Shown here: positions 1-64,000 of the stretch, piece by piece
Numbering within the stretch: the stretch's first letter is position 1
How the letters are laid out: the number at the start of each line of letters is the position of its first letter
Source: Candidatus Poribacteria bacterium
Lineage (GTDB): Bacteria; Poribacteria; WGA-4E; PCPOR2b
Direction of reading: 5' to 3'
Length of the DNA: 64,000 bases
Assembly (NCBI GenBank): GCA_965218095.1
Contig: OZ244587.1
Location: 1,632,001 to 1,696,000, forward strand
Position numbers and translations under genes: made by a program
Notes under the pieces: generated by a model
What the model was told of the DNA's origin: nothing
Database searches by the model: none
Seen by the model: the letters and a program-made list of their open reading frames with translations, nothing else

Positions 1-456
1 CGGTTGATGGACCTCAACCTCAAAGGCATGTTTCTCACAATCAAGCATGTCCTGCCCGTGATGCGAGCCCAGAGGTCCGGGGTGATTATCAATATCTCCT
101 CAACCGCGTCTCTCTGCACGCGACCGACCATGATCGCTTACAAAACCGCCAAGGCTGGGGTCAATGCGATGACGCAAAACCTCGCTATTGAAAATGGTGA
201 ATATGGTGTACGCATCAACGCGATTTTACCCGGATTAATGGATACGCCCATGGCGATTGAACGACGGGCGAAAGAGCGGGGCGTTGACCGGGAAACCGTT
301 CGTCGGGAGCGGGACGCAGAGGTGCCGCTTGGCCGAAAGATGGGCACCGGCTGGGATGTCGCGGCTGCGGCTGCATTCCTCGCGTCCGATGAGGCGCGGT
401 ACATTACAGGGGTCCTTTTACCCGTTGATGGCGGCTTGAGTGCACGGGTCGGATGA
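1..456 (+). CDS. SDR family oxidoreductase, 5'-truncated by window edge
   Basis: NISS strand, catalytic YKTAK (YxxxK), INAILPG, C-terminal YITGVLLPVDGG. Confidence 0.9.
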   Translation, partial: RLMDLNLKGMFLTIKHVLPVMRAQRSGVIINISSTASLCTRPTMIAYKTAKAGVNAMTQNLAIENGEYGVRINAILPGLMDTPMAIERRAKERGVDRETVRRERDAEVPLGRKMGTGWDVAAAAAFLASDEARYITGVLLPVDGGLSARVG

Positions 457-569
457 AGAGGTCATCCCTATCCTGGGTAAATTGGGCAGAACTGCGATGT
501 GTCGTTAGCTTGACAAGCGATCGATAGACTGGCTACTGGTCGCTTTGATGAGAAGGTAGGCCGATTAGG

Positions 570-3434
570 TTATTTAGGCAAAAACCTCATAACTGCATTC
601 GTGGAGGGTGTGAACTCCCACAGCAGAATCGTGCCGTCCTTACTCCCACTTGCCAACGTGCGGGCATTCGGTGAAAACGCGACAGAATTGACCTCACCCG
701 TATGTCCTTCAAGGGTTACTTTGTGTTTGCCGGTGGCTGCATCCCATAACCGAATTGTATTGTCCTTACTTCCACTCGCTAGTGTGCTTCCATCCGGGGA
801 GAACGCGACGGAATTAACCCAATCCGTATGTCCCTCAAGAGTCTGCTTGTGTTTGCCAGTGCTGATCTCCCACAACCAAATCTCCTCCCCTCTCTCACTA
901 GCAAGCGTTTTGCCATCCGGAGAAAACGCCAGGAAGCGGATATTACCCATATGCCCGAAAAGGGTTCCTTTATGCTGTCCAGTGCCCGCGTCCCACAACC
1001 GAATCGTCTCGTCCTGACTTCCACTCGCTAGTGTTTTGCCATCCGGTGAGTACGCCATGGAGCAGATATCATCGGTATGTCCCTCAAGGGTTGCCTTGTG
1101 TCGGCCGGTGCCCGCGTCCCACAACCGAATCGTGCTGTCCTCACTCCCAATTGCTAGTGTTTTGCCATCCGGTGAGTACGCCATGGAGCGGATATCATCG
1201 GTATGTCCCTCAAGGGTTGCCTTGTGTCGGCCGGCACTCCACAACCCGATAACCCCCCACAACCGAATCGTCTCGTCCCAACTCCCACTGGCAAGTGTGC
1301 TGCCATCCGGAGAAAATGCTACCGACAGGACCCCTCCCGTATGCCCCTCAAGGGTTGCCTTGTGCCATCCGGCACTCCACAACCCGATAACCCTAACCCC
1401 CCACAACCGAATCGTCTCGTCCCAACTCCCACTGGCAAGCGTGTTGCCATCCGGAGAAAATGCTACCGACAAGACACCATCCGTATGTCCCTCAAGGGTT
1501 GCCTTGCGCCGTTGGCTCCCAACCCGCCACCACTCGATGACAACCTCCCACAATCGAGTAGTGCTGTCTTCACTCCCACTAGCAAGCGTTTTGCTATCCG
1601 GAGAGAACGCCAGGGAACTGACATCACCCGTATGTCCCTCAAGGATTGCCTTGGGCCGTTGACGCCATCCGATGCCAGCCCGCCCAACCTTCCACAACCG
1701 AATGGTGCCGTCTTCACTCCCACTAGCAAGCATTTTGCCATCCGGAGAGAACGCCAGGGAACTGGCACTCATATGCCCGAAAAGGGTTCCCTTACGATGT
1801 CCAGTGCCTGCGTCCCACAACTGAATCTCGTCCCGACTGCCACTAGCAAGCATTTTGCCATCCGGAGAGAACACCAGGGAACTGGCACCCATATGCCCGA
1901 AAAGGGTTCCCTTATGATGTCCAGTGCCTGCGTCCCACAACCGAATCTCGTCCCAACTGCCACTAGCAAGCGTTTTGCCATCCGGAGAAAATGCTACCGA
2001 CAAGACATCATCCATATGCCCCTCAAGGGTCGCCTTGTGCTGTCCGGTGTCCGCGTCCCACAACCAAATTGTGCCGTTTTGGCTCCCACTCACTAGCGTT
2101 TTACCATCCGGTGAGTACGCGACAGAACTGACACGCCCTATACACACTCTAAGTGTTCCCTTATGTTGGCCGGTGCCCGCGTCCCATAACTGAATCTGTT
2201 CACTATCCCTACTGGCAAGCATTTTGCCATCCGGAGAAAACACTGCACTCGTATACCCTTCAAGGATTGCCTTGTGTCCTCCGGTTCTCGCGTCCCATAA
2301 CCGAATCTTGTCCCAACTGCCACTAGCAAGCGTTTTGCCATCCGGAGAAAATGCTACCGACAAGACATCATCCATATGCCCCTCAAGGGTTAGCTTGTGC
2401 TGTCCATTGTCCGCATCCCACAATAGAATCTCTCTACTATCCCCACTGGCAAGCGTGTTGCCATCCGGAGAAAACACCAGGGAATTGACCTTCTCCGTAT
2501 GTCCCTCAAGGGTTACCTTGTGTTTGCCGGTGTCCGCGTCCCACAACCGAATCGTGCCGTCCTCACTCCCACTGGCAAGCATGTTGCCGGCCGGGGAAAA
2601 CGCTAGAGAATTAATCTCCCTCGTATGCCCCTCAAGGGTTGCCTTGTGTTTGCCGGCGTCCGCGTCCCACAACTGAAGCTCGTACCAACTCTTACTAGCA
2701 AGCGTTTTACCATCCGGGGAAAACGCCAAGGAATTGACCTCCTCCGTATGTCCCTCAAGGGTTGCCTTGTGTTTGCCGGTGTCCGTGTCCCACAATAGAA
2801 TCTCTCTACTATCCCCACTGGCAAGCGTGTTGCCGGCCGGGGAAAACGCTAGAGAATTGACATCCTCCGTATGTCCCTCAAGGGTTGCCTTGTGTTTGCC
2901 GGTGTCCGTGTCCCACAATAGAATCTCTCTACTATCCCCACTGGCAAGCGTGTTGCCGGCCGGGGAAAACGCTAGAGAATTGATCTTCCTCGTATGTCCC
3001 TCAAGGGTTGCCTTGTGTTTGCCGGTGTCTGCGTCCCACAACCAAATTTCTTTACTATTCCCAGTGGCAAGCGTTTTACCATCCGGAGAAAACGCTATCG
3101 ATAGGACATCATCCATATGTCCTTCAAGAGTTGCCTTGTGTCTGCCGGTGCTTGCATCCCACAACCGAATCGTGCCGCCCGTACTCCTACTGGCAAGCGT
3201 GTTGCCATCCGGAGAAAACGCGACGAAACTGACATTACCCCTATGTCCTCCAAGAGTCCACTTGTATCGGCCGGTGTGCACATCATAGAGCCAAATGCCA
3301 ATATTACTTGCCACCGCAAGCTGAGCGCCATCTGGCGAATACGCGATATTACCAGATATCTCATTTTCACCGAGGCGTGCTTTGGCACCTTCGGGCAAAC
3401 CCCATGATGAGTATTCGTATGTGTTCTCTACCAT
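570..3434 (-). CDS. WD40-repeat protein (about 21-22 repeats)
   Basis: Tandem LEGHTxxVxSxAFSPDGxTLASGSxDxTIRLWD units; N-terminal LPEGAKARLG...IAYSPDG cap. Confidence 0.95.
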   Translation of the reverse strand: MVENTYEYSSWGLPEGAKARLGENEISGNIAYSPDGAQLAVASNIGIWLYDVHTGRYKWTLGGHRGNVSFVAFSPDGNTLASRSTGGTIRLWDASTGRHKATLEGHMDDVLSIAFSPDGKTLATGNSKEIWLWDADTGKHKATLEGHTRKINSLAFSPAGNTLASGDSREILLWDTDTGKHKATLEGHTEDVNSLAFSPAGNTLASGDSREILLWDTDTGKHKATLEGHTEEVNSLAFSPDGKTLASKSWYELQLWDADAGKHKATLEGHTREINSLAFSPAGNMLASGSEDGTIRLWDADTGKHKVTLEGHTEKVNSLVFSPDGNTLASGDSREILLWDADNGQHKLTLEGHMDDVLSVAFSPDGKTLASGSWDKIRLWDARTGGHKAILEGYTSAVFSPDGKMLASRDSEQIQLWDAGTGQHKGTLRVCIGRVSSVAYSPDGKTLVSGSQNGTIWLWDADTGQHKATLEGHMDDVLSVAFSPDGKTLASGSWDEIRLWDAGTGHHKGTLFGHMGASSLVFSPDGKMLASGSRDEIQLWDAGTGHRKGTLFGHMSASSLAFSPDGKMLASGSEDGTIRLWKVGRAGIGWRQRPKAILEGHTGDVSSLAFSPDSKTLASGSEDSTTRLWEVVIEWWRVGSQRRKATLEGHTDGVLSVAFSPDGNTLASGSWDETIRLWGVRVIGLWSAGWHKATLEGHTGGVLSVAFSPDGSTLASGSWDETIRLWGVIGLWSAGRHKATLEGHTDDIRSMAYSPDGKTLAIGSEDSTIRLWDAGTGRHKATLEGHTDDICSMAYSPDGKTLASGSQDETIRLWDAGTGQHKGTLFGHMGNIRFLAFSPDGKTLASERGEEIWLWEISTGKHKQTLEGHTDWVNSVAFSPDGSTLASGSKDNTIRLWDAATGKHKVTLEGHTGEVNSVAFSPNARTLASGSKDGTILLWEFTPSTNAVMRFLPK

Positions 3435-3777
3435 ATCAATCCATTTGCCTCAACTTTGATTTATCGGATAAAATGTCATAAAAATCAAGGTTCTGACATG
3501 CACTTTCACAATCAACAAGATATCATTTTCGTTCATGCTTTGTTAATTGCATATTATACTCTCGTACAATTTGAACTTCAACCCTTTTTGTTGGAGTGAC
3601 TTGTCTCTCCATAATTTGGGTGGGAGGGGGCTGTTTAGATGCACAGTTCTGATGTAACCCGCACCAAGCCCCCCGCTCCTACGTTTCCGCGCAATCTGTT
3701 ATCCTGAGAATCCTTTAATCCAGTGAATCCTGATTCAGACAATTTCCCAATCTTTTCAACTTCCCCTAAATTTTCAC

Positions 3778-3806
3778 TTGACCTACTTTTCCTCCAGTGC
3801 TATGAT
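3778..3806 (+). promoter_or_regulatory. sigma70-type promoter upstream of SDR
   Basis: TTGACC-N17-TATGAT with extended -10 TG. Confidence 0.6.
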
Positions 3807-3939
3807 AGAAACACAATATCCGATATTTTCAAGTGTGAAGGACAGTGCGAGCACAGTTCGTCATGCTGCCGGTGTCTGATTTAGACCAACCCCAAGACGG
3901 GGTATCCAATCCATATAATAGAATTAGGAGATATGACAG

Positions 3940-4692
3940 ATGAGTACAAAGGTTGCTATCGTTACAGGAGCGGGTTCTAACATTGGCCAGCGAACGGCGC
4001 TCGCGCTGCTACGCGAAGGGTATTCCGTTGCGCTGGCTGGACGTCGGGCGGAAGCTTTAGAGGAAACGGCTAAGGAAGCGAGGGAAGCCCGCTCACGAAC
4101 ATTAGTTGTGCCCACAGATGTGACAGATCCCGCTTCCATTCGAGCCTTGTTCGCCAAGACGAAGGAGACCTTTGGCAGGCTCGACGTGCTGTTTAATAAT
4201 GCAGGAATCGGTGCACCGGGCATCCCCCTGGAAGACTTGACCTACGAGCAGTGGAAAGCAGTCGTGGACACCAACCTGACCGGCTCATTTCTGTGCACGC
4301 AAGAAGCGTTCAAGATTATGAAGAGCCAAGACCCCAGAGGGGGACGCATCATCAATAACGGCTCCGTATCAGCACATGCACCGCGCGTCAACTCCGCCCC
4401 CTACGCCTCCACCAAACACGCGCTGACCGGGCTAACGAAGGCGACATCTCTTGATGGACGCAAATACGATATCGCGTGTGGACAAATTGACATCGGCAAT
4501 GCGTCGATCGACGCCGCCCAGAAAACGGATGGCGGCAGCCTCCAGCCGGATGGATCTCTCATGGTTGAGGCACGAATGGACACAGATGATATTGCGCGCT
4601 CTGTCGTGTTCATGGCGAGTCTCCCACTGGAGGCAAATGTGCAGTTCATAACCGTCATGGCAACGAAGATGCCCTACATTGGGCGCGGGTGA
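3940..4692 (+). CDS. SDR family oxidoreductase
   Basis: [18 protein letters not shown]; RBS AGGAG. Confidence 0.93.
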
Positions 4693-4846
4693 TTTGAAGT
4701 TATTTCGAGTAGGTCGATTTCCCAAAATTGACATGCTAATGTCGAGATATGAATCTCGACCTACTAACTGAAATAGGCAGCAACTGGTCGTCCGTATCGG
4801 AGGCGAGGGGCTGTACGGCTACGCCCAACGATGGAGGGGGTTCACG

Positions 4847-5230
4847 ATGGATGACAAACAACAAATCCAGCAGTGGCTGGACAAGCTACGCGCCGGAACG
4901 CTGGTGGAGGAAGATTTCCAGCAGGCGTTGAACCATCTCAGTAGCCGAAGTTGCCAGAGTTCGGACAGCGACGAGGTGAAGCGACAGCGATTGCTGTATT
5001 TGCACACGCGCACCACGGGCGTAGACTCCGAGGTCCTCGGCATGGCGCTAGTAGAAAACGGTCAGGTCCTCGAAGGTCCAAAGGATCCGGACGAATGGCC
5101 GTACGATTCCGTACTCGAAGCGATGAACGATGGCTGGCGGGTGATCAAGTTCCCGGAAATGGCACTGCTGCTCCAAGAAGACAAGACGTTTGGCCTCGGC
5201 TGCGAATTTATCCTCGAAAAATTAACCTGA
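4847..5230 (+). CDS. Small hypothetical protein upstream of a PhyH gene
   Basis: RBS GGAGG; 127 aa ending PYDSVLEAMNDGWRVIKFP...EFILEKL; co-oriented with downstream operon. Confidence 0.75.
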   Translation: MDDKQQIQQWLDKLRAGTLVEEDFQQALNHLSSRSCQSSDSDEVKRQRLLYLHTRTTGVDSEVLGMALVENGQVLEGPKDPDEWPYDSVLEAMNDGWRVIKFPEMALLLQEDKTFGLGCEFILEKLT

Positions 5231-5267
5231 AACCGCGACCGTGGGTCGCGCATAAGGAATTGCACTT

Positions 5268-6170
5268 ATGAACACAATGACGTTGTCGCCGGTTGAGCCA
5301 GTCGGAATCCCACGCAGCGAGACAACGATAGGACAGACCTACGATTGTGAACCGACGCTGACCGACCAGCAGGTGTTCGAATTTTGCCGCAACGGTTACA
5401 TGCTGCTCGAAGGCGTGGTCGAAAACGAGGTCAATCAGCGCATGATGGAGTTCGTTGGAGAGCACCCGGAACACCAACCACTCGAACTGCTGACCGAAGA
5501 CTGGTTTGTCGATGGCGTATTCAAAAACCCGCAGGCGGCGGGCGCCGTCAGATCGTTGCTCGGCAAAAACTTCAAGCTGCCCCAGACGCTGTGTAATCAC
5601 CGTGCCCAATGTCCGGCACCGCCCCAAGGGTGGCATCGCGATGGCGGATCAATTTACACCCCACGCTTGGACTACCTGCAAGTGTTCTATTATCCACAGG
5701 ACACGCCGAAGGAGACGGGCCCGACCGAGGTGATTCCCGGTTCGCACTTTATTCGTACCAAAGCCAACTACATGGGGCACCTACGCAGTGTGAAGCTCGC
5801 CGAATCGACCACCGCACCGGCGGGCTCTATCTTCATCACTGTTTATTCAATATGGCACCGCAAAGGCAGGAGCACCGTTCAGGGCTTCCGTAACCTGTTC
5901 AAATACAACTACTGGCGGACGGCCGAACCGTGCCGTGATTGGATAGTCGACCCCGATTTCGACTTTTCCTGGCCCAGCTTTCACGGCGAACCCCACTTCG
6001 AACAGTTCAAGTGTGGCATCGCCGCGGCTGAAATGTTCTGCTGGCTGTGCAGCGAAGACTACCAACACACCGGCGGTTCGGGCTGGCCATGTGAAGCCCC
6101 GGTCAAACCGCCGTGCGACCAAGAGGGGTTGCCGAGAGGACTCCGCCGATATTCGGAGGCACAGCTATGA
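5268..6170 (+). CDS. Phytanoyl-CoA dioxygenase (PhyH) family protein
   Basis: GWHRDG (HxD), GPTEVIPGSH, IWH distal His. Confidence 0.88.
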   Translation: MNTMTLSPVEPVGIPRSETTIGQTYDCEPTLTDQQVFEFCRNGYMLLEGVVENEVNQRMMEFVGEHPEHQPLELLTEDWFVDGVFKNPQAAGAVRSLLGKNFKLPQTLCNHRAQCPAPPQGWHRDGGSIYTPRLDYLQVFYYPQDTPKETGPTEVIPGSHFIRTKANYMGHLRSVKLAESTTAPAGSIFITVYSIWHRKGRSTVQGFRNLFKYNYWRTAEPCRDWIVDPDFDFSWPSFHGEPHFEQFKCGIAAAEMFCWLCSEDYQHTGGSGWPCEAPVKPPCDQEGLPRGLRRYSEAQL

Positions 6171-7051
6171 AAATCGGGTTTATCGGTATTGGACGCATGG
6201 GACGCTTTATGGCACGAAATCTGGTAAAAGGCGGCCACGATTTGACCGTGTTTGACGCACACAAGGCAGCGGCTGAAGAATTGTTGGCACAGGGAGCGTC
6301 ATGGGCGGATAGCCCGGCTGCCGTGGCAGAAGCGAGTCAGGTCGTCTTTACCGCGTTGCCTCGACCCCAAGATGTGGAGGTGGTCGCCAGAGGCGATTGC
6401 GGTATCTTCAGCGGCGCGGCGCCTGACTCGGCTTTCTTCGACCTGAGCACCACTGATCCGGATACCATCCACCGGATAGCCGCCACCGCAGCGCCCAAAG
6501 GCATCCATGTGATGGACGCGCCGGTTAGCGGTGGCGTAATCGGCGCCGAGCAGGCGACGTTGTGTGTCATGGTTGGGGGCAACCGGTCCGTCTATGAGCA
6601 TTACAAGCCTGTCCTTGAACTGATTGGGGAGAAGGTCATTTACTGTGGAGAATTGGGTGCCGGGGCGGTATGCAAGATCGCCAATAACCTGATCAACCTC
6701 GGCAATTACATCTTAGTATCCGAAGCGTTGACGCTAGGTATCAAAGCCGGCGTCGAGACGGAGACCCTGTTTGAAGCAATCTCTCACAGCTCCGGTAATA
6801 CCGAGTGTATGCAGGAATTCCCTACAGGGCTGTTTCAAGGCAAATTTGAGCCGGGATTTCAGTTAGACCTGGGTGCGAAAGACATCGGCTTGGCGACAGA
6901 GATGGGGCGCCAATTGCGCCTACCAATGGAGTTAGCCAACATCATCGAACAGCGTTTCATCGAAGCGAGAAACCGAGGTTGGGGACAACTTTCGGCGGTA
7001 TCGGTGGCGCGTCTTCAGGAAGAGCGGGCAGACGTAGAGATTCGCGTGTGA
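6167..7051 (+). CDS. NAD(P)-dependent beta-hydroxyacid dehydrogenase (3-hydroxyisobutyrate/tartronate semialdehyde reductase family)
   Basis: IGFIGIGRMG, DAPVSGG, CKIANN; ATGA overlap with upstream stop. Confidence 0.92.
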   Translation: MKIGFIGIGRMGRFMARNLVKGGHDLTVFDAHKAAAEELLAQGASWADSPAAVAEASQVVFTALPRPQDVEVVARGDCGIFSGAAPDSAFFDLSTTDPDTIHRIAATAAPKGIHVMDAPVSGGVIGAEQATLCVMVGGNRSVYEHYKPVLELIGEKVIYCGELGAGAVCKIANNLINLGNYILVSEALTLGIKAGVETETLFEAISHSSGNTECMQEFPTGLFQGKFEPGFQLDLGAKDIGLATEMGRQLRLPMELANIIEQRFIEARNRGWGQLSAVSVARLQEERADVEIRV

Positions 7052-7291
7052 CCGTGGGGATGGTGTGCTATCACACAATGCATGAGAAATCCATCTGTTG
7101 GCGATTGAAACCACTCGGTATGTGGCGTAAAACGTAAGCCGGGCGATTTTTTTACGTTTCACAGCCTGACCTCAATGCGTCAGGGTTTCACACATGGATG
7201 GAGTTACAGTAAGAATTCTCAAGGATATTAGCTATAGGACACCATCCCGACTTGATATTGCGAAAAAGACTTGAGTTATACGAGGTGAATT

Positions 7292-8359
7292 ATGAAGATT
7301 GGTACATTTATGATGCCGCTGCATCCGCCGGAAAAGGATCGGACGCAGACTTTCGAAGAGGACGCGGAGTGCGTCATTTGGGCAGATGAACTGGGCTTCA
7401 GTGAAGCTTGGATTGGCCAGCACCATACCGCGGGGTGGGAGCCGATTCCCTCCAACGACGTCTTCATCGCCAACATGTTGCCGCAGACAAAAAATATTCG
7501 CTTGGGCACCGGCGTGACTATCATCACTCAGCACCACCCTGCCAACGTTGCCGTCAGACTCGCCTATCTCGACCACCTAGCGAAAGGCAGGCTCAACGTC
7601 GGTTTTGGGCAGGGCGGCGTTCCGACCGATTGGGCGTTGTTTGACCTACCCGACCCGCGGACGCAGGGGTTGATGACCCTTGAGGCGATGGACATCGTCC
7701 TCAAACTCTGGCAGGAAGATGGACCCTTCGAGTTCAAGGGCGATTACTGGAACGTTAAGCTCGACGAGAAGGTGCCCGAACTCGGGTTGGGACAGGTGCT
7801 GAAACCGTACCAGAAACCGCACCCGCCAATCGCGATGAGTATCGTCAGGGAAGAGTCGATGGCTGCCACGACGGGTGGGCAGCGGGGGTTCATTCCAATC
7901 AGCATCAACATGGCACCGCCTCACAAGGTGAAGCGGCAGTGGGAGCTCTACTGCGAAGGCGCCGCCGAAGCCGGACGCGAACCTGACCGTTCCGAATGGC
8001 GTATCTCCCGCAGCATCTTCGTCGGGGAATCGGATGCGGAAGCCAGAGCGCACGCCTTGAACGGCCCCTTCGCCGGATCGCTCGTGTACCTGCGCGGTAT
8101 GCTCACGCTTGCCGGTATGCAAGACCTGCTGAAACAGGATTCGGAGATGCCCGACGAAGCGGTTGACGCCGAGTACATCATTGACAACATCGCCATCGTC
8201 GGAGGCGTCGACACGGTAACGCGGAAGCTTCAGGAGCTCTACGATGTTACCGGCGGTTTCGGCACGGTGTTGATGATTGGCCACGACTGGGACAACAAGG
8301 CGAAGATGCGCCGGTCAATGGAACTGATGGCAAAGGAGGTCATTCCTCAGTTGCCGTGA
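7292..8359 (+). CDS. LLM-class flavin-dependent oxidoreductase (luciferase-like)
   Basis: ADELGFSEAWIGQHH, IRLGTG, HHPANVA, PYQKPHPPI. Confidence 0.92.
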   Translation: MKIGTFMMPLHPPEKDRTQTFEEDAECVIWADELGFSEAWIGQHHTAGWEPIPSNDVFIANMLPQTKNIRLGTGVTIITQHHPANVAVRLAYLDHLAKGRLNVGFGQGGVPTDWALFDLPDPRTQGLMTLEAMDIVLKLWQEDGPFEFKGDYWNVKLDEKVPELGLGQVLKPYQKPHPPIAMSIVREESMAATTGGQRGFIPISINMAPPHKVKRQWELYCEGAAEAGREPDRSEWRISRSIFVGESDAEARAHALNGPFAGSLVYLRGMLTLAGMQDLLKQDSEMPDEAVDAEYIIDNIAIVGGVDTVTRKLQELYDVTGGFGTVLMIGHDWDNKAKMRRSMELMAKEVIPQLP

Positions 8360-8362
8360 GGG

Positions 8363-8791
8363 GTGTTTGAACCGTCGTCCACGTTCAAGCAAGTAAACAA
8401 AGGAAGCGAGAACCGACTGGCGCTGTTGGCAATGCCAACCGAAGAGGATACCTTGTCGAGTCCGTCCCAGCTTGTGCCCTTCGTGCGGGCGACTGAGGGC
8501 ACGGAGTGCGTGCTGGCACCAAATGTCATGCCCCGCCACATGAGCCCCGAAGACTTCCGGCGAAACGCTGACATGCTCTATGGCGCAGGCGCGGAGCATC
8601 TCTTTTTCTGGGACTGCGCGGGCCCAGGCGGTCGAGCAAACTACCAGCCGATGTGGAACGCGCTCTGATAGCTCGGCTATCGCGAAGAAATTGCGGCGTG
8701 GGTACAGGCGGACGAGCCAGACTTTGGCGATTGGACGAAACCGCTGCTGAGGCTCGGCAATTGGGACATGACCGTCATTGCGCCAGGGTAA
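8363..8791 (+). pseudogene. C-terminal remnant of a probable glycoside hydrolase-like TIM-barrel protein
   Basis: No RBS or convincing start; LYGAGAEHLFFWD motif; reading continues past TGA-TAG at 8666-8671 as LGYREEIAAW... Confidence 0.5.
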
Positions 8792-8800
8792 CGTTGTAGC

Positions 8801-9508
8801 TCACCAGGCGGGTTTCCCCGAACTCCAATTCCAATTGTCGGGCGGCCAGACATTGGCGCCTGTGATAATATCAGCGTTGTCCTCTAGAGAAAAGCCGGGG
8901 GCATACCAGTCTTTAACCGTCTCAAGCCACCGCTCAAAATGCGGGGTTCGGAGATGGTAGTCGAAAGCCGCTCTATTGACGTAGACCTCGTACAGGTAGA
9001 GTTCGCTAGGATTCTCCTGGTTTTGGAAGACGTCAAACCGCAGACAGCCGGGCTCTTCGTTGACCGAGCCAATTGCATCCAGACACAGGGCGTCTATAAA
9101 ATCCTGCACCCAATCGGTGTTGACCAGCAATGGCGCATGTATGACGAATAACCCTCCGTTGAACGCCGCACTCTCCGCGGCAGATGAACGCGCAGCATCC
9201 CAACTGGCGTCGCCTGCGGGGAAGATGAGCCTGCACTTTGAGACCCCAATCCCCTCTGCGACCCAATCCGCGCTGGTCTCCCGCCATTTGAGAAAATGCG
9301 GCCGGCTCAAGTGATCTTCCACCGCGGCGGCATCATTATAGACTTCGCACAGACCAAGCTTTGTCGGTTCATCCACATCTTGAATGATGTCAAAGCGCCG
9401 ACAGCCGGGCTCATGCAAAACCGAACCTTCAGCATCGGCAATCATTTCGCGAATATAATCCTCCAGGTGTTGCGGTTTGACGCGTATTCTCACCATCAGA
9501 ATTTCCAT
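8801..9508 (-). CDS. Tandem two-domain ABM (putative quinol monooxygenase/LsrG-like) protein
   Basis: Two repeats of EPGCxRFD...YEVY...HLxxPHF; RBS GGAGG before ATG 9508. Confidence 0.88.
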   Translation of the reverse strand: MEILMVRIRVKPQHLEDYIREMIADAEGSVLHEPGCRRFDIIQDVDEPTKLGLCEVYNDAAAVEDHLSRPHFLKWRETSADWVAEGIGVSKCRLIFPAGDASWDAARSSAAESAAFNGGLFVIHAPLLVNTDWVQDFIDALCLDAIGSVNEEPGCLRFDVFQNQENPSELYLYEVYVNRAAFDYHLRTPHFERWLETVKDWYAPGFSLEDNADIITGANVWPPDNWNWSSGKPAW

Positions 9509-9593
9509 GATTTCCTCCCTTTCTTCAATTGAGTGGATCAAACTGTACTATATACCGTCCACCGCCAGAAATTGAATTTTTTGGAGAGCCGAT

Positions 9594-9622
9594 CCTTGCG
9601 AAGGTTTCAAACCTTCGCAAGG
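9594..9622. repeat. REP-like hairpin
   Basis: CCTTGCGAAGGTTT-C-AAACCTTCGCAAGG. Confidence 0.75.
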
Positions 9623-9651
9623 TCTCAAAGCGCAATTTCATGCGATACTAA

Positions 9652-9780
9652 GAGCCTATCTAAAAAGTCTGGGGGCAAACATCAAACCAACCCCGATTAG
9701 GACAGCGTTGGTGTCCAAAATGATGAATTTTTCGGCAATGCCCATAAACACTGAGTTAATTTGAATTATTAGATAGGCTC
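9652..9780. mobile_element. 129-bp MITE with IS5-family-like ends
   Basis: TIR GAGCCTATCTAA/TTAGATAGGCTC; TAA duplicated at 9649-9651 and 9781-9783; no ORF. Confidence 0.8.
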
Positions 9781-10073
9781 TAAGTATAAATCTTTGAGAC
9801 CTCGCATCGGAACTGGAAAATTAACATTGCAAAAGTGTCCCCGATCCATTGGGGAATTCATGGGTTCATTGAACTCTTGAACTCAGATCCTTGGTCGTTG
9901 GATCGATACGCCAAATGGGACAGATTTTCTCATACAAATTCCTGATCGATCTGGATTGGCAAATCCAGATCGGCCGTTTGATTTGCCAATCCAACGGGAG
10001 CGTGGGGAATTTCTAATTTTCTCACGAGTTTAGTGACAGTACATTCGGTAAAGATCGTATGATGCGGCGTCAA

Positions 10074-12053
10074 TTACGCGATTTTCTCCCGGACGACATG
10101 AGCGCCTTCGTTAATCGCATCAAAGAAATTCCGGACATTAACACAGTCTCCCACCTCGTAAACCTCACACCGCAGGTCAGCAGCTTCAATATCCCGCTTG
10201 AGTTCCTTTCGTGGCGTATAACCACGACTGATTATCAAACTATCAATGTGGTGAGACTCCTCCACCCCGTTGTTCGTAACAAGAACGACGCCCTTTTCGT
10301 TAACCCGCTTCAGTTCATGACTGCCCAGCACTTTGGCGCCGGCATCCCGAACCCCTTTGATGAGCATCGCCAAGTTGGTGCCGTGTTCCTTTAAATTGAT
10401 GACATCGGCTTCGCTTCGGCGGGAAACCAGAACGACATCCCGTCCGTGCTGTGCGGCAAACCACGCCACTTCATATCCGACGAGTCCCGCTCCTAGCACC
10501 ATAACCCGTTTGCCGATGTTCATCTCGTCCCAACGCACTATTGCATCAATTGCGGTGACAGCATTGTCTCTGCCAATCCCGGGAACATCAGGAATAATTG
10601 CCTCGCTGCCCGTCGCAAGGATAACCACATCCGGGTTATCATCTTTTAATATATCCAGCGTAACGGTCGTGCCGGTCCGAACCTCCAGACCAACCTTCTG
10701 AATTTCCGCTATATAATAACGGAGAAGGCGTTTAATATCCCACTTGAAATCGGGAATCGACGCTGAAATCATCTCCCCACCAATCATATCGTGTTTTTCG
10801 TACACCACCACATCATGCCCCATCTCTTTGGCGCGCAAGCCGGCCTCAAGACCGCCCGGCCCCGCTCCGACGACAACCACTTGCCTGGGCGAATCCGTTT
10901 TCTTGAATTCAATCAGTTTCTCTCTGCCCACGATGGGATTCGTCGTGCACTGCACGCCGCCCCGATCCATGACCACAAACGTGTGGCAAAAATTGCACCG
11001 AATACAGGGAATGATATTCTCTCCCGCATGCGCTTTCTTTGCCCAATGCGGATCAGCAATCAGCGTGCGGCCGAGGGCAACCATATCGGCACACCCTTGT
11101 GAGATGATTTCTTCTGCATGCACCGGATCGGTAATGCCACCCGTGGCGATAACAGGCACTTGAGCGCCATCCCGTTTGATCTCTTCCGCCAGATCGACCA
11201 GTGTATTGGGTTTGATATAAAGCGGCGGCACAGATGGATGGGTACATTCTACAAATCCCTTGACCTGCATAATCGTTGAAGAAGTGGTCGCCACATGCAG
11301 GTAGGCGACGCCGAGATTCTCCATGTACTTCGCGATCTGTAGATGGAGGTCATCTGTCACGTTTTCGTCGTACCGGTCATTCACGCCGCCGTGGAGATGC
11401 TCATGCGCACTGAACTTAAAACCGACCGGAAAATCTTCACCACAGACACCCTTGATCCCTGTAACAATCTCAGTACCAAAACGCATACGACGTTCAAAAT
11501 CGCCGCCGTAGGCATCATCCCGCCTGTTTGTGTGGGGAGACATAAACTGTCCGCCGAGATAAGAATGCGCACAGTGATACTCCACCCCGTCGAAGCCGGC
11601 CTTCTTCGCCCGTACTGCCCCCTTTATGAATGCTTCGATAACCTTTTTAATATCATCAACGGTCATTTCGCGGGGAATTTCGGTATAGAGTTCGCTTTCG
11701 ATAGCCGACGGCGCGAACGGCGCAACATAAGATTTCCCGCCCAGTACGGCGATTTGCATGAATATTTTGGATCCGGCAGTCTTCACCGCTTCTGCCAGGC
11801 GCGCGATCCCTGGAATAAATTTATCATCCCAAACCGATGTGGTAATCACACGCTGTTCGGGCCACACCGAAGTAAATTCAGTGATAATCAGGGCTGTTTC
11901 GCCTTTTGCCCGTTCAACGAGAAAATCGATATAACGGTCTGTAACTTGCCCTTCCGGTCCATGCAGCCCCACATCGAGAGGCGCTAAAACGACACGATTC
12001 TTTAATTCCACTGAATCAATCTTTATGGGAGAAAAAAGATGGGGAAACAACAT
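10074..12053 (-). CDS. NADH:flavin oxidoreductase (Old Yellow Enzyme-like FMN domain plus FAD/NAD domain; FadH/BaiCD type)
   Basis: LKNRVVLAP, GFDGVEYHCAHSYL, NRRDDAYGG, CIRCNFC Fe-S motif, GAGPGG. Confidence 0.93.
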   Translation of the reverse strand: MLFPHLFSPIKIDSVELKNRVVLAPLDVGLHGPEGQVTDRYIDFLVERAKGETALIITEFTSVWPEQRVITTSVWDDKFIPGIARLAEAVKTAGSKIFMQIAVLGGKSYVAPFAPSAIESELYTEIPREMTVDDIKKVIEAFIKGAVRAKKAGFDGVEYHCAHSYLGGQFMSPHTNRRDDAYGGDFERRMRFGTEIVTGIKGVCGEDFPVGFKFSAHEHLHGGVNDRYDENVTDDLHLQIAKYMENLGVAYLHVATTSSTIMQVKGFVECTHPSVPPLYIKPNTLVDLAEEIKRDGAQVPVIATGGITDPVHAEEIISQGCADMVALGRTLIADPHWAKKAHAGENIIPCIRCNFCHTFVVMDRGGVQCTTNPIVGREKLIEFKKTDSPRQVVVVGAGPGGLEAGLRAKEMGHDVVVYEKHDMIGGEMISASIPDFKWDIKRLLRYYIAEIQKVGLEVRTGTTVTLDILKDDNPDVVILATGSEAIIPDVPGIGRDNAVTAIDAIVRWDEMNIGKRVMVLGAGLVGYEVAWFAAQHGRDVVLVSRRSEADVINLKEHGTNLAMLIKGVRDAGAKVLGSHELKRVNEKGVVLVTNNGVEESHHIDSLIISRGYTPRKELKRDIEAADLRCEVYEVGDCVNVRNFFDAINEGAHVVREKIA

Positions 12054-12105
12054 AGGGTGTCTCCTGTAGTATAAAATTAGTTACTCAGAATCCGGTCATG
12101 AACGG

Positions 12106-12912
12106 TTAAGTTTGAGGCACCTCAAGATAGCCCAGTTCCCGCATCCGATCTATCCAGTGTTGGCGTTTGGGACTTTTTTCAGGATTTGCAAGCCAATGCG
12201 GGTGGTATTCCGGTCCGGGCACGTCAAAAGTATTCTGTGCCAGCCTCGCTCGGAGTTGGACATTTTCGACCGCCGCTTTTTGGGTCGCCTTCTCCTCCTC
12301 AGGGGTCTGGGGATTCTTGTCGAAAATAATCGAAACCATCTGGCGGTCCGTCGAACCACCCCAACTGGCATGCCAGAGGTGAAAGTCGAAGGCGACCACA
12401 TCGCCTGGCTCCGTCTCGCAGATATAGGCGGGAACATCACAAATGCCGCCCCCAGATTTGCTTAGATTTTGGTGCACTTCATCGTGAAAGGACCGCTTAT
12501 GCGACCCCGGAATGAACCGCAGTGCGCCGTTGTTCGCACCAAGGGGTTGCAGGTAACAGGCAAATTTGAGACCGTGTATATGGAAGTCAGATGCATCAGG
12601 ATGCCAGCGAGTCTCATTAACATAACTACCGGCATTGCAAGAAAGTCCAATGGCATTTTCCCCGTAAAGTTGCTCTGCCACCCCGCGGATGCGCAAGTTT
12701 TCCGGCAACCGAGCTAAGAAGGGGGTCTCCGGTCCCAGATTGGGCCAACTCATATATGTGCGGCGGTCGTCAGGTAAAGTATAGCGTTTCGTAGACGCAA
12801 ATCTCAGTTTAAACTCAGCATTGATGGTTTTCAGTTCCTCCGGACTGAACACTTGCTGGAGAATCAGAAATCCGAAGATTTTAAAGTGGCTGACTTGCTG
12901 TTCTGTGAGCAT
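12106..12912 (-). CDS. PhyH family dioxygenase
   Basis: MLTEQQVSHFKIFGFL, WHPD, GALRFIPGSH, PGDVVAFDFHLWH. Confidence 0.9.
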   Translation of the reverse strand: MLTEQQVSHFKIFGFLILQQVFSPEELKTINAEFKLRFASTKRYTLPDDRRTYMSWPNLGPETPFLARLPENLRIRGVAEQLYGENAIGLSCNAGSYVNETRWHPDASDFHIHGLKFACYLQPLGANNGALRFIPGSHKRSFHDEVHQNLSKSGGGICDVPAYICETEPGDVVAFDFHLWHASWGGSTDRQMVSIIFDKNPQTPEEEKATQKAAVENVQLRARLAQNTFDVPGPEYHPHWLANPEKSPKRQHWIDRMRELGYLEVPQT

Positions 12913-13138
12913 TATGTTCCTCCCTGCTGCATCATAGCCTAAACTTTGGCTGTCTCGGCAGATGGTCTCGTTGTAAGCGTAGCTCCGAAGGAGTCCGGAG
13001 TCCTTCGGACTTGCTCCCCTTCAACGGCGGATCGACCCGCACCCCATTTCGCAGACCTCATCCCCCACGGATTCGGTTTAAAGACTCACCGGAATCCGTG
13101 AACACTTCTCGGAAATTCAGATAAAAACCGATGAAGTC

Positions 13139-13987
13139 TCAAGGCATAACCGCCTCTTCTCCGAGGTGCTTCTTGATCCAGAGCTTCAGCGGCACGTCTC
13201 CATCGGTCGGGGACGTATAGCCGTGCCCACCGGTGCTGGCACCCAGCAACTGCTGTCGAATCGGGTCACAGTGGTCCATAATGTGGTCTACGGTCATGTT
13301 GTCTCTCGGCCGCAACCACCGGTAGCTGTATCCGTAGAAAAGCACCTTGCGCGTAATGTCCGAGTAATTTGGACTCCGGGAGTGCCAGAGTCGCCGATCG
13401 AAAATAACCGCCGTGCCGGGCGGCACACAAACGGGGGTTGCCGCTTCCGGATCCAAAACGTCATCGGGGGGAAACTCCAGCTTGCTCTGCAGATGGGTTC
13501 CGGGAATGACGTAGAAATTTCCCCTGCCCGGCTCAGTCGTATCGGAAAGAAAGTAGGCGACTTTGACGGAGATTCGCGGTCGGGGATCGGTTTCCAACTC
13601 GGTGTTCAAACGCCCGCTGTCCTGATGCCAACTTAGCCGCTGCTCCTCCTGCTCTGCGTCGGGCGCCGGCGGGGGTGTGACATCTATGTGGGTGAGGTAG
13701 AGTTGGATGTTCCATCCGAGTATCCCACACACTTTGGGGAATGTCCTGGGCCAATCGAGCAGTTCCAGAAAGATTTCATCCTTTCCCACCAAGTCCAACT
13801 GGTGCAGCCAATCGTGGGCAGCCATCTTCTCCTCTGCCCGGGTTTGGGCGTCAATCTGGTCCACTACCGCCTCAAGGTCAGAGACCATCTGTGGCGGTAG
13901 GGCATCAGGGACGATTAAGAAACCGTTCTGCTCGAATTCTTCGCGTTCGTTTTCCATCAGGCAATAATTCAAACACGCCGTGTCCAT
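13139..13987 (-). CDS. PhyH family dioxygenase (paralog of 46429-47322)
   Basis: WHQDSGR, GNFYVIPGTH, FDRRLWHSRSPN. Confidence 0.92.
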   Translation of the reverse strand: MDTACLNYCLMENEREEFEQNGFLIVPDALPPQMVSDLEAVVDQIDAQTRAEEKMAAHDWLHQLDLVGKDEIFLELLDWPRTFPKVCGILGWNIQLYLTHIDVTPPPAPDAEQEEQRLSWHQDSGRLNTELETDPRPRISVKVAYFLSDTTEPGRGNFYVIPGTHLQSKLEFPPDDVLDPEAATPVCVPPGTAVIFDRRLWHSRSPNYSDITRKVLFYGYSYRWLRPRDNMTVDHIMDHCDPIRQQLLGASTGGHGYTSPTDGDVPLKLWIKKHLGEEAVMP

Positions 13988-14099
13988 ACATGCCTCCTGG
14001 TATATTAATTCTTTTTAGAATTCAGCTTTTCCAAACGTTGACCTCGACAAGAGAGCGGATAATCTACCAATCCTGAAGCGCACCCATGCGACACATTAT

Positions 14100-14152
14100 G
14101 AACCGGTTGAAACTTTTCACGCTAGTAAAGCGTGAAAAGTTTCAACCGGTTC
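14100..14152. repeat. 24-bp perfect-stem hairpin
   Basis: GAACCGGTTGAAACTTTTCACGCT-AGTAA-AGCGTGAAAAGTTTCAACCGGTTC. Confidence 0.85.
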
Positions 14153-14557
14153 CCTGTCAGTTTTTCGCAAGAAAACTTGTCAGAGCGCGATTTAAGACAT
14201 TTTGACCAGGCTCTATTTTTGCGCGCCTGACAAGAGTATAGGCTTCTGCATTATATCACAAGAAAGAGTAATTTGCTAGTACATAGCGGTAGAAGTTCGT
14301 AACCAGGTGACGATTCCCCGTAGAGTGGATCCGATTCTCGGACGAGCACGGCAGAGCCTGTTCTGATTTATCAGGGAAGAAAGGGAAGGAAGGGAAGAAT
14401 GGAGGGAAACGTCTTCTGTTCCTTCCCTTCCCGACTTGACACCGAGTCATGATAAAACCTCAGTTTATGGCCTATGTGAGTATATGCCGATGTGCACTTG
14501 AGTGTGACAAAAGCCCCCAAACGTCAAATTCGGGTTGAACAGAAACCGTGAAAGGAA

Positions 14558-14586
14558 TTGACTTTTTTGCGAACTTCTGCTATAAT
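14558..14586 (+). promoter_or_regulatory. Near-consensus sigma70 promoter
   Basis: TTGACT-N17-TATAAT. Confidence 0.75.
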
Positions 14587-14632
14587 GTCGATTGCAAATC
14601 ACCCCTGACGTTCGATGGAAGGAATGAATATT

Positions 14633-14791
14633 ATGATGCTTACCTTAGTTAACCAAAATGGCCTCGTTGCCATTCCCACTAAGCCCCTTAGAGAACTTAA
14701 TATCAAAGATGGGGATTATCTGAAAATCGAGCTGAGAGATAGAGGTATCTTTCTTTGTCCACCTTCCCCAGAGGACTCTAAAAGAGTTTAA
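14633..14791 (+). CDS. Small AbrB/MazE/SpoVT-family DNA-binding protein (below ORF-track cutoff)
   Basis: Hand translation MMLTLVNQNGLVAIPTKPLRELNIKDGDYLKIELRDRGIFLCPPSPEDSKRV matches the GxxxIP...LxIxxGD pattern; GGAAGGA RBS. Confidence 0.65.
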   Translation: MMLTLVNQNGLVAIPTKPLRELNIKDGDYLKIELRDRGIFLCPPSPEDSKRV

Positions 14792-14885
14792 CCCCGAACA
14801 GAGTCGTGAAACATTGCGTCGCCTCATGGACGAGATGGGAAAGACCGCTTAGTATGCCCGTTAAGGGAGTCTGAGATTCACAAAC

Positions 14886-15713
14886 ATGGAAGATCTTATG
14901 AACCGGAAACGACTGGATGGACAAATCGCCTGGATCAGCGGTGGCGCTTCGGGTATGGGTCAAGCCACCGCCGAGCTCTTCGCGGAGGAGGGGGCAAAGG
15001 TCGCTGTGGTAGACATACAGGCCGAGCGCGGTCAGAAGGTTGTCGAGGCAATCGCCGGTCATGGCGGTCAGGCCATTTTCCTCGAATACGACGTTGCCCA
15101 GGAGGATGCGGTGCGCCAATCCATCGAGAAGACGGTTGAGGACTTTGGCGGCTTGCAGATTATCGTGAATTGTGCTGGCGTTGTCCATGTTGCACCTCTG
15201 CATGAATACTCCGATCAGGAGTGGGACCACCTGATGGACGTTAACGTCAAATCCATCTTCTTCTCTATCAAACATGGACTTTCCCACCTGCGCAAGAACC
15301 CACGCAGTTACATGGTGAACATCGGTTCGGTCGGCAGCTTCATCGGACAAGCCCAAACTCCGGCCTACATCACTTCCAAGCACGCCGTGCTCGGGTTAAG
15401 CCGATCTATCGCACTGGACTACGCCGCTGACGGGCTGCGTTGCAACTGTGTTTGCCCAGGTATCACCGACACCCCAATGTTGCGCTTCCACCTGAACACG
15501 ACGCCCGACCCCCAGACCACGCTGGCTAACCGCCTCCGCCGTGTGCCGATAGGCGTCGCCATCACACCGATGGACATTGCCAGAGCGGTACGCTACCTCT
15601 CCTGTGAAGACTCCGCCGGCGTTACCGGCACGTCGTTGGTGGTTGATGGCGGCTATATCACACCCGCTGAGTGGGAAACCTCGGGGCAAACGAAATTCAT
15701 GGAGCCGCTATGA
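14886..15713 (+). CDS. SDR family oxidoreductase
   Basis: SGGASGMG, NCAG, YITSK, VVDGG. Confidence 0.93.
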   Translation: MEDLMNRKRLDGQIAWISGGASGMGQATAELFAEEGAKVAVVDIQAERGQKVVEAIAGHGGQAIFLEYDVAQEDAVRQSIEKTVEDFGGLQIIVNCAGVVHVAPLHEYSDQEWDHLMDVNVKSIFFSIKHGLSHLRKNPRSYMVNIGSVGSFIGQAQTPAYITSKHAVLGLSRSIALDYAADGLRCNCVCPGITDTPMLRFHLNTTPDPQTTLANRLRRVPIGVAITPMDIARAVRYLSCEDSAGVTGTSLVVDGGYITPAEWETSGQTKFMEPL

Positions 15714-16570
15714 CACTCAAACTTGCTTGTGCTGACTTTACCTTCCCGTTATTGCCTCATGATCAAGTCTTTCAACTGATTGCCATGCTGGAGTTCACAG
15801 GTGTGGATATCGGTCTGTTCGAGGAACGCTCCCACCTCTGGCCGTCCCGCGAGTTCGACAACCTAAGCCAATCCGCGCGACGACTGAAAAAGAAGCTGGC
15901 CGACCAGGGGTTGGAGGCGGCCGATGTTTTTCTTCAAATGGGGTTGGACTTCAGGCCCTATGCCATCAACCACCCCGAAGCGTCGCGACGGGAGAAGGCT
16001 CGCACCTGGTTCCTCAAGACGCTCGACTACGCTGCCGAGTGCGAGTGCAAGCATGTGACAGGCTTGCCCGGCGCGCACTTCGAGACGGAGTCGTACGATG
16101 ACTCCTATGCCCGCGCGGTTGACGAACTGAACTGGCGCGTTGACCAAGCCAAGGGGTACGGCATCATCTTCGGCGTTGAGGCCCACATTGGCTCCATCGT
16201 TCCCCGACCGGAACCCGCCGAGAAACTGGTGCAGCATGTCCCTGGCCTGACGCTGACCTTAGACTACGCACACTTCACGCGAATCGGCCTACCGGATAAG
16301 GTCGTGGAGCCGTTGGTTAAATACGCAACTCACTTCCACGTTCGCGGTGCTCGTCAGGGACGATTGCAAGAAACCTTTGCCCGCAACACAATCGATTTCA
16401 AACGGATTTTCGAGTTCGCGCATGCCGGCGGATACGGTGGCTGGTTCGGGATTGAGTATGTCTGGACCGAATGGGAGAACTGCAACGAGTGCGACAATCT
16501 GTCTGAGACGATTCTCTTCCGGAACTTTGCCCGATCGCTGGCTGACTGTACACAAGCAGGCGCTTTATAA
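15710..16570 (+). CDS. Sugar phosphate isomerase/epimerase (xylose isomerase-like TIM barrel)
   Basis: VEAHIG, LTLDYAH, HFHVR, GIEY; ATGA overlap with SDR stop. Confidence 0.88.
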   Translation: MTLKLACADFTFPLLPHDQVFQLIAMLEFTGVDIGLFEERSHLWPSREFDNLSQSARRLKKKLADQGLEAADVFLQMGLDFRPYAINHPEASRREKARTWFLKTLDYAAECECKHVTGLPGAHFETESYDDSYARAVDELNWRVDQAKGYGIIFGVEAHIGSIVPRPEPAEKLVQHVPGLTLTLDYAHFTRIGLPDKVVEPLVKYATHFHVRGARQGRLQETFARNTIDFKRIFEFAHAGGYGGWFGIEYVWTEWENCNECDNLSETILFRNFARSLADCTQAGAL

Positions 16571-16596
16571 AAATTACCAAGGAACTGGGGGGATGA

Positions 16597-17766
16597 ACGA
16601 TAACCAATTTTGACTACTTCTACGGAGGCCATGTGGAAATGGAGAACATGGGTTTCCAGGGCATCCGTGTTGATGATAGGACGGAGGCGGACGAGCACCT
16701 GGCCTCTGTGTTCGACGAAGCTCGGGCGATCGCTCAGTTAATGGACCAGTTGAACTTTGACACCCTCTGGCTTGCGGAGCACCACTTTCAGCGCGAGGGA
16801 TACGGCGGCATCCCGAATATACCCATGCTCAGTGTCTATCTCGCACAGATTACCGAGAGACTCAAGTTCGGTGGCTTTTTTAATACCGTTCCCACATGGC
16901 ACCCGCTTCGGTTGGCTGAAGATTTCGCCGTAGCAGACGTCCTTACGCAAGGCCGTGTCAGGTTCGGCATTGGCCGGGGTTACATCGCGCGAGAGGTAGA
17001 GACGCTGGGGTCGCCGCTTGATGATGACGCGGCAAACCGGGGGTTATTCGAGGAGCAGGTCGAGATCATTTTCAAGGCTTGGAACGAGCAATCTTTCTCC
17101 CATCGCGGGGTGCACTACGACCTCCCGGCCAGGGTTCTAAACCGGGGGCGGGAACTGAAGGAGATCACGCTTGTGCCCCGTCCCTTCAAGCGGCCCGTGG
17201 AGTGCTGGCAGCCCATCTTCAGCGCCAGTCCGCGAGGCATTGACTTCATGGTCAAGCACGGTATCAAAGGTGTCGTCCCCGGAGGCACCCGCGTTGATGA
17301 GATTGCTGCAAAGTGGAGAGAAGCGCAGTTGCGTTCCGGGCGTGACACTGAACTCGGAGAGGACTTGGCTCTCGTCCTACAAATACATATCGCCGACACC
17401 CAGGAGAAAGCCATTCAGGAGGCGTCTATCTGGTTTGAGGAGCAACTCAAAGTGCTAGCACCATTGGGAAGGATGCCCACGCTTACCGAGGAGCAGATTC
17501 AAGCGACTTTCAACCCGGAAAAGGCACCGCTGGCCGGGCTTCCGACCGTTCACGATTTGGTTCGTGGCGGTGGATGGATATGCGGACCGCCGGCGCACGT
17601 TTTTGAAAAGATTTCAGAAATCCAAGAAAGATTACCCGGACTGGAGCGCGTGACTATAGGAGCCGGTGCTCTAGCGATCCCTCCCAGCGTCATCCGGCAG
17701 GATATCGAGTGGTTCGGCAAAGAGGTATTGCCGAAGTTTCAGGGTGCATCGGCCGCTACGTCTTGA
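16597..17766 (+). CDS. LLM-class flavin-dependent oxidoreductase; apparent start codon is ACG (or downstream GTG at 16633)
   Basis: FDTLWLAEHHFQREGY, WHPLRLAEDFA, GIGRGY; frame open from ACG-ATA-ACC-AAT-TTT-GAC after a G-rich RBS. Confidence 0.85.
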   Translation, partial: TITNFDYFYGGHVEMENMGFQGIRVDDRTEADEHLASVFDEARAIAQLMDQLNFDTLWLAEHHFQREGYGGIPNIPMLSVYLAQITERLKFGGFFNTVPTWHPLRLAEDFAVADVLTQGRVRFGIGRGYIAREVETLGSPLDDDAANRGLFEEQVEIIFKAWNEQSFSHRGVHYDLPARVLNRGRELKEITLVPRPFKRPVECWQPIFSASPRGIDFMVKHGIKGVVPGGTRVDEIAAKWREAQLRSGRDTELGEDLALVLQIHIADTQEKAIQEASIWFEEQLKVLAPLGRMPTLTEEQIQATFNPEKAPLAGLPTVHDLVRGGGWICGPPAHVFEKISEIQERLPGLERVTIGAGALAIPPSVIRQDIEWFGKEVLPKFQGASAATS

Positions 17767-17796
17767 ACCGCAACCATTACGAACAAAAGGATCTAC

Positions 17797-18606
17797 ATGA
17801 TAAATCGATACAAAACTAATCATACAAAAGCTGCGCTTCTCAGGGGTGAAACCGTCACGGTCCCAGAAATTAATCGGGTATCTAACTCTATCGTTGTTGA
17901 AGTGCTTGCTCAAACCGGATACACCTGCGTGTGGATAGACATGGAGCATAGCCACCTTGATTTGGATGGTCTATCCAATATGATTTTGGCTGCGCGAACG
18001 GTTGACCTCGATGTCATTGTTCGTATTCCCCATGGGCCCTACAACCAGGTTATCAAAACACTAGAACTGGGAGCCAGCGGTCTGATTTGGCCACACTGCA
18101 AAAGCGCAGATGAGGCACGTCAGTTTGTCCGCATGGCAAAGTTTCGACCGCTCGGCTTGCGTGGTATGGGTGGGGGTAGAGATTCTCAATTCGGCAAGCT
18201 CGCGCGTAAAGAGTATTTGGACCAAGCCAACGAACACACTTTGCTCGGCGTGATGATCGAAGATGAAGAAGGGGTAGACGATGTCGAAGCCATCGCCGCA
18301 GTTGAAGGAATTGACCTGTTGTTTGTTGGCCCCGGAGACCTCTCGCACAGCTATGGCGTGGAACGCGATGCGGGTCACCCGATTACTCAGAAGATAGTTC
18401 TTGAGGCTTTCGACAAAGTGGGTGAGGCCTGTCGCGCTCACGGGGTAGCAATGGGCACAGCGGTCGATCCAGGCGAGCCAATGCGCGCTGTCGTCAAGAA
18501 AGGAACTCGCTGGCTTAACTGTTGTCACGATGTCACTGCCCTTATCAACGGTTATAGCCATGCCCTGCAAACTACCAAGGACATCATAAGGGAATCAAAA
18601 AAATAG
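17797..18606 (+). CDS. HpcH/HpaI aldolase family protein
   Basis: WIDMEH, PLGLRG, VMIED, FVGPGDLS. Confidence 0.92.
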   Translation: MINRYKTNHTKAALLRGETVTVPEINRVSNSIVVEVLAQTGYTCVWIDMEHSHLDLDGLSNMILAARTVDLDVIVRIPHGPYNQVIKTLELGASGLIWPHCKSADEARQFVRMAKFRPLGLRGMGGGRDSQFGKLARKEYLDQANEHTLLGVMIEDEEGVDDVEAIAAVEGIDLLFVGPGDLSHSYGVERDAGHPITQKIVLEAFDKVGEACRAHGVAMGTAVDPGEPMRAVVKKGTRWLNCCHDVTALINGYSHALQTTKDIIRESKK

Positions 18607-18629
18607 ATAATTCTGAGAGGAGAACAAAA

Positions 18630-18950
18630 ATGTACTCAATCGGTTTGGCCATGAAGCTGCGGCCGGGTTGTTACGAGGAATACAAAGAGGCTCATGACAA
18701 CCTCTGGCCCGAACTCGGAAAAGGCATGGAAGACAACAACGTGAGTATGGCAATCTACCGCTTCGGAGCTCATCTCGTCTTGCACGCGGTTGCGCCTTCC
18801 GAGCAGGACTGGCTCCAGAGCCGAGAGGACCCTGAGCTGGAACGGTGGTCTGACTACATGGCGACATTCCTCGAAACCAACGACGAGGGCAATATTATTT
18901 TCGAAGAGTTGCCAGAGGCATTCGCATTCGGCATATTCAAATCAGAATAG
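18630..18950 (+). CDS. rhaM: L-rhamnose mutarotase family protein
   Basis: MKLRPGCYEEYKEAHDNLWPE...RWSDYMA family pattern; RBS GAGGAG. Confidence 0.75.
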   Translation: MYSIGLAMKLRPGCYEEYKEAHDNLWPELGKGMEDNNVSMAIYRFGAHLVLHAVAPSEQDWLQSREDPELERWSDYMATFLETNDEGNIIFEELPEAFAFGIFKSE

Positions 18951-19152
18951 GTGGAAATTGGTAAATCTCGTCTGCGCTAAAGGCCACTCGTGTTCGGTTC
19001 TCCACCAATCAATGCCCATCACCAAAATTTTGATAGGCGGTTCATGGCGGATTAGATGTGGTTATTCAAACAAGGTAACTGTTCACCACTAGCCGTAGCG
19101 AGCGCTGATTGAGTAGCTACCCCCTGAACGGTTACCCTTAGCGATTGACTTG

Positions 19153-21084
19153 TCAGATGATACGAGATGGCTCTTCTCCAGCAGCAACGGCCGTCCCGTT
19201 GGTAAGAACAATACCATTCTCACAGTGAGACTCGATTTGCCCGCCCTCAAACTGTTCCTCATAAAGCCGGGCATATAAACCATCCTTGGCGAGTAGCTCA
19301 TCATGCGTACCGTGTTCGACGATTCGACCGTGGTCAATGACATAAATTACGTCCGCAGCCAGAATCGTTGAGAGCCGGTGGGCGATGGCAATGGTTGTAC
19401 GTCCTTTCATCAGCGGTTCTAACGCGGCTTGGACATAACGTTCGCTCGCGGTATCCAGCGCAGAAGTCGCCTCATCCAGAATTAACAATCGCGGCTGGTG
19501 CAGAATCATTCGAGCGATTGAGAGCCGCTGACGTTCTCCACCTGAGAGCTGATAGCCGCGTTCCCCGACAATCGTGTCGTATCCGCCCGGGAACTCCATG
19601 ATGCGGTCGTGGATGTGGGCCGCTTTTGCTGCGGCTTCGAGTTCTTGTTGTGTTGCGTTCGGATTCCCATAGAGAAGATTGCTACGGAGGCTGCCATGGA
19701 AGAGATAGCTTTCCTGTGTCACATAACCGATGAGCCCAGCGAGCGATGCGAGGCTCATTTGTCGAACGTCGATTCCATCAATGCAAACTGTTCCCTCTGT
19801 CGGATCATAAAGCCGCGCAATGAGGTATGAAATCGTTGATTTGCCCGCGCCGCTTGGTCCCACGAAAGCCGCGAGCTGACCCTGTTGGATCTCAAAGCTG
19901 ACCCCATCAAGCGCCCATCGCTCCGACGTACCGCTGAGCTCTTTTCCTTCAAGCCGTTCTTGAGCGCTTAACCCATAACTGAGACGGACGGACTCGAACG
20001 TCACTATGCCGTTGACTTGTTTGGGTGTCAAGTCGATGGCGTTTGGGGTATCGACAATCTCCGGTTTTAGGTCGAGATATCCAAAAATCCGCTCGAACAG
20101 TGCCATTGATGATTGGAGTTCGATCGCGTTCCGCAGAAGTGAACCGATCGGAAAGTAGAATCTTACCTGCAAGGTGGTAAACGCGACGATTGTACCAGAA
20201 GAGATTTCAATTGACCATCTGCCGGAAATCAGATAGCCTGCAAGGACATAGATGACCACCGGAGAAATCGTGAAGGTGGTCTGTATCAACGCCCAGAACG
20301 CCTCGCCGATCATTTCCTGACGGACGACAATATCTGAGAGTCGTTGATTTTCGCTGTGGAATCGTTGTATTTCATCATTCTGTCGACCAAACAATTTTGC
20401 CAACATGACTCCAGAAACCGATAAAGTTTCTTGAGTAATTGCTGTCATTTCCGCCTTTGCGTCTTGTGCCTCAGCGGTCACCGCACGGCGTCGGTCGCCA
20501 ACGATCTTGTTTAACCAGATAAACAGCGGCACGATACCGACTGCCACCAACGTCAGGCGCCACGAGAGGATGGACATGGCAATTAAGGTGCTGATGATAC
20601 CAACGCTGTCGTAGATGACATCCGTGACTGTCGTGGTGACAACCATTTGAAGGTCTCCGACATCGTTGGCAATGCGCGACTGCAACTCACCTATGCGGGC
20701 ACCGGTGAAGAAACCGAGCGACTGACGGTGTAGATGCCGGTACAGTTTATCCCGGAGATCCCGCATGACACGCTGCCCCATTCTGTTGGCAAGCAAGCTC
20801 TGCCAGATTTGCAGTCCACCGCTGACAACCGTAATTCCCACCATGACTCCAGCGATTAACCACAACAACTTGAGGTTGGGATCGCCGTTTTTAGGGAAGA
20901 GGCCGTGGTCAAACACGTCCCGAATCATCAACGGGTTGACAATACCAAGCGCGGCAGCAACCAGAACGAGTAGCCCGATGATGGCGAGCCGTCTCCGATA
21001 AGGACGAAACAAGGCGACGATTCGCCGACCCAACCCACGATTCGTTTTCTCGTCGCCTGTCAGCTTACTAGAACTTGCGTTCAT
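19153..21084 (-). CDS. ABC transporter, fused permease/ATP-binding protein (exporter)
   Basis: N-terminal hydrophobic TM region, GPSGAGKS, LSGGERQR, LDEATSALD. Confidence 0.95.
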   Translation of the reverse strand: MNASSSKLTGDEKTNRGLGRRIVALFRPYRRRLAIIGLLVLVAAALGIVNPLMIRDVFDHGLFPKNGDPNLKLLWLIAGVMVGITVVSGGLQIWQSLLANRMGQRVMRDLRDKLYRHLHRQSLGFFTGARIGELQSRIANDVGDLQMVVTTTVTDVIYDSVGIISTLIAMSILSWRLTLVAVGIVPLFIWLNKIVGDRRRAVTAEAQDAKAEMTAITQETLSVSGVMLAKLFGRQNDEIQRFHSENQRLSDIVVRQEMIGEAFWALIQTTFTISPVVIYVLAGYLISGRWSIEISSGTIVAFTTLQVRFYFPIGSLLRNAIELQSSMALFERIFGYLDLKPEIVDTPNAIDLTPKQVNGIVTFESVRLSYGLSAQERLEGKELSGTSERWALDGVSFEIQQGQLAAFVGPSGAGKSTISYLIARLYDPTEGTVCIDGIDVRQMSLASLAGLIGYVTQESYLFHGSLRSNLLYGNPNATQQELEAAAKAAHIHDRIMEFPGGYDTIVGERGYQLSGGERQRLSIARMILHQPRLLILDEATSALDTASERYVQAALEPLMKGRTTIAIAHRLSTILAADVIYVIDHGRIVEHGTHDELLAKDGLYARLYEEQFEGGQIESHCENGIVLTNGTAVAAGEEPSRII

Positions 21085-21536
21085 AACAACAAACTCCTTC
21101 GATTTTTAACACGACGGTACTGCATCGACTGATGTATGGATCATCAGGATTCCTCCAAAACCGAAAGTGGCTTTGGCGCATTTGTGTGAGATTGGCGTTG
21201 TGCGCCAATCGGCGACCGTGCAGCGGAGTGAAAATTATTTATGGGGAATTAGTTGGCAAGAATATAGCCACGACACAGGTTTCAAAATGCTAGTTTTTAG
21301 CGCAGCTAAAAATGAATCCTTGCTATGACTGGATCTTTGTTTTCAAACTGGCGCCATTTGTCCTTAACATATCGTCAATAAGGATACTATACTTCCGCAG
21401 AAATTGCCACAGAATTTTAACGCAATAGAAATTCTCCACCGCGAAACAAAGCATTGTCCATGGCTGCGATTTTCCATTCCGTTACTTCTACAACTTCGAT
21501 GAGTGACAGGAATTAGGCGCCTTGAAAGGAACACGA

Positions 21537-24203
21537 ATGGAGAAAATCACTATGCTGAATATGGGTGTTATGTTCTTTTGCCTGGCCCTGGCCGGCAGCG
21601 GGGTCGGTGCACTCGCGGATGATAGCGGATCATGGCGAGACGCCTCCCGGCGTAATGAGCTCAAGAACGAGGCACTGGTGGCGTGGTTTCAATCGGGCCT
21701 TCTCTACCGGTTGGAAGACGGTACCACGGGAAAGTCCCTCCTCGATCTCGATCCTGAGAGTTTGCCGGCGGAGGCACCGCTTTTCGGCCGCGTGGGAATT
21801 GACCTGGATGCGTGCCAGGTGTCCGTGGAGGTCACGGCGGATTCAGTAGTCAGCCGATTTCGGTCCCCGGGCGGGACAGAGTGGGATCTACACTGGTCGA
21901 TCGAGCCGGGCCGGGGTGACCTGGTCTTACAGACTGCGGCCCGAAGTGCCGAACCGGTGGATCGAATCCAGTTGGTGCTCGCTGGCTGCGACATAGCCGA
22001 CCACAGCTTGGTCGTGGTGGATGGCAACGGCAACGCCCAGAAGTTGGACGCTCCCTGGGAAGGAGGATTTCACGACGCTGCGCTCCCTGAATTCGGCTTC
22101 AGTCCGAGATATGTTCACCCGTTGGTCGCCCTGTTTCAGGGCGAGAATTCAGGCTGGTTTCTGGAGGGGCGTGACTTGCGCATTGGGCCAGCCAATCTGC
22201 TCAACCAGGGGAAGGGCCAGACCGCCACGCTGGTTCCGGTCCGAGGTTTTCCGTCGGCGACCCGGACACCCCGGCTGTTTGAAATCCGGATACGCGCATA
22301 CCAGGGCGACTGGCAGGACGCAGTCGATCCGTACGTGGACTGGATGGAACGCAAGGTCGGCTTTGTGCCTCTTGATAAGAAGCCTCAGAAGTGGGTTCAA
22401 AACATTCGCAGTCAGGCCTATGTCAATGTCGGCGATTTCGAAGGCCTGCAAGTCCTGGCCAGGCGGCTGGACCCGGCCAAGACCCTCCTGGGCCGAATGG
22501 GGGGGTACCGTCCCTATGCCTGGGATCACAACTTTCCGGACTATACACCCTCCGAGGACGCTGTGCGGTGGTTCAAGCGGGCCCGGGAACTTGGCTTCCA
22601 CGTGGGAGCCCACGTCAACACCGCCGGCCTTGACCCCTCCTACTCGGAACTCGTCGAACGTTTCCGGCGGGGTTTTATGGAGATCTCGCTCGACTCCGAG
22701 GGGAACGAGACGTTCACGGACCCGCCGCCGATGCATTCTGGCCGCATCGAGGTAGAAACCAAAGACGGGAAGCGTACCTACTGGGGTGCCCCTCCCACCG
22801 TCTTGTACACCTCAACGGCCAATAAGGACTGGCGTGACCACCTGATCGGACGGCTTCGGCCACTGGTGGAAGCCGGCGTGGACATGATCTACTTAGATGA
22901 GTCGATGGCCCCGACCGGCAAATTCATCGTGGATGGCACGACCGCAATCCAGGGCGTCATGGCACTGGAAAAGGAAATCTTGGAAGCCTACCCGCATGTG
23001 GTTATCGAGACCGAACAGATTAATCTGATGAACGCGCGCTGGAGCAGCTTTGCCCTCACCACTCTCGACCTTGGCCATCCCCTGGGCGGATACATCTACA
23101 GCCGCTTCGTGAAGTTCGTCCCGGAGGGTTATTTCTACGAGCCCCAGAACGAGAAGCACCTCAACGAATTCCAATCCTTCGGCTTCCTGCTTCCCGGGGC
23201 GAACAAGGAGCGGTCTTGGATGGATATTGCTAATGCCTTCCAGGATTTTGACCTTGCTCCCGTCTCCCGCCTCCCGCGGAAGTTCTACCAGCTCTCTGGC
23301 TTCCGAGGACCCGAGGGCGTCGTCGCGTACTATGAAAAGCATCCCCGGAAGCGTGGCCTCGTAGTCTACGTACCCGCTAAGGCACCCAGGTGGTTCGGCA
23401 CCCGGGTAACCGGCGTGAAGACCTGGGCGGGGCCCGGCGGGCTGCGCGACTGGTTCCTCTACGACGGCGCGACTCTGCTGGGACTCAATCCCAAGCAGAC
23501 GTACGTGTTCGATGAAACTGTAACACTGCTCCAAGACAGTTTCCATGTGACCCGCCTGCCCCCCGACTTCGCGGTGCACACAAAGTCGATTGATCTTTTT
23601 GGGGGCCAGGAGGTGGGGCCCAACGGCTCTTTTCACAAGCTGACATTCACGGGAACTGGTGAGATCGAAATGTTTGTCCCGGATGATGTACATGCGTTTC
23701 TTGACGGCGAAGAAGTACCCGCTGACCCGGCCACAAGAGCAGCCCGGGGTCACGTGATGGCGTCGGTTGAAAACCCTACGACGCTTATGGCTTACCGCGT
23801 ATCGGACACCGAGCTTGCAGGTGAATGGGTTAGTCTTCCCTGGCAGACATCGATTAAGCAAGACCCCGGGATGATTTTGGCCGAGGGTAGTGGGTTCTTC
23901 AATCACGTTGGGGCAGAGGCCAAAATCATCGGCCGCCTGCCGGATGCCACCAGCATCCGGCTTCAGGGTTCCTGGCAGATGGGCGATCGACCCCGAGGGG
24001 TCGGGGACGCCGTGGTCAGGATCAACGGCCAGGAGGTCGTGCGGCTACCCACCGGCCCGAAACCATACCAGCTACAAAGCTTCGACGTGGACGTCTCGAC
24101 CTTCGCCGGAAAGCACGTCTTCCTGGAGTTTGCAGTCGACGGCGAACACGGCGGCTTCGCCCCCTCAAGCTGGTACAATCCACGGATTGCCGTGAGCCGG
24201 TAA
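21537..24203 (+). CDS. Large secreted protein, probable glycoside hydrolase-like TIM barrel with C-terminal beta-sandwich
   Basis: Signal peptide-like LALAGSGVGALA; WDHNFPDY, RARELGFHVGAHVN, GVDMIYLDE. Confidence 0.7.
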   Translation: MEKITMLNMGVMFFCLALAGSGVGALADDSGSWRDASRRNELKNEALVAWFQSGLLYRLEDGTTGKSLLDLDPESLPAEAPLFGRVGIDLDACQVSVEVTADSVVSRFRSPGGTEWDLHWSIEPGRGDLVLQTAARSAEPVDRIQLVLAGCDIADHSLVVVDGNGNAQKLDAPWEGGFHDAALPEFGFSPRYVHPLVALFQGENSGWFLEGRDLRIGPANLLNQGKGQTATLVPVRGFPSATRTPRLFEIRIRAYQGDWQDAVDPYVDWMERKVGFVPLDKKPQKWVQNIRSQAYVNVGDFEGLQVLARRLDPAKTLLGRMGGYRPYAWDHNFPDYTPSEDAVRWFKRARELGFHVGAHVNTAGLDPSYSELVERFRRGFMEISLDSEGNETFTDPPPMHSGRIEVETKDGKRTYWGAPPTVLYTSTANKDWRDHLIGRLRPLVEAGVDMIYLDESMAPTGKFIVDGTTAIQGVMALEKEILEAYPHVVIETEQINLMNARWSSFALTTLDLGHPLGGYIYSRFVKFVPEGYFYEPQNEKHLNEFQSFGFLLPGANKERSWMDIANAFQDFDLAPVSRLPRKFYQLSGFRGPEGVVAYYEKHPRKRGLVVYVPAKAPRWFGTRVTGVKTWAGPGGLRDWFLYDGATLLGLNPKQTYVFDETVTLLQDSFHVTRLPPDFAVHTKSIDLFGGQEVGPNGSFHKLTFTGTGEIEMFVPDDVHAFLDGEEVPADPATRAARGHVMASVENPTTLMAYRVSDTELAGEWVSLPWQTSIKQDPGMILAEGSGFFNHVGAEAKIIGRLPDATSIRLQGSWQMGDRPRGVGDAVVRINGQEVVRLPTGPKPYQLQSFDVDVSTFAGKHVFLEFAVDGEHGGFAPSSWYNPRIAVSR

Positions 24204-24314
24204 CCGGTGTATCGATTGGGCGGCTTGGCGACATAGTCCCAACCAACTAATCAAGGAAAGGATCATTATGTCTCTGTTAGATTAAAAGAGCTTATCGGCA
24301 AATCCACTGCTGGC

Positions 24315-24386
24315 TCGCCCCCCCGGCCCCCCAATGCTGGGGGGAGAATCACACAAACTTCCCCAGAATTGGGGGCCGGGGGGCGA
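24315..24386. repeat. GC-rich REP-like doublet (CCCCC-N6-GGGGG class)
   Basis: TCGCCCCCCCGGCCCCCCAATGCTGGGGG ... CCCCCAGAATTGGGGGCCGGGGGGCGA. Confidence 0.7.
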
Positions 24387-24407
24387 ATGTAACAAAGTCA
24401 AATTATT

Positions 24408-24788
24408 ATGAACACGATAGACGCGATTGTCAGGATGTTGAAAGTTGAAGGAATCGAGCATCTGAACTGTTTCCCCACAACACCTATTATTGAAGCCGCC
24501 GCGCAGGTGGGCACCCGCCCCATCGTCTGCCGCTAGGAGCGGGTAGGCGTTCGTATTACAGACGGATTCTCAAGGGTCACAAATGGGTCCCGGCCCGGTG
24601 TCTTTGCCATGCAATATGGCCTGGGGACCGAAAACAGTTTCGTCGGTGTGGCGATCGCTTTTTCCGACTCGGTTCCCATGCTTTTATTGCCCCTCGGGCA
24701 CCAATTAGATCGCCAGGGCATCTGGCCGTTTTTTCGCTCGGAGATAAGTTATGCTGCCATTACCAAGCAGTTAGAAGTCGTGGTTTAG
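24408..24788 (+). pseudogene. Thiamine-diphosphate-dependent enzyme (acetolactate synthase-like), N-terminal remnant
   Basis: MNTIDAIVRMLKVEG...IVCR*ERVG...DGFSRVTNG...AFSDSVPMLLL; internal TAG at 24534 and truncation. Confidence 0.8.
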
Positions 24789-24985
24789 GGCTTTATGCCC
24801 ATCCATGCTTGGCTCGGCATTTCAAAACTAGCACCAAAGATTCACATATTGCATTATGTCCAATTTCGCGAAAATGTCTGTAGACTTCTACTCTGTAGAC
24901 TCCTACGAGGAGAAGCGATGTTCAATCTAAAGAAGATGGCGATCGGCCTTGCCGCTCACCACTTTTTTGTTATGGAGGTACCATT

Positions 24986-26191
24986 ATGACTATGATTAAC
25001 ACCATGGCTCTCAGCGATCAACAGATAGCTGACTACCATGAGAACGGCTATGCGATTGTTCGCAATGTACTGTCCCCTGACGAAGCAGATGAGCTTCGTC
25101 GTATCGTCCAACAACAAGCGCAATCCAATGCGTACCCACCCTCGCTCAAGTATCCTGAGCCAGGGAAGTACACGATCAGCGGCAATAAGATGGCGGAGTC
25201 CGGACTGGCCCCCATTGCTGAACATCCGGCAGTTGTGGATGCTGTTGAGTGCGTGCTCGGTCAGCCAGCGCATCTGACTGCCTTCGTTGCATATCTGCGG
25301 ACCCCGGGCAATAAAGGTTCTGGAGCGCACTGTGACTACAAACGGTGGCGCCCGGTGGGCTCATCCATGAACTGGGTGTTCGCGATCATTCCACTGACCG
25401 ATTTCGATTCAGTGTATGGCCCATTTCTGGTGTCCCCCGGATCTCATAAGCTGACCCGGGTTATCGACGAGGAGGCGCACATACTGGATCTCATCTGTCC
25501 TGACGCCGCCCAACTGCCTCCTTTTATCGATCCGGAACTCAAGGCAGGCGACTTACTGGTTGTGAACGGGCATACGTGGCATAAAGCGCCAGCCGGTACG
25601 TCCACGGAAGACCGTTGCGGTATTTTCCATAAATATTGTGCGGTCAACGCGCCCCCTGCCGCGGGATACTATCCATACAATCCCGCAGCCCTTAGCACAT
25701 TGAGCGACACTGGCAAACGCCTCATCCCTGTTTGTTTTGACAAGCCTATCACGACGACACGCTTGCTCATCGAGCGTCCGTCTGGCGAGGAATCGAAATT
25801 CCTGCTTCTACACGACGATGAAAATGCTCGCTGGGACTTGCCGGGGGGAGAGGGATGGGAAGAAGAAGAGGGGGTCGGCTGGGACGTCGGCGCACGGATC
25901 GGTTCTTTGCAAGCGCTCATTCAAGCACAACTCGGTATAGACGTTCCATGGATGTCCTATATCGAAGATGTTGAAAACGAAAACGGCATCTGCCGTGTTT
26001 ATGGTTTCTCAGATGAAATTCTGACCGCTGACTCACTTCCCAACGGTCACGACTGGTTCACGAAAGACCGCCTGCAACAGACGCTTGGGGACGATGACTA
26101 TATCTGTCACGCGATTCACACCTGGCGCCGAGGTGATATCATTCGGGGCAAAGGCAAAGCGTGCAATCAAAGTAAACATCAATTCGACTAA
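24986..26191 (+). CDS. PhyH family dioxygenase with C-terminal NUDIX-like domain
   Basis: AHCDY (HxD), GPFLVSPGSH, TWH; then FLLLHD...WDLPGGEGWEEEE. Confidence 0.8.
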   Translation: MTMINTMALSDQQIADYHENGYAIVRNVLSPDEADELRRIVQQQAQSNAYPPSLKYPEPGKYTISGNKMAESGLAPIAEHPAVVDAVECVLGQPAHLTAFVAYLRTPGNKGSGAHCDYKRWRPVGSSMNWVFAIIPLTDFDSVYGPFLVSPGSHKLTRVIDEEAHILDLICPDAAQLPPFIDPELKAGDLLVVNGHTWHKAPAGTSTEDRCGIFHKYCAVNAPPAAGYYPYNPAALSTLSDTGKRLIPVCFDKPITTTRLLIERPSGEESKFLLLHDDENARWDLPGGEGWEEEEGVGWDVGARIGSLQALIQAQLGIDVPWMSYIEDVENENGICRVYGFSDEILTADSLPNGHDWFTKDRLQQTLGDDDYICHAIHTWRRGDIIRGKGKACNQSKHQFD

Positions 26192-26607
26192 ATCCGCACC
26201 TCAACCCAAATCCAGCTTTCAGTAACTGTTTCTCACTGCGAATTTTCCATCTTGCACCTTCACCCTAATATCGTATAGCCCAACAAACGGTCGTTTCTTG
26301 GACTCGGATATCCTTTTCCAAAATCAACCGCAAATCCTCACTTCCAGCGTCCATAAACTCCGTCCAAGAATCAACTAGAAAATGAGCGTTTAGCAGACAC
26401 TCCAAGAAAACGGTTCAAATCTAGTTTACATCAGGGTTTGAGCCGTTCTTCATTTGAAATGATGTAACAAAATAGCCCATAGTGTTTCACACCCGCCGGT
26501 AGTCATGCCGTAGCTTCTCCCATTGCTTCTGACGAAAACTGACTGTCAAAGACTTTCGCTGCACCGCGATCGCATCGGGCGGTTTGAATAGCGCGCAGCG
26601 TGGCTGT

Positions 26608-27891
26608 TTATGGTCGCCAACTGGCGATGAAGTCATCAACATCGAAATCAGCGGGCATGTCGGTGTAGAGCGTTCTCAGGGAGCGAGAATGGAAGTTTGG
26701 GACGCTCGCCTCCGCATTCGGTTTCAGTTCGGCAAACAGCTTTGCATAATGCTCGTGACAGCGCGCTGCGCCCCCTTCAAGCCTATCGGACAGCTTTGAT
26801 AAACGCTGGCGGAGGGTATCGGCTTCCTCAAACGAGAAGCGATGCCCGAAATCCTCGTAAAATTGGTAATCCGCCGTCCCTGCGACAACGCGAGCGCGTT
26901 CAGTCTGCGGCAAGGCGGCAATCTCAGGATTTTTCAGTTTGTAGATTTTGTTCGCTAACCTGGCCAGCAGCATGACGCACACCATCCGCCCGCGTTCACC
27001 GGGGTGGAGTGTAGCCAGGCCGGTCCGAAAGGGAGCCACGTCTTTGCTCAGGATGGCGCGGAAGACGGCTTCAATCTGGTCACGCTCCTGGGTATGCAGT
27101 TCGACGAACCGCTCAAATTTGGCGCGCACTTTCGGCGATAAGCACTTTGTGAAATTCAGATTCCTAGCCCAGTGAAAGTGGTGCACGTAGGGAAAGATGT
27201 CGGTGCCGAAAGCGCGATACCCCAAATGGATCGTCCGCCGCAGTTTCGTGGTATAGTTGCTGCCCCAATGCATGATGATGTTGGGATACACGACGCCGTC
27301 GCCCGCTTTGAGTTTCACTTGGACACCGCCCGGCAACGGAACGCACGGATCGATGAGCAACTGGCGGTTTTGCGCATCGTCGTCGGGACGTCGATGACTG
27401 CCCGGCACGACCCACAACACATCGTCATCGTAGAGCGCAATGTTCCATTGGACATAGCCCGGCATATTTTCGACGAGGTCCATCTGCAAGCCGCACAACG
27501 GCGCCTGTTCCATGCAGTCAATATCGCGATGCCAGTCGGTCGCCCCGTAGTCATGCACCCCGCTGCATAAAACCTGCATATTTGTGAGCGTCGTTTCTTC
27601 ACACTGCATCAGTTGACGGCTGACGCCCAACGTGTTTTCGTGCAGGCAGAATTCCACGGTGTTGGCTGTGGCTTCGTCAACAACGGCGTCGATATTCACG
27701 CGGGGTTGTGCGGAGACCTCCCACGCCCCACCCGGCGGCTCATCCGGTTTTCGATCCCGCGCCGAGATAGCTTTCTGCCGGTCGACAAGCGTTTCAACGC
27801 TGGCGCGTAGTTCATCCAACTGCGCCGGAGGGACAACCTCGCGCAAAATAATAAAACCCTCGTCCAGCAACTGTTCTGGACTGACTTTCAT
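26608..27891 (-). CDS. Long PhyH family dioxygenase (paralog of 31131-32342)
   Basis: DWHRD, YVQWNIALYDD, VPGSH, MHWGSNY. Confidence 0.88.
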   Translation of the reverse strand: MKVSPEQLLDEGFIILREVVPPAQLDELRASVETLVDRQKAISARDRKPDEPPGGAWEVSAQPRVNIDAVVDEATANTVEFCLHENTLGVSRQLMQCEETTLTNMQVLCSGVHDYGATDWHRDIDCMEQAPLCGLQMDLVENMPGYVQWNIALYDDDVLWVVPGSHRRPDDDAQNRQLLIDPCVPLPGGVQVKLKAGDGVVYPNIIMHWGSNYTTKLRRTIHLGYRAFGTDIFPYVHHFHWARNLNFTKCLSPKVRAKFERFVELHTQERDQIEAVFRAILSKDVAPFRTGLATLHPGERGRMVCVMLLARLANKIYKLKNPEIAALPQTERARVVAGTADYQFYEDFGHRFSFEEADTLRQRLSKLSDRLEGGAARCHEHYAKLFAELKPNAEASVPNFHSRSLRTLYTDMPADFDVDDFIASWRP

Positions 27892-28072
27892 CGTTATTTT
27901 CTCCTGAGTAGTAAGCAGTTGGCAACCTATTGGTAAGCCACTTTACCCATTCTTGACTTTGGGATCAACAGAAATCTCTGGAACTTCTTTTCTTATCAAA
28001 ATGAGACGGTATGGATGGCGTGGTGCCCCACCGAATTCGGCTGCGAGATTGAGACTGTTGAGCGAGATTCTA

Positions 28073-28601
28073 ATGGATATACAACTAACATCAGTTCAAA
28101 AGGAAGCGTATCAGCGCGATGATTATACGATAATTAAAGGCGTCTTCGGTTCCGATGAGTGTAATTGGTTTATCGACTACATGATGGATCTGCATGATGG
28201 ATCTGCATGCGGGGCGCAAGACAGTCGAAGGCTACGGCCCCCGCGATCCGGACGACTGGAGTCGGACGCATAATCGGTCCCTTCACGAGCCTGTGGGCAT
28301 GGCTTGGATGCTTTCTCCTAGACTGCGCCAGCTACTGCGCACCTTCCTCGGTGATGAGCCCGATGCGGTGCAGAGTATGTATTTCTACAAAGGCTCGGAA
28401 CAGCATCGGCATTAGGATGCGTGCCATCTCCCAGGCTGCATGTCGGCATGGATCGCCCTTCAGGAGATCGGCGCATGGAACGGAAGCATCCATATCCAAC
28501 TCGGCTCCCACAACGAGCCGATCATTGATAAGAAGGATTTCAGAGCGGATGAGGACGGCACCCCGGGCGCCTGGTACGGTTGGAATCACGAAGACACATA
28601 A
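28073..28601 (+). pseudogene. PhyH family pseudogene
   Basis: 13-bp tandem duplication ATGATGGATCTGC (28181-28206) shifts frame; TAG at 28413 in the HxD motif (H*D); GSH motif retained; truncated. Confidence 0.8.
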
Positions 28602-28828
28602 GCGATGCCAAAGCCGCGTATAATGTTCGACCATGATGCACGTTACCCACTCATCTATATGTATCAACCGCCCATAAACTCGGTCCCTCCGAGCACGTGG
28701 TGAGTTAGGTGTCGAGAAATGACAATTTTGTAGCGTCAAACTGAACACCGTACCTGGGAAGTTATAAGCACCTAGATTTTGCCCAAATTCCTGCACAGTT
28801 CCTACGGCGGGTGCCGCTGTGGGGCCCT

Positions 28829-29986
28829 CTACTTCTTCACCGGCTTCCAGCGAATGGCGTACATATCGGTGTTGTCTCTGACCGCGTCCCACGATCCGGG
28901 AGCCTGGCTTGAGCCGCAGATCGACAGGATCGTGTCGTCCGCGAACACCACACTGGCGCTGTAACTGCCGGTGAAGGTCGTGGAATCGAGGTAATAGACT
29001 TCGTCCAGCCAGGTCCTGCCTTCGTTCCGGCTGATCATCGCTCGGGAGCCGGGCGGTCCGGGCCCGTACCGTGTGTCGTGAATAACGATTACTGTCCCGT
29101 CGCTCTGGGCGGCAGGATAGCCAAAAGTCTGGCCGTACACTGTGCACAGCATACGCGGTGGATTCCACGTTAGGCCGCCATCCTCTGAGTCCATTACAAA
29201 CACATTCTTGAAGCCCCGGCCCTGGTCAGTGCCGTTCAGATGGCCGACCATTTCCTCGGTATCAGATGGCAGGGGCGGACGCTGATATCGCATCGTTGCA
29301 AATACGCGACTGGACGGCGTCAGCGTCGCCGTGCCCTCCGAACCCCAGTCAGTCATCAGAATGGGCCCCTGCCAAGTATAGCCGGCATCCGTTGAGCGGA
29401 AAGTGTAACAGCCGTTCAGGGTGATTGGTGTGTCGCGGATGTCCACTGTCCATAGCAGCGTGTCATCCTGGAGTCGGTTCAGCCCGCGGTGTGTGTAGCG
29501 TTCGGTGTAGAGTCGGCCGTCGGGCAGATTCATCTCGATAGGAATCTCAGCCCGCTTCGTCCACGTCATGCCCTTGTCCTGGGAGACCGACACAATGGCC
29601 GGCTCCCGCGCATCTCGCCCCGTTGAGCAGTTGACGCTGATGAAAGCGCCGTCGCGCAACACCTTCCAGCGCCAGCCCAGAGCTCCCTCCAAAATCGCCA
29701 GGGACCGCGACGTCCAAGTGCACCCCCCATCCGTGGATTTGCACAAGACCTGCGACTGTCGCACGTACACCGTGTCGTCCGGTCCCAGGTCTACGTGTAC
29801 GCCCTGCGGGCTCATGTCATTGCTGTGCGGCAAAAGTGCCTTTTCCACCGGAACCTGGGTCAGCTTGCCTCCGGCGGCGTGCAGGATGTACTGGCTGTCG
29901 TGCATCTGCTTGAGTGTTTCAGCCGATGGCACGTCAACCCCGCCGAGTCGATCTGTGCGCAGTTTCGGCTCGATGATTACTTTCAT
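28829..29986 (-). CDS. BNR/Asp-box repeat (sialidase-like) protein
   Basis: STDGGCTW, SQDKGMTW, STDAGYTW, SEDGGLTW, SRNEGRTW. Confidence 0.88.
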   Translation of the reverse strand: MKVIIEPKLRTDRLGGVDVPSAETLKQMHDSQYILHAAGGKLTQVPVEKALLPHSNDMSPQGVHVDLGPDDTVYVRQSQVLCKSTDGGCTWTSRSLAILEGALGWRWKVLRDGAFISVNCSTGRDAREPAIVSVSQDKGMTWTKRAEIPIEMNLPDGRLYTERYTHRGLNRLQDDTLLWTVDIRDTPITLNGCYTFRSTDAGYTWQGPILMTDWGSEGTATLTPSSRVFATMRYQRPPLPSDTEEMVGHLNGTDQGRGFKNVFVMDSEDGGLTWNPPRMLCTVYGQTFGYPAAQSDGTVIVIHDTRYGPGPPGSRAMISRNEGRTWLDEVYYLDSTTFTGSYSASVVFADDTILSICGSSQAPGSWDAVRDNTDMYAIRWKPVKK

Positions 29987-30016
29987 TGGCCCTTCTTGCA
30001 TCCTTAGTCCTCTTTC

Positions 30017-30931
30017 TTATCGTTTGAACCAGATCTTGAGCGCGGTGCCACCCATGATTTTGTCTTTTTCGTCTTTGCTGATGGGAGGCAGGTGAAAATC
30101 AATCAGGTCCACCAGTTTCCGATAGCCCGGCTCTTCAAGGATCCACGGAGAATCCGTGCACCACATCATGCGTTCCGGGCCGTAGGCCTGGTAGATCTGA
30201 TCGACCATCGGTTTCATGTCTTCGTAGGGCCAGGGCTTCTTGGAAAAGGCGTATTCTCCGGAAACCTTGATGTACACATTGGGGAATCGTGCCATGTCGA
30301 AGATGCGTGGATAGGTCGCAGGCGGCAACGACTCGTTGTCGAAGCGGGGCCGTCCCCAACGGTCTACCACACTAGGGGTGGTCGGCATCACACCGAGGTG
30401 GTCCAGAGAGATGTTGACATTGGGGAAGGCACCGGCCAGCATCTCAACACAGGCAATATTAGCGCTACCGGTGTAGATATTGATGTTGATACCTAGGTCG
30501 TCGACACACTGAAACAGGGTGTAGGCCTTCAAGTCTTCGGCGCCTGCGGCATCCGGATCGCCCAAGTCGCCGATCCGGATGCCCTCAATGCCAGTGGCCT
30601 CGACCAATTCTTTGAGGCGGGCGGGCGCATCCGGATCGTTTCCATCCACCAGCCCGGTGGCGGTGAAGCGGTCGGGCCACTTCTGGACACAGTGGGTCAC
30701 GTACCTATGGTCTTCGATCCGGGTGCCTCCCATATCGATCAACACCGTCCGATCTATACCCGCCGCGTCCATTTCCCGCAGGAGTTGCTCGGCGGTGGCT
30801 TCTTTGTCCGCCGGTGCCAGGCTGCTGACTTCGCGTGGAAACTCGTTGCTCAACCTAGCGAATATGTGTACATGTGCATCCACCTTATCCATGTCTACTG
30901 TACCTCCTGACTTTCTGAGAGGATTTTTCAT
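30017..30931 (-). CDS. Amidohydrolase_2 family protein (L-fuconolactonase-like); start may be MDKVD
   Basis: DAHVH, LDHLG, YIKVSG, MWCTDSP. Confidence 0.9.
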   Translation of the reverse strand: MKNPLRKSGGTVDMDKVDAHVHIFARLSNEFPREVSSLAPADKEATAEQLLREMDAAGIDRTVLIDMGGTRIEDHRYVTHCVQKWPDRFTATGLVDGNDPDAPARLKELVEATGIEGIRIGDLGDPDAAGAEDLKAYTLFQCVDDLGININIYTGSANIACVEMLAGAFPNVNISLDHLGVMPTTPSVVDRWGRPRFDNESLPPATYPRIFDMARFPNVYIKVSGEYAFSKKPWPYEDMKPMVDQIYQAYGPERMMWCTDSPWILEEPGYRKLVDLIDFHLPPISKDEKDKIMGGTALKIWFKR

Positions 30932-31130
30932 TGGTCATCCGCCGTCACAGTTCATTCATTTGTTCCCTCATTTGTCCTGTCAGTCACTTGCCTGGGCCAA
31001 ATGCAGTGTGGCAGGCTTTTCTTGCTGGCCCGTTTTTCCACTTTCTCACTTTCACATTTTCGTCTGTAAGAAAATTCAATTCATTGTTAATTCCCACAGC
31101 GTTTATACCGACGCCACGTTTATCAGTCAA

Positions 31131-32342
31131 TCAGCCCCACCCCGCCATCCAGCCTTCCACCGTCAGGTCGTCCGGCACGTCCTCAAAGCGGTAGTGGGTC
31201 GGCCCTCCCTGAAAGCCGGGCAAAAACTGTCTCTCTTCGCACCGCATCGCATCGTCGACGGGTTTGAAGCGCTGCCACAAGCACTCGGCTTCCTGTGGCG
31301 AGAAACGCGCTCCTAGCGGCTCGCCCCACTGCATCGTCATCGGATGAATCTGAGAGACTCCCTTCCGCTCCGCTTCGGTCAAACTGGCAACGTCACGACA
31401 TCTCTGGTTGTAGATGTGCCGGGCCGTTTTGCTGAAGCAGATTGTCGACTTCAACATACCCTTCACGCCGCGTCCGGGGTGCAACTTGTTCAGCGTGGCA
31501 TGGTAAGCTGTTCCATCTTTGTCGAGTACCGCCCGTAGCACCGCCACGGCAACCTCCATGTATCCTTCGCTGCGCCGGTGCCACCGTGTGAAAGTCTCCT
31601 GGGCCGAAGCTGAGAGGTATGGGAGCCAACGCAGGTCAGAATAGTGTGTGAGCCTAGCGAAGCCGCCGTGCATGGTGCGCCGCATCTTGGTGGAGTAGTT
31701 GCTGCCCCAGTGCAGGATAGGCAGGATATAGGCGACGCCGTCGCCGGCGGCGAGGTAGGTTTGCACACAACCCGGTACGGGCGCTCGCGGATTGCGCCCG
31801 ATGGATTCGTTTTCTTCATCGGTATTTGGACGGAGGTGACTGCCCGGAACTACATATAGCACATCGTCATCGTAGAGGGGCAAATTCCATTGCACGTACC
31901 GCGGACCTGTCTCAAGAATGTCGTCGGTATAAGCTTGCAACGGCGCGTTCAACGGCGAATAGAAATCGCGGTGCCACGCCGCGGGGCCACGGTCTCTCAC
32001 CGGATTGCACATCAACATCATCTCCGTCACCGGTGCATCTTCTTCCGCCAGAAGCTCGCTGCTGACGTCCTGTATATTCTCGTGCAGCCAGAATTCGATT
32101 GCACTGGCTGTCTGTTCGTCGTGCTCGGCACCCATCGTTGCCACCGACAACCTCGGTTGCGCACCCGATTCCCACACGCCCCCAGGCGGAGCGTCTGGGC
32201 CACGTTCCCTCGCCCAGACCACTCTTTGCCGTTTCACTAGGAGCTCATGGCTCCGTCGCAGCTCTTCGAGCTGATCCGGCGGTATAACTTCGCGCAGAAT
32301 GACGTATCCCTGCTCCAGGAATTGGTCTCGGCTTACTTTCAT
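31131..32342 (-). CDS. Long PhyH family dioxygenase
   Basis: MKVSRDQFLEQGY after AGGAG; WHRD, YVQWNLPLYDD, LHWGSNY. Confidence 0.88.
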   Translation of the reverse strand: MKVSRDQFLEQGYVILREVIPPDQLEELRRSHELLVKRQRVVWARERGPDAPPGGVWESGAQPRLSVATMGAEHDEQTASAIEFWLHENIQDVSSELLAEEDAPVTEMMLMCNPVRDRGPAAWHRDFYSPLNAPLQAYTDDILETGPRYVQWNLPLYDDDVLYVVPGSHLRPNTDEENESIGRNPRAPVPGCVQTYLAAGDGVAYILPILHWGSNYSTKMRRTMHGGFARLTHYSDLRWLPYLSASAQETFTRWHRRSEGYMEVAVAVLRAVLDKDGTAYHATLNKLHPGRGVKGMLKSTICFSKTARHIYNQRCRDVASLTEAERKGVSQIHPMTMQWGEPLGARFSPQEAECLWQRFKPVDDAMRCEERQFLPGFQGGPTHYRFEDVPDDLTVEGWMAGWG

Positions 32343-33071
32343 TGCTTTGTCTTCTCCTTTTTCGTTTGACTGTTGCAGTTGATTGAGGGCGCTATCCATT
32401 GGACATGTTTGTGAAGCAACGGGTGGCAAAAGAAACCCTCGCATGAAGCAGGGGTTATCTTGGAAAACGTCAGATTTTCTGATTGATACCGAATGCCCGA
32501 AGTGTTGCACTCGCCAGAAATTTTATTGCGACACTCGCTGAAATGTGTCCGGTTTTCTTCGCCAATGTGACATCCGTCGCTTCTTGACCCTTAATTCGCA
32601 CTGTATTGCTCCATCTACTTCACAAAAGACCGAATGTTCAAACCTAATCAAGAAGTAACATAAACACCTCCGGTTTTACCGGACTCGCTTTGGGAGATGA
32701 ATCTTAGGATCTAAAGTGAATCCTGGTTATGGTTTTAGAAACTGTCGTCTACCACGGATAGCGTGGTCAATCACAACTACCTTTTCGTCGAGCCCAATCA
32801 TTTCTTCGGGATGCCCTACTGCCATTTCTACCTTGGTGAAACCGGCTTTCGGAAATTGCTTTGAGTGCAGCATCATGCACTTTGTTAAGTCGTGTCGCAC
32901 CGCCAATTCCATAACGGCCCAAATTGTAACATTTTCAACAGACAGAAACAATCGGTAACCGATCGTCATTAGTCGTTCTTCGGCATTTTTGCCGGCAAGC
33001 AAAAACACAAAACCCATCGGAGATCCAACTCGCCGCCATTGCGCGCCACCCACACGCCCCAACGCCTTCGT

Positions 33072-33285
33072 TTAGTGGTTGAAGTCGTATTCCATCAGTT
33101 CATCGGTTCCCTGCCCCGCGATGCCGTTCTGCCCCAGCTGGCGCGCTTCGCTGACGATGCGGTCGATCGCCGTTGAGGGCCAGCCCGTTCCGTGGATGAT
33201 CGGGTAGGAGGGCATGGCACATTTTAATCTTCCGCAGGTTCCACACCTTCGGAAGGATCCGATGAAAACTGAACTCGGCAATCAT
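33072..33285 (-). pseudogene. Short gene remnant of unknown family
   Basis: Two overlapping frames with protein-like segments ending GTDELMEYDFNH; no complete gene. Confidence 0.3.
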
Positions 33286-33388
33286 AATGCGCCCTTCAAA
33301 TAATCACACAGTGAGGCTTACGCGGATTTGCGCTTTTCCTAATCCATGAACTCCTACCCAGTCAGTCGCCCAGAGCAAATCTGCGATT

Positions 33389-35012
33389 CTAACGAGATTG
33401 AGCAACCAACCCTTCAGGTGTAACCCGGATGAACTGCGCCCGCATCAGCGACTCGAAGGAATCCCAGGAGACATACAACACCACATCCGGTTCAACCTCG
33501 ATCATGCTCCCCATCACCCATACGGCGGAATCAATGAGGGTGCCCCGGTCCCAAATGCCCCCGTCGTCCAAGCTGGTGTGGATGGTGCAGCCGGGCAGAC
33601 GGTGTGATACGAGAATTGCCCCCGACGCAGTGCGAAGCATGTTCGCGGTCGCGTAGCCGGGGAATGGACCACGCACACAAGGGGTCCAGGTCGCGCCGGC
33701 GTCCGCAGACCATGTTTCCCACATCCAGGGCGAGTAAATCGGACGAATCAACGCGAGGATGCGTCCGTCGCCGGTCTGTACACCGCAGACTTCTGTGAGA
33801 TCGAAGTTGCCGTCCACAGGATTCCCCTTGCTGTTCCGCGCACCGTCCACATTTACCCATGCCGACCACGTTTTGCCGTTGTTGGTGGAGCGGCACGCAT
33901 ACGCCTGACAGTGATGTGAACTCCACGTGTGAAGCGCAGTTTCAGGCACGGTCGAGTCGTGTTCACCATAGCCGAACATCACCACCGAAGCATCGGCGAG
34001 GTTTACAAACACTTGTGGACCGGTCCCGAGACGCTTTACCCCCGGTGGAGGCGGCGCAACCATGACCGGCTCCGACGTCGACCAAGTGTGTCCATCGTCC
34101 AGCGACTCCGCCAGACGATATGCATCCTCGCCAGGAATCAATAGCCGGAGCTTGCCGTCGGGAAAAACATGGATGACTCCCCAGCCCTCCCACTCGCCGA
34201 CCTTCAATCCTGCTACCGGCTCTGGCTTCGACCAGGTTCTGCCGTTGTCCGTTGAATGGGTCATCAGCGGCGTAACCGTACCTCGATAAGCCTGTTCCTG
34301 TACAGTGTAGTTCAGCAGCAGATGTCCACCGGGTGTACGCACCAATTGTCCGGGGCGTTGCCACTGCCCGTATTCTGTATCAGGACAGGGGTGAAACCAG
34401 TTCGTGGGCGGCTGTGGGCGGTCGTTCCAGGGACCGGCTGGCAATTCTGTGCCATCAATCGAGAGGTTGCGAATGCCGGCTCTACCGAAAAGGTAAACGC
34501 CGATCCTGCTGGGACCACGGAAGGTCACGTCCGATGCATCAAAGATACCAGTGCTACCGATGCGTGCGACCAGTTTGTCCCCGATGAGATGAACGTCCAC
34601 GTCCAGCCAGAGACCGCTTGTACTCGGCACACGCCGCACCAATTCCAGTTTGACTATCCGTAGATACCCGCTGTCATCCATGCGGGACAATGCCGCCCAG
34701 AAATGTTGGGCGCGGCTGGCTTGACCGCAGTTGGGGAAATGCAGCAGATAGAAATGACTGGGGTCCGCTGCACGAAGGATGATGCCTGCATCCGAGTGAG
34801 GAGTCAGCCGAAACTGGAAGCGGGCGTGCAGGTCGCTGTAAACTTCGTCTTGAAAGAAAGCGTAGTGACTTCCCTGAATGCCGACCCCATCTTGTCTGAG
34901 AGTTTCGTCAGGCACGGATGAGGGCATTTTCGGGACCGTCGCACCATGCGCCGTTGATAAAGCTCCACCCGCTCCCATCGCCGAAGCGTAAAACGTGATT
35001 CCTGTTAGTCAT
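33389..35012 (-). pseudogene. BNR/sialidase-like protein with N-terminal beta-sandwich domain; single frameshift near 5' end
   Basis: GGAGG + ATG at 35012 gives MTNRNHVLRFGDGSGWSFINGAW..., shifting near 34920 into the 529-aa frame with five SxDxGxTW-type boxes. Confidence 0.72.
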
Positions 35013-35087
35013 CGGAGTACCTCCATGTGTGAAAAGTGAAATGCAAGGCGTAACCTCTATTTTGTATCGCATTTATAAATAATTGGC

Positions 35088-35116
35088 TTGCAGATTCTTT
35101 GAATATGTGATATTAT
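35088..35116 (+). promoter_or_regulatory. Inward promoter at left IS end driving passenger ORFs
   Basis: TTGCAG-N17-TATTAT with extended TG. Confidence 0.55.
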
Positions 35117-35200
35117 TGGGGTGTTACAAGCCTGTGATTCTGAAGTTTATTAAATCGTTGGCTTGTTTTACCTTTCCTCGCCAAAGTAAAGGACACCCCA

Positions 35201-35641
35201 ATGAGTGATTTTCTTAGTGTAGTAGCGGATATACTCATTATCATTGCTGCTGGAAAGTTCATTTGGAAACACATTCCCAGTAGTGACGATTTGTATAGTA
35301 TCAGAAAGTCCTTCATAGACTTCAGAGATGAAGCAAAACAACTGAAAGAAGAAGTCGTCAATTTAAGAAGGGTAGAGCTTACCAACATCGCAGAGAATCT
35401 GAAAACTAGAGATGCAACTGCGAAGAAAACCGTACCTGTTGAAGATATTGACAAGAAACTTGATTCTTTTCAACAGTCAGTAACGAGAATGGACAGGTAC
35501 ATGACAACTACCCTTGCAACTCATGTAGCAGTCATCAAGTCAATAGATAGTATAGAGGGGCGTTATGCCCAAATGGAGGAACGATTTGGGCAAACCGAAA
35601 CAACCCTCCGAAATGTTGCTAGAAGATTGCACATGAGATAG
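35201..35641 (+). CDS. IS passenger: hypothetical protein with N-terminal TM helix and coiled coil
   Basis: RBS AAAGGA; hydrophobic FLSVVADILIIIAAG then heptad-rich charged region. Confidence 0.7.
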   Translation: MSDFLSVVADILIIIAAGKFIWKHIPSSDDLYSIRKSFIDFRDEAKQLKEEVVNLRRVELTNIAENLKTRDATAKKTVPVEDIDKKLDSFQQSVTRMDRYMTTTLATHVAVIKSIDSIEGRYAQMEERFGQTETTLRNVARRLHMR

Positions 35642-35706
35642 ACATAAAACAGGCGAGGGGGTGTTATAGCACCCCCACCGCCACAACATGGCAAAGGAGA
35701 CCCCCC

Positions 35707-35886
35707 ATGCCACGCATCAAATACATCAAGTCTTACAGGCGTAAAGACGGCACGCTTGTAAGTCCACATATACGGACAACTGCTGATAACACCCTCTGCA
35801 TCACGACTTATTCCAATGAAAGGAGGGATTATCGTGTTTATAAAAATACGCAAAACCTTTACGTTTATCGTACTCAAAATCGCTAA
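35707..35886 (+). CDS. IS passenger: 59-aa basic protein with YRRKDGTxVxPHxRT motif
   Basis: RBS AAAGGAGA; hand translation MPRIKYIKSYRRKDGTLVSPHIRTTADNTLCITTYSNERRDYRVYKNTQNLYVYRTQNR. Confidence 0.6.
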   Translation: MPRIKYIKSYRRKDGTLVSPHIRTTADNTLCITTYSNERRDYRVYKNTQNLYVYRTQNR

Positions 35887-36075
35887 ACGTAAGGGTAATC
35901 AAACGCCGTATAGCAGTCCTTATACGGCTACGCCTAAGCAATAACTCTTAGGCAATATCAGGGGGTGCTACACAAAGCACTCCCTGATATTTTGTTGCTA
36001 GAGTGTCCGGCTCCCACCGGACACTCCCTTATGGGAAAACCTCTGAAAATATGACTCAGAAAGGAGGCAGATGTT

Positions 36076-36270
36076 ATGTCATCACAAAGGAAGGTGGATA
36101 TTCAACGTGTTAAAGAACATCTACAAAAACATGCTGATAAAACCCACCGAATTGAAGAGAGGTTATTTACCTCTACTGCAACCGTAGAAGATTTAAGAGT
36201 TGCAATTCAGTTACTTAAAAATGACTACACACTAATTACAACCATTTTCAAAAGGTTGGAAATAGTGTAA
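36076..36270 (+). CDS. IS passenger: 64-aa helical hypothetical protein
   Basis: Strong RBS AAGGAGG. Confidence 0.6.
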   Translation: MSSQRKVDIQRVKEHLQKHADKTHRIEERLFTSTATVEDLRVAIQLLKNDYTLITTIFKRLEIV

Positions 36271-36308
36271 TCTAATCCTTCTATGGAGTCTCCAGAGGTT
36301 TTCCCACC

Positions 36309-37190
36309 CTACACAAAGCATTCCCTGATAAACTTCTTGAAGATGTTCCGGTTCTTCCGGTTGTTGTACTTGTAACACGCCTCAGCGATGTAGAGCGAAA
36401 CATGCTTGTAGTGGTGATGTGTACCATGAAACGCACGTTTCACCAGCGACCAGAACCCTTCAATCGTGTTTGTGTGGGTATTACCGTCCACGTACTGCCA
36501 GTTCTTGTGTCTGATGACATGGTGAGGCATGAGCCCATCAACCGCCTCATACGATGAGAACTCATCTGTCATTAGAACTGAATCCTTCGGCTTCTCAATA
36601 ACGCCTTTGATGAACCCCAAAACGCCCTTACGACTCAAACTCGTAGCCACACGCGCCACAACATTCCCAGCCCGTTCAACAGCACCGATAACGGGCGTTT
36701 TCTTCGTGCCTCTACCTCGCTTGCTCGGTGGAGGCAAGTTCCCGTCCTTGTCTTTTCGTCGTCGGGGCTTACCGCCCACGTAGGTTTCATCGCATTCAAT
36801 AATTCCTCTCAGTAAAACCTTGCCCTTTCTACCCATCTCAGACCTGATTCGTTTCATCATGAACCAAGCTGAGGGTTGCGTTAAGTCCAAATGACGAGCC
36901 ATTTGACAACTTGATAGGCTTTTCTTCGCATCGTTCATTAACAGGATAGCCATAAACCACTTCTGAAGTGGAATCTGTGTTCCTTGAAATATCGTTCCCT
37001 GTAACACATTGAAACTTGACTTACAAGTATGGCAATTCCAACGACCAATTATGCTAGCTTCATTCTTCGGTGCAACCTTTTTACTTTCGCAATATGGACA
37101 CTCAGGTTTGCCACCCCAGCGGATAGTTTCTAAGTGTTTAATACAACTCTCTTGGTCAGAAAATCGTTCTACAGCATCAAACAAGTTCAT
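36309..37190 (-). CDS. IS1595-family (ISXO2-like) DDE transposase
   Basis: Zn ribbon RWGGKPECPYC..CHTC, ECDETYVGG, MTDE, HTNTIEGFWSLVKR. Confidence 0.95.
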   Translation of the reverse strand: MNLFDAVERFSDQESCIKHLETIRWGGKPECPYCESKKVAPKNEASIIGRWNCHTCKSSFNVLQGTIFQGTQIPLQKWFMAILLMNDAKKSLSSCQMARHLDLTQPSAWFMMKRIRSEMGRKGKVLLRGIIECDETYVGGKPRRRKDKDGNLPPPSKRGRGTKKTPVIGAVERAGNVVARVATSLSRKGVLGFIKGVIEKPKDSVLMTDEFSSYEAVDGLMPHHVIRHKNWQYVDGNTHTNTIEGFWSLVKRAFHGTHHHYKHVSLYIAEACYKYNNRKNRNIFKKFIRECFV

Positions 37191-37229
37191 TCATCTCAAC
37201 TCCTTTATTCATAAGGGTTTGATGCCTAT

Positions 37230-37258
37230 ATTGTATCAAATTTACACAAAACTTGCAA
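37230..37258 (-). promoter_or_regulatory. Inward promoter at right IS end driving transposase
   Basis: On minus strand TTGCAA-N17-TACAAT with extended TG. Confidence 0.6.
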
Positions 37259-37332
37259 GCCTAAACCTTATAAGCGCGTTTTGTATTTTGGGGGCATATT
37301 AACGCCAGTCCGTGTCTGTTCATTGGTTTACC

Positions 37333-37713
37333 TCATTTCGGCGGATCGCAAATGCGACATGGTTCGTAGCGTTCCCTGGCATTTTCCAATTTCATCGGCT
37401 TTTGGTTTTCCCCGAGGAACTGGCATCCCTCTCTATGATACCTTTTCCCGGCGGGGTTCACATAAACGAGAATATCTTCGTTGACCATTTCGTTTTTCTC
37501 CCTTTGTTTCCTATTCACCTTCCCCATAATCCTTAGAATCGCTTGGATGACTGATCCGGCGGCGATTGTCCCGAGGATAGTTGTTGCGATGAATCCCGTG
37601 AAAACCCAGTTGGCTATTATGTCCCAGACGCCTGTTCTCTCGTCAGTGGCTTTGTCGTGTTGCGTCCGCGGTTCTAATTCCTTTTGTGCTCTTTCTTCGC
37701 GTGTTTCTGCCAT
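37333..37713 (-). CDS. Membrane protein with C-terminal small metal-binding domain (Ada-like VYxxxxGKxYH...C...CxxC)
   Basis: TM segment, then VYVNPAGKRYHREGC...YEPCRICDPP. Confidence 0.75.
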   Translation of the reverse strand: MAETREERAQKELEPRTQHDKATDERTGVWDIIANWVFTGFIATTILGTIAAGSVIQAILRIMGKVNRKQREKNEMVNEDILVYVNPAGKRYHREGCQFLGENQKPMKLENARERYEPCRICDPPK

Positions 37714-37797
37714 TGCATTCCTCTCCTTTCAACATTGCCCGCTTGGGTCTTAGAGAAATCAATATTACGAGTTTTTTACTTAAAGTCTGATTGCGCC

Positions 37798-37887
37798 GGT
37801 CGAGTAGGAGCACTGCGACGTATCGAGACCAAGCAAACCACCGCTCACTTGGTTTCTTGGTTTCGATACACCTTCAGCTACTCAACC
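37798..37887. repeat. REP-like long imperfect hairpin
   Basis: GGTCGAGTAG..GTATCGAGACCAAG pairs with CTTGGTTTCGATAC..CTACTCAACC. Confidence 0.55.
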
Positions 37888-37970
37888 TACCGCTCAACCA
37901 CCGACGCTTCGCTACTCAACCGGCGCTCGCTAACTGAAAAAGTTGTATCAATATCCACTTGTCATTAATG

Positions 37971-40001
37971 TCATTTCCACTCACGTGCGTCTAGCCCCTC
38001 ACCTATGGTCGGCAGGCATGACATCCGCAATCTAGCACAACCTAGTGGAATCATTCTAATCGTTTCTTCGGGCGCGTCCGACTTGATTGGACTTGGCCGA
38101 AGTTCCTCAACGGTCTCGTTCTCCAGATTCCAGTTGGGAATGCGCTTTGCCTTCACCTTGATCTCCACGGGCGCGCCCTCGACCGTCCACGGTTGAACTG
38201 CCAACCTATTTTTCTCCTCTACCGTCAGGGAGGAGGCTGGTTTATCGCAGTCTATCACCAGGCCGTAGTTCCATGGGCTTTTGGGTAGCACCGCCCACTC
38301 AGGCCAACCCGCCGTACCCCCGCACCGGCTCCATTCTTCCTCAATCCGAATCGAGTAGCTCAACGGCCCCCGGTCCACTGTCACACTACCGTTGCGCGGC
38401 CAATCTGTCAAAGCAAGCTCCATCGGCATCACGATGTCTACCCTATCGCCGTCAATCCACTCCCGCTCGATCCGAAGGTATGTTTGAGGCCCTGCTTCCA
38501 CATCCAACCTTTTACCGTTTAGGGAAACACACAAACCCTTGCACCACTTCGGCACGCGCAGATAAAGCGGAAACTCTACTGACTGAGAAGTCGCGACCTC
38601 CATATGCACCGTATCTCTGAAGGGATAATGGGTCTCCGCATGAATCGTGACCTCTCTCCCCTCCCGGCCGACCTTTGCAGTTACCTCTGAAGCCGCATAC
38701 ATCCAGGCAGCCAAACCGCCATCGGCCGTTCCCTGCCACAGGTTCTCCACGTACCAGGGCCAACCCATCGCCACATTGTGCTGACAGCAACGGTAGAGAT
38801 AAGGGGAATAGGAGATCATGCATGCTTTATTGGCATACTCATGGTTGCCTGAAGCATCGAGTTGCGGCTGATTAGATGCTGTAAGGTAATGCAGCCCTTT
38901 GAGGTCGGGCGTCTGGGAAGCGGGGAAATGGTTTAGAGTGATGTCTTCACAGCGGTCTGCGTACTTTGGATGGCCCGTGATTCGTCCCAGGATGTAGAAA
39001 CTCTTGTTGAACTCAATCATGGCACAGGTCTCGCAACCCTGTCTTGGATCAGTATACGTGGAACGAAGGACCTCGTCTGCCCCGAAGATGCCCCTGGGCT
39101 GCTGACCCCAGGTGCCCATATGCTGATTGTACCAGTATTCTGAGGCAGCCAGATGCCATGATGCTTTCGATTGGGGGTAGTAACTGCCCGGATAGCGGAA
39201 GCGATGGGTGAAATCCACCACATGGTGGGCCAACCATTCGTCCGTTCTGTAGCGTCTCATTGTGTCGTTATCACCAGCGTTTAACATCCCCTCACGTCCA
39301 GGCCATTGATCGGTTGTGTGCGGAAAGTGTTTGAAAAAGCGCGTCGCAAGCTCCAGCAGCCACAACTCCCCTGTTTGGTTGTAAAGCCAGTGGAGGTGAG
39401 GGATCATCTCGCAAGGACGGCGCTTGTCGACAATCGGCTCATCAGGGATGAACACCTCATCGGGTATATCACGGCAGTACTGGAAAAAGTGGGTCATAAA
39501 TGGGATAACGCGGGCGTCCCCAGTATATTCGTAATGGTGGATGATCGGGTCGAGCATAACGGCGTGGGCCCAGAGGCCCGTAAACTTCTCACCGAATTCC
39601 CCTTCAACAGGTGCGAGGTTGCCGGGACCGAAATAACCGTTCCCCTCCTGGCTGGCAAAGGCAGCCTCGATCCATCTTTGGGATTCCTCCAATAAATTTT
39701 TATCTCCCCTCAGTACTACGAGGTCGTGGAAGCCCCGCAACCAGTACGGCGCCTCCTCTGCCCCACTGACCTCCTCACCCCCTAGCCAACCGTTGTTGGG
39801 TTTAAGGAAGTCGCTCAACTCGTCCAGGTGGCCCACCATCCCATCGGCCATCAGCTCAAGCTGAACTTTAAGCCACCCACCCGGGCGTATGCACCCAAGC
39901 GGGAGTTTGACAAGTGGATTTGGAAGAAGGGGAGGTCGATTTGTCGTATAGAAGGAATTTGATTTACTTACATCGGGCTTCTCTACAACGGTTACCAGCA
40001 T
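37971..40001 (-). CDS. Glycoside hydrolase family 127 (beta-L-arabinofuranosidase-like)
   Basis: GWL..QL..M.DG..GHL, CETC, YRCCQHN, ETHYPF, LRVPKW, RGPL. Confidence 0.9.
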   Translation of the reverse strand: MLVTVVEKPDVSKSNSFYTTNRPPLLPNPLVKLPLGCIRPGGWLKVQLELMADGMVGHLDELSDFLKPNNGWLGGEEVSGAEEAPYWLRGFHDLVVLRGDKNLLEESQRWIEAAFASQEGNGYFGPGNLAPVEGEFGEKFTGLWAHAVMLDPIIHHYEYTGDARVIPFMTHFFQYCRDIPDEVFIPDEPIVDKRRPCEMIPHLHWLYNQTGELWLLELATRFFKHFPHTTDQWPGREGMLNAGDNDTMRRYRTDEWLAHHVVDFTHRFRYPGSYYPQSKASWHLAASEYWYNQHMGTWGQQPRGIFGADEVLRSTYTDPRQGCETCAMIEFNKSFYILGRITGHPKYADRCEDITLNHFPASQTPDLKGLHYLTASNQPQLDASGNHEYANKACMISYSPYLYRCCQHNVAMGWPWYVENLWQGTADGGLAAWMYAASEVTAKVGREGREVTIHAETHYPFRDTVHMEVATSQSVEFPLYLRVPKWCKGLCVSLNGKRLDVEAGPQTYLRIEREWIDGDRVDIVMPMELALTDWPRNGSVTVDRGPLSYSIRIEEEWSRCGGTAGWPEWAVLPKSPWNYGLVIDCDKPASSLTVEEKNRLAVQPWTVEGAPVEIKVKAKRIPNWNLENETVEELRPSPIKSDAPEETIRMIPLGCARLRMSCLPTIGEGLDAREWK

Positions 40002-40586
40002 TTTGGTTCCCTCCTATTTGGATTGAACTGAATTAACAGATTTGCTGCCTAATCAGGAGTGGGAGATTGTTTTTGATATCGTGACATGGCCATCTTCAGA
40101 CGGATACACAACTCGGTATCTTCATCACTTTCTGCCATCAGCCGCTGTGCTTCCGCCCAAACCGCTTGTGGGAGAGATATGTGCAGCCGCCACTCCAGCT
40201 CAATAGATGCCTTTTTCAAAAACGCTACGGCTTCTCTTTTGTCATCTGCCAGCATCAGTAAATTCTCTTTTATTCATGTGTGCTTCTGCCCTTGTGATCA
40301 GACGATTTGTTTCGTCTTTCATATTATCATCCCGCTACGACTTCTACGCTTTAGCAATCCGGCTTCCTGAGTGTAAATGTACATGAGTGCTATCTGCTTA
40401 CTTCTTATGCCTCATTGCAACCGTTGAGGGCTCATTGGCGAAAATCAACGGGTTAATTTGTGTGAGCAACTCGTCTCGTTCAATAAAACATCAGGATGTT
40501 GAGGAATAACACTTTGTGAATCATGAGGATCTCTCCTTTTTGACAGCCACTCTTGACGCCCCCCTCTATGTCTCCCCCCAACTTTG

Positions 40587-40818
40587 GACTTACTATTACC
40601 CATAAGTCTGCAAACCCTTGTTGTGGTATAGGGATTCTGCCCGCTGATGAATCAGCGAGCTACACAGCTGCGTCCGATGAAGAAACCGATAAACGAAGTT
40701 TATTAGTTTCTCCTGAATCGAGTTTAGAAGATCGCTCGAAAGCCCGATGAATCGGGCTTCTTTTTCTGTAACTCGGCGACTTCATCGCCGAGCGAAAAGA
40801 TGTGGGTAATAGTAAGCC
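40587..40818. mobile_element. Structured ~230-bp MITE, copy 1
   Basis: TIR CTTACTATTACCCA/TGGGTAATAGTAAG; internal hairpins; near-identical to 44704-44930. Confidence 0.85.
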
Positions 40819-40992
40819 TTATCAGGGGGAGAGGCAGAGATGCCTCGCTACAGAAACCCGGGCCGATCATACCACAGCATCATTTATCCAAATGAATCGC
40901 CCCGCGCTAGATGAATCAAGCGCCTCAAGTGAGGCGTTAGGACATCAGGGCATTCTATTGGCACTGCACGTAGCGAATATTTGAAAATTATA

Positions 40993-43900
40993 TTACTTCA
41001 AAATGACCATCCGCCTCATCTGACGGAAAGATGGCGTAGACAATTGGTAGAAATAGAGTCCACTTGAGACCCGCTCTCCCGTTTCAGAGCGTCCATCCCA
41101 ATACGCGGCTCGGCTCCGATTCGTGTAATAGCCAGCTATCTGATGACCTAAATCCAACCGACGCACCAACGCGCCCTTTGTGTCATAAATCGTGATCTGC
41201 ACATCGGCATCGTTGGCGAGATGATACGGCATCCATGTCTCCGGGTTGAATGGATTCGGGTAGTTTGGCAACAGGGCTATCTCTGTTGGTGTCAGGGATG
41301 CCAAGAGCTGTTCAAGCACCACAATCCCCCTCACCATCGTGGCATCCTTAACCTCAAGCGACCTCGCGTCGGTCAGCCACTGTTGAACGTCTGCCGCCGT
41401 GAGCATCTCAAATGCTTGTGGATGCGCTGAAGGCGCGGATGCCGCATTCCCAAACGCGCCCGCAACCAACACCAGATCTAGGATATTCACGCCACCGTCA
41501 CTATTCACATCCCCCGCAATCGGTGGCGGCTCAGTGTCGGAGACGACCTTAAAGGTCACCGTTTGCTCAAATCCAGCGGCAGACACAGAGACGGTGTTCG
41601 TTCCCGGGTTCGGACCCAGCGTGAGCGTACTCTCTGCTCTGCCGTTTTCATCGGTCATTGTGCGTGTGGCATTGAGCGTTCCACCGCCCGTGGTCACGGT
41701 AAACGTGACCGGAACCCCCTCAAGCACTGAACCATTCTCATCCTGTACTTCAACGACAAACGGGTTCGCCGGGGCCGCACCGGACACGCCTTTCTGGTTA
41801 TCGCCTGAGATTTTCAAAAGGGCGGGATGCGCTTGGTCGTCAAAGCCTACCATAACCCTTCTGCTTTGGAGGGTTGGAATGTGGGTGTGGATGGATGTGT
41901 AGCTCAGGAGGTTTCCCGTCACATCAACCGTGTCTCCACCCCCCAATCCCGTGTTTGCCACCAGGGGCGAGATGTCCGATATCGAGTTGTCCGAAAGCTC
42001 CAGCCATGTCAGATTGGTTAATCCCGACACAGGCGAGATGTCCGATATCGAGTTCCCGCCAAGCCCCAGCCATGTCAGATTGGTTAATCCCGACACAGGC
42101 AAGATGTCCGATATCGAGTTCCCGCCAAGCCCCAGCCATGTCAGATTGGTTAATCCCGACACAGGCGAGATGTCCGATATCGAGTTCCTGTCAAGAAACA
42201 GCCGTGTCAGATTGGTTAATCCCGACACAGGCGAGATGTCCGATATCGGGTTGCCCCAAAGATACAGCTCTGTCAGATTGGTTAATCCCGACACAGGCGA
42301 GATATCCGATACTGAGTTGTTGTGAAGATTTAGATCTGTCAAATTGGTTAATCCTGCCACTGCTGAGATGTTCGAGATGTTGTTGTCCCCAAGAAACAGT
42401 CCTGTCAAGCTGGTTAAGCCGGACATCGTCGAGATGTCCGAGATGTTACTGCCCCCAAGAGACAGCGACCTTAGTTTGGTTAAACCCGTTAAAGGCGAGA
42501 AATCCGATACCGAGTTACTGTTAATCGAACGATTCTCTGCCTCCACATACTCCGCACTAAGATCCAGTGTTCTCAGGTTGGTTGCACCTTCAAGCCCGGT
42601 CAAATCGCTTATGTTGGCGTTTCTTGCGTCAAGGCGGGTCAAATTTTCTAGGTGCCCTCGGAAAATGGGAGTACTTGGTGGCAGCCCGATCGCTTCTGCA
42701 ATCGCAGCGCGGAGGTTGGGGTCGGGGATGTCAATCTCAGCCACTGCCTCAAGACGAACCCCCATTAACCCAGACATATCCCACAGTTCGACCGTGCCAG
42801 CCACCGTCCCGGAGGCAAGGGTTGTATCATCGCTTGAAAATGCCACAGAAAGTACATGATCCCCATGCCCGAGAGTGACGAAATTTACTCGCGTCGTTAT
42901 GTCCCACAGCTTGACCGTCCTGTCCCACGACCCGGTAGCGAGGGTACTCCCATCGCGCGAAAATGCCACAGAAGTGACCCCACCCGTATGCTCTTCAAAA
43001 GTGCCGATATTTTGCTGTGTCTCAACATCCCACAGCTTGACCGTCCTATCCCACGACCCGGTAGCGAGGAGGGTCGCATCAACAGGCGAAAATGCCACAG
43101 AAGTGACCCTACTCGTGTAATCCTCAAAAGTGCCGATATCTCGGTGCGTCGCCACGTCCCACAGCTTGACCGTCCCATCCCGCGACCCGGTAGCGAGAAT
43201 TGCCCCATCGGGCGAAAACGACACAGAAGTGACCTCATCCGTATGTCTAAAAGTGGCGATATCTCGTTCTGTCTCTACGTCCCACAGCTTAACCGTCCCA
43301 TCCCATGAGCCGGCAGCGAGGGTCCTCTTATCGGACGAAAACGTCATAGCAGATGTATATGTATGCACCTTAAGGGTCGCGATATCTTGTTGCGATACTA
43401 CGTCCCACAGTTTGACTGTCCCATCCCATGAGCCGGTTGCGAGAGTCACGCCATCGGACAAAAATGCCACAGAATGGACTCCAGATGTATGCTCATCAAA
43501 GGTGGCGATATGGTGTGGCGAAATTTCCACAAGCCAAAAGGAGGCATAGCCTGCATTCCCATCCGTATCAACAACCTTGACATGAACGGTATGTACCATA
43601 GAATCAGACAGATTCGTAAAGCCCTCCGCTGTAAAAGCACCGTTATAGTCGAATTTAATGGGGGCATCTTTTTCTCCCGCTAATCCACGACACGCTATCA
43701 GTCCATCAGAACCAGACAGGAGCACTTGATGGAGCCCCTCTGAATCGCTGACTTTGAGTTGAACCGGGACGCTCTGCGAGCCTGCCGGATAAGTACGCGG
43801 CGAGGTAAGTTCAATGGTGGGTCGCTCCCCCTCTTCAGTTGGGGTATTGAGATTGAAGTAGGGATGCACGGACAAATATTCGGCATGGCACGCGGATAAC

Positions 43901-44625
43901 TGATCCCGTCCTGGACCACCATACGACATGATGTACGCACCATCGTGAAAATCGTGATTCAGTCCGAAGGCGTGTCCCAGTTCATGTGCTGCTGTTCCGA
44001 AGCTAAATTCGCCAGGAACTAACGCATCTCCACCATTTTTCCCCCATCTGCCTCCGACACCTCCGACGTTACGTCCATCACCAAGACCAATTAGATCTGT
44101 GCTATTATCAATGACGATTAGGTAAACGTTTGCCTCAAGATTAAACGCTAGGTTTATCTCGTCGAATACAGCACCAGCGGTGTTATCAAGGTAGTGGCTA
44201 TCGGGGTGTCGCCCGTCCACGTGATGCACCATCGGCTCGCCTTGGGGGTCGGTTTCGATGCGGAAGGGGACTGCCCCGTAACCGTGTGCACCCATCTGCT
44301 CGGCAAAGAAGGTCTGGACCTTGAGAATCTCCTCCTTCATCCGCTGAACGACGTCGGCGCGATACGGGCGGTCATTGGGTAAGAGGTAGATTATCCGTAC
44401 CGTGCGTGGTTCACCGACGTTCAAATTCGCTGTAAAGGATTGGGCGTAGCGACGATTGGGATATTGGTCCGAATACCGTTTGCTCCATTGATTATCAATA
44501 ACGCCGCAAAAAAGTGTCCCGTTTCCGGCAGATAGCTGGGAGGCGGCAATCGCTAGGTTGAGTGTGCCGCCGGTGAGATAGATTATTAGAGAGTATAAGG
44601 TGAAACGAAAAAATTGTGTTTTCAT
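40993..44625 (-). CDS. Secreted multidomain protein: zinc metallopeptidase + WD40 + internalin-type LRR + Big_1 + dockerin + FlgD/T9SS-like C-terminal domain
   Basis: Signal peptide; HELGHAFGLNH; WD repeats; 22-aa LRRs ISDISPVSGLTNLTxLxL; GDVNSDGGVNILDLV; LLPNYPNPFNPETW. Confidence 0.92.
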   Translation of the reverse strand: MKTQFFRFTLYSLIIYLTGGTLNLAIAASQLSAGNGTLFCGVIDNQWSKRYSDQYPNRRYAQSFTANLNVGEPRTVRIIYLLPNDRPYRADVVQRMKEEILKVQTFFAEQMGAHGYGAVPFRIETDPQGEPMVHHVDGRHPDSHYLDNTAGAVFDEINLAFNLEANVYLIVIDNSTDLIGLGDGRNVGGVGGRWGKNGGDALVPGEFSFGTAAHELGHAFGLNHDFHDGAYIMSYGGPGRDQLSACHAEYLSVHPYFNLNTPTEEGERPTIELTSPRTYPAGSQSVPVQLKVSDSEGLHQVLLSGSDGLIACRGLAGEKDAPIKFDYNGAFTAEGFTNLSDSMVHTVHVKVVDTDGNAGYASFWLVEISPHHIATFDEHTSGVHSVAFLSDGVTLATGSWDGTVKLWDVVSQQDIATLKVHTYTSAMTFSSDKRTLAAGSWDGTVKLWDVETERDIATFRHTDEVTSVSFSPDGAILATGSRDGTVKLWDVATHRDIGTFEDYTSRVTSVAFSPVDATLLATGSWDRTVKLWDVETQQNIGTFEEHTGGVTSVAFSRDGSTLATGSWDRTVKLWDITTRVNFVTLGHGDHVLSVAFSSDDTTLASGTVAGTVELWDMSGLMGVRLEAVAEIDIPDPNLRAAIAEAIGLPPSTPIFRGHLENLTRLDARNANISDLTGLEGATNLRTLDLSAEYVEAENRSINSNSVSDFSPLTGLTKLRSLSLGGSNISDISTMSGLTSLTGLFLGDNNISNISAVAGLTNLTDLNLHNNSVSDISPVSGLTNLTELYLWGNPISDISPVSGLTNLTRLFLDRNSISDISPVSGLTNLTWLGLGGNSISDILPVSGLTNLTWLGLGGNSISDISPVSGLTNLTWLELSDNSISDISPLVANTGLGGGDTVDVTGNLLSYTSIHTHIPTLQSRRVMVGFDDQAHPALLKISGDNQKGVSGAAPANPFVVEVQDENGSVLEGVPVTFTVTTGGGTLNATRTMTDENGRAESTLTLGPNPGTNTVSVSAAGFEQTVTFKVVSDTEPPPIAGDVNSDGGVNILDLVLVAGAFGNAASAPSAHPQAFEMLTAADVQQWLTDARSLEVKDATMVRGIVVLEQLLASLTPTEIALLPNYPNPFNPETWMPYHLANDADVQITIYDTKGALVRRLDLGHQIAGYYTNRSRAAYWDGRSETGERVSSGLYFYQLSTPSFRQMRRMVILK
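41960..42325 (-). repeat. 66-bp near-identical tandem repeats (LRR coding)
   Basis: GTCAGATTGGTTAATCCCGACACAGGCGAGATGTCCGATATCG recurring every 66 bp. Confidence 0.85.
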
Positions 44626-44703
44626 CGCTATGTTTATTTCCTTTGAGGTTGGAAATGTGTGAGAGGCATTTGTGCCTCGATTGTCAGGACACCCCCCTTA
44701 TCA

Positions 44704-44930
44704 GGCTTACTATTACCCATAAGTCTGCAAACCCTTGTGGTATAGGGATTCTGCCCGCCGATGAATCAGCGGGCTACACGGCTGCGTCCGATGAAGAAAC
44801 CGATAAACGAAGTTTATTAGTTTCTCCTGAATTGAACTGAGAAGATCGCTCGAAAGCCCGATGAATCGGGCTTCTTTTTCTGTAACTCGGCGACTTCATC
44901 GCCGAGCGAAAAGATGTGGGTAATAGATAG
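44704..44930. mobile_element. Structured ~230-bp MITE, copy 2 (direct orientation to copy 1)
   Basis: GGCTTACTATTACCCA ... TGGGTAATAG; same internal sequence with few substitutions and a 3-bp indel. Confidence 0.85.
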
Positions 44931-44973
44931 CAACTTTGAGGGGACATATAGAGGGAGACTTTTCAAAGTTAAA

Positions 44974-46170
44974 TTACTCGGGCGACCAGTGCGCCGCGTA
45001 ATGGAGGATATTTTCCATCAGTTTCTCATTCGCCTTGACAGTCTCCTGCCCATCATTGCGCAAGCTGGTGAAAATGTACAAACCCCTGCTGTGTTTCCGC
45101 ACGCCAACAACGAGATGTTTGCCATCGTTGGTGGTTGCAAAAACTTCGAAATCTTGATCCCAATCTGTCCAGGCATCATCAATATAGATTTCCCCCGGCT
45201 CAATCAGATGGGGCGCCGCAAACAGCTTCTCCCTCTGGTCAGTAATCTTGAAATCCTGAGTTGGTGGACGTTCGACGCCAGTCAAACTTCCTACCAGCCA
45301 GCCGATTTCACAGGGACGTTTCTGATCACTATCTTGACCGCTGACGATGACAATCCCGCCATTTGCCACAAACGTTTTGATTTTTTCCTCTATTTCTTTG
45401 TTGAGCAAGTAACCGCCATAAGCAATCTCTCCATGACCGGGCCACAAAATGTCTGCTTCGTCTAAGTCGGAGAGCGAACGATCTTGGGTTGACTCATAAG
45501 CCAGGGGCTTATCATCTGCCCTTTTAACCTTTCGTATCGCGTTATATTCATAGCCAACTGTGTTTGTCTCCACGGGAACCTGGCTGTACATAGGCTTCGT
45601 GCTGTTACCCGTCAAGACCAGCACCTTCACCGCGTCTTTGGGAGCGGCGGGCCACTTTTCACCTGCGAGGATGGCTCGGACAATCTTCTGAAATTCCATT
45701 GTTGAACCATCAAATGTTCGCAACAAATATGGGTCCGTGTGGGGAAACGACCACCACCCGTCGGGGAAATCTTCACCCGGTCCATAGGTTTGAAACCACA
45801 TGCCATCTATATATGAGAGACTTTGAATTCCCCATTGGTTCCGTTGATAAAACACGATGATCGGCATGCCGACTTTAAGCAGTTTAACCATTTGGGGGGG
45901 AGAGCTTCCACGGCGATACTGTCCGGTGGCGAAGTTCATTTTAATCTCATCTACATTGCTTACCCCTTTGGCGTCCTCTTCGACTGCAACAATGCTTCTC
46001 AACCGTTTAGCATTTACGCTTCTAATTTTCCCAAAGACGATGTTGGTGCAGGCATCTGAAACTTCATGGATTGTATATTCTCGCTCAATAAACCCCCTTG
46101 CTTGTGAGGAAAACAGCAAGCCAATGAAAATGAGGCATAAGGTAAGTGAAATTCGATGTTTTTTTAGCAT
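44974..46170 (-). CDS. Secreted hypothetical protein with C-terminal GATase/ThuA-like alpha/beta domain
   Basis: Signal peptide ending SQARG; IKTFVANGGIVIVSG. Confidence 0.7.
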   Translation of the reverse strand: MLKKHRISLTLCLIFIGLLFSSQARGFIEREYTIHEVSDACTNIVFGKIRSVNAKRLRSIVAVEEDAKGVSNVDEIKMNFATGQYRRGSSPPQMVKLLKVGMPIIVFYQRNQWGIQSLSYIDGMWFQTYGPGEDFPDGWWSFPHTDPYLLRTFDGSTMEFQKIVRAILAGEKWPAAPKDAVKVLVLTGNSTKPMYSQVPVETNTVGYEYNAIRKVKRADDKPLAYESTQDRSLSDLDEADILWPGHGEIAYGGYLLNKEIEEKIKTFVANGGIVIVSGQDSDQKRPCEIGWLVGSLTGVERPPTQDFKITDQREKLFAAPHLIEPGEIYIDDAWTDWDQDFEVFATTNDGKHLVVGVRKHSRGLYIFTSLRNDGQETVKANEKLMENILHYAAHWSPE

Positions 46171-46428
46171 TTTATAAATTCCTTTCAGCTATTGGGATGT
46201 ACACTATCACTAAATGTTTGAACAACCGCACCGTGACAGGATCTTTACCTTTTCGTCATCCGCAACAAGTGATGAGTGACGAGTGATTCTCACCTCAACG
46301 ATGACTTCTCACGTCCCGGATCAAAAATCGGGAATCCTCAATACGAATCATCGGGACCAGACGCCAGATCACTGATGCAGAGTTGACCGACCTTCTCAAG
46401 GGTTTAGTGATAGGACACAGCAATATCT

Positions 46429-47322
46429 TTATCGTCGTCGATCCATTGCTACGATTGTCTCTTCGCCCAGGTGCTCGATGAGCCACATCTTCAGCGGCAC
46501 GTCGTCGTCTGTCGGCACATACCGTCCGTCGTTCCTGACCGCGGCGCCGAGCAACTGCCTGCGAATCGGATTGCAACGGTCATACAGGTGTTCCACGACC
46601 ATGTTGTCCTTAGGCCGAATCCAGCGGTAGCCATAGCCGTAGAACAATACTTTGCGGGTGAATGCAGAACGATTTGGGCTGCGGGAGTGCCAGAGCCGAC
46701 GGTCAAAAAACACCGCCGTCCCCGGCCTCGCACACATGGGGATTGCTGCATCAGGCACACTATCGGTAGTTCCCTCGCGGGGGTTGCGGCCCACCTCTGA
46801 GAAAGTGGGTATATCATCCGAAAGGTGACTGCCGGGGATAATGTAAAAGTTGCCCCGTCCGGGCTCTGAGACGTCGGTGAGAAAGTAGCCAACTTTAAGC
46901 GACAAACGGGGACGCGGATGCGATTCCATCATCTCAATGTTGGCTCGCCCACTATCCTGGTGCCACTCCAACCAACCTTCCTCCTGTGGTGCATTGGGCT
47001 CAGCAGGGGGCTTAATGTGCATGTGTGCGTGATACAGGTAAATGTTCCACCCTAAAATACCCCAAATTTTTGGTAAGGTGGTGGGATAGTCAAGTAGGTC
47101 TAAAAAAGCGTCGTCCTCACCGAGAAAGTTTGAAGAGCTCCACGCCTTGCCATGTTCAGTCGGCTCCGCTTCAATCGCCTTTTTGTGAAGACTATCCACG
47201 GCGGCGGTCAAACGGTCAATCATTTCTTCGGACAAGGCATTTTCAACGATGAGGTAGCCTTGTTCCTCGAAATGGCGGTGTTGTTCGTCCGTTAAGCAAT
47301 GTGAAAGATAATCTTGAGTCAT
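46429..47322 (-). CDS. PhyH family dioxygenase
   Basis: WHQDSGR, GNFYIIPGSH, FDRRLWHSRSPN; RBS AAGGAG. Confidence 0.92.
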   Translation of the reverse strand: MTQDYLSHCLTDEQHRHFEEQGYLIVENALSEEMIDRLTAAVDSLHKKAIEAEPTEHGKAWSSSNFLGEDDAFLDLLDYPTTLPKIWGILGWNIYLYHAHMHIKPPAEPNAPQEEGWLEWHQDSGRANIEMMESHPRPRLSLKVGYFLTDVSEPGRGNFYIIPGSHLSDDIPTFSEVGRNPREGTTDSVPDAAIPMCARPGTAVFFDRRLWHSRSPNRSAFTRKVLFYGYGYRWIRPKDNMVVEHLYDRCNPIRRQLLGAAVRNDGRYVPTDDDVPLKMWLIEHLGEETIVAMDRRR

Positions 47323-47368
47323 TATGCACTCTCCTTAAAAGTTTGTTCAATTGAGTCAATCAAACCAA

Positions 47369-48127
47369 TCAACGGTGTTCCTCCGCTGCATCTTGAGGTT
47401 CAAATCCAACGACCTCACGGGCGTGTGAAACGTCGCGGTAACCCCACTTGTTATTCGACACCGCGAAGAAGATATCGAAACGCACGCTATCGGGGGCTTC
47501 AATGCACTTTTCAACCATCTGTGCAATGTCGCGCTGGCTGCACCAGATTGAAAAATGGCGTGGCTGCGAGGGATGGTTGTCACGAGTGACGCCGCCAATG
47601 CGCAGGCAGATCATCGAGATGTCATAAGTATCTGAAAAGTGCATTGCCAATGCCTCGCCGAAGACCTTGGTACACCCATAGAGCCCGCTCGGTCGCGTCG
47701 GCGATTTGTGGTTCAGTTTATCCCACGTTTCGGGGACTTCATTGTAACGCCCTTCGGTGAGCGCGTTGTAAGGAAACTCTCGCTCCCAATTGCTGACAGT
47801 TGATCCGCTGCTGGCGTAGATAACCCGCTTAACCCCTGCCCGCCGTGACGCCTCGAAGACGTTGTAAGTCCCAACGATATTAGGATTCAGCAGATCTTCC
47901 CACGTTGCGTTTCCTCGGGCCATTGCCGCTAGATGTACCACCACATCTACCCCCTCGAATGTGGATTGGATGGCATCTAGGTCGGCAATATCCGCCTGAT
48001 GGCACTCGACCCCTGGCACAGGATGGCGGTTGAGCGCGCGCAAGGTATACTTGCTTTCTAATTGCTCCCGCACGACGCCCCCAATTAATCCGCTCATGCC
48101 GGTGATGAGGACCTTCTTTTGTGTCAT
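47369..48127 (-). CDS. NAD-dependent epimerase/dehydratase (uronate dehydrogenase-like)
   Basis: ITGMSGLIG, YASS, YGCTKVFGE, LRIG, SQRD, GFEPQD. Confidence 0.88.
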   Translation of the reverse strand: MTQKKVLITGMSGLIGGVVREQLESKYTLRALNRHPVPGVECHQADIADLDAIQSTFEGVDVVVHLAAMARGNATWEDLLNPNIVGTYNVFEASRRAGVKRVIYASSGSTVSNWEREFPYNALTEGRYNEVPETWDKLNHKSPTRPSGLYGCTKVFGEALAMHFSDTYDISMICLRIGGVTRDNHPSQPRHFSIWCSQRDIAQMVEKCIEAPDSVRFDIFFAVSNNKWGYRDVSHAREVVGFEPQDAAEEHR

Positions 48128-48275
48128 AGCTTCCCTCCATTTCTCGTCATTCGTTTCGGACTGGAGTGAACAGCGTCTCATTCCAGTCCACGTTCACCCT
48201 TCCCAGCTTGCTTTATTATACACCATGTGTAGCCAAGTTATCAAACCTTCAAGCCTGTGGATTAAAGAAATTGTC

Positions 48276-48304
48276 TTGACAAGGTTTCTATTTTCCTCTA
48301 TACT
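48276..48304 (+). promoter_or_regulatory. sigma70 promoter
   Basis: TTGACA-N17-TATACT. Confidence 0.7.
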
Positions 48305-48437
48305 GAGCACCACGTCTAACATGCTGTGCTTCCATAAGCAAGCGCAGATGGGGCGCAGTTCGACTTTAATTATTCGTTGACGTAAGGAGATTCGCTTCGA
48401 TTACATCAACGAGAAAAAAACAAGGGAGGCATCCACA

Positions 48438-49082
48438 TTGAAAATTTTGGTTTTATCTGGCGAAAATCATCGGTTTGCGGATAGCGCATCTATCATCCAC
48501 GATTTTCTCGCGGCGCAGGGCGATATGTCAGTGGAGCTCACCGGCGACAAGGGGATTTTGGCGTCGTCCCAATTGGACAAATTTGATGTCTGTGTGTTCG
48601 GCACCGGGTTTACCCGTACTGTCCGTCAGCCTGACGACACAGTGAAACGGGAACCGGATTTGACGCGGGAACAGGAAGACGGTCTGCTCCAATTCGTCGG
48701 CAGTGGCAAAGGGCTGGTCGGCATTCACGGAACAGCGTGGTGGATTGGCGGTCGCGCCGTTGATCTCATCGGTGGGCATGCCAACTGGCATCCCCCCGCT
48801 TCAACCTTCACGGTGCATATCGAAGAGTCCAACCACCCAATTACGCAGGGCGTCGAGGACTTCGAGGTTGAAGATGAGATCTACATGTCTGCCTATGACC
48901 CCTACCTCCACATCCTCGCGTCAGCGGAGTGGTCAGACCGCCCGCACCCGATGGCGTGGGTGAAATCCTACGGGGAAGGGCGTGTGTTCTACACCGCGCT
49001 GGGACATGGGCCCGGCACATTTGAGCGACCTGCGATGCAGAAGCTGGTTGGACAGGCTGTCGAATGGGCGGGGAATGGTTAA
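48438..49082 (+). CDS. ThuA domain protein
   Basis: GKGLVGIH, HPITQGV, DEIY, GRVFYTALGH; TTG start after GGAGG. Confidence 0.9.
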   Translation: MKILVLSGENHRFADSASIIHDFLAAQGDMSVELTGDKGILASSQLDKFDVCVFGTGFTRTVRQPDDTVKREPDLTREQEDGLLQFVGSGKGLVGIHGTAWWIGGRAVDLIGGHANWHPPASTFTVHIEESNHPITQGVEDFEVEDEIYMSAYDPYLHILASAEWSDRPHPMAWVKSYGEGRVFYTALGHGPGTFERPAMQKLVGQAVEWAGNG

Positions 49083-49268
49083 TTTTCATGTCCTACTGAA
49101 TCTACATATACATGCTGACATTCATTCATAAAGAGCGCATTGGGTGATGCAGGAGCTCAAAGGTTCAGGGGTTCTGAACTCTGTTGTGCATCCAAAATTC
49201 CACATCCAAATCGGCACAAATGAAACTGTGATAGACAATACGTGCATTACAAAGGAGACTCGCATATA

Positions 49269-50048
49269 ATGAACGAGGACGAAAAATATGTGTTCGACCT
49301 GACAGGCTATCTTATTATCAAAGATGCACTCACACCTGAAGAGGTCGCACGCTGTAACGCGGCAATTGACCAACTCAAAGAGATGGACAGGTCATTGTCA
49401 GGCGGATCGAAGGCGTTAGCGGGCACATCCCACCGGAGGGATATGGGCGGGATGTTAGCGTGGGAACGTCCGTGGTGTGAGTCGTTTCGAGAGTTGTTAG
49501 TGCACCCACGAATTAAACCCTACCTCGACGGCATCTTGGAAGAGGGCTATCGGCTAGATCATGGCCCAGGCTTGATTGCGATGGAGGACGGAACAGAAGG
49601 CGGCACATTGCACGGTGGCGGCGTCGAGCGTCCCAATTTCTCCGAAGCCTACTTCTTCAAGAACGGACGCATCTACACCGGACTCACGGTGGTAGAGTAC
49701 ATGCTGGCGGACGAAGGTCCCGGCGATGGCGGGCTAGTGGTCATTCCGGGGAGCCACAAGGCAAACCTGCCCTGCCCACGCAGCATGAGGTGGTATGAGA
49801 AGCATCAGGAGCATGTGGTTGAAGTCCATGCAAAAGCAGGGGACGCAGTCATTTTCACCGAGACCTTGACGCACGGAACGCTGCCGTGGAAGGGTAAGCA
49901 TCAGCGTCGTGTGCTGCTTTATAAGTTCAGTCCGGGATTTCAGGCTTACAGCGGGGGCGCGCATCAGATTGCGTATCCTGATTATATTGAGGAGATGACG
50001 CCGGAGCAGCGTGCGGTGATGGAGGCGCCACATATTCGTCGTCGATAG
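49269..50048 (+). CDS. PhyH family dioxygenase
   Basis: YVFDLTGYL, LHGG, GGLVVIPGSHK, AGDAVIFTETLTHG. Confidence 0.9.
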   Translation: MNEDEKYVFDLTGYLIIKDALTPEEVARCNAAIDQLKEMDRSLSGGSKALAGTSHRRDMGGMLAWERPWCESFRELLVHPRIKPYLDGILEEGYRLDHGPGLIAMEDGTEGGTLHGGGVERPNFSEAYFFKNGRIYTGLTVVEYMLADEGPGDGGLVVIPGSHKANLPCPRSMRWYEKHQEHVVEVHAKAGDAVIFTETLTHGTLPWKGKHQRRVLLYKFSPGFQAYSGGAHQIAYPDYIEEMTPEQRAVMEAPHIRRR

Positions 50049-50134
50049 TGTTCAGGAATGGAGGGGATGAATAGAAGGTACGGTTAGAACATGGCTTGAC
50101 AAAATGAACAAATCTTCCAAATCCGCTGCTCTAA

Positions 50135-50560
50135 TCAGGTTTCATGTATCGTGTCTGTTGAATATAACACAACCCCTTCGCGTTCAGCGGTTTGCCAAAG
50201 CGCGTCCGTATAACCGGATCGAGCAAAGAACGTATAATTGATGTGCTGAACTTCCGATTGAGCCATGAGCACCTGCGCCTTGGATTTCAGCGAATCCAGA
50301 ATATTTGTTCCGACAGAGCGATTTGTCCATTTGCACTCACCGACTAAAGCGTGTATACCATTACCACTCAAAGCGACCAGATTGATCTCCACATTACGCG
50401 TCCACCACGCGCCAAAGTTTACCGCCTTGAAAGGGAGTTTACCATTTCGATTTAACCGCTTCAGAAACTGCAAACAGACCGACTCAAACACAGGTGCGAC
50501 AAAGTTGGCGAAATGCGGCCTAATCCGATCCGCCAACACAAATTCAACATCTTCTTCCTC
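50135..50560 (-). pseudogene. C-terminal remnant of archaeal-type ATPase (DUF234 PD-(D/E)xK-like domain)
   Basis: FESVCLQFL...GAWW..VEINLVA...VGECKWTN; N-terminal ATPase absent. Confidence 0.7.
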
Positions 50561-50627
50561 AAGGTAGCCCCGTCGGTTTTGGGCTAATGAACGGCGTCAC
50601 ACCGAAGGAAATTAAAGGGAATCCTCT

Positions 50628-51252
50628 ATGACTACCAAACAAAGAAAAGAAGAATACACACTTCAGGAAATAATCAACCTTTGGGGCAATTCCTCTCTTT
50701 TTCAAACAGGCTCTAAAGCTCGCGACGACAGTCGGTTGGATTCCTGCCGACACGGCTATGCCTGTGATGATGAAAACGTCACAATTTTTATCATTATCAG
50801 AACACAATGGGAGAGGTTGGCTCAAGGCCGACGATCGGAAGTATGGTAATTGCGGATATTTTGCGTCATGACATCAAAACTGTGTATATCACGGGTTTTC
50901 CAAATTACGTGTCAGAAAAGCAACCTGAAGGTGTGAGCCTGCACGAGCATGAGACGAGGAAAGACTTCGATTTCCTACGACATTTGGCGGGGCGGTGTGG
51001 TGGATAAAAAGTTTTGTCGAGGCATTTCAAAATTCGGGCGGTAAGTTTCTTTGTACCGAACAACTCAGCAATGCGGATGCCCTTGGATCACTTATCATTA
51101 AGAAGCTTCACCCCGTGCGATATACGACGGTCGATCATTATCACAACACGATGACAGCAGTCGGCACGGGTCCTGTGGCAGGAACTCTTGCCATTACCGA
51201 TATTTTGAAACACGACATCAAATCTGCATATATCACAGGTTTTCCTTCATGA
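50628..51252 (+). pseudogene. Fragmented gene(s) with duplicated motif resembling sialyltransferase (GT29)-like proteins
   Basis: RPTIGSMVIADILRHDIKTVYITGFP and GPVAGTLAITDILKHDIKSAYITGFP in separate short frames. Confidence 0.4.
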
Positions 51253-51428
51253 TCGATTACCTGACACACCCTGAGTTTGTCAGGTACAACCCGGGGTTGC
51301 CACTGTCAGCACAAGGACGTCATTTGTGTAGATGTTAAAGAAATTGTGTGTTAAACTTACTCCTATTTATGGTGATTTGTTTAATTCTGTTAAAGCGAAG
51401 GAACACTCATGATTACAAGGGGAAATCG

Positions 51429-53379
51429 ATGAATTTCCGACAGAAAATCACACTACATCTTTTGCTCTATATCGCTCTGTGCAGCGCTGCATTCGCGCAA
51501 GTCGTCGACATCCCCGCCCCCAACCTCCAAGTTGCAATCCGTCAAGAACTCCAACTACTCCCCGGCAGTAGGATTACAAAAGAAGACATGCTGTGGCTAG
51601 AAAGGCTAAACGCAGCCCGCCACGATATAATTGACCTTATGGGCTTAGAACACGCAACTAATCTGGCAAGTTTGTCCTTATGGGGAAATCAACTCGCCGA
51701 ACTAACACCGATAGCCAACCTCCGAAGATTGACATACCTTGATACGGCTGCCTGCTCCATTTCAGATATAAGCGTGGTATCAAACCTCGTTAGTTTAACC
51801 ACTCTAAACGTTAGGTTTAACCAGATTGTCGATATTAGCCCGCTCGCCAACCTGACAGACCTAGTTTCGCTGTGTTACGCCACTAGCAAATCTCACACAA
51901 CTCACCGAATTGTACCTGAGCGATAATCGCATTGCAGATATTAGCCCGCCTGCAAGTTTAACAAAATTGGATTCGCTAGACATTCGACGTAACCCCGTTA
52001 CTGACTACACCCCGCTTGATGGACTCGCTTTAACCCATTTTTTATACGACGAATTTTGCGAACACCTGCCGCTTCCCGTACGCGACAGGATTCATAATAG
52101 AAACTACCCGTCCATATTCGCGAGATGGAGTGGATTAGGTTGGGTTCCTATTAGCAATCGTCCCGAACTATCAGATATGGAAAATGTAGCACGTCATGAT
52201 TTATGGTTCAGCGTCAACATGTTTGGATTAACCTTCTTCGAAACGCCTGACGGATTTAAGATGTCGGGCGAGATTGACAAGGCGATACGCCGGCGAGATG
52301 AATTTCTTGCCCTCAATCCCAATATGGTTTTTCTTGTTACGATTGCTATGAGAACGTACTCACTCAATGCTTTTCCGGAAGACTGGCCATATTGGATAAG
52401 GGACGCACAGGGGAACATCCAGCGCGAAGGATTAGTTGATTTTACGCACCCGGACATCCAGGATAGAATTGTTCAACAGGCTATAACGGTATCAAGGTGT
52501 GGCTTATATGACGGTATTATCTTCGATTGGTGGAACGAGCATGGTGCCGTTCTTGCCGATTTTGATGGGAATTGGGAAGATAAATATCGCGGAAATGAAG
52601 CCGAACAACGCGCTCGAGACAACATCGTACGCGGCATCCGGGCTGCAACTCGACCCGACTTTTTGATAATGGGCAACACCAATCGAACCAAAATCCCACG
52701 TACAGGGCCTTACATCAACGGCGGCTTTATGGAAACCGTCGTACCTCATGATAGAATTGGCGCAGTCCTCGAACAACACCTGAACGAGGTTGAAGACTCG
52801 CTGCTTTGGCTAGATCAAAATCTACGAGAACCACAAATAAACGGACTGGAAGGTTTGAGTGTTCTCACTGAGCCACCAGATAGCTAAACCAATCTTCGGT
52901 GGATGCGAGCTATCACAACCTTGAGCCTCACGTATTCCGATGGCTATGTTCTTTTCACCGAAAGCATAAAATACACCCACTATTGGTACGACTTTTGGGA
53001 CGCCGACCTCGGTCGCCCTGTCGGTCCAAAAGCCCAATTGTACGACAACTGCCCCGGTCTCTATATTCGCGAATTCACGAACGGGTGGGCGGTGTACAAC
53101 CACAGCGGCAAGCCGCAGATAATAACCTTGCCAGAAAAAGTGCAAGCTGTAGCAAGCGGTTTGGTGAACACCGAGCACGCCCTCCCTAACCTCGACGGCG
53201 AGATGTACTTTCGCATTAAGCCGAAGAATCGCGCGGATGTCAATGGCGATGGAGTGGTGAATATCCTAGACTTGACGCTGGTTGCCCAAGGCTTCGGCAC
53301 AGATAAATCTGGTGTGGACGTGAATGGGGATGGGGTCGTCAATGTGTTTGACCTTGTGTTCATAGCGAACCAATTTTGA
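51429..53379 (+). pseudogene. Secreted LRR + putative glycoside hydrolase-like domain + dockerin protein, disrupted
   Basis: Signal peptide, LRRs; frameshift near 51880-51910; YDGIIFDWW domain; in-frame TAA 52885 continuing TNLRWMR; two DVNGDGVVN repeats. Confidence 0.8.
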
Positions 53380-53455
53380 TAAAGACAGTGATTGGTGGAG
53401 AGTTAAAAGCGGAATCTTTTGTTTTTGCTCGCTTGTGGATTTATGACCAAACACC

Positions 53456-53591
53456 TGTCGCCCCGCTGGGGCTTATGTTTGTTGAGGGAGGGAACGACGA
53501 TAAGAGAGGAAATCGGGGATTTGACGATCCCCGATCCTACGAAGAAAGAATTGTTGTCGCCGGCTATACACGTGTCGCCCCGCTGGGGCTT
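53456..53591. repeat. Two direct copies of palindromic REP TGTCGCCCCGCTGGGGCTT
   Basis: Copies at 53456-53474 and 53573-53591. Confidence 0.75.
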
Positions 53592-53605
53592 TTTAAGGAG
53601 TTTTG

Positions 53606-54073
53606 ATGATAGATTATCTGACACATCCGAAGTTTTTGAATTGTGATCCATCTATCCTGCCGTCTAGCCAAGGTGGTGGCGGCGGGATGGGGGTGAAAAC
53701 ACATCGCGTCCTCGAGGCATTGTCGGACGTTTATCCGCGAACGCGGAGGATATGCGATTTGAGTGAGATTACGGCGGATACGGTACTGATAGAGCCGCTG
53801 CGTTTCACCCTGCCAACGGAAGGCTATGGCGACAGAGAATATGAAAGTGTTGAAAGATTGATTCATGGACTACGGAATCACAAGGGGCGTAAAATTCTGT
53901 ATTGTAGCGAATTGACACTGATGCGTATGCCCCCATTCCTGCACGGGCAAGTGCTGGGCTTGTGTAACCTAATCACAACGAATTGTAAATTCCAGGCGAA
54001 TATGTTCAAGTACGTGAACGTGTATACCAATCGATGTAGATATTCAGCGCCGTATTTTTCTTGCGCCGATTGA
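53606..54073 (+). pseudogene. Truncated hypothetical (possibly glycosyltransferase-like) gene
   Basis: MIDYLTHP...GGGGGMGVKT; junction near 54031 with unrelated remnant; paralogous start at 51249. Confidence 0.45.
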
Positions 54074-54185
54074 GGGAAAACTGGCGGAAGAGATTCGGGC
54101 AATTGCGAAGAAACAAGAACTGGTTTTGGAAACGCCCGTCAATCTCTGGCTGCAAGAAAAGCTGATGGAAGCACATCAGAATTGA
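54033..54185 (+). pseudogene. C-terminal remnant of CopG-family antitoxin
   Basis: Hand translation DVDIQRRIFLAPIEGKLAEEIRAIAKKQELVLETPVNLWLQEKLMEAHQN. Confidence 0.5.
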
Positions 54186-54205
54186 TGAGAATCAGGAGAA
54201 CAACA

Positions 54206-55255
54206 ATGGTCAGAATCGGAATTATCGGCATCGGTTTTATGGGGATGATTCACTACTACGGAACGAAGAAAATCTCTGGCGGCGAAGTTGTCGCTATCTG
54301 CACGCGCGATCAGAAAAAGCTGGCTGGCGATTGGACGAACATTCAAGGGAATTTCGGTCCGCGCGGTGGTATCGAAGATCTCTCCCACCTCCGGAAGTAC
54401 AATCGGATCGAAGATCTTCTCGCGGATAACGACATCGACATGGTGGACATCTGCTTGCCGACGCATCTGCATAAAGAGGCTAGCATCGCCGCGCTCAAAG
54501 CCGGAAAGCACGTCCTTGTCGAAAAACCGATTGAGATTCGGCCCGACGGTGCAAACGAGATAGTACAGGTCGGTGCGGAAAGCGGCCGCCAGTTTATGGT
54601 GGCACATGTACTGCCGTTTTTCGCGGAATTCGCTTATGCGAAACAGGCGGTCGAAGGTGGGGAATACGGGAATCTGCTCGGTGGGCATTTCAAGCGAGTT
54701 ATCTCTCAGCCGACATGGCCTCAAGATTTCACCGACCTGGAAAAAAGCGGCGGGCCGGGGATCGATCTGCACATCCATGACACCCATTTCATCCGATTGC
54801 TTTGTGGCGTCCCTGATGCCGTATTTTCCCAAGGGAAACTCGCTAGCGGTGATTTTGTAGAGTACCTCACGACGCAGTATATCTACAAGGACAAAAATCT
54901 CTCAATCAGTTGCTCATCGGGAGCGGTGTCTCAACAGGGGCGAGCGTTTTCGCACGGCTTCGAGCTCTATCTAGAGAAAGCAACGCTGCTGTATGAGTTC
55001 GCAACGCTTGGCGGTGAACCGGTCACCTCAACCCCGTTGGCTCTGTTGACTGACAATGGAGAGGTTCACAAAGTTGAGCTCGGTGAGGTAGACTCCATTG
55101 ACGCCTTTACCGGCGAGATCCAGTATGCCGTTGATGCCATCAATCAGGGGAGCGAACCAACTGCACTCTCAGGAACGGGTGCAAGGGATGCGCTTCTGCT
55201 TTGCTATAAAGAGGCTGAGTCGGTCAAAACAGGCGAAATCGTGTCGATCTCTTGA
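54206..55255 (+). CDS. Gfo/Idh/MocA family oxidoreductase
   Basis: GIIGIGFMG, HVLVEKP, DLHIHD; RBS AGGAG. Confidence 0.93.
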   Translation: MVRIGIIGIGFMGMIHYYGTKKISGGEVVAICTRDQKKLAGDWTNIQGNFGPRGGIEDLSHLRKYNRIEDLLADNDIDMVDICLPTHLHKEASIAALKAGKHVLVEKPIEIRPDGANEIVQVGAESGRQFMVAHVLPFFAEFAYAKQAVEGGEYGNLLGGHFKRVISQPTWPQDFTDLEKSGGPGIDLHIHDTHFIRLLCGVPDAVFSQGKLASGDFVEYLTTQYIYKDKNLSISCSSGAVSQQGRAFSHGFELYLEKATLLYEFATLGGEPVTSTPLALLTDNGEVHKVELGEVDSIDAFTGEIQYAVDAINQGSEPTALSGTGARDALLLCYKEAESVKTGEIVSIS

Positions 55256-55322
55256 TGATACAGAGGACAAGGAAACGAAATAGATCACAGATTGGCGGGT
55301 GGGCGAAAATGTGTAAACGGGG

Positions 55323-55733
55323 TCATTTACTCCATGTACTTTTCACCCACTCTCTAAAAAGGTGCCTCACTTCTTTCGGCGTCGCCAGCGATAGCCAAAA
55401 AGGCCGATAATTGCTGCCCCAGCAGATCTCGTTCTCTCCAATCTCCAAGCGGCGAAGCCCTCGAAATGTATTGAAGCAGTGGAGCCCAAGAACTAGCATA
55501 ACGAAAAATGTTGACAAGTGAGTCGAATTCCAATGGCCATATTTAACGATCAATATTCCGTAGGCACTGAGCGCGATGCCAAAAAAGGCGGCCCCGACAA
55601 CTGCTGCCTTTCGCCGTTTCGGTTTAATCAGATGAAACAGCACGGCGCCCATCTGTCTTTTGTTCCAAAAGCTCAAGCAAATAGAGGGACCGATGCTAGC
55701 CAAAACCAGGATTGTTAGGATTCCTGCCGACAT
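55323..55733 (-). CDS. Hypothetical membrane protein
   Basis: Three hydrophobic segments; RBS GGAGG. Confidence 0.55.
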   Translation of the reverse strand: MSAGILTILVLASIGPSICLSFWNKRQMGAVLFHLIKPKRRKAAVVGAAFFGIALSAYGILIVKYGHWNSTHLSTFFVMLVLGLHCFNTFRGLRRLEIGENEICWGSNYRPFWLSLATPKEVRHLFREWVKSTWSK

Positions 55734-55766
55734 AAGGATGAATCTCCTCCAACTTTTGGGGAGCTA

Positions 55767-56249
55767 TCACAATTCCCGAATCTCAACCTCCAGTGAATCC
55801 AGATCCACAATGGCAACCGTGGACCTGCCGGTTGTCCAACCGCCTGTTTCGCCAGGATTGACGATGACCGATTTCTCCTTGCGAACATCAATCTCATGCG
55901 TATGCCCGTAGATCACGATGTCGTACTCGCCGCTTTTGGCGATGGGCTCGGCAAGTTCGGGGTAGTGCATCGCGGCGATCTTGCGTCCACCAACCTCCAC
56001 GCTTGCAAGGTTGGGATGAATCTCTCCAACTTCCTCAAATCGCTTGGCGACCATGATGCGCTCCCCGTCGTTGTTGCCGAAGACACCCACAACCCGACAC
56101 TTCAAGTCACCCATCGCCGCCACCGCAAATGGCGCAATGAAATCGCCGGCATGTATGACCAATTCAACCCCTTCGCCGTTGAACAACTCAACGGCTTTCT
56201 TGATCATTGGAACGTTGTCGTGACTGTCCGAAAAAACGCCAATTTTCAT
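55767..56249 (-). CDS. Metallophosphoesterase, YfcE/MJ0936 family
   Basis: SDSHDN, HAGD, GNND, YGHTH, NPGE. Confidence 0.93.
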   Translation of the reverse strand: MKIGVFSDSHDNVPMIKKAVELFNGEGVELVIHAGDFIAPFAVAAMGDLKCRVVGVFGNNDGERIMVAKRFEEVGEIHPNLASVEVGGRKIAAMHYPELAEPIAKSGEYDIVIYGHTHEIDVRKEKSVIVNPGETGGWTTGRSTVAIVDLDSLEVEIREL

Positions 56250-56276
56250 GTCAACCTCCTAGGTTCTGTTGACATT

Positions 56277-56715
56277 TCAAGGGAGCCATATAAGAGTGGA
56301 GACAAAGCTGAGAAATCCAAAATAACGGATAGCTAACTTCTCGAACCGAGAGAAGATGCGGCGATACCATTTTATCTTGTTAATGAAACATTCAACCCGA
56401 TGTCTCTCTTTGTACAGATGTTTGTCGTAATCTCTTTGATCCACACGATGACTTTTGGGCGGTATCACCGCAATCGCTCCATTCGCCTCAATAACCGCGA
56501 TAAAATTGTCAGAGTCATATCCCTTGTCTCCAATCACATACTCGCTTTTATATCCAAGTATCAACGCTTCTGCTTCTGCTATGTCGTTTCTTTGACCGGG
56601 CGTCAGATGTATTCTTAGTGGATTACCCAGGCCGTCAACGATGATGTGAATTTTTGTACTGAATCCCCCGCGAGAGCGACCTAACGCTTGGTTTTCAGTG
56701 CCACCCTTTTTTTTA
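56277..56715 (-). CDS. IS5-family transposase OrfB (reached by -1 frameshift at A8)
   Basis: ALGRSRGGFSTKIH, GDKGYD, YKERHRVECFINKIK..RR. Confidence 0.9.
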
Positions 56716-57037
56716 AGGCACCCGCCACACACGGGTGCGCTCGAATGATTGTACTGTCCACAATAAGCGACTCGATATCGGGGTCGGCGGCGAAGTGGGG
56801 GTGCATCTGTGTGAAGATACCTTTGTCGCACCATCGAGCAAACCGCTTGTAGCGGGTGTTCCATTTGCCATAGGTGTCTGGTAGAAGTCTCCATTGAGCC
56901 CCGCTACGAGTCACCCACAGGACGGCTTCGACGAAGCGGCGTGTAGCAGCTTCGTCGCCAACATAGATGGTGAGACAGCTAAGAAGAAACCGGTATATCT
57001 TATTCCATTGTTCATCAGGTAAGGTTATTGGCGTCAT
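56681..57037 (-). CDS. IS5-family transposase OrfA
   Basis: LPDEQW, RRFVEAVLWVTRSGAQWRLLP..YGKW, VDSTIIRAH. Confidence 0.9.
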   Translation of the reverse strand: MTPITLPDEQWNKIYRFLLSCLTIYVGDEAATRRFVEAVLWVTRSGAQWRLLPDTYGKWNTRYKRFARWCDKGIFTQMHPHFAADPDIESLIVDSTIIRAHPCVAGALKKRVALKTKR

Positions 57038-57237
57038 TCTTCTATTATGCCACAACCTTATACTCAAATGTCAACAGAACCTAGTTTGAAATCCAAGATC
57101 TAGTTATAGCAACAATCTATTCTTTGCGAGGTCGAATGTGTAAATTCTACACTCCTTGTGGAGACTACTACATCCTCACCAACTAGCACCAAAGGTTAAT
57201 AGACCCTGGCTTTATCTCGGCATTTGCCGCCCAGGAG

Positions 57238-57543
57238 CTAATAGCATGGCACGCCCAGATATTTGCCTAGAATATCCCACAGGGCGATGTCAATGGCACT
57301 GAGCGCCCCCATAATTGCCGCCCCCCGAGAAAATGACTCACCGGTACAGATATTGCAGTGATGTTCAATCCGAAGGGGATTCTGCCCAATCAGGTGGCGT
57401 TTGAAGGTGTCGACTGCTTTTTCAGATGCCTCCAAGTATCCCCAGGCCCCCGATTCTCCTAAACCGGTAATTCCTTCGTCAGTGATCGCCTGCACAAAAA
57501 GGTAACTGTCAACCGGAATTGTTTTTATCTCGACAATCTTCAT
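57238..57543 (-). pseudogene. N-terminal remnant of mandelate racemase/galactonate dehydratase family enzyme
   Basis: TDEGITGLGE, SAIDIALWDILGKYLGVPCY then stop; catalytic barrel missing. Confidence 0.85.
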
Positions 57544-57835
57544 AACGTTCCTCCAAACCTTCGTGACCCGGCTTGAATTGGTCTTGCTCTTTGGGTGTAA
57601 CGCTGAATGAGTATAGCACGAGATAGTAAACTGTGCAAGCACAATTTCTGGCGGCGTGAAGTATAAACTTAGTAAGCTGCAATTTTTTGATGAAGTTTTT
57701 CGCGGTATTGGAGTTATATTAAATTTGTCAATAATGAAGTTCAGAGGCACAGAAGCCGATGGGATTACATTTTCCCTGGATTTCTATGTTCAATTTGTCA
57801 AATTATCCCAAAACAAGAAAGGAGACCATTAACAT

Positions 57836-58274
57836 GATGGTTAACCATAGACGACAAACACGCACACCAGTGTTGAACACTCTTACAGAGCAAGTAAGTG
57901 AATCAATATCTGGAAACCTCCTCACATCCCCCGTGCACCACATTGCAGTTGCACACACAGGCGTCGGATTTGAGGAATGGACGGAAACGCCACAAAATCC
58001 ATCCCGTTGCACAACTCCGTTCCGAGAGTCCGCAGACCGGACTCCGAAGGATCAGAGCCCTGATCTTGCGAGGGGCTTTTGTTTGGCCCAACTTTCAGTC
58101 ATTCAGAGAAACACAGGTTTCGGTTTTAGGGAGACATACAAGCGCTCCTCATTGATTTGCGAAACAACTTTTTCATCGCCAAAGGAGGCAGGAAATGGGA
58201 GGTACTTTAGCGTCCGATTTTGGACAAGAGCACGATTACGAGAAAGGCATAGGCCACGAGAAGATTCCGGCTAA
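57836..58274 (+). CDS. Possible hypothetical protein upstream of ECF sigma
   Basis: AAAGGAG RBS before ATG; no recognisable family. Confidence 0.3.
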
Positions 58275-58353
58275 ATTGGCAGGCGTCCCCAGGGGGAAGG
58301 GCCCTGGTTGGATTGCCTGCCTTTCGACGACGGCACAGCCGAAGGAGGTGAGC

Positions 58354-58947
58354 ATGAGACGATCCGATGAAGACCTTATGTTTTCCGTTAAAGATGGAGA
58401 TAGCGCGGCATTTGAAACTTTAACTAAGCGTCACTATGTAAATACCTTGAACTTTATTTATCGTTTCGTGAACAATCGCATGCTTGCGGAGGATTTGTGC
58501 CAGGAAACGTTCCTGCGCCTTTGGCGTAGCACACCGACCTATCAGCCGCTTGCGAAATTTACCACTTTCCTTTACCATATCGCAAAGAATGTATGTTTGA
58601 AGCAGCTTGCGAAAGACCAGCGTATTCCCAAGTTGTCATCGCTCGACGAACCACTTTTTAACGAGTGTAACAGTGACTACAATCTCTCAGAGGAGATTGA
58701 GGATAACCGGTACTTGCCGGAGGAAACGACGATTGCCAAAGAGGCGGATGAAGCCATCCGTTCGGCGATCGGTGACCTCTCGGAAGAGCATCGGTTGGTT
58801 TTCGTTTTGACAGAGTTACAAGGATTGTCGTATCAGGAGGTCGCTGAGATTGCTCGGTGTCCTATTGGTACGGTCGCTTCTCGGAAGAATGCAGCGGTCA
58901 GGCAACTTCAGAGAAGTTTGACACGATACATCAAGAGCATAGATTAA
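58354..58947 (+). CDS. ECF sigma-70 family RNA polymerase sigma factor
   Basis: DEDLM, AEDLCQETFLRLW, LSYQEVAEI..CPIGTVASR; RBS AAGGAGGT. Confidence 0.93.
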   Translation: MRRSDEDLMFSVKDGDSAAFETLTKRHYVNTLNFIYRFVNNRMLAEDLCQETFLRLWRSTPTYQPLAKFTTFLYHIAKNVCLKQLAKDQRIPKLSSLDEPLFNECNSDYNLSEEIEDNRYLPEETTIAKEADEAIRSAIGDLSEEHRLVFVLTELQGLSYQEVAEIARCPIGTVASRKNAAVRQLQRSLTRYIKSID

Positions 58948-59001
58948 TCAGCTTTCTGCTTCAATCTGTAGTGGTCAGGAAGATGGTAGACATCATTCCT
59001 T

Positions 59002-59061
59002 GTAGGGTGGGCACCGCCCACCAAAAGCACCGAAGCACGCGGTGGGCAGTGCCCACCCTAC
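59002..59061. repeat. GTAG-type REP doublet (REPIN)
   Basis: GTAGGGTGGGCACCGCCCACC ... GGTGGGCAGTGCCCACCCTAC. Confidence 0.85.
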
Positions 59062-59331
59062 GATTTGTCGCTTAGATTTGGTGAACAAAAGTGTCTATCA
59101 TCCTATTGATCATTACACTTTCCGCTTCAATCGCAGATTTTGGATTGAAATCACAGTTTTGGGTTTCGGGTAATTGTGCCGTTGGCGGGATGTTATCTCT
59201 CGCCAGGAACATCAGTGAAGCGCCTGCCGCCGCACCCGAAACCCTTTTTTTGCGCGAACTAGTAGCGCATAGCCTGCCCTCGATGCAATCGAGGTCTACC
59301 GGCTTGCGCACTCAAAGTCAAGTTACGCACG

Positions 59332-59685
59332 ATGAAAATACCAATCAAACAATATCAAGAACTCCTTGCTGATTATCTCAAGCCACAATGGCCCAGAGTC
59401 ATTTTGCTATCCCTGCTATTGCTTGGCGGTATCGGTGCCCAAACCTTCAATCCACAGATGATGCGGTATTTTATCGACGCGGCGGTGACGGGAAGTCCGC
59501 TTGGAAAGCTGGTCATAGCGGCGTTCATTTTTATGGGCGTGGCGATCCTCCACCAAATCTTCGCTGTCTCTGCGAGGTATGTGAGCGAGAAGGTTGGCTG
59601 GATAAGGTATTTGCGTGAGTTCATGGCGTTTTTTGGCTTCAAGATAATTGCGTGCGCTTCCGTATTTTTTGCAAATTTTGCGTAA
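59332..59685 (+). pseudogene. N-terminal remnant of ABC exporter permease/ATPase
   Basis: YLKPQW..LLL..NPQMMRYFID..VGW then abrupt divergence. Confidence 0.7.
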
Positions 59686-59822
59686 TCTGAGCGTTGTTGG
59701 ATCCGGATTCTTCGCCTGTTCAGCCCGCATCCGGTTTCCGTGTTCGATCCACTCGGTCAGGTGTTCAATCCGAACTTTCACAAGTTCGGCTACGCATCAA
59801 GACTAATTTTAAGCGCAGTATT

Positions 59823-60635
59823 ATGCTGTCTACAAGACAAATGCACCCAAACACACTTCACAAGTACTGGAAAACCACAACCATCGCCGCGGCGGGCTAT
59901 GCGGGCAATAACCTGTTGTTCTTGATGGACTATCTGCTGCGCTTTCTGCGGGTAGCGGTGCTGCTCTCCATTTGGCGCGTTATCCTTGAAGGCAAAGACG
60001 AGGTTTCGGGCATGACGCTGGAATCTGTGCTGACCTACACATTGGTCTCGGAGGTTTTCAGGGAACAGCTTGCGCTCCGTGTCAAGTTAGATACCGCACT
60101 CTGGGAGGGTTCCATCGCGACCCGCTTCCTGCGCCCGATTGGCGTCTTCGGGCAATTCATTTCGGAGATGGTTGGTAGGTGGATCTTTGGATTCTGCCTG
60201 TTCTCAGCCCCTCTGTTACTCGTTGCGCCAATATTGGGTGTAAACTCTTTGCCTGCAAGTGCAGAAGCCGCCGGGCTGTTTGTGCTGAGTTTGGCGTTGG
60301 CGATTTCGGTTGGACTGGCGTTGGAGTTCGCTTACGGTGCGCTGATGGTCGCACTGGAACACAATCTCTACACGCTCGACATGGTACGCAACGCCATCGG
60401 TGCCGTGCTTTCAGGGGCGCTGTTGCCGCTCGCGCTGCTGCCATGGCGACTCGGAGAGATCTTCGCGTGGCTGCCTTTCGCTTCAATGGCATCCGCACCG
60501 CTGCAGATCTACGTTGGGACAGGCAATACCTTTCGGCTAATCGTAGTGCAGATAGGTTGGTCGATTCTCCTATGGCCTGCCGCGTATGGGTTGTGGCGGA
60601 AATATCGTGAAAAGCTGGTGTCTCATGGAGGGTAA
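59823..60635 (+). CDS. ABC-2 family transporter permease
   Basis: GSIATRFLRP, LSGALLPL, LPFASM..P, terminal HGG. Confidence 0.88.
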   Translation: MLSTRQMHPNTLHKYWKTTTIAAAGYAGNNLLFLMDYLLRFLRVAVLLSIWRVILEGKDEVSGMTLESVLTYTLVSEVFREQLALRVKLDTALWEGSIATRFLRPIGVFGQFISEMVGRWIFGFCLFSAPLLLVAPILGVNSLPASAEAAGLFVLSLALAISVGLALEFAYGALMVALEHNLYTLDMVRNAIGAVLSGALLPLALLPWRLGEIFAWLPFASMASAPLQIYVGTGNTFRLIVVQIGWSILLWPAAYGLWRKYREKLVSHGG

Positions 60636-60644
60636 CAAAAGTCA

Positions 60645-61520
60645 ATGGGTTCAGGAGTTCATCAGTTCAGGCGTTCATTCACGTTTTACGTTTCACGCAT
60701 CTTCCAACTTTGGCGCGTCCACGCCTACTTGGATCTGATATGGGTGATGCGCGATTTGAGAAATGTGATTATCTACTACCTGTCAGACGTCATCTTAAAT
60801 ATCGCTAGAGTCACGGGAACCTTGTTGCTTGCCGAGCGATTTGAAGGCATTGGATCGTGGACAAAGTTTCAGGTCACCTTCATGCTCGGCTACGGAATAG
60901 CCGTGGGTGGAATCGTGTACACTTTCTTTGGTTACAATGTCGCCACCATCAGTCGGCGTTTGGGGCGCGGGCAGTTAGATCACACGTTGATTCAGCCGCA
61001 GCCCATCTGGATTTGCCTGCTGACGGAGGGATTCAACCCATTTTCGGGGTCGGCGATTCTCTTTTCTGGCTTCGGGTTGATAGTTTGGGCGGGGGTTAAA
61101 CTGTCATTCACCGTATCCCTCGGTTGGTTCGCAATGAGTCTCCTGAATCTTGTAGCATCTTCAGCCATCATGCTATCGTTTTCGTTTTTGTGGGGGAGTT
61201 TGGCATTCTGGGCACCGCGTGGAGCGGAGGAAATCAGCAGTTCAACGAATCGGTTGATGAACCAACTCAGTCCTTTTCCGCTCGATGGACTGGCACCTTC
61301 CCTATTAGGGGGAATGCTCACGGTTTGTCCGGTGGGCTTTGTCGCGTGGTATCCGTGCCGTTATCTTTTGGGGCTAGACGTCCGCGCTTGGAGCGGTTGG
61401 GTAACCCCATTGGCTGCGATTTTTTTTGGCGCAGCTACAGTGTTCTTTTTTCTGAAGGGATTGAAACATTATGGTCAAACCGGATCACAACGATACCTCA
61501 GATTCGGACATCGTAATTGA
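60645..61520 (+). CDS. ABC-2 family transporter permease
   Basis: GQLDHTLIQP, multiple TM, GLKHYGQTGS. Confidence 0.9.
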   Translation: MGSGVHQFRRSFTFYVSRIFQLWRVHAYLDLIWVMRDLRNVIIYYLSDVILNIARVTGTLLLAERFEGIGSWTKFQVTFMLGYGIAVGGIVYTFFGYNVATISRRLGRGQLDHTLIQPQPIWICLLTEGFNPFSGSAILFSGFGLIVWAGVKLSFTVSLGWFAMSLLNLVASSAIMLSFSFLWGSLAFWAPRGAEEISSSTNRLMNQLSPFPLDGLAPSLLGGMLTVCPVGFVAWYPCRYLLGLDVRAWSGWVTPLAAIFFGAATVFFFLKGLKHYGQTGSQRYLRFGHRN

Positions 61521-62487
61521 ACTTTCGGGCGTCTGCAAGACGTTCCGACAAAAGCAGCGTTCTGAACGGTTGAGGGATGTCCTTCACAATCTGTTTCGTC
61601 CGCAGATTCGTGAGGTTCATGCGTTGCGCGATGTCAACCTACGCATTCGGCGCGGGGAGATTGTCGCCTATGCGGGCCCCAATGGCGCGGGGAAAAGCTC
61701 GACGGTGAAAATCCTATCGAGTCTGTTGGTCCCTGACGCAGGAACAGCCTGTGTTTTAGGAATGGATCCGGCGCGTGATCGGGTCCGCTATGTCGGCAGG
61801 ATTGGTGTGGTGTTTGGTCAGCGGACGGAGCTTTGGTGGGATCAGCCAATTGCATCGAGTTTCGAGTGGAAGCGTGTGGTGTGGAACATCCCGCGAGATC
61901 GCTACAATCGAATGCTCGATCTTGTGAAGGAGTTGTTGGGATTGGGTGAACTCTTCAACAGCTTAGCCCGCGAACTGAGTTTGGGTCAACGGATGCGTGC
62001 AGATCTCGGGCTAGCGCTGCTGCATGAGCCGGAGATCCTCTTCCTCGACGAACCAACAATTGGTGTGGATGTGCTGGTAAAGCGCAATATCCTTGAATTT
62101 ATCAAAGACCTCAACCGGGAACAAAGCGTCACAGTCATGCTGACGAGTCACGATATGTCGGAGCTTGAACAACTCGCTGGGCGGATTGTCCTGATAGATC
62201 GCGGCCAAATCACGTTTGACGGCGATTTTGATCGGCTTCGGCGTGAATTCGGCGATCGCCGTCGCCTGCTGATTGAAACGGTGGATGCTTTCCCACCGGA
62301 TCTGAAAGGCGCAGCCCTGATCAAGAGCAAAGCGAACCGGCACAATTACATCTTTGACGCATCTCAGGTGAAGATTCCTGTTTTGTTAGAGCAGGCAGCA
62401 GCACAAACGCAGATCTTGGATGTTGAAACGCACCGGGCATCGATTGACGATGTGATTGCGGATATTTATGAAAAGTGGCAGAAGTGA
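61471..62487 (+). CDS. ABC transporter ATP-binding protein
   Basis: GPNGAGKS, VFGQRTELWWD, LSLGQRMR, LDEPT. Confidence 0.95.
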   Translation: MVKPDHNDTSDSDIVIELSGVCKTFRQKQRSERLRDVLHNLFRPQIREVHALRDVNLRIRRGEIVAYAGPNGAGKSSTVKILSSLLVPDAGTACVLGMDPARDRVRYVGRIGVVFGQRTELWWDQPIASSFEWKRVVWNIPRDRYNRMLDLVKELLGLGELFNSLARELSLGQRMRADLGLALLHEPEILFLDEPTIGVDVLVKRNILEFIKDLNREQSVTVMLTSHDMSELEQLAGRIVLIDRGQITFDGDFDRLRREFGDRRRLLIETVDAFPPDLKGAALIKSKANRHNYIFDASQVKIPVLLEQAAAQTQILDVETHRASIDDVIADIYEKWQK

Positions 62488-62579
62488 AAGTCTTTTAATT
62501 TTTAGCGAAGAATTCGGCTGTAACTTGGTTTTACATATCAGCGGAAGCAATGATGGTCCCATGAGATTTGGAGGACAGG

Positions 62580-62765
62580 ATGGCGGCGGTTAGAACCTTT
62601 GGACGATACTCTACCTTGGGGGAGATGAAGGCGTATTACAATCGAGATGACGTACTGGCTTTCCTGTACGAAGAATGTCAGTTGCGAAATGTTTACGCGA
62701 TCTTTCAGTACAACAAATGGAAGATCGCAGGGTTTCCAAAGGTCAGCCCCAATCGATTGATGTGA
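62580..62765 (+). pseudogene. Short probable gene remnant
   Basis: GGAGG/AGGA RBS, YYNRDDVLAFLYEEC then loses coherence. Confidence 0.35.
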
Positions 62766-63168
62766 TAGTCACCAAAACCTCTGGAAAATTGAGGATTCTG
62801 TCTTGGATTAACGGTTTTCTCACCCTGCAAGACGAAGCCCCTGTGAGCGAGGACCAGCCCGCCGTTGACGCCATTCATCGTTGGGTCGAGACAGAATATG
62901 CCAACGGTAGAGAAGAGTCCATTTCCGAAGAAGAAATGGTGATACAGGGCATGACACGTCTGGGAAGTAACGAGTAATAGCGTCATGAGTAAAGAATAGA
63001 CCGAATCTTCACTCATGATTTATTACGTTTTACGCATTACGAAAGAGCTTTCTCAGAAAGCCCATCCGAAATGGGGGACTGCCATCATTTGGCAGGCCTC
63101 TGAATCCAGTGATTTCAGGCTTTCCGAGTTTCTGAGAGAGCTCACGAAATCGAAAGGAGGATTGAAAA

Positions 63169-63670
63169 ATGAAGTGTAATGATGTCCGTGAAAAATTTGT
63201 CGCCTATATTGATGGCGAACTTTCATCAATGGGAAGGCATGCAATCAAGGCGCATCTCGGTAATTGTAAGGAGTGTGCTACCGAATGCGAAAAACTGAGA
63301 GAAGCAGTCGAATCGATCCATCAGGCAGCGCCTATCCAACCCGCAGAAGATTGGTGGGAGAAATTGCGGGAACGGATTCATGTGACCGAATCCGACGTTG
63401 TGTCTGAACTCCGTGAACTGCGTGAATCTGTTGTGCGTCTGGAAGATCGGGTGGATGGCAGCGAGTCAGGTCAGACAGGCGAAAGAGATTATAACACTGG
63501 AAGAGGTCGCCGCTTATGTTCAAATCGCGCCTGACACAATGTGGAAACTGCTCGACGAAATTCCTCACTTCTAGGTAGGTTATGAACTACGGTTCAAGAA
63601 ATCCAGCGTTGATGCGTATGAAGGAGAATGGGAGTCACGGCGATTCATTCTAGTGAACTGGCTGGATTGA
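63169..63670 (+). pseudogene. zf-HC2 anti-sigma-type zinc finger fused to excisionase-like HTH, disrupted
   Basis: C..VRE...YIDGEL...HLGNCKEC; after frameshift near 63470 EIITLEEVAAYVQI...IPHF*VGYELRFKKSSVDAY. Confidence 0.7.
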
Positions 63671-64000
63671 CTGGGGCAGCTTGAACAGCAATACAAGATG
63701 CAAAATACAGGATACAAGATGGAAGTGAATCTTACATCCTGAATCCTTCTCACGCTGGGCGGAATCAATCTCTTCGACATCACTTTTCTTTTGTGCCTTT
63801 GCGCCCTGGTGGTTTTGAGAAAATCTGGATGGTTTTCTCATTTTTCGTTCAAATCAAGATCAAAAACCCCTGTATCCTCCGAGGCTTCTTCTTGAGTCTG
63901 ACTTTCGGCCTGTTTTGCTTGTTCAGCCGTGACAGCTTGTTCAGGGGAAGTCTCCAGTTTGGGAGACCGCCCGCCGAGGATGGTAAGCAGGACGATTAGC

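Follow-up and report, generated by a model that had tools for sequence, protein, structure and literature searches.

The mechanisms that bear on this locus, namely compound transposition, cointegrate formation and recombination between copies of an insertion sequence (IS), are already textbook material, and the block described below is a tidy example of known transposon-driven gene shuffling. In Tn5 the two IS50 copies are inverted, and IS50 duplicates about 9 bp of its target. In IS26 units, one copy of the element and the DNA next to it behave as a unit that comes to lie between two copies in direct orientation; the historical signature of this process is a set of swapped flanks.

Tn5 forms cointegrates in vivo, and dimeric donors give rise to cointegrate-like structures (PMC2723962). 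In Acinetobacter, pairs of miniature inverted-repeat elements (MITEs) bracket class 1 integrons or, in the case of MITE-297, a 76-kb region, in arrangements resembling composite transposons (PMC6382973). Insertion into repeated extragenic palindromes (REPs) is described for five IS families including IS4, with every copy of ISRm22 located in REPs (PMC1525189). A literature search pairing 'Poribacteria' with 'miniature inverted-repeat' returned no paper.

A single gene between two direct MITE copies

The window analysed is the whole 64,000-nt stretch of a Candidatus Poribacteria genome, and positions refer to it unless they are marked as genomic. The features of the block and its flanks are as follows.

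40562..40578, no strand: left arm of a REP-like palindrome (target hairpin A), pairing, once the flanks are joined, with 44940-44955
40579..40588, no strand: outer duplication, left copy (CAACTTTGGA), covering the hairpin A loop; 9/10 match to 44931-44939, one G indel
40589..40816, plus strand: MITE copy 1, 228 bp; its 14-nt terminal inverted repeats are perfect, and it has three internal hairpins
40740-40759, plus strand: terminator-like site inside MITE copy 1 (promoter/terminator scan)
40817..40826, no strand: inner duplication, first copy (CCTTATCAGG), identical to 44696-44705
40827..40992, minus strand: 3' half of array spacer, downstream of the cargo gene stop; alignment with genomic 628901-629054 and 630668-630823 runs across the junction
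40993..44625, minus strand: cargo gene, 1210 aa (ORF and Pfam domains)
44626..44695, minus strand: 5' half of array spacer, upstream of the cargo start codon; same upstream region at the paralogs at genomic 628.9, 630.7, 3927.2 and 5602.2 kb
44696..44705, no strand: inner duplication, second copy (CCTTATCAGG), identical to the first
44706..44930, plus strand: MITE copy 2, 225 bp; 2/14 positions differ at the right end
44931..44939, no strand: outer duplication, right copy (CAACTTTGA), matching the left copy
44940..44955, no strand: right arm of hairpin A (the REP-like palindrome), lying some 20 nt past the stop codon of the neighbouring 398-aa gene
44974..46170, minus strand: neighbouring gene, 398 aa (ORF list)

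The whole MITE-gene-MITE block measures 4.35 kb. The two MITE copies (40589-40816 and 44706-44930) lie in the same orientation and are 95-96% identical, differing by eight substitutions, one TA/AT swap and a 3-bp indel. Both are short (228 and 225 bp) and lack a transposase gene, with no ORF of at least 80 aa in either. Apart from that of the 1210-aa cargo protein, no long ORF lies between the copies. Neither copy has a target-site duplication of its own; instead, their flanks are swapped. CAACTTTG lies outside the MITE pair, at 40579-40586 and 44931-44938, and CCTTATCAGG lies inside it, at 40817-40826 and 44696-44705, where the inner repeat matches at 10/10 positions. The outer repeat extends beyond eight bases: its left copy, CAACTTTGGA, and its right copy, CAACTTTGA, agree at 9/10 bases with a single indel. 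An earlier, sequence-only reading had reported two direct MITEs around exactly one gene, with swapped flanking words, and each element of that description, coordinates included, is borne out.

The block shares two properties with compound transposons, in that two copies of one element bracket a cargo and the outermost ends share a single duplication of family length (CAACTTTGGA against CAACTTTGA). It also has the properties of a cointegrate or replicon fusion, with direct copies at the junctions, the target duplication outermost and the donor duplication within. Like IS50/Tn5 compound transposons, it involves a Tn5-type transposase (that of a partner IS, described below), duplications of about 9 bp, two element copies around a cargo and one duplication at the outer ends. 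Unlike them, it uses 228-bp non-autonomous copies in direct orientation, its cargo is one period of a chromosomal array and its target a hairpin loop, and no second copy in the source genome attests to its movement as a unit. The Acinetobacter MITE-bracketed regions likewise hold their cargo between two non-autonomous copies, but they are plasmid-borne resistance regions built on another element family, and a permuted array unit with inner donor duplications is not described in the passages of that report considered here.

The same earlier reading had drawn an analogy with IS26 translocatable units. This holds for topology and for nothing else: the block's element is Tn5-like, and duplications in its family are 9-11 bp long (9-10 bp for the outer repeat), compared with 8 bp for IS26. 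Neither an IS6-family element or transposase nor the 8-bp, or absent, duplication of that family was found here, and there was no sign of transposase-dependent targeted insertion beside a resident copy. We ruled out an IS26-type element, as the ends are those of a Tn5-like IS that makes 9-11-bp duplications.

Origin of the cargo and of the target site

When the outer flanks are joined, they align with intact palindromes elsewhere in the genome (90% over 50 nt, E 1e-11) and fold with an energy of -26.6 kcal/mol (z -5.9). Intact relatives of hairpin A were found at at least five genomic loci (4586176-4586225, 2496653-2496697, 2063304-2063355, 1140153-1140187 and 3409921-3409953). The MITE-gene-MITE block sits in the loop of this REP-like hairpin, with an outer duplication of about 9 bp.

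Joining the inner flanks gives a sequence whose alignment with two array spacers runs through the junction, at 89% identity (108 of 122 columns for one spacer and 109 of 122 for the other). These spacers are uninterrupted and lie between tandem paralogs at genomic 628.9 and 630.7 kb, where the surrounding paralogs occupy 626960-628939, 629290-630663 and 631068-634673 on the minus strand. Because the joined inner flanks reconstitute an uninterrupted array spacer, the interior is exactly one array period, opened at the spacer hairpin, which is of the C-run/TTATCA/G-run type. The earlier inference of a circular permutation was thus correct: the interior consists of one gene and one spacer from an array of tandem paralogs, the inner flanks rejoining as array spacer and the outer ones as a REP-like hairpin. 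The gene left its tandem array and was set into a hairpin elsewhere on the chromosome. For this sponge symbiont, the block is a clear natural record of a single WD40/LRR family member leaving its array for another place on the chromosome, with the donor-site and target-site duplications both still readable today.

The cargo is a predicted surface or secreted protein from this expanded WD40/LRR family, tandem arrays of which are present in this genome and in relatives. It matches WD40 (2.8e-61), LRR_4 (1e-38) and Big_1 (1.4e-11) in Pfam, and comprises a WD40 propeller, LRR, Big_1 and dockerin-like domains, a FlgD_ig/Por_Secre_tail-like C-terminus and a weak zinc-metallopeptidase motif, the peptidase and sorting-domain matches falling under the curated Pfam cut-offs. 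Its closest paralog matches at 71% over residues 621-1210. GC content of the interior (52.7%) resembles that of the array paralogs and lies at the 84.5th percentile of genome windows, and so carries no foreign signal. The symbiont label attached to this DNA earlier is a fitting one, as the related genomes are Candidatus Poribacteria MAGs.

A similar picture could arise with no relocation at all, from independent MITE insertions with decayed duplications beside chance loop words, or from misassembly at a repeat; we regard this as very improbable. In its favour, both flank words recur in target loops: the genome contains 35 occurrences of CCAACTTTGG and 12 of CCTTATCAGG, and a comparison of 41 element ends found a match at 8-10 nt, by the criteria applied, in 13 of the 820 pairs. 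Taken by themselves, then, the words prove less than their length would imply. Exact duplications are also kept in only 2 of the 14 terminal-inverted-repeat pairs of this genome (9 and 10 bp, at genomic 2804341 and 4749088). However, 50-123 nt of joined context, well beyond the words, align with intact hairpins and spacers, and the two flanks of each single MITE copy represent different hairpin types. It is this longer context that settles the swapped-flank reading. The objection that the flanking words might be constant parts of the element is removed by the 12 other terminal-inverted-repeat pairs, whose flanks differ.

With respect to misassembly, no contig among those listed spans the block or covers the left junction of copy 2, the contigs breaking inside the MITE. 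Against it, the genome is one 6.35-Mb contig, and Logan contigs from three studies carry the region, bridging the left junction (run X2) and the right junction of copy 1 (runs X1 and X5) with 0-3 differences; bridging was judged by a 31-letter rule, and 29 element letters were present at the right junction of copy 2. The MITE copies differ at 11 positions, which indicates that they are not one collapsed or duplicated repeat. A second candidate swapped pair (the left flank at genomic 1173606 and the right flank at 4231763, both CCGCAAGCGG) was dropped because its word is a recurrent loop word with 31 occurrences.

The MITE family and its Tn5-type partner

In the source genome the 14-nt MITE ends gave 41 end matches and 14 end pairs of 109-273 bp. 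In addition to the exact duplications given above, near-exact ones occur in this family at genomic 1609.7 and 1620.9 kb. The focal subfamily has three copies in the genome, the third, at genomic 4231539-4231763, being nearer to copy 2 than to copy 1. Polarising the copy differences with this third copy and six distant members placed five derived states in copy 1 and two in copy 2, the rest being ambiguous. Each focal MITE copy has one plus-strand terminator-like hairpin, in a promoter/terminator scan whose counts did not exceed those of shuffled sequence.

The same ends, over 14-22 nt, bound elements of 1583 and 1591 bp in two relatives (G003 and G009), with ORFs of 460 and 462 aa. The 460-aa ORF matches Tnp_DNA_bind (3.6e-22), Dimer_Tnp_Tn5 (1.2e-16) and DDE_Tnp_1 (3.2e-07), and the 462-aa ORF matches the same set; a truncated partner ORF is present in a third relative (G002). 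The element ends presumably resemble the two ends of IS50. By the ends that it shares with the full-length elements, and by their transposase domains, the MITE is a deletion derivative of an IS50/Tn5-like insertion sequence of the IS4 family.

No autonomous partner was detected in the source genome, either as an end pair of 0.7-3.5 kb or as a match to PF02281 or PF14706. Its 152 DDE_Tnp_1 matches were considered as partners and rejected, as they lie in IS of other types, whose ends are not those of this family. What remains is a transposase remnant of 35 aa inside a 273-bp element (genomic 1173606-1173878), which indicates that an autonomous form of the family once existed in this genome. The earlier description of the system as lacking an encoded transposase is thus accurate for this genome today, but not for relatives, where intact partners are present.

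Exact duplications accompany 19/22 full-length copies in the relatives (five of 9 bp, twelve of 10 bp and two of 11 bp). Nearly all lie in hairpins composed of a C-run, a loop and a G-run, and 9/19 contain TTATCA or TGATAA. CCTTATCAGG itself is the exact duplication of a full-length IS copy in one relative (G003, locus L124). The C-run/TTATCA/G-run hairpin type is a favoured target of this Tn5-like IS family. Insertion into repeated extragenic palindromes is shared with the REP-targeting elements IS1397, ISKpn1, IS621 and ISRm22; the present family differs from them in its Tn5-specific domains and in its targeting of C-run/G-run hairpin loops, with TTATCA-type loops preferred. A Tn5-like IS family, with its MITEs, that aims at such loops in Poribacteria offers a concrete way to approach genome plasticity in symbionts that are not in cultivation. 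An integron-cassette reading of the elements was set aside, given their inverted ends, the duplications they generate and the transposase encoded by their partner.

Routes to the block

We favour, at roughly even chances, a transposase-driven origin, by insertion of a MITE-unit-MITE segment or by a Tn5-type cointegrate, through a non-autonomous element of the IS50/Tn5 family. A MITE would have inserted into an array spacer, creating the inner duplication. A donor with a MITE on either side of one unit could then have formed by unequal crossing-over, by a second insertion into the next, identical spacer, or as an excised circle or dimer. A Tn5-like transposase acting in trans, since lost here, would have linked the outer ends of the MITE pair with the REP loop, either by cut-and-paste of the MITE-unit-MITE segment or by cointegrate formation, making the outer duplication in the same step, and both MITE copies would have diverged by about 5% afterwards.

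The size of the outer repeat and its position in a hairpin loop are as in simple insertions, which is what a single insertion of the whole block predicts, and the tandem arrays make such a donor plausible. Against this route, the source genome contains neither another copy of the block nor a MITE-bearing donor array, and a survey of 76 homologous loci in other genomes (1.15 Mb) recovered no pair of MITE ends, only one unpaired end with a single mismatch; loci L002-L013 had no MITE ends. Among 21 full-length copies located in G003 and G009, closely spaced pairs did not stand out. For the proposal, made from the sequence alone, of a route for shuffling host-interaction genes, the 76 loci gave no second example. 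In addition, homologous recombination with a resident MITE predicts every structural feature equally well. With no cognate transposase in the genome now, it cannot be demonstrated that the key step was feasible when the event took place. If the two MITE copies were born identical, their 11 differing positions imply that the event is old; recombination between two MITEs that already differed would explain the differences without age.

Such recombination underlies a second route, which we consider possible though rather doubtful. A circle of one array unit and its spacer MITE, shed by recombination between paralogs, would have integrated homologously into a resident MITE in the REP-like hairpin. 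The circle in this model is non-replicating, the resident MITE is of the same subfamily with its own 9-bp duplication, and integration needs no transposase. The model yields the exact A-M-B...B-M-A order, tandem arrays with 3.6-kb repeats can release unit circles, and the transposase is missing from the genome today. A 5% difference between the copies would be natural had two distinct MITEs recombined. Unmatched flanks at other family ends are also compatible with recombination between copies: they occur in the source genome and in 3/12 full-length copies in G003, where some match the flanks of other copies. These flanks are, however, confounded by the recurrent loop words. The model further requires two independent MITE insertions plus the capture of a non-replicating circle. 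It offers only about 228 bp of homology at 91-95%, compared with the 3.6 kb that the circle shares with its own array, within a subfamily of just three copies, and no left/right chimeric pattern is clear from the sites at which the copies differ.

The A-M-B...B-M-A product also results from compound transposition out of a tandemly duplicated donor, from conservative fusion with a dimeric donor and from a Tn5-type cointegrate. Thus the earlier proposal of a circle entering a resident MITE has the product order right, but the arrival of a circle is not established, and three other routes give an identical product. Of 169 joints in the Logan contigs, the 15 listed include no circle junction and no 4.1-kb skip joint, which speaks neither for nor against alternative alleles. 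The flanks were unmatched in the 40 nearest genomes, none of the same genus, where only the gene family was matched, and so no syntenic locus, and with it no empty or solo-MITE allele, was recovered; exact-word metagenome scans with a left-flank 22-mer and a right-flank 26-mer gave no match.

Finally, we considered whether the block is a living translocatable unit, the gene being gained and lost at the hairpin, in natural Poribacteria populations, by recombination between the MITEs, with no transposase; we judge this unlikely. In run X2, flank contigs running into the MITE have depths of 23 and 22.5 and interior contigs 7.8-8.1, a difference that serves as a hint only, contig depth being unfit to rank parts of a stretch. 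In run X5 the flanks (9.4 and 10.2) and the single interior contig (9.4) are alike. Were the presence/absence polymorphism suggested by X2 real, MITE pairs would become testable as recombination-based carriers of host-interaction genes. Were the block indeed a living unit, dead Tn5-type MITEs in REP-like hairpins would act as portable docking sites for array units, by which host-interaction genes could be shuffled around the chromosome and between strains. Three of the X2 interior contigs have 0-1 differences from the window, and the fourth has five.

A MITE-bracketed gene inside a REP-like hairpin

In a single-contig genome of 6.35 Mb, a REP-like hairpin carries the focal block in its loop, about 20 nt downstream of the stop codon of the adjacent gene. 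The block consists of two MITE copies and one gene:

40589-40816, MITE copy 1, direct relative to copy 2, with 14-nt inverted ends
40993..44625, minus strand, cargo ORF of 1210 aa, the sole long ORF between the MITE copies
44706-44930, MITE copy 2, direct relative to copy 1, with 14-nt inverted ends

The copies are 95-96% identical, and differ by 8 substitutions, one TA/AT swap at the right end and one 3-bp indel. The sequence-only reading had reported swapped flanking words around these copies, and the words lie exactly where it had placed them. The outer word CAACTTTG is found to the left of copy 1 and the right of copy 2 (9/10 bases when extended, with one G indel), and the inner word CCTTATCAGG to the right of copy 1 and the left of copy 2 (10/10). 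The MITE interiors (40639-40800 and 44753-44914) contain three hairpins around a GATGAA/TTCATC motif, one of which is followed by a T-run and resembles a plus-strand terminator; this hairpin core is also conserved in more distant copies of the MITE family. The cargo protein contains a WD40 propeller (2.8e-61), leucine-rich repeats (LRR_4, 1e-38) and Big_1, with metallopeptidase, dockerin and C-terminal sorting-domain matches below threshold.

A Tn5-like partner for the MITE

We identified 14 same-ended pairs in this genome, of 109-273 bp and with varied interiors. Two of these had exact duplications (9 and 10 bp) and two more near-exact ones, and the subfamily of the focal pair has only three copies. 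At 100% identity, the element's first 22 nt occur 12 times in the related genome G003 and 9 times in G009, where they bound elements of 1583 and 1591 bp whose 460- and 462-aa ORFs carry Tnp_DNA_bind, DDE_Tnp_1 and Dimer_Tnp_Tn5 domains. A 1706-bp copy in another relative, G002, has a 357-aa ORF with the DNA-binding domain only. Exact duplications flank 19 of the 22 full-length copies examined, with lengths of 9 bp (n=5), 10 bp (n=12) or 11 bp (n=2), and nearly all of them are in C-run/loop/G-run hairpins. TTATCA or TGATAA is present within 9 of these 19 duplications, and at one locus (L124) the duplicated word is the inner word of the focal block without any change. The shared ends, Tn5-type domains and hairpin-loop duplications therefore identify the element as a MITE of an IS50/Tn5-like, loop-targeting IS. 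PMC1525189 deals with REP targeting by IS families, IS4 included.

An analogy with IS26 translocatable units had been proposed, and it holds in part. In topology the block is like an IS26 pseudo-compound transposon, but IS6-family membership was rejected, the ends belonging to an IS50/Tn5-like IS; in its workings it corresponds to a compound transposon or cointegrate of the Tn5 type. Cargo bracketed by MITE pairs has already been described, in PMC6382973, and a search of literature full text returned no paper pairing 'Poribacteria' with 'miniature inverted-repeat'.

Profile search of the focal genome gave no match to the two Tn5-specific Pfam families, and its 152 DDE_Tnp_1 matches, considered as candidates for the cognate transposase, belong to other IS types. 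The G003 transposase has a single match there, a 35-aa remnant, 69% identical, within a 273-bp element (genome 1173606-1173878). This element has perfect ends, the remnant derives from the C-terminus of a Tn5-like transposase, and the element captures the birth of a MITE through internal deletion.

Other copies have irregular flanks. In G003, 3 of the 12 full-length copies have unmatched flanks that in part match those of other copies, which suggests rearrangements between IS copies. Missing duplications through IS recombination and adjacent deletions are discussed in PMC11708052. A 127-bp element (genome 4159361-4159487) has two flanks that are near reverse complements of each other, the left one matching the right flank of a one-ended fragment (genome 2802504); this may be the trace of an inversion between copies, with recurrent loop words as a confounder. 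The insertion-sequence load of the focal genome is very high: it includes about 130 copies of a 0.83-kb IS5-like element with ends TAGGTTCTGTTGACATTT, one of them in the window near 56.3-57.1 kb (match genome 1688370-1688687), a 1.1-kb IS present in 14 copies, and an IS4-like element of 1336 bp that has 9-bp duplications.

Longer context of the swapped flanks

The genome contains 77 hairpins of the C-run/4-9-nt loop/G-run type, compared to 13 in the reversed arrangement, and their loop types recur (AACTTT/AAAGTT in 11/77, TTATCA-type in 7/77). Recurrent loops of the REP-like palindrome families are AATGCT, AACTTT, TGACAA, AATTCT and TTATCA, and the AACTTT-type hairpins have arms of about 20 bp. 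Genome-wide counts are 35 for CCAACTTTGG and 12 for CCTTATCAGG, and of the 820 pairings of 41 element ends, 13 agree over 8-10 nt by our own criteria. Since the element targets hairpins of few recurrent loop types, the flanking words by themselves are weaker evidence than they appear. It is the longer flank context that decides between chance and a real pattern. Intact palindromes at five further loci match the outer flanks when these are joined, the best of them at 90% over 50 nt (E 1e-11), and the joined sequence folds as a long hairpin (-26.6 kcal/mol, z -5.9). Examples of REP-like palindromes elsewhere are:

genome 4586176-4586225, REP-like palindrome
genome 2496653-2496697, REP-like palindrome

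The inner flanks, joined in the same way, give continuous alignments through the junction with two array spacers (108/122 and 109/122 identical columns), which take in 73 nt upstream and 50 nt downstream. These spacers separate three consecutive minus-strand paralogs (genome 626960-634673). The interior is therefore exactly one tandem-array period, opened at the spacer hairpin. Together with the intact palindromes matched by the outer flanks, this strengthens the earlier proposal of a circular permutation, and we regard chance or artefact as a very improbable explanation of the flank pattern.

Origin and distribution of the block

With A the target word, B the array-spacer word and M the MITE, the order A-M-B...B-M-A classically marks a replicon fusion or compound insertion. 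Four routes all yield this order. In the first, a MITE-unit-MITE segment would have moved by compound transposition from a donor whose MITE-bearing spacer had been doubled via unequal crossing-over; an independent hit in the next, identical spacer would give the donor equally well, and is plausible because the spacer hairpin is a preferred target of the IS family. The second would be the same reaction on a dimeric circle, and the third cointegrate formation from a unit circle. Tn5 cointegrate formation in vivo is reported in PMC2723962, resting partly on unpublished data. In these three routes the outer duplication would arise in the same step as the block, and all would require a transposase since lost from the genome; jointly we give them an even chance of being the origin. 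In the fourth route, proposed in the sequence-only reading, a unit circle would have recombined by homology with a MITE that already occupied the REP hairpin. It accounts for the permutation and the product, but the other routes yield that product equally, and it requires two independent insertions and the capture of a non-replicating circle via 228 bp of imperfect homology; we consider it possible, though doubtful, and leave a small share of probability unassigned. The differences between the copies form no clear chimera pattern. The observation itself is confirmed and the permutation strengthened, with four candidate routes for the specific mechanism.

No congeneric genome was among the 40 nearest, and two metagenome scans for the focal site gave no match. 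A solo-MITE allele would have the identical sequence whether ancestral or a secondary deletion. Six sequencing runs from three studies contained 47-65% of sampled words, and four (X1, X2, X3 and X5) were compared in detail. Contigs with 0-6 differences reached into copy 1 by 30-33 letters from the left flank, into its right end by 34 letters (X1, X5) or 17 letters (X2) from the interior, and into the right end of copy 2 by 29 letters from the right flank. Under a 31-letter rule, just two junctions were bridged, the left one in X2 and the right one of copy 1 in X1 and X5, and none of the contig pieces listed covered the left junction of copy 2. Across 39800-45700, depth in X2 was 23 and 22.5 for flank contigs and 7.8-8.1 for interior contigs, three of which had 0-1 differences and the fourth five; this gap is a lead only, because the depth of contigs is no basis for ranking parts of a stretch. 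Many X2 cells could have a MITE at this site without the gene, and the block could be a presence/absence polymorphism in the natural population. Gaps were smaller in X1 and X3, and in X5 the flanks had depths of 9.4 and 10.2, against 9.4 in its sole interior contig.

In relatives, the gene family of the cargo has a greatly enlarged membership and frequently forms tandem arrays. The closest paralog in the genome is 71% identical over residues 621-1210, with a nucleotide block of about 1.3 kb that is 89-93% identical; this divergence indicates that no recent donor remains in the genome. The expectation of further MITE-bracketed relatives was not borne out: none of 76 homologous loci (1.15 Mb surveyed) had a pair of element ends, and the focal case is unique so far. 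Homologues (L041-L116) were found in Poribacteria, Latescibacterota and Gemmatimonadota MAGs at up to 57% identity, a spread that would fit co-resident symbionts exchanging members of the family. Within the focal gene, seven tandem 66-nt units encoding 22-aa LRR repeats (41900-42510), adjacent ones up to 93% identical, point to recent expansion or homogenisation.
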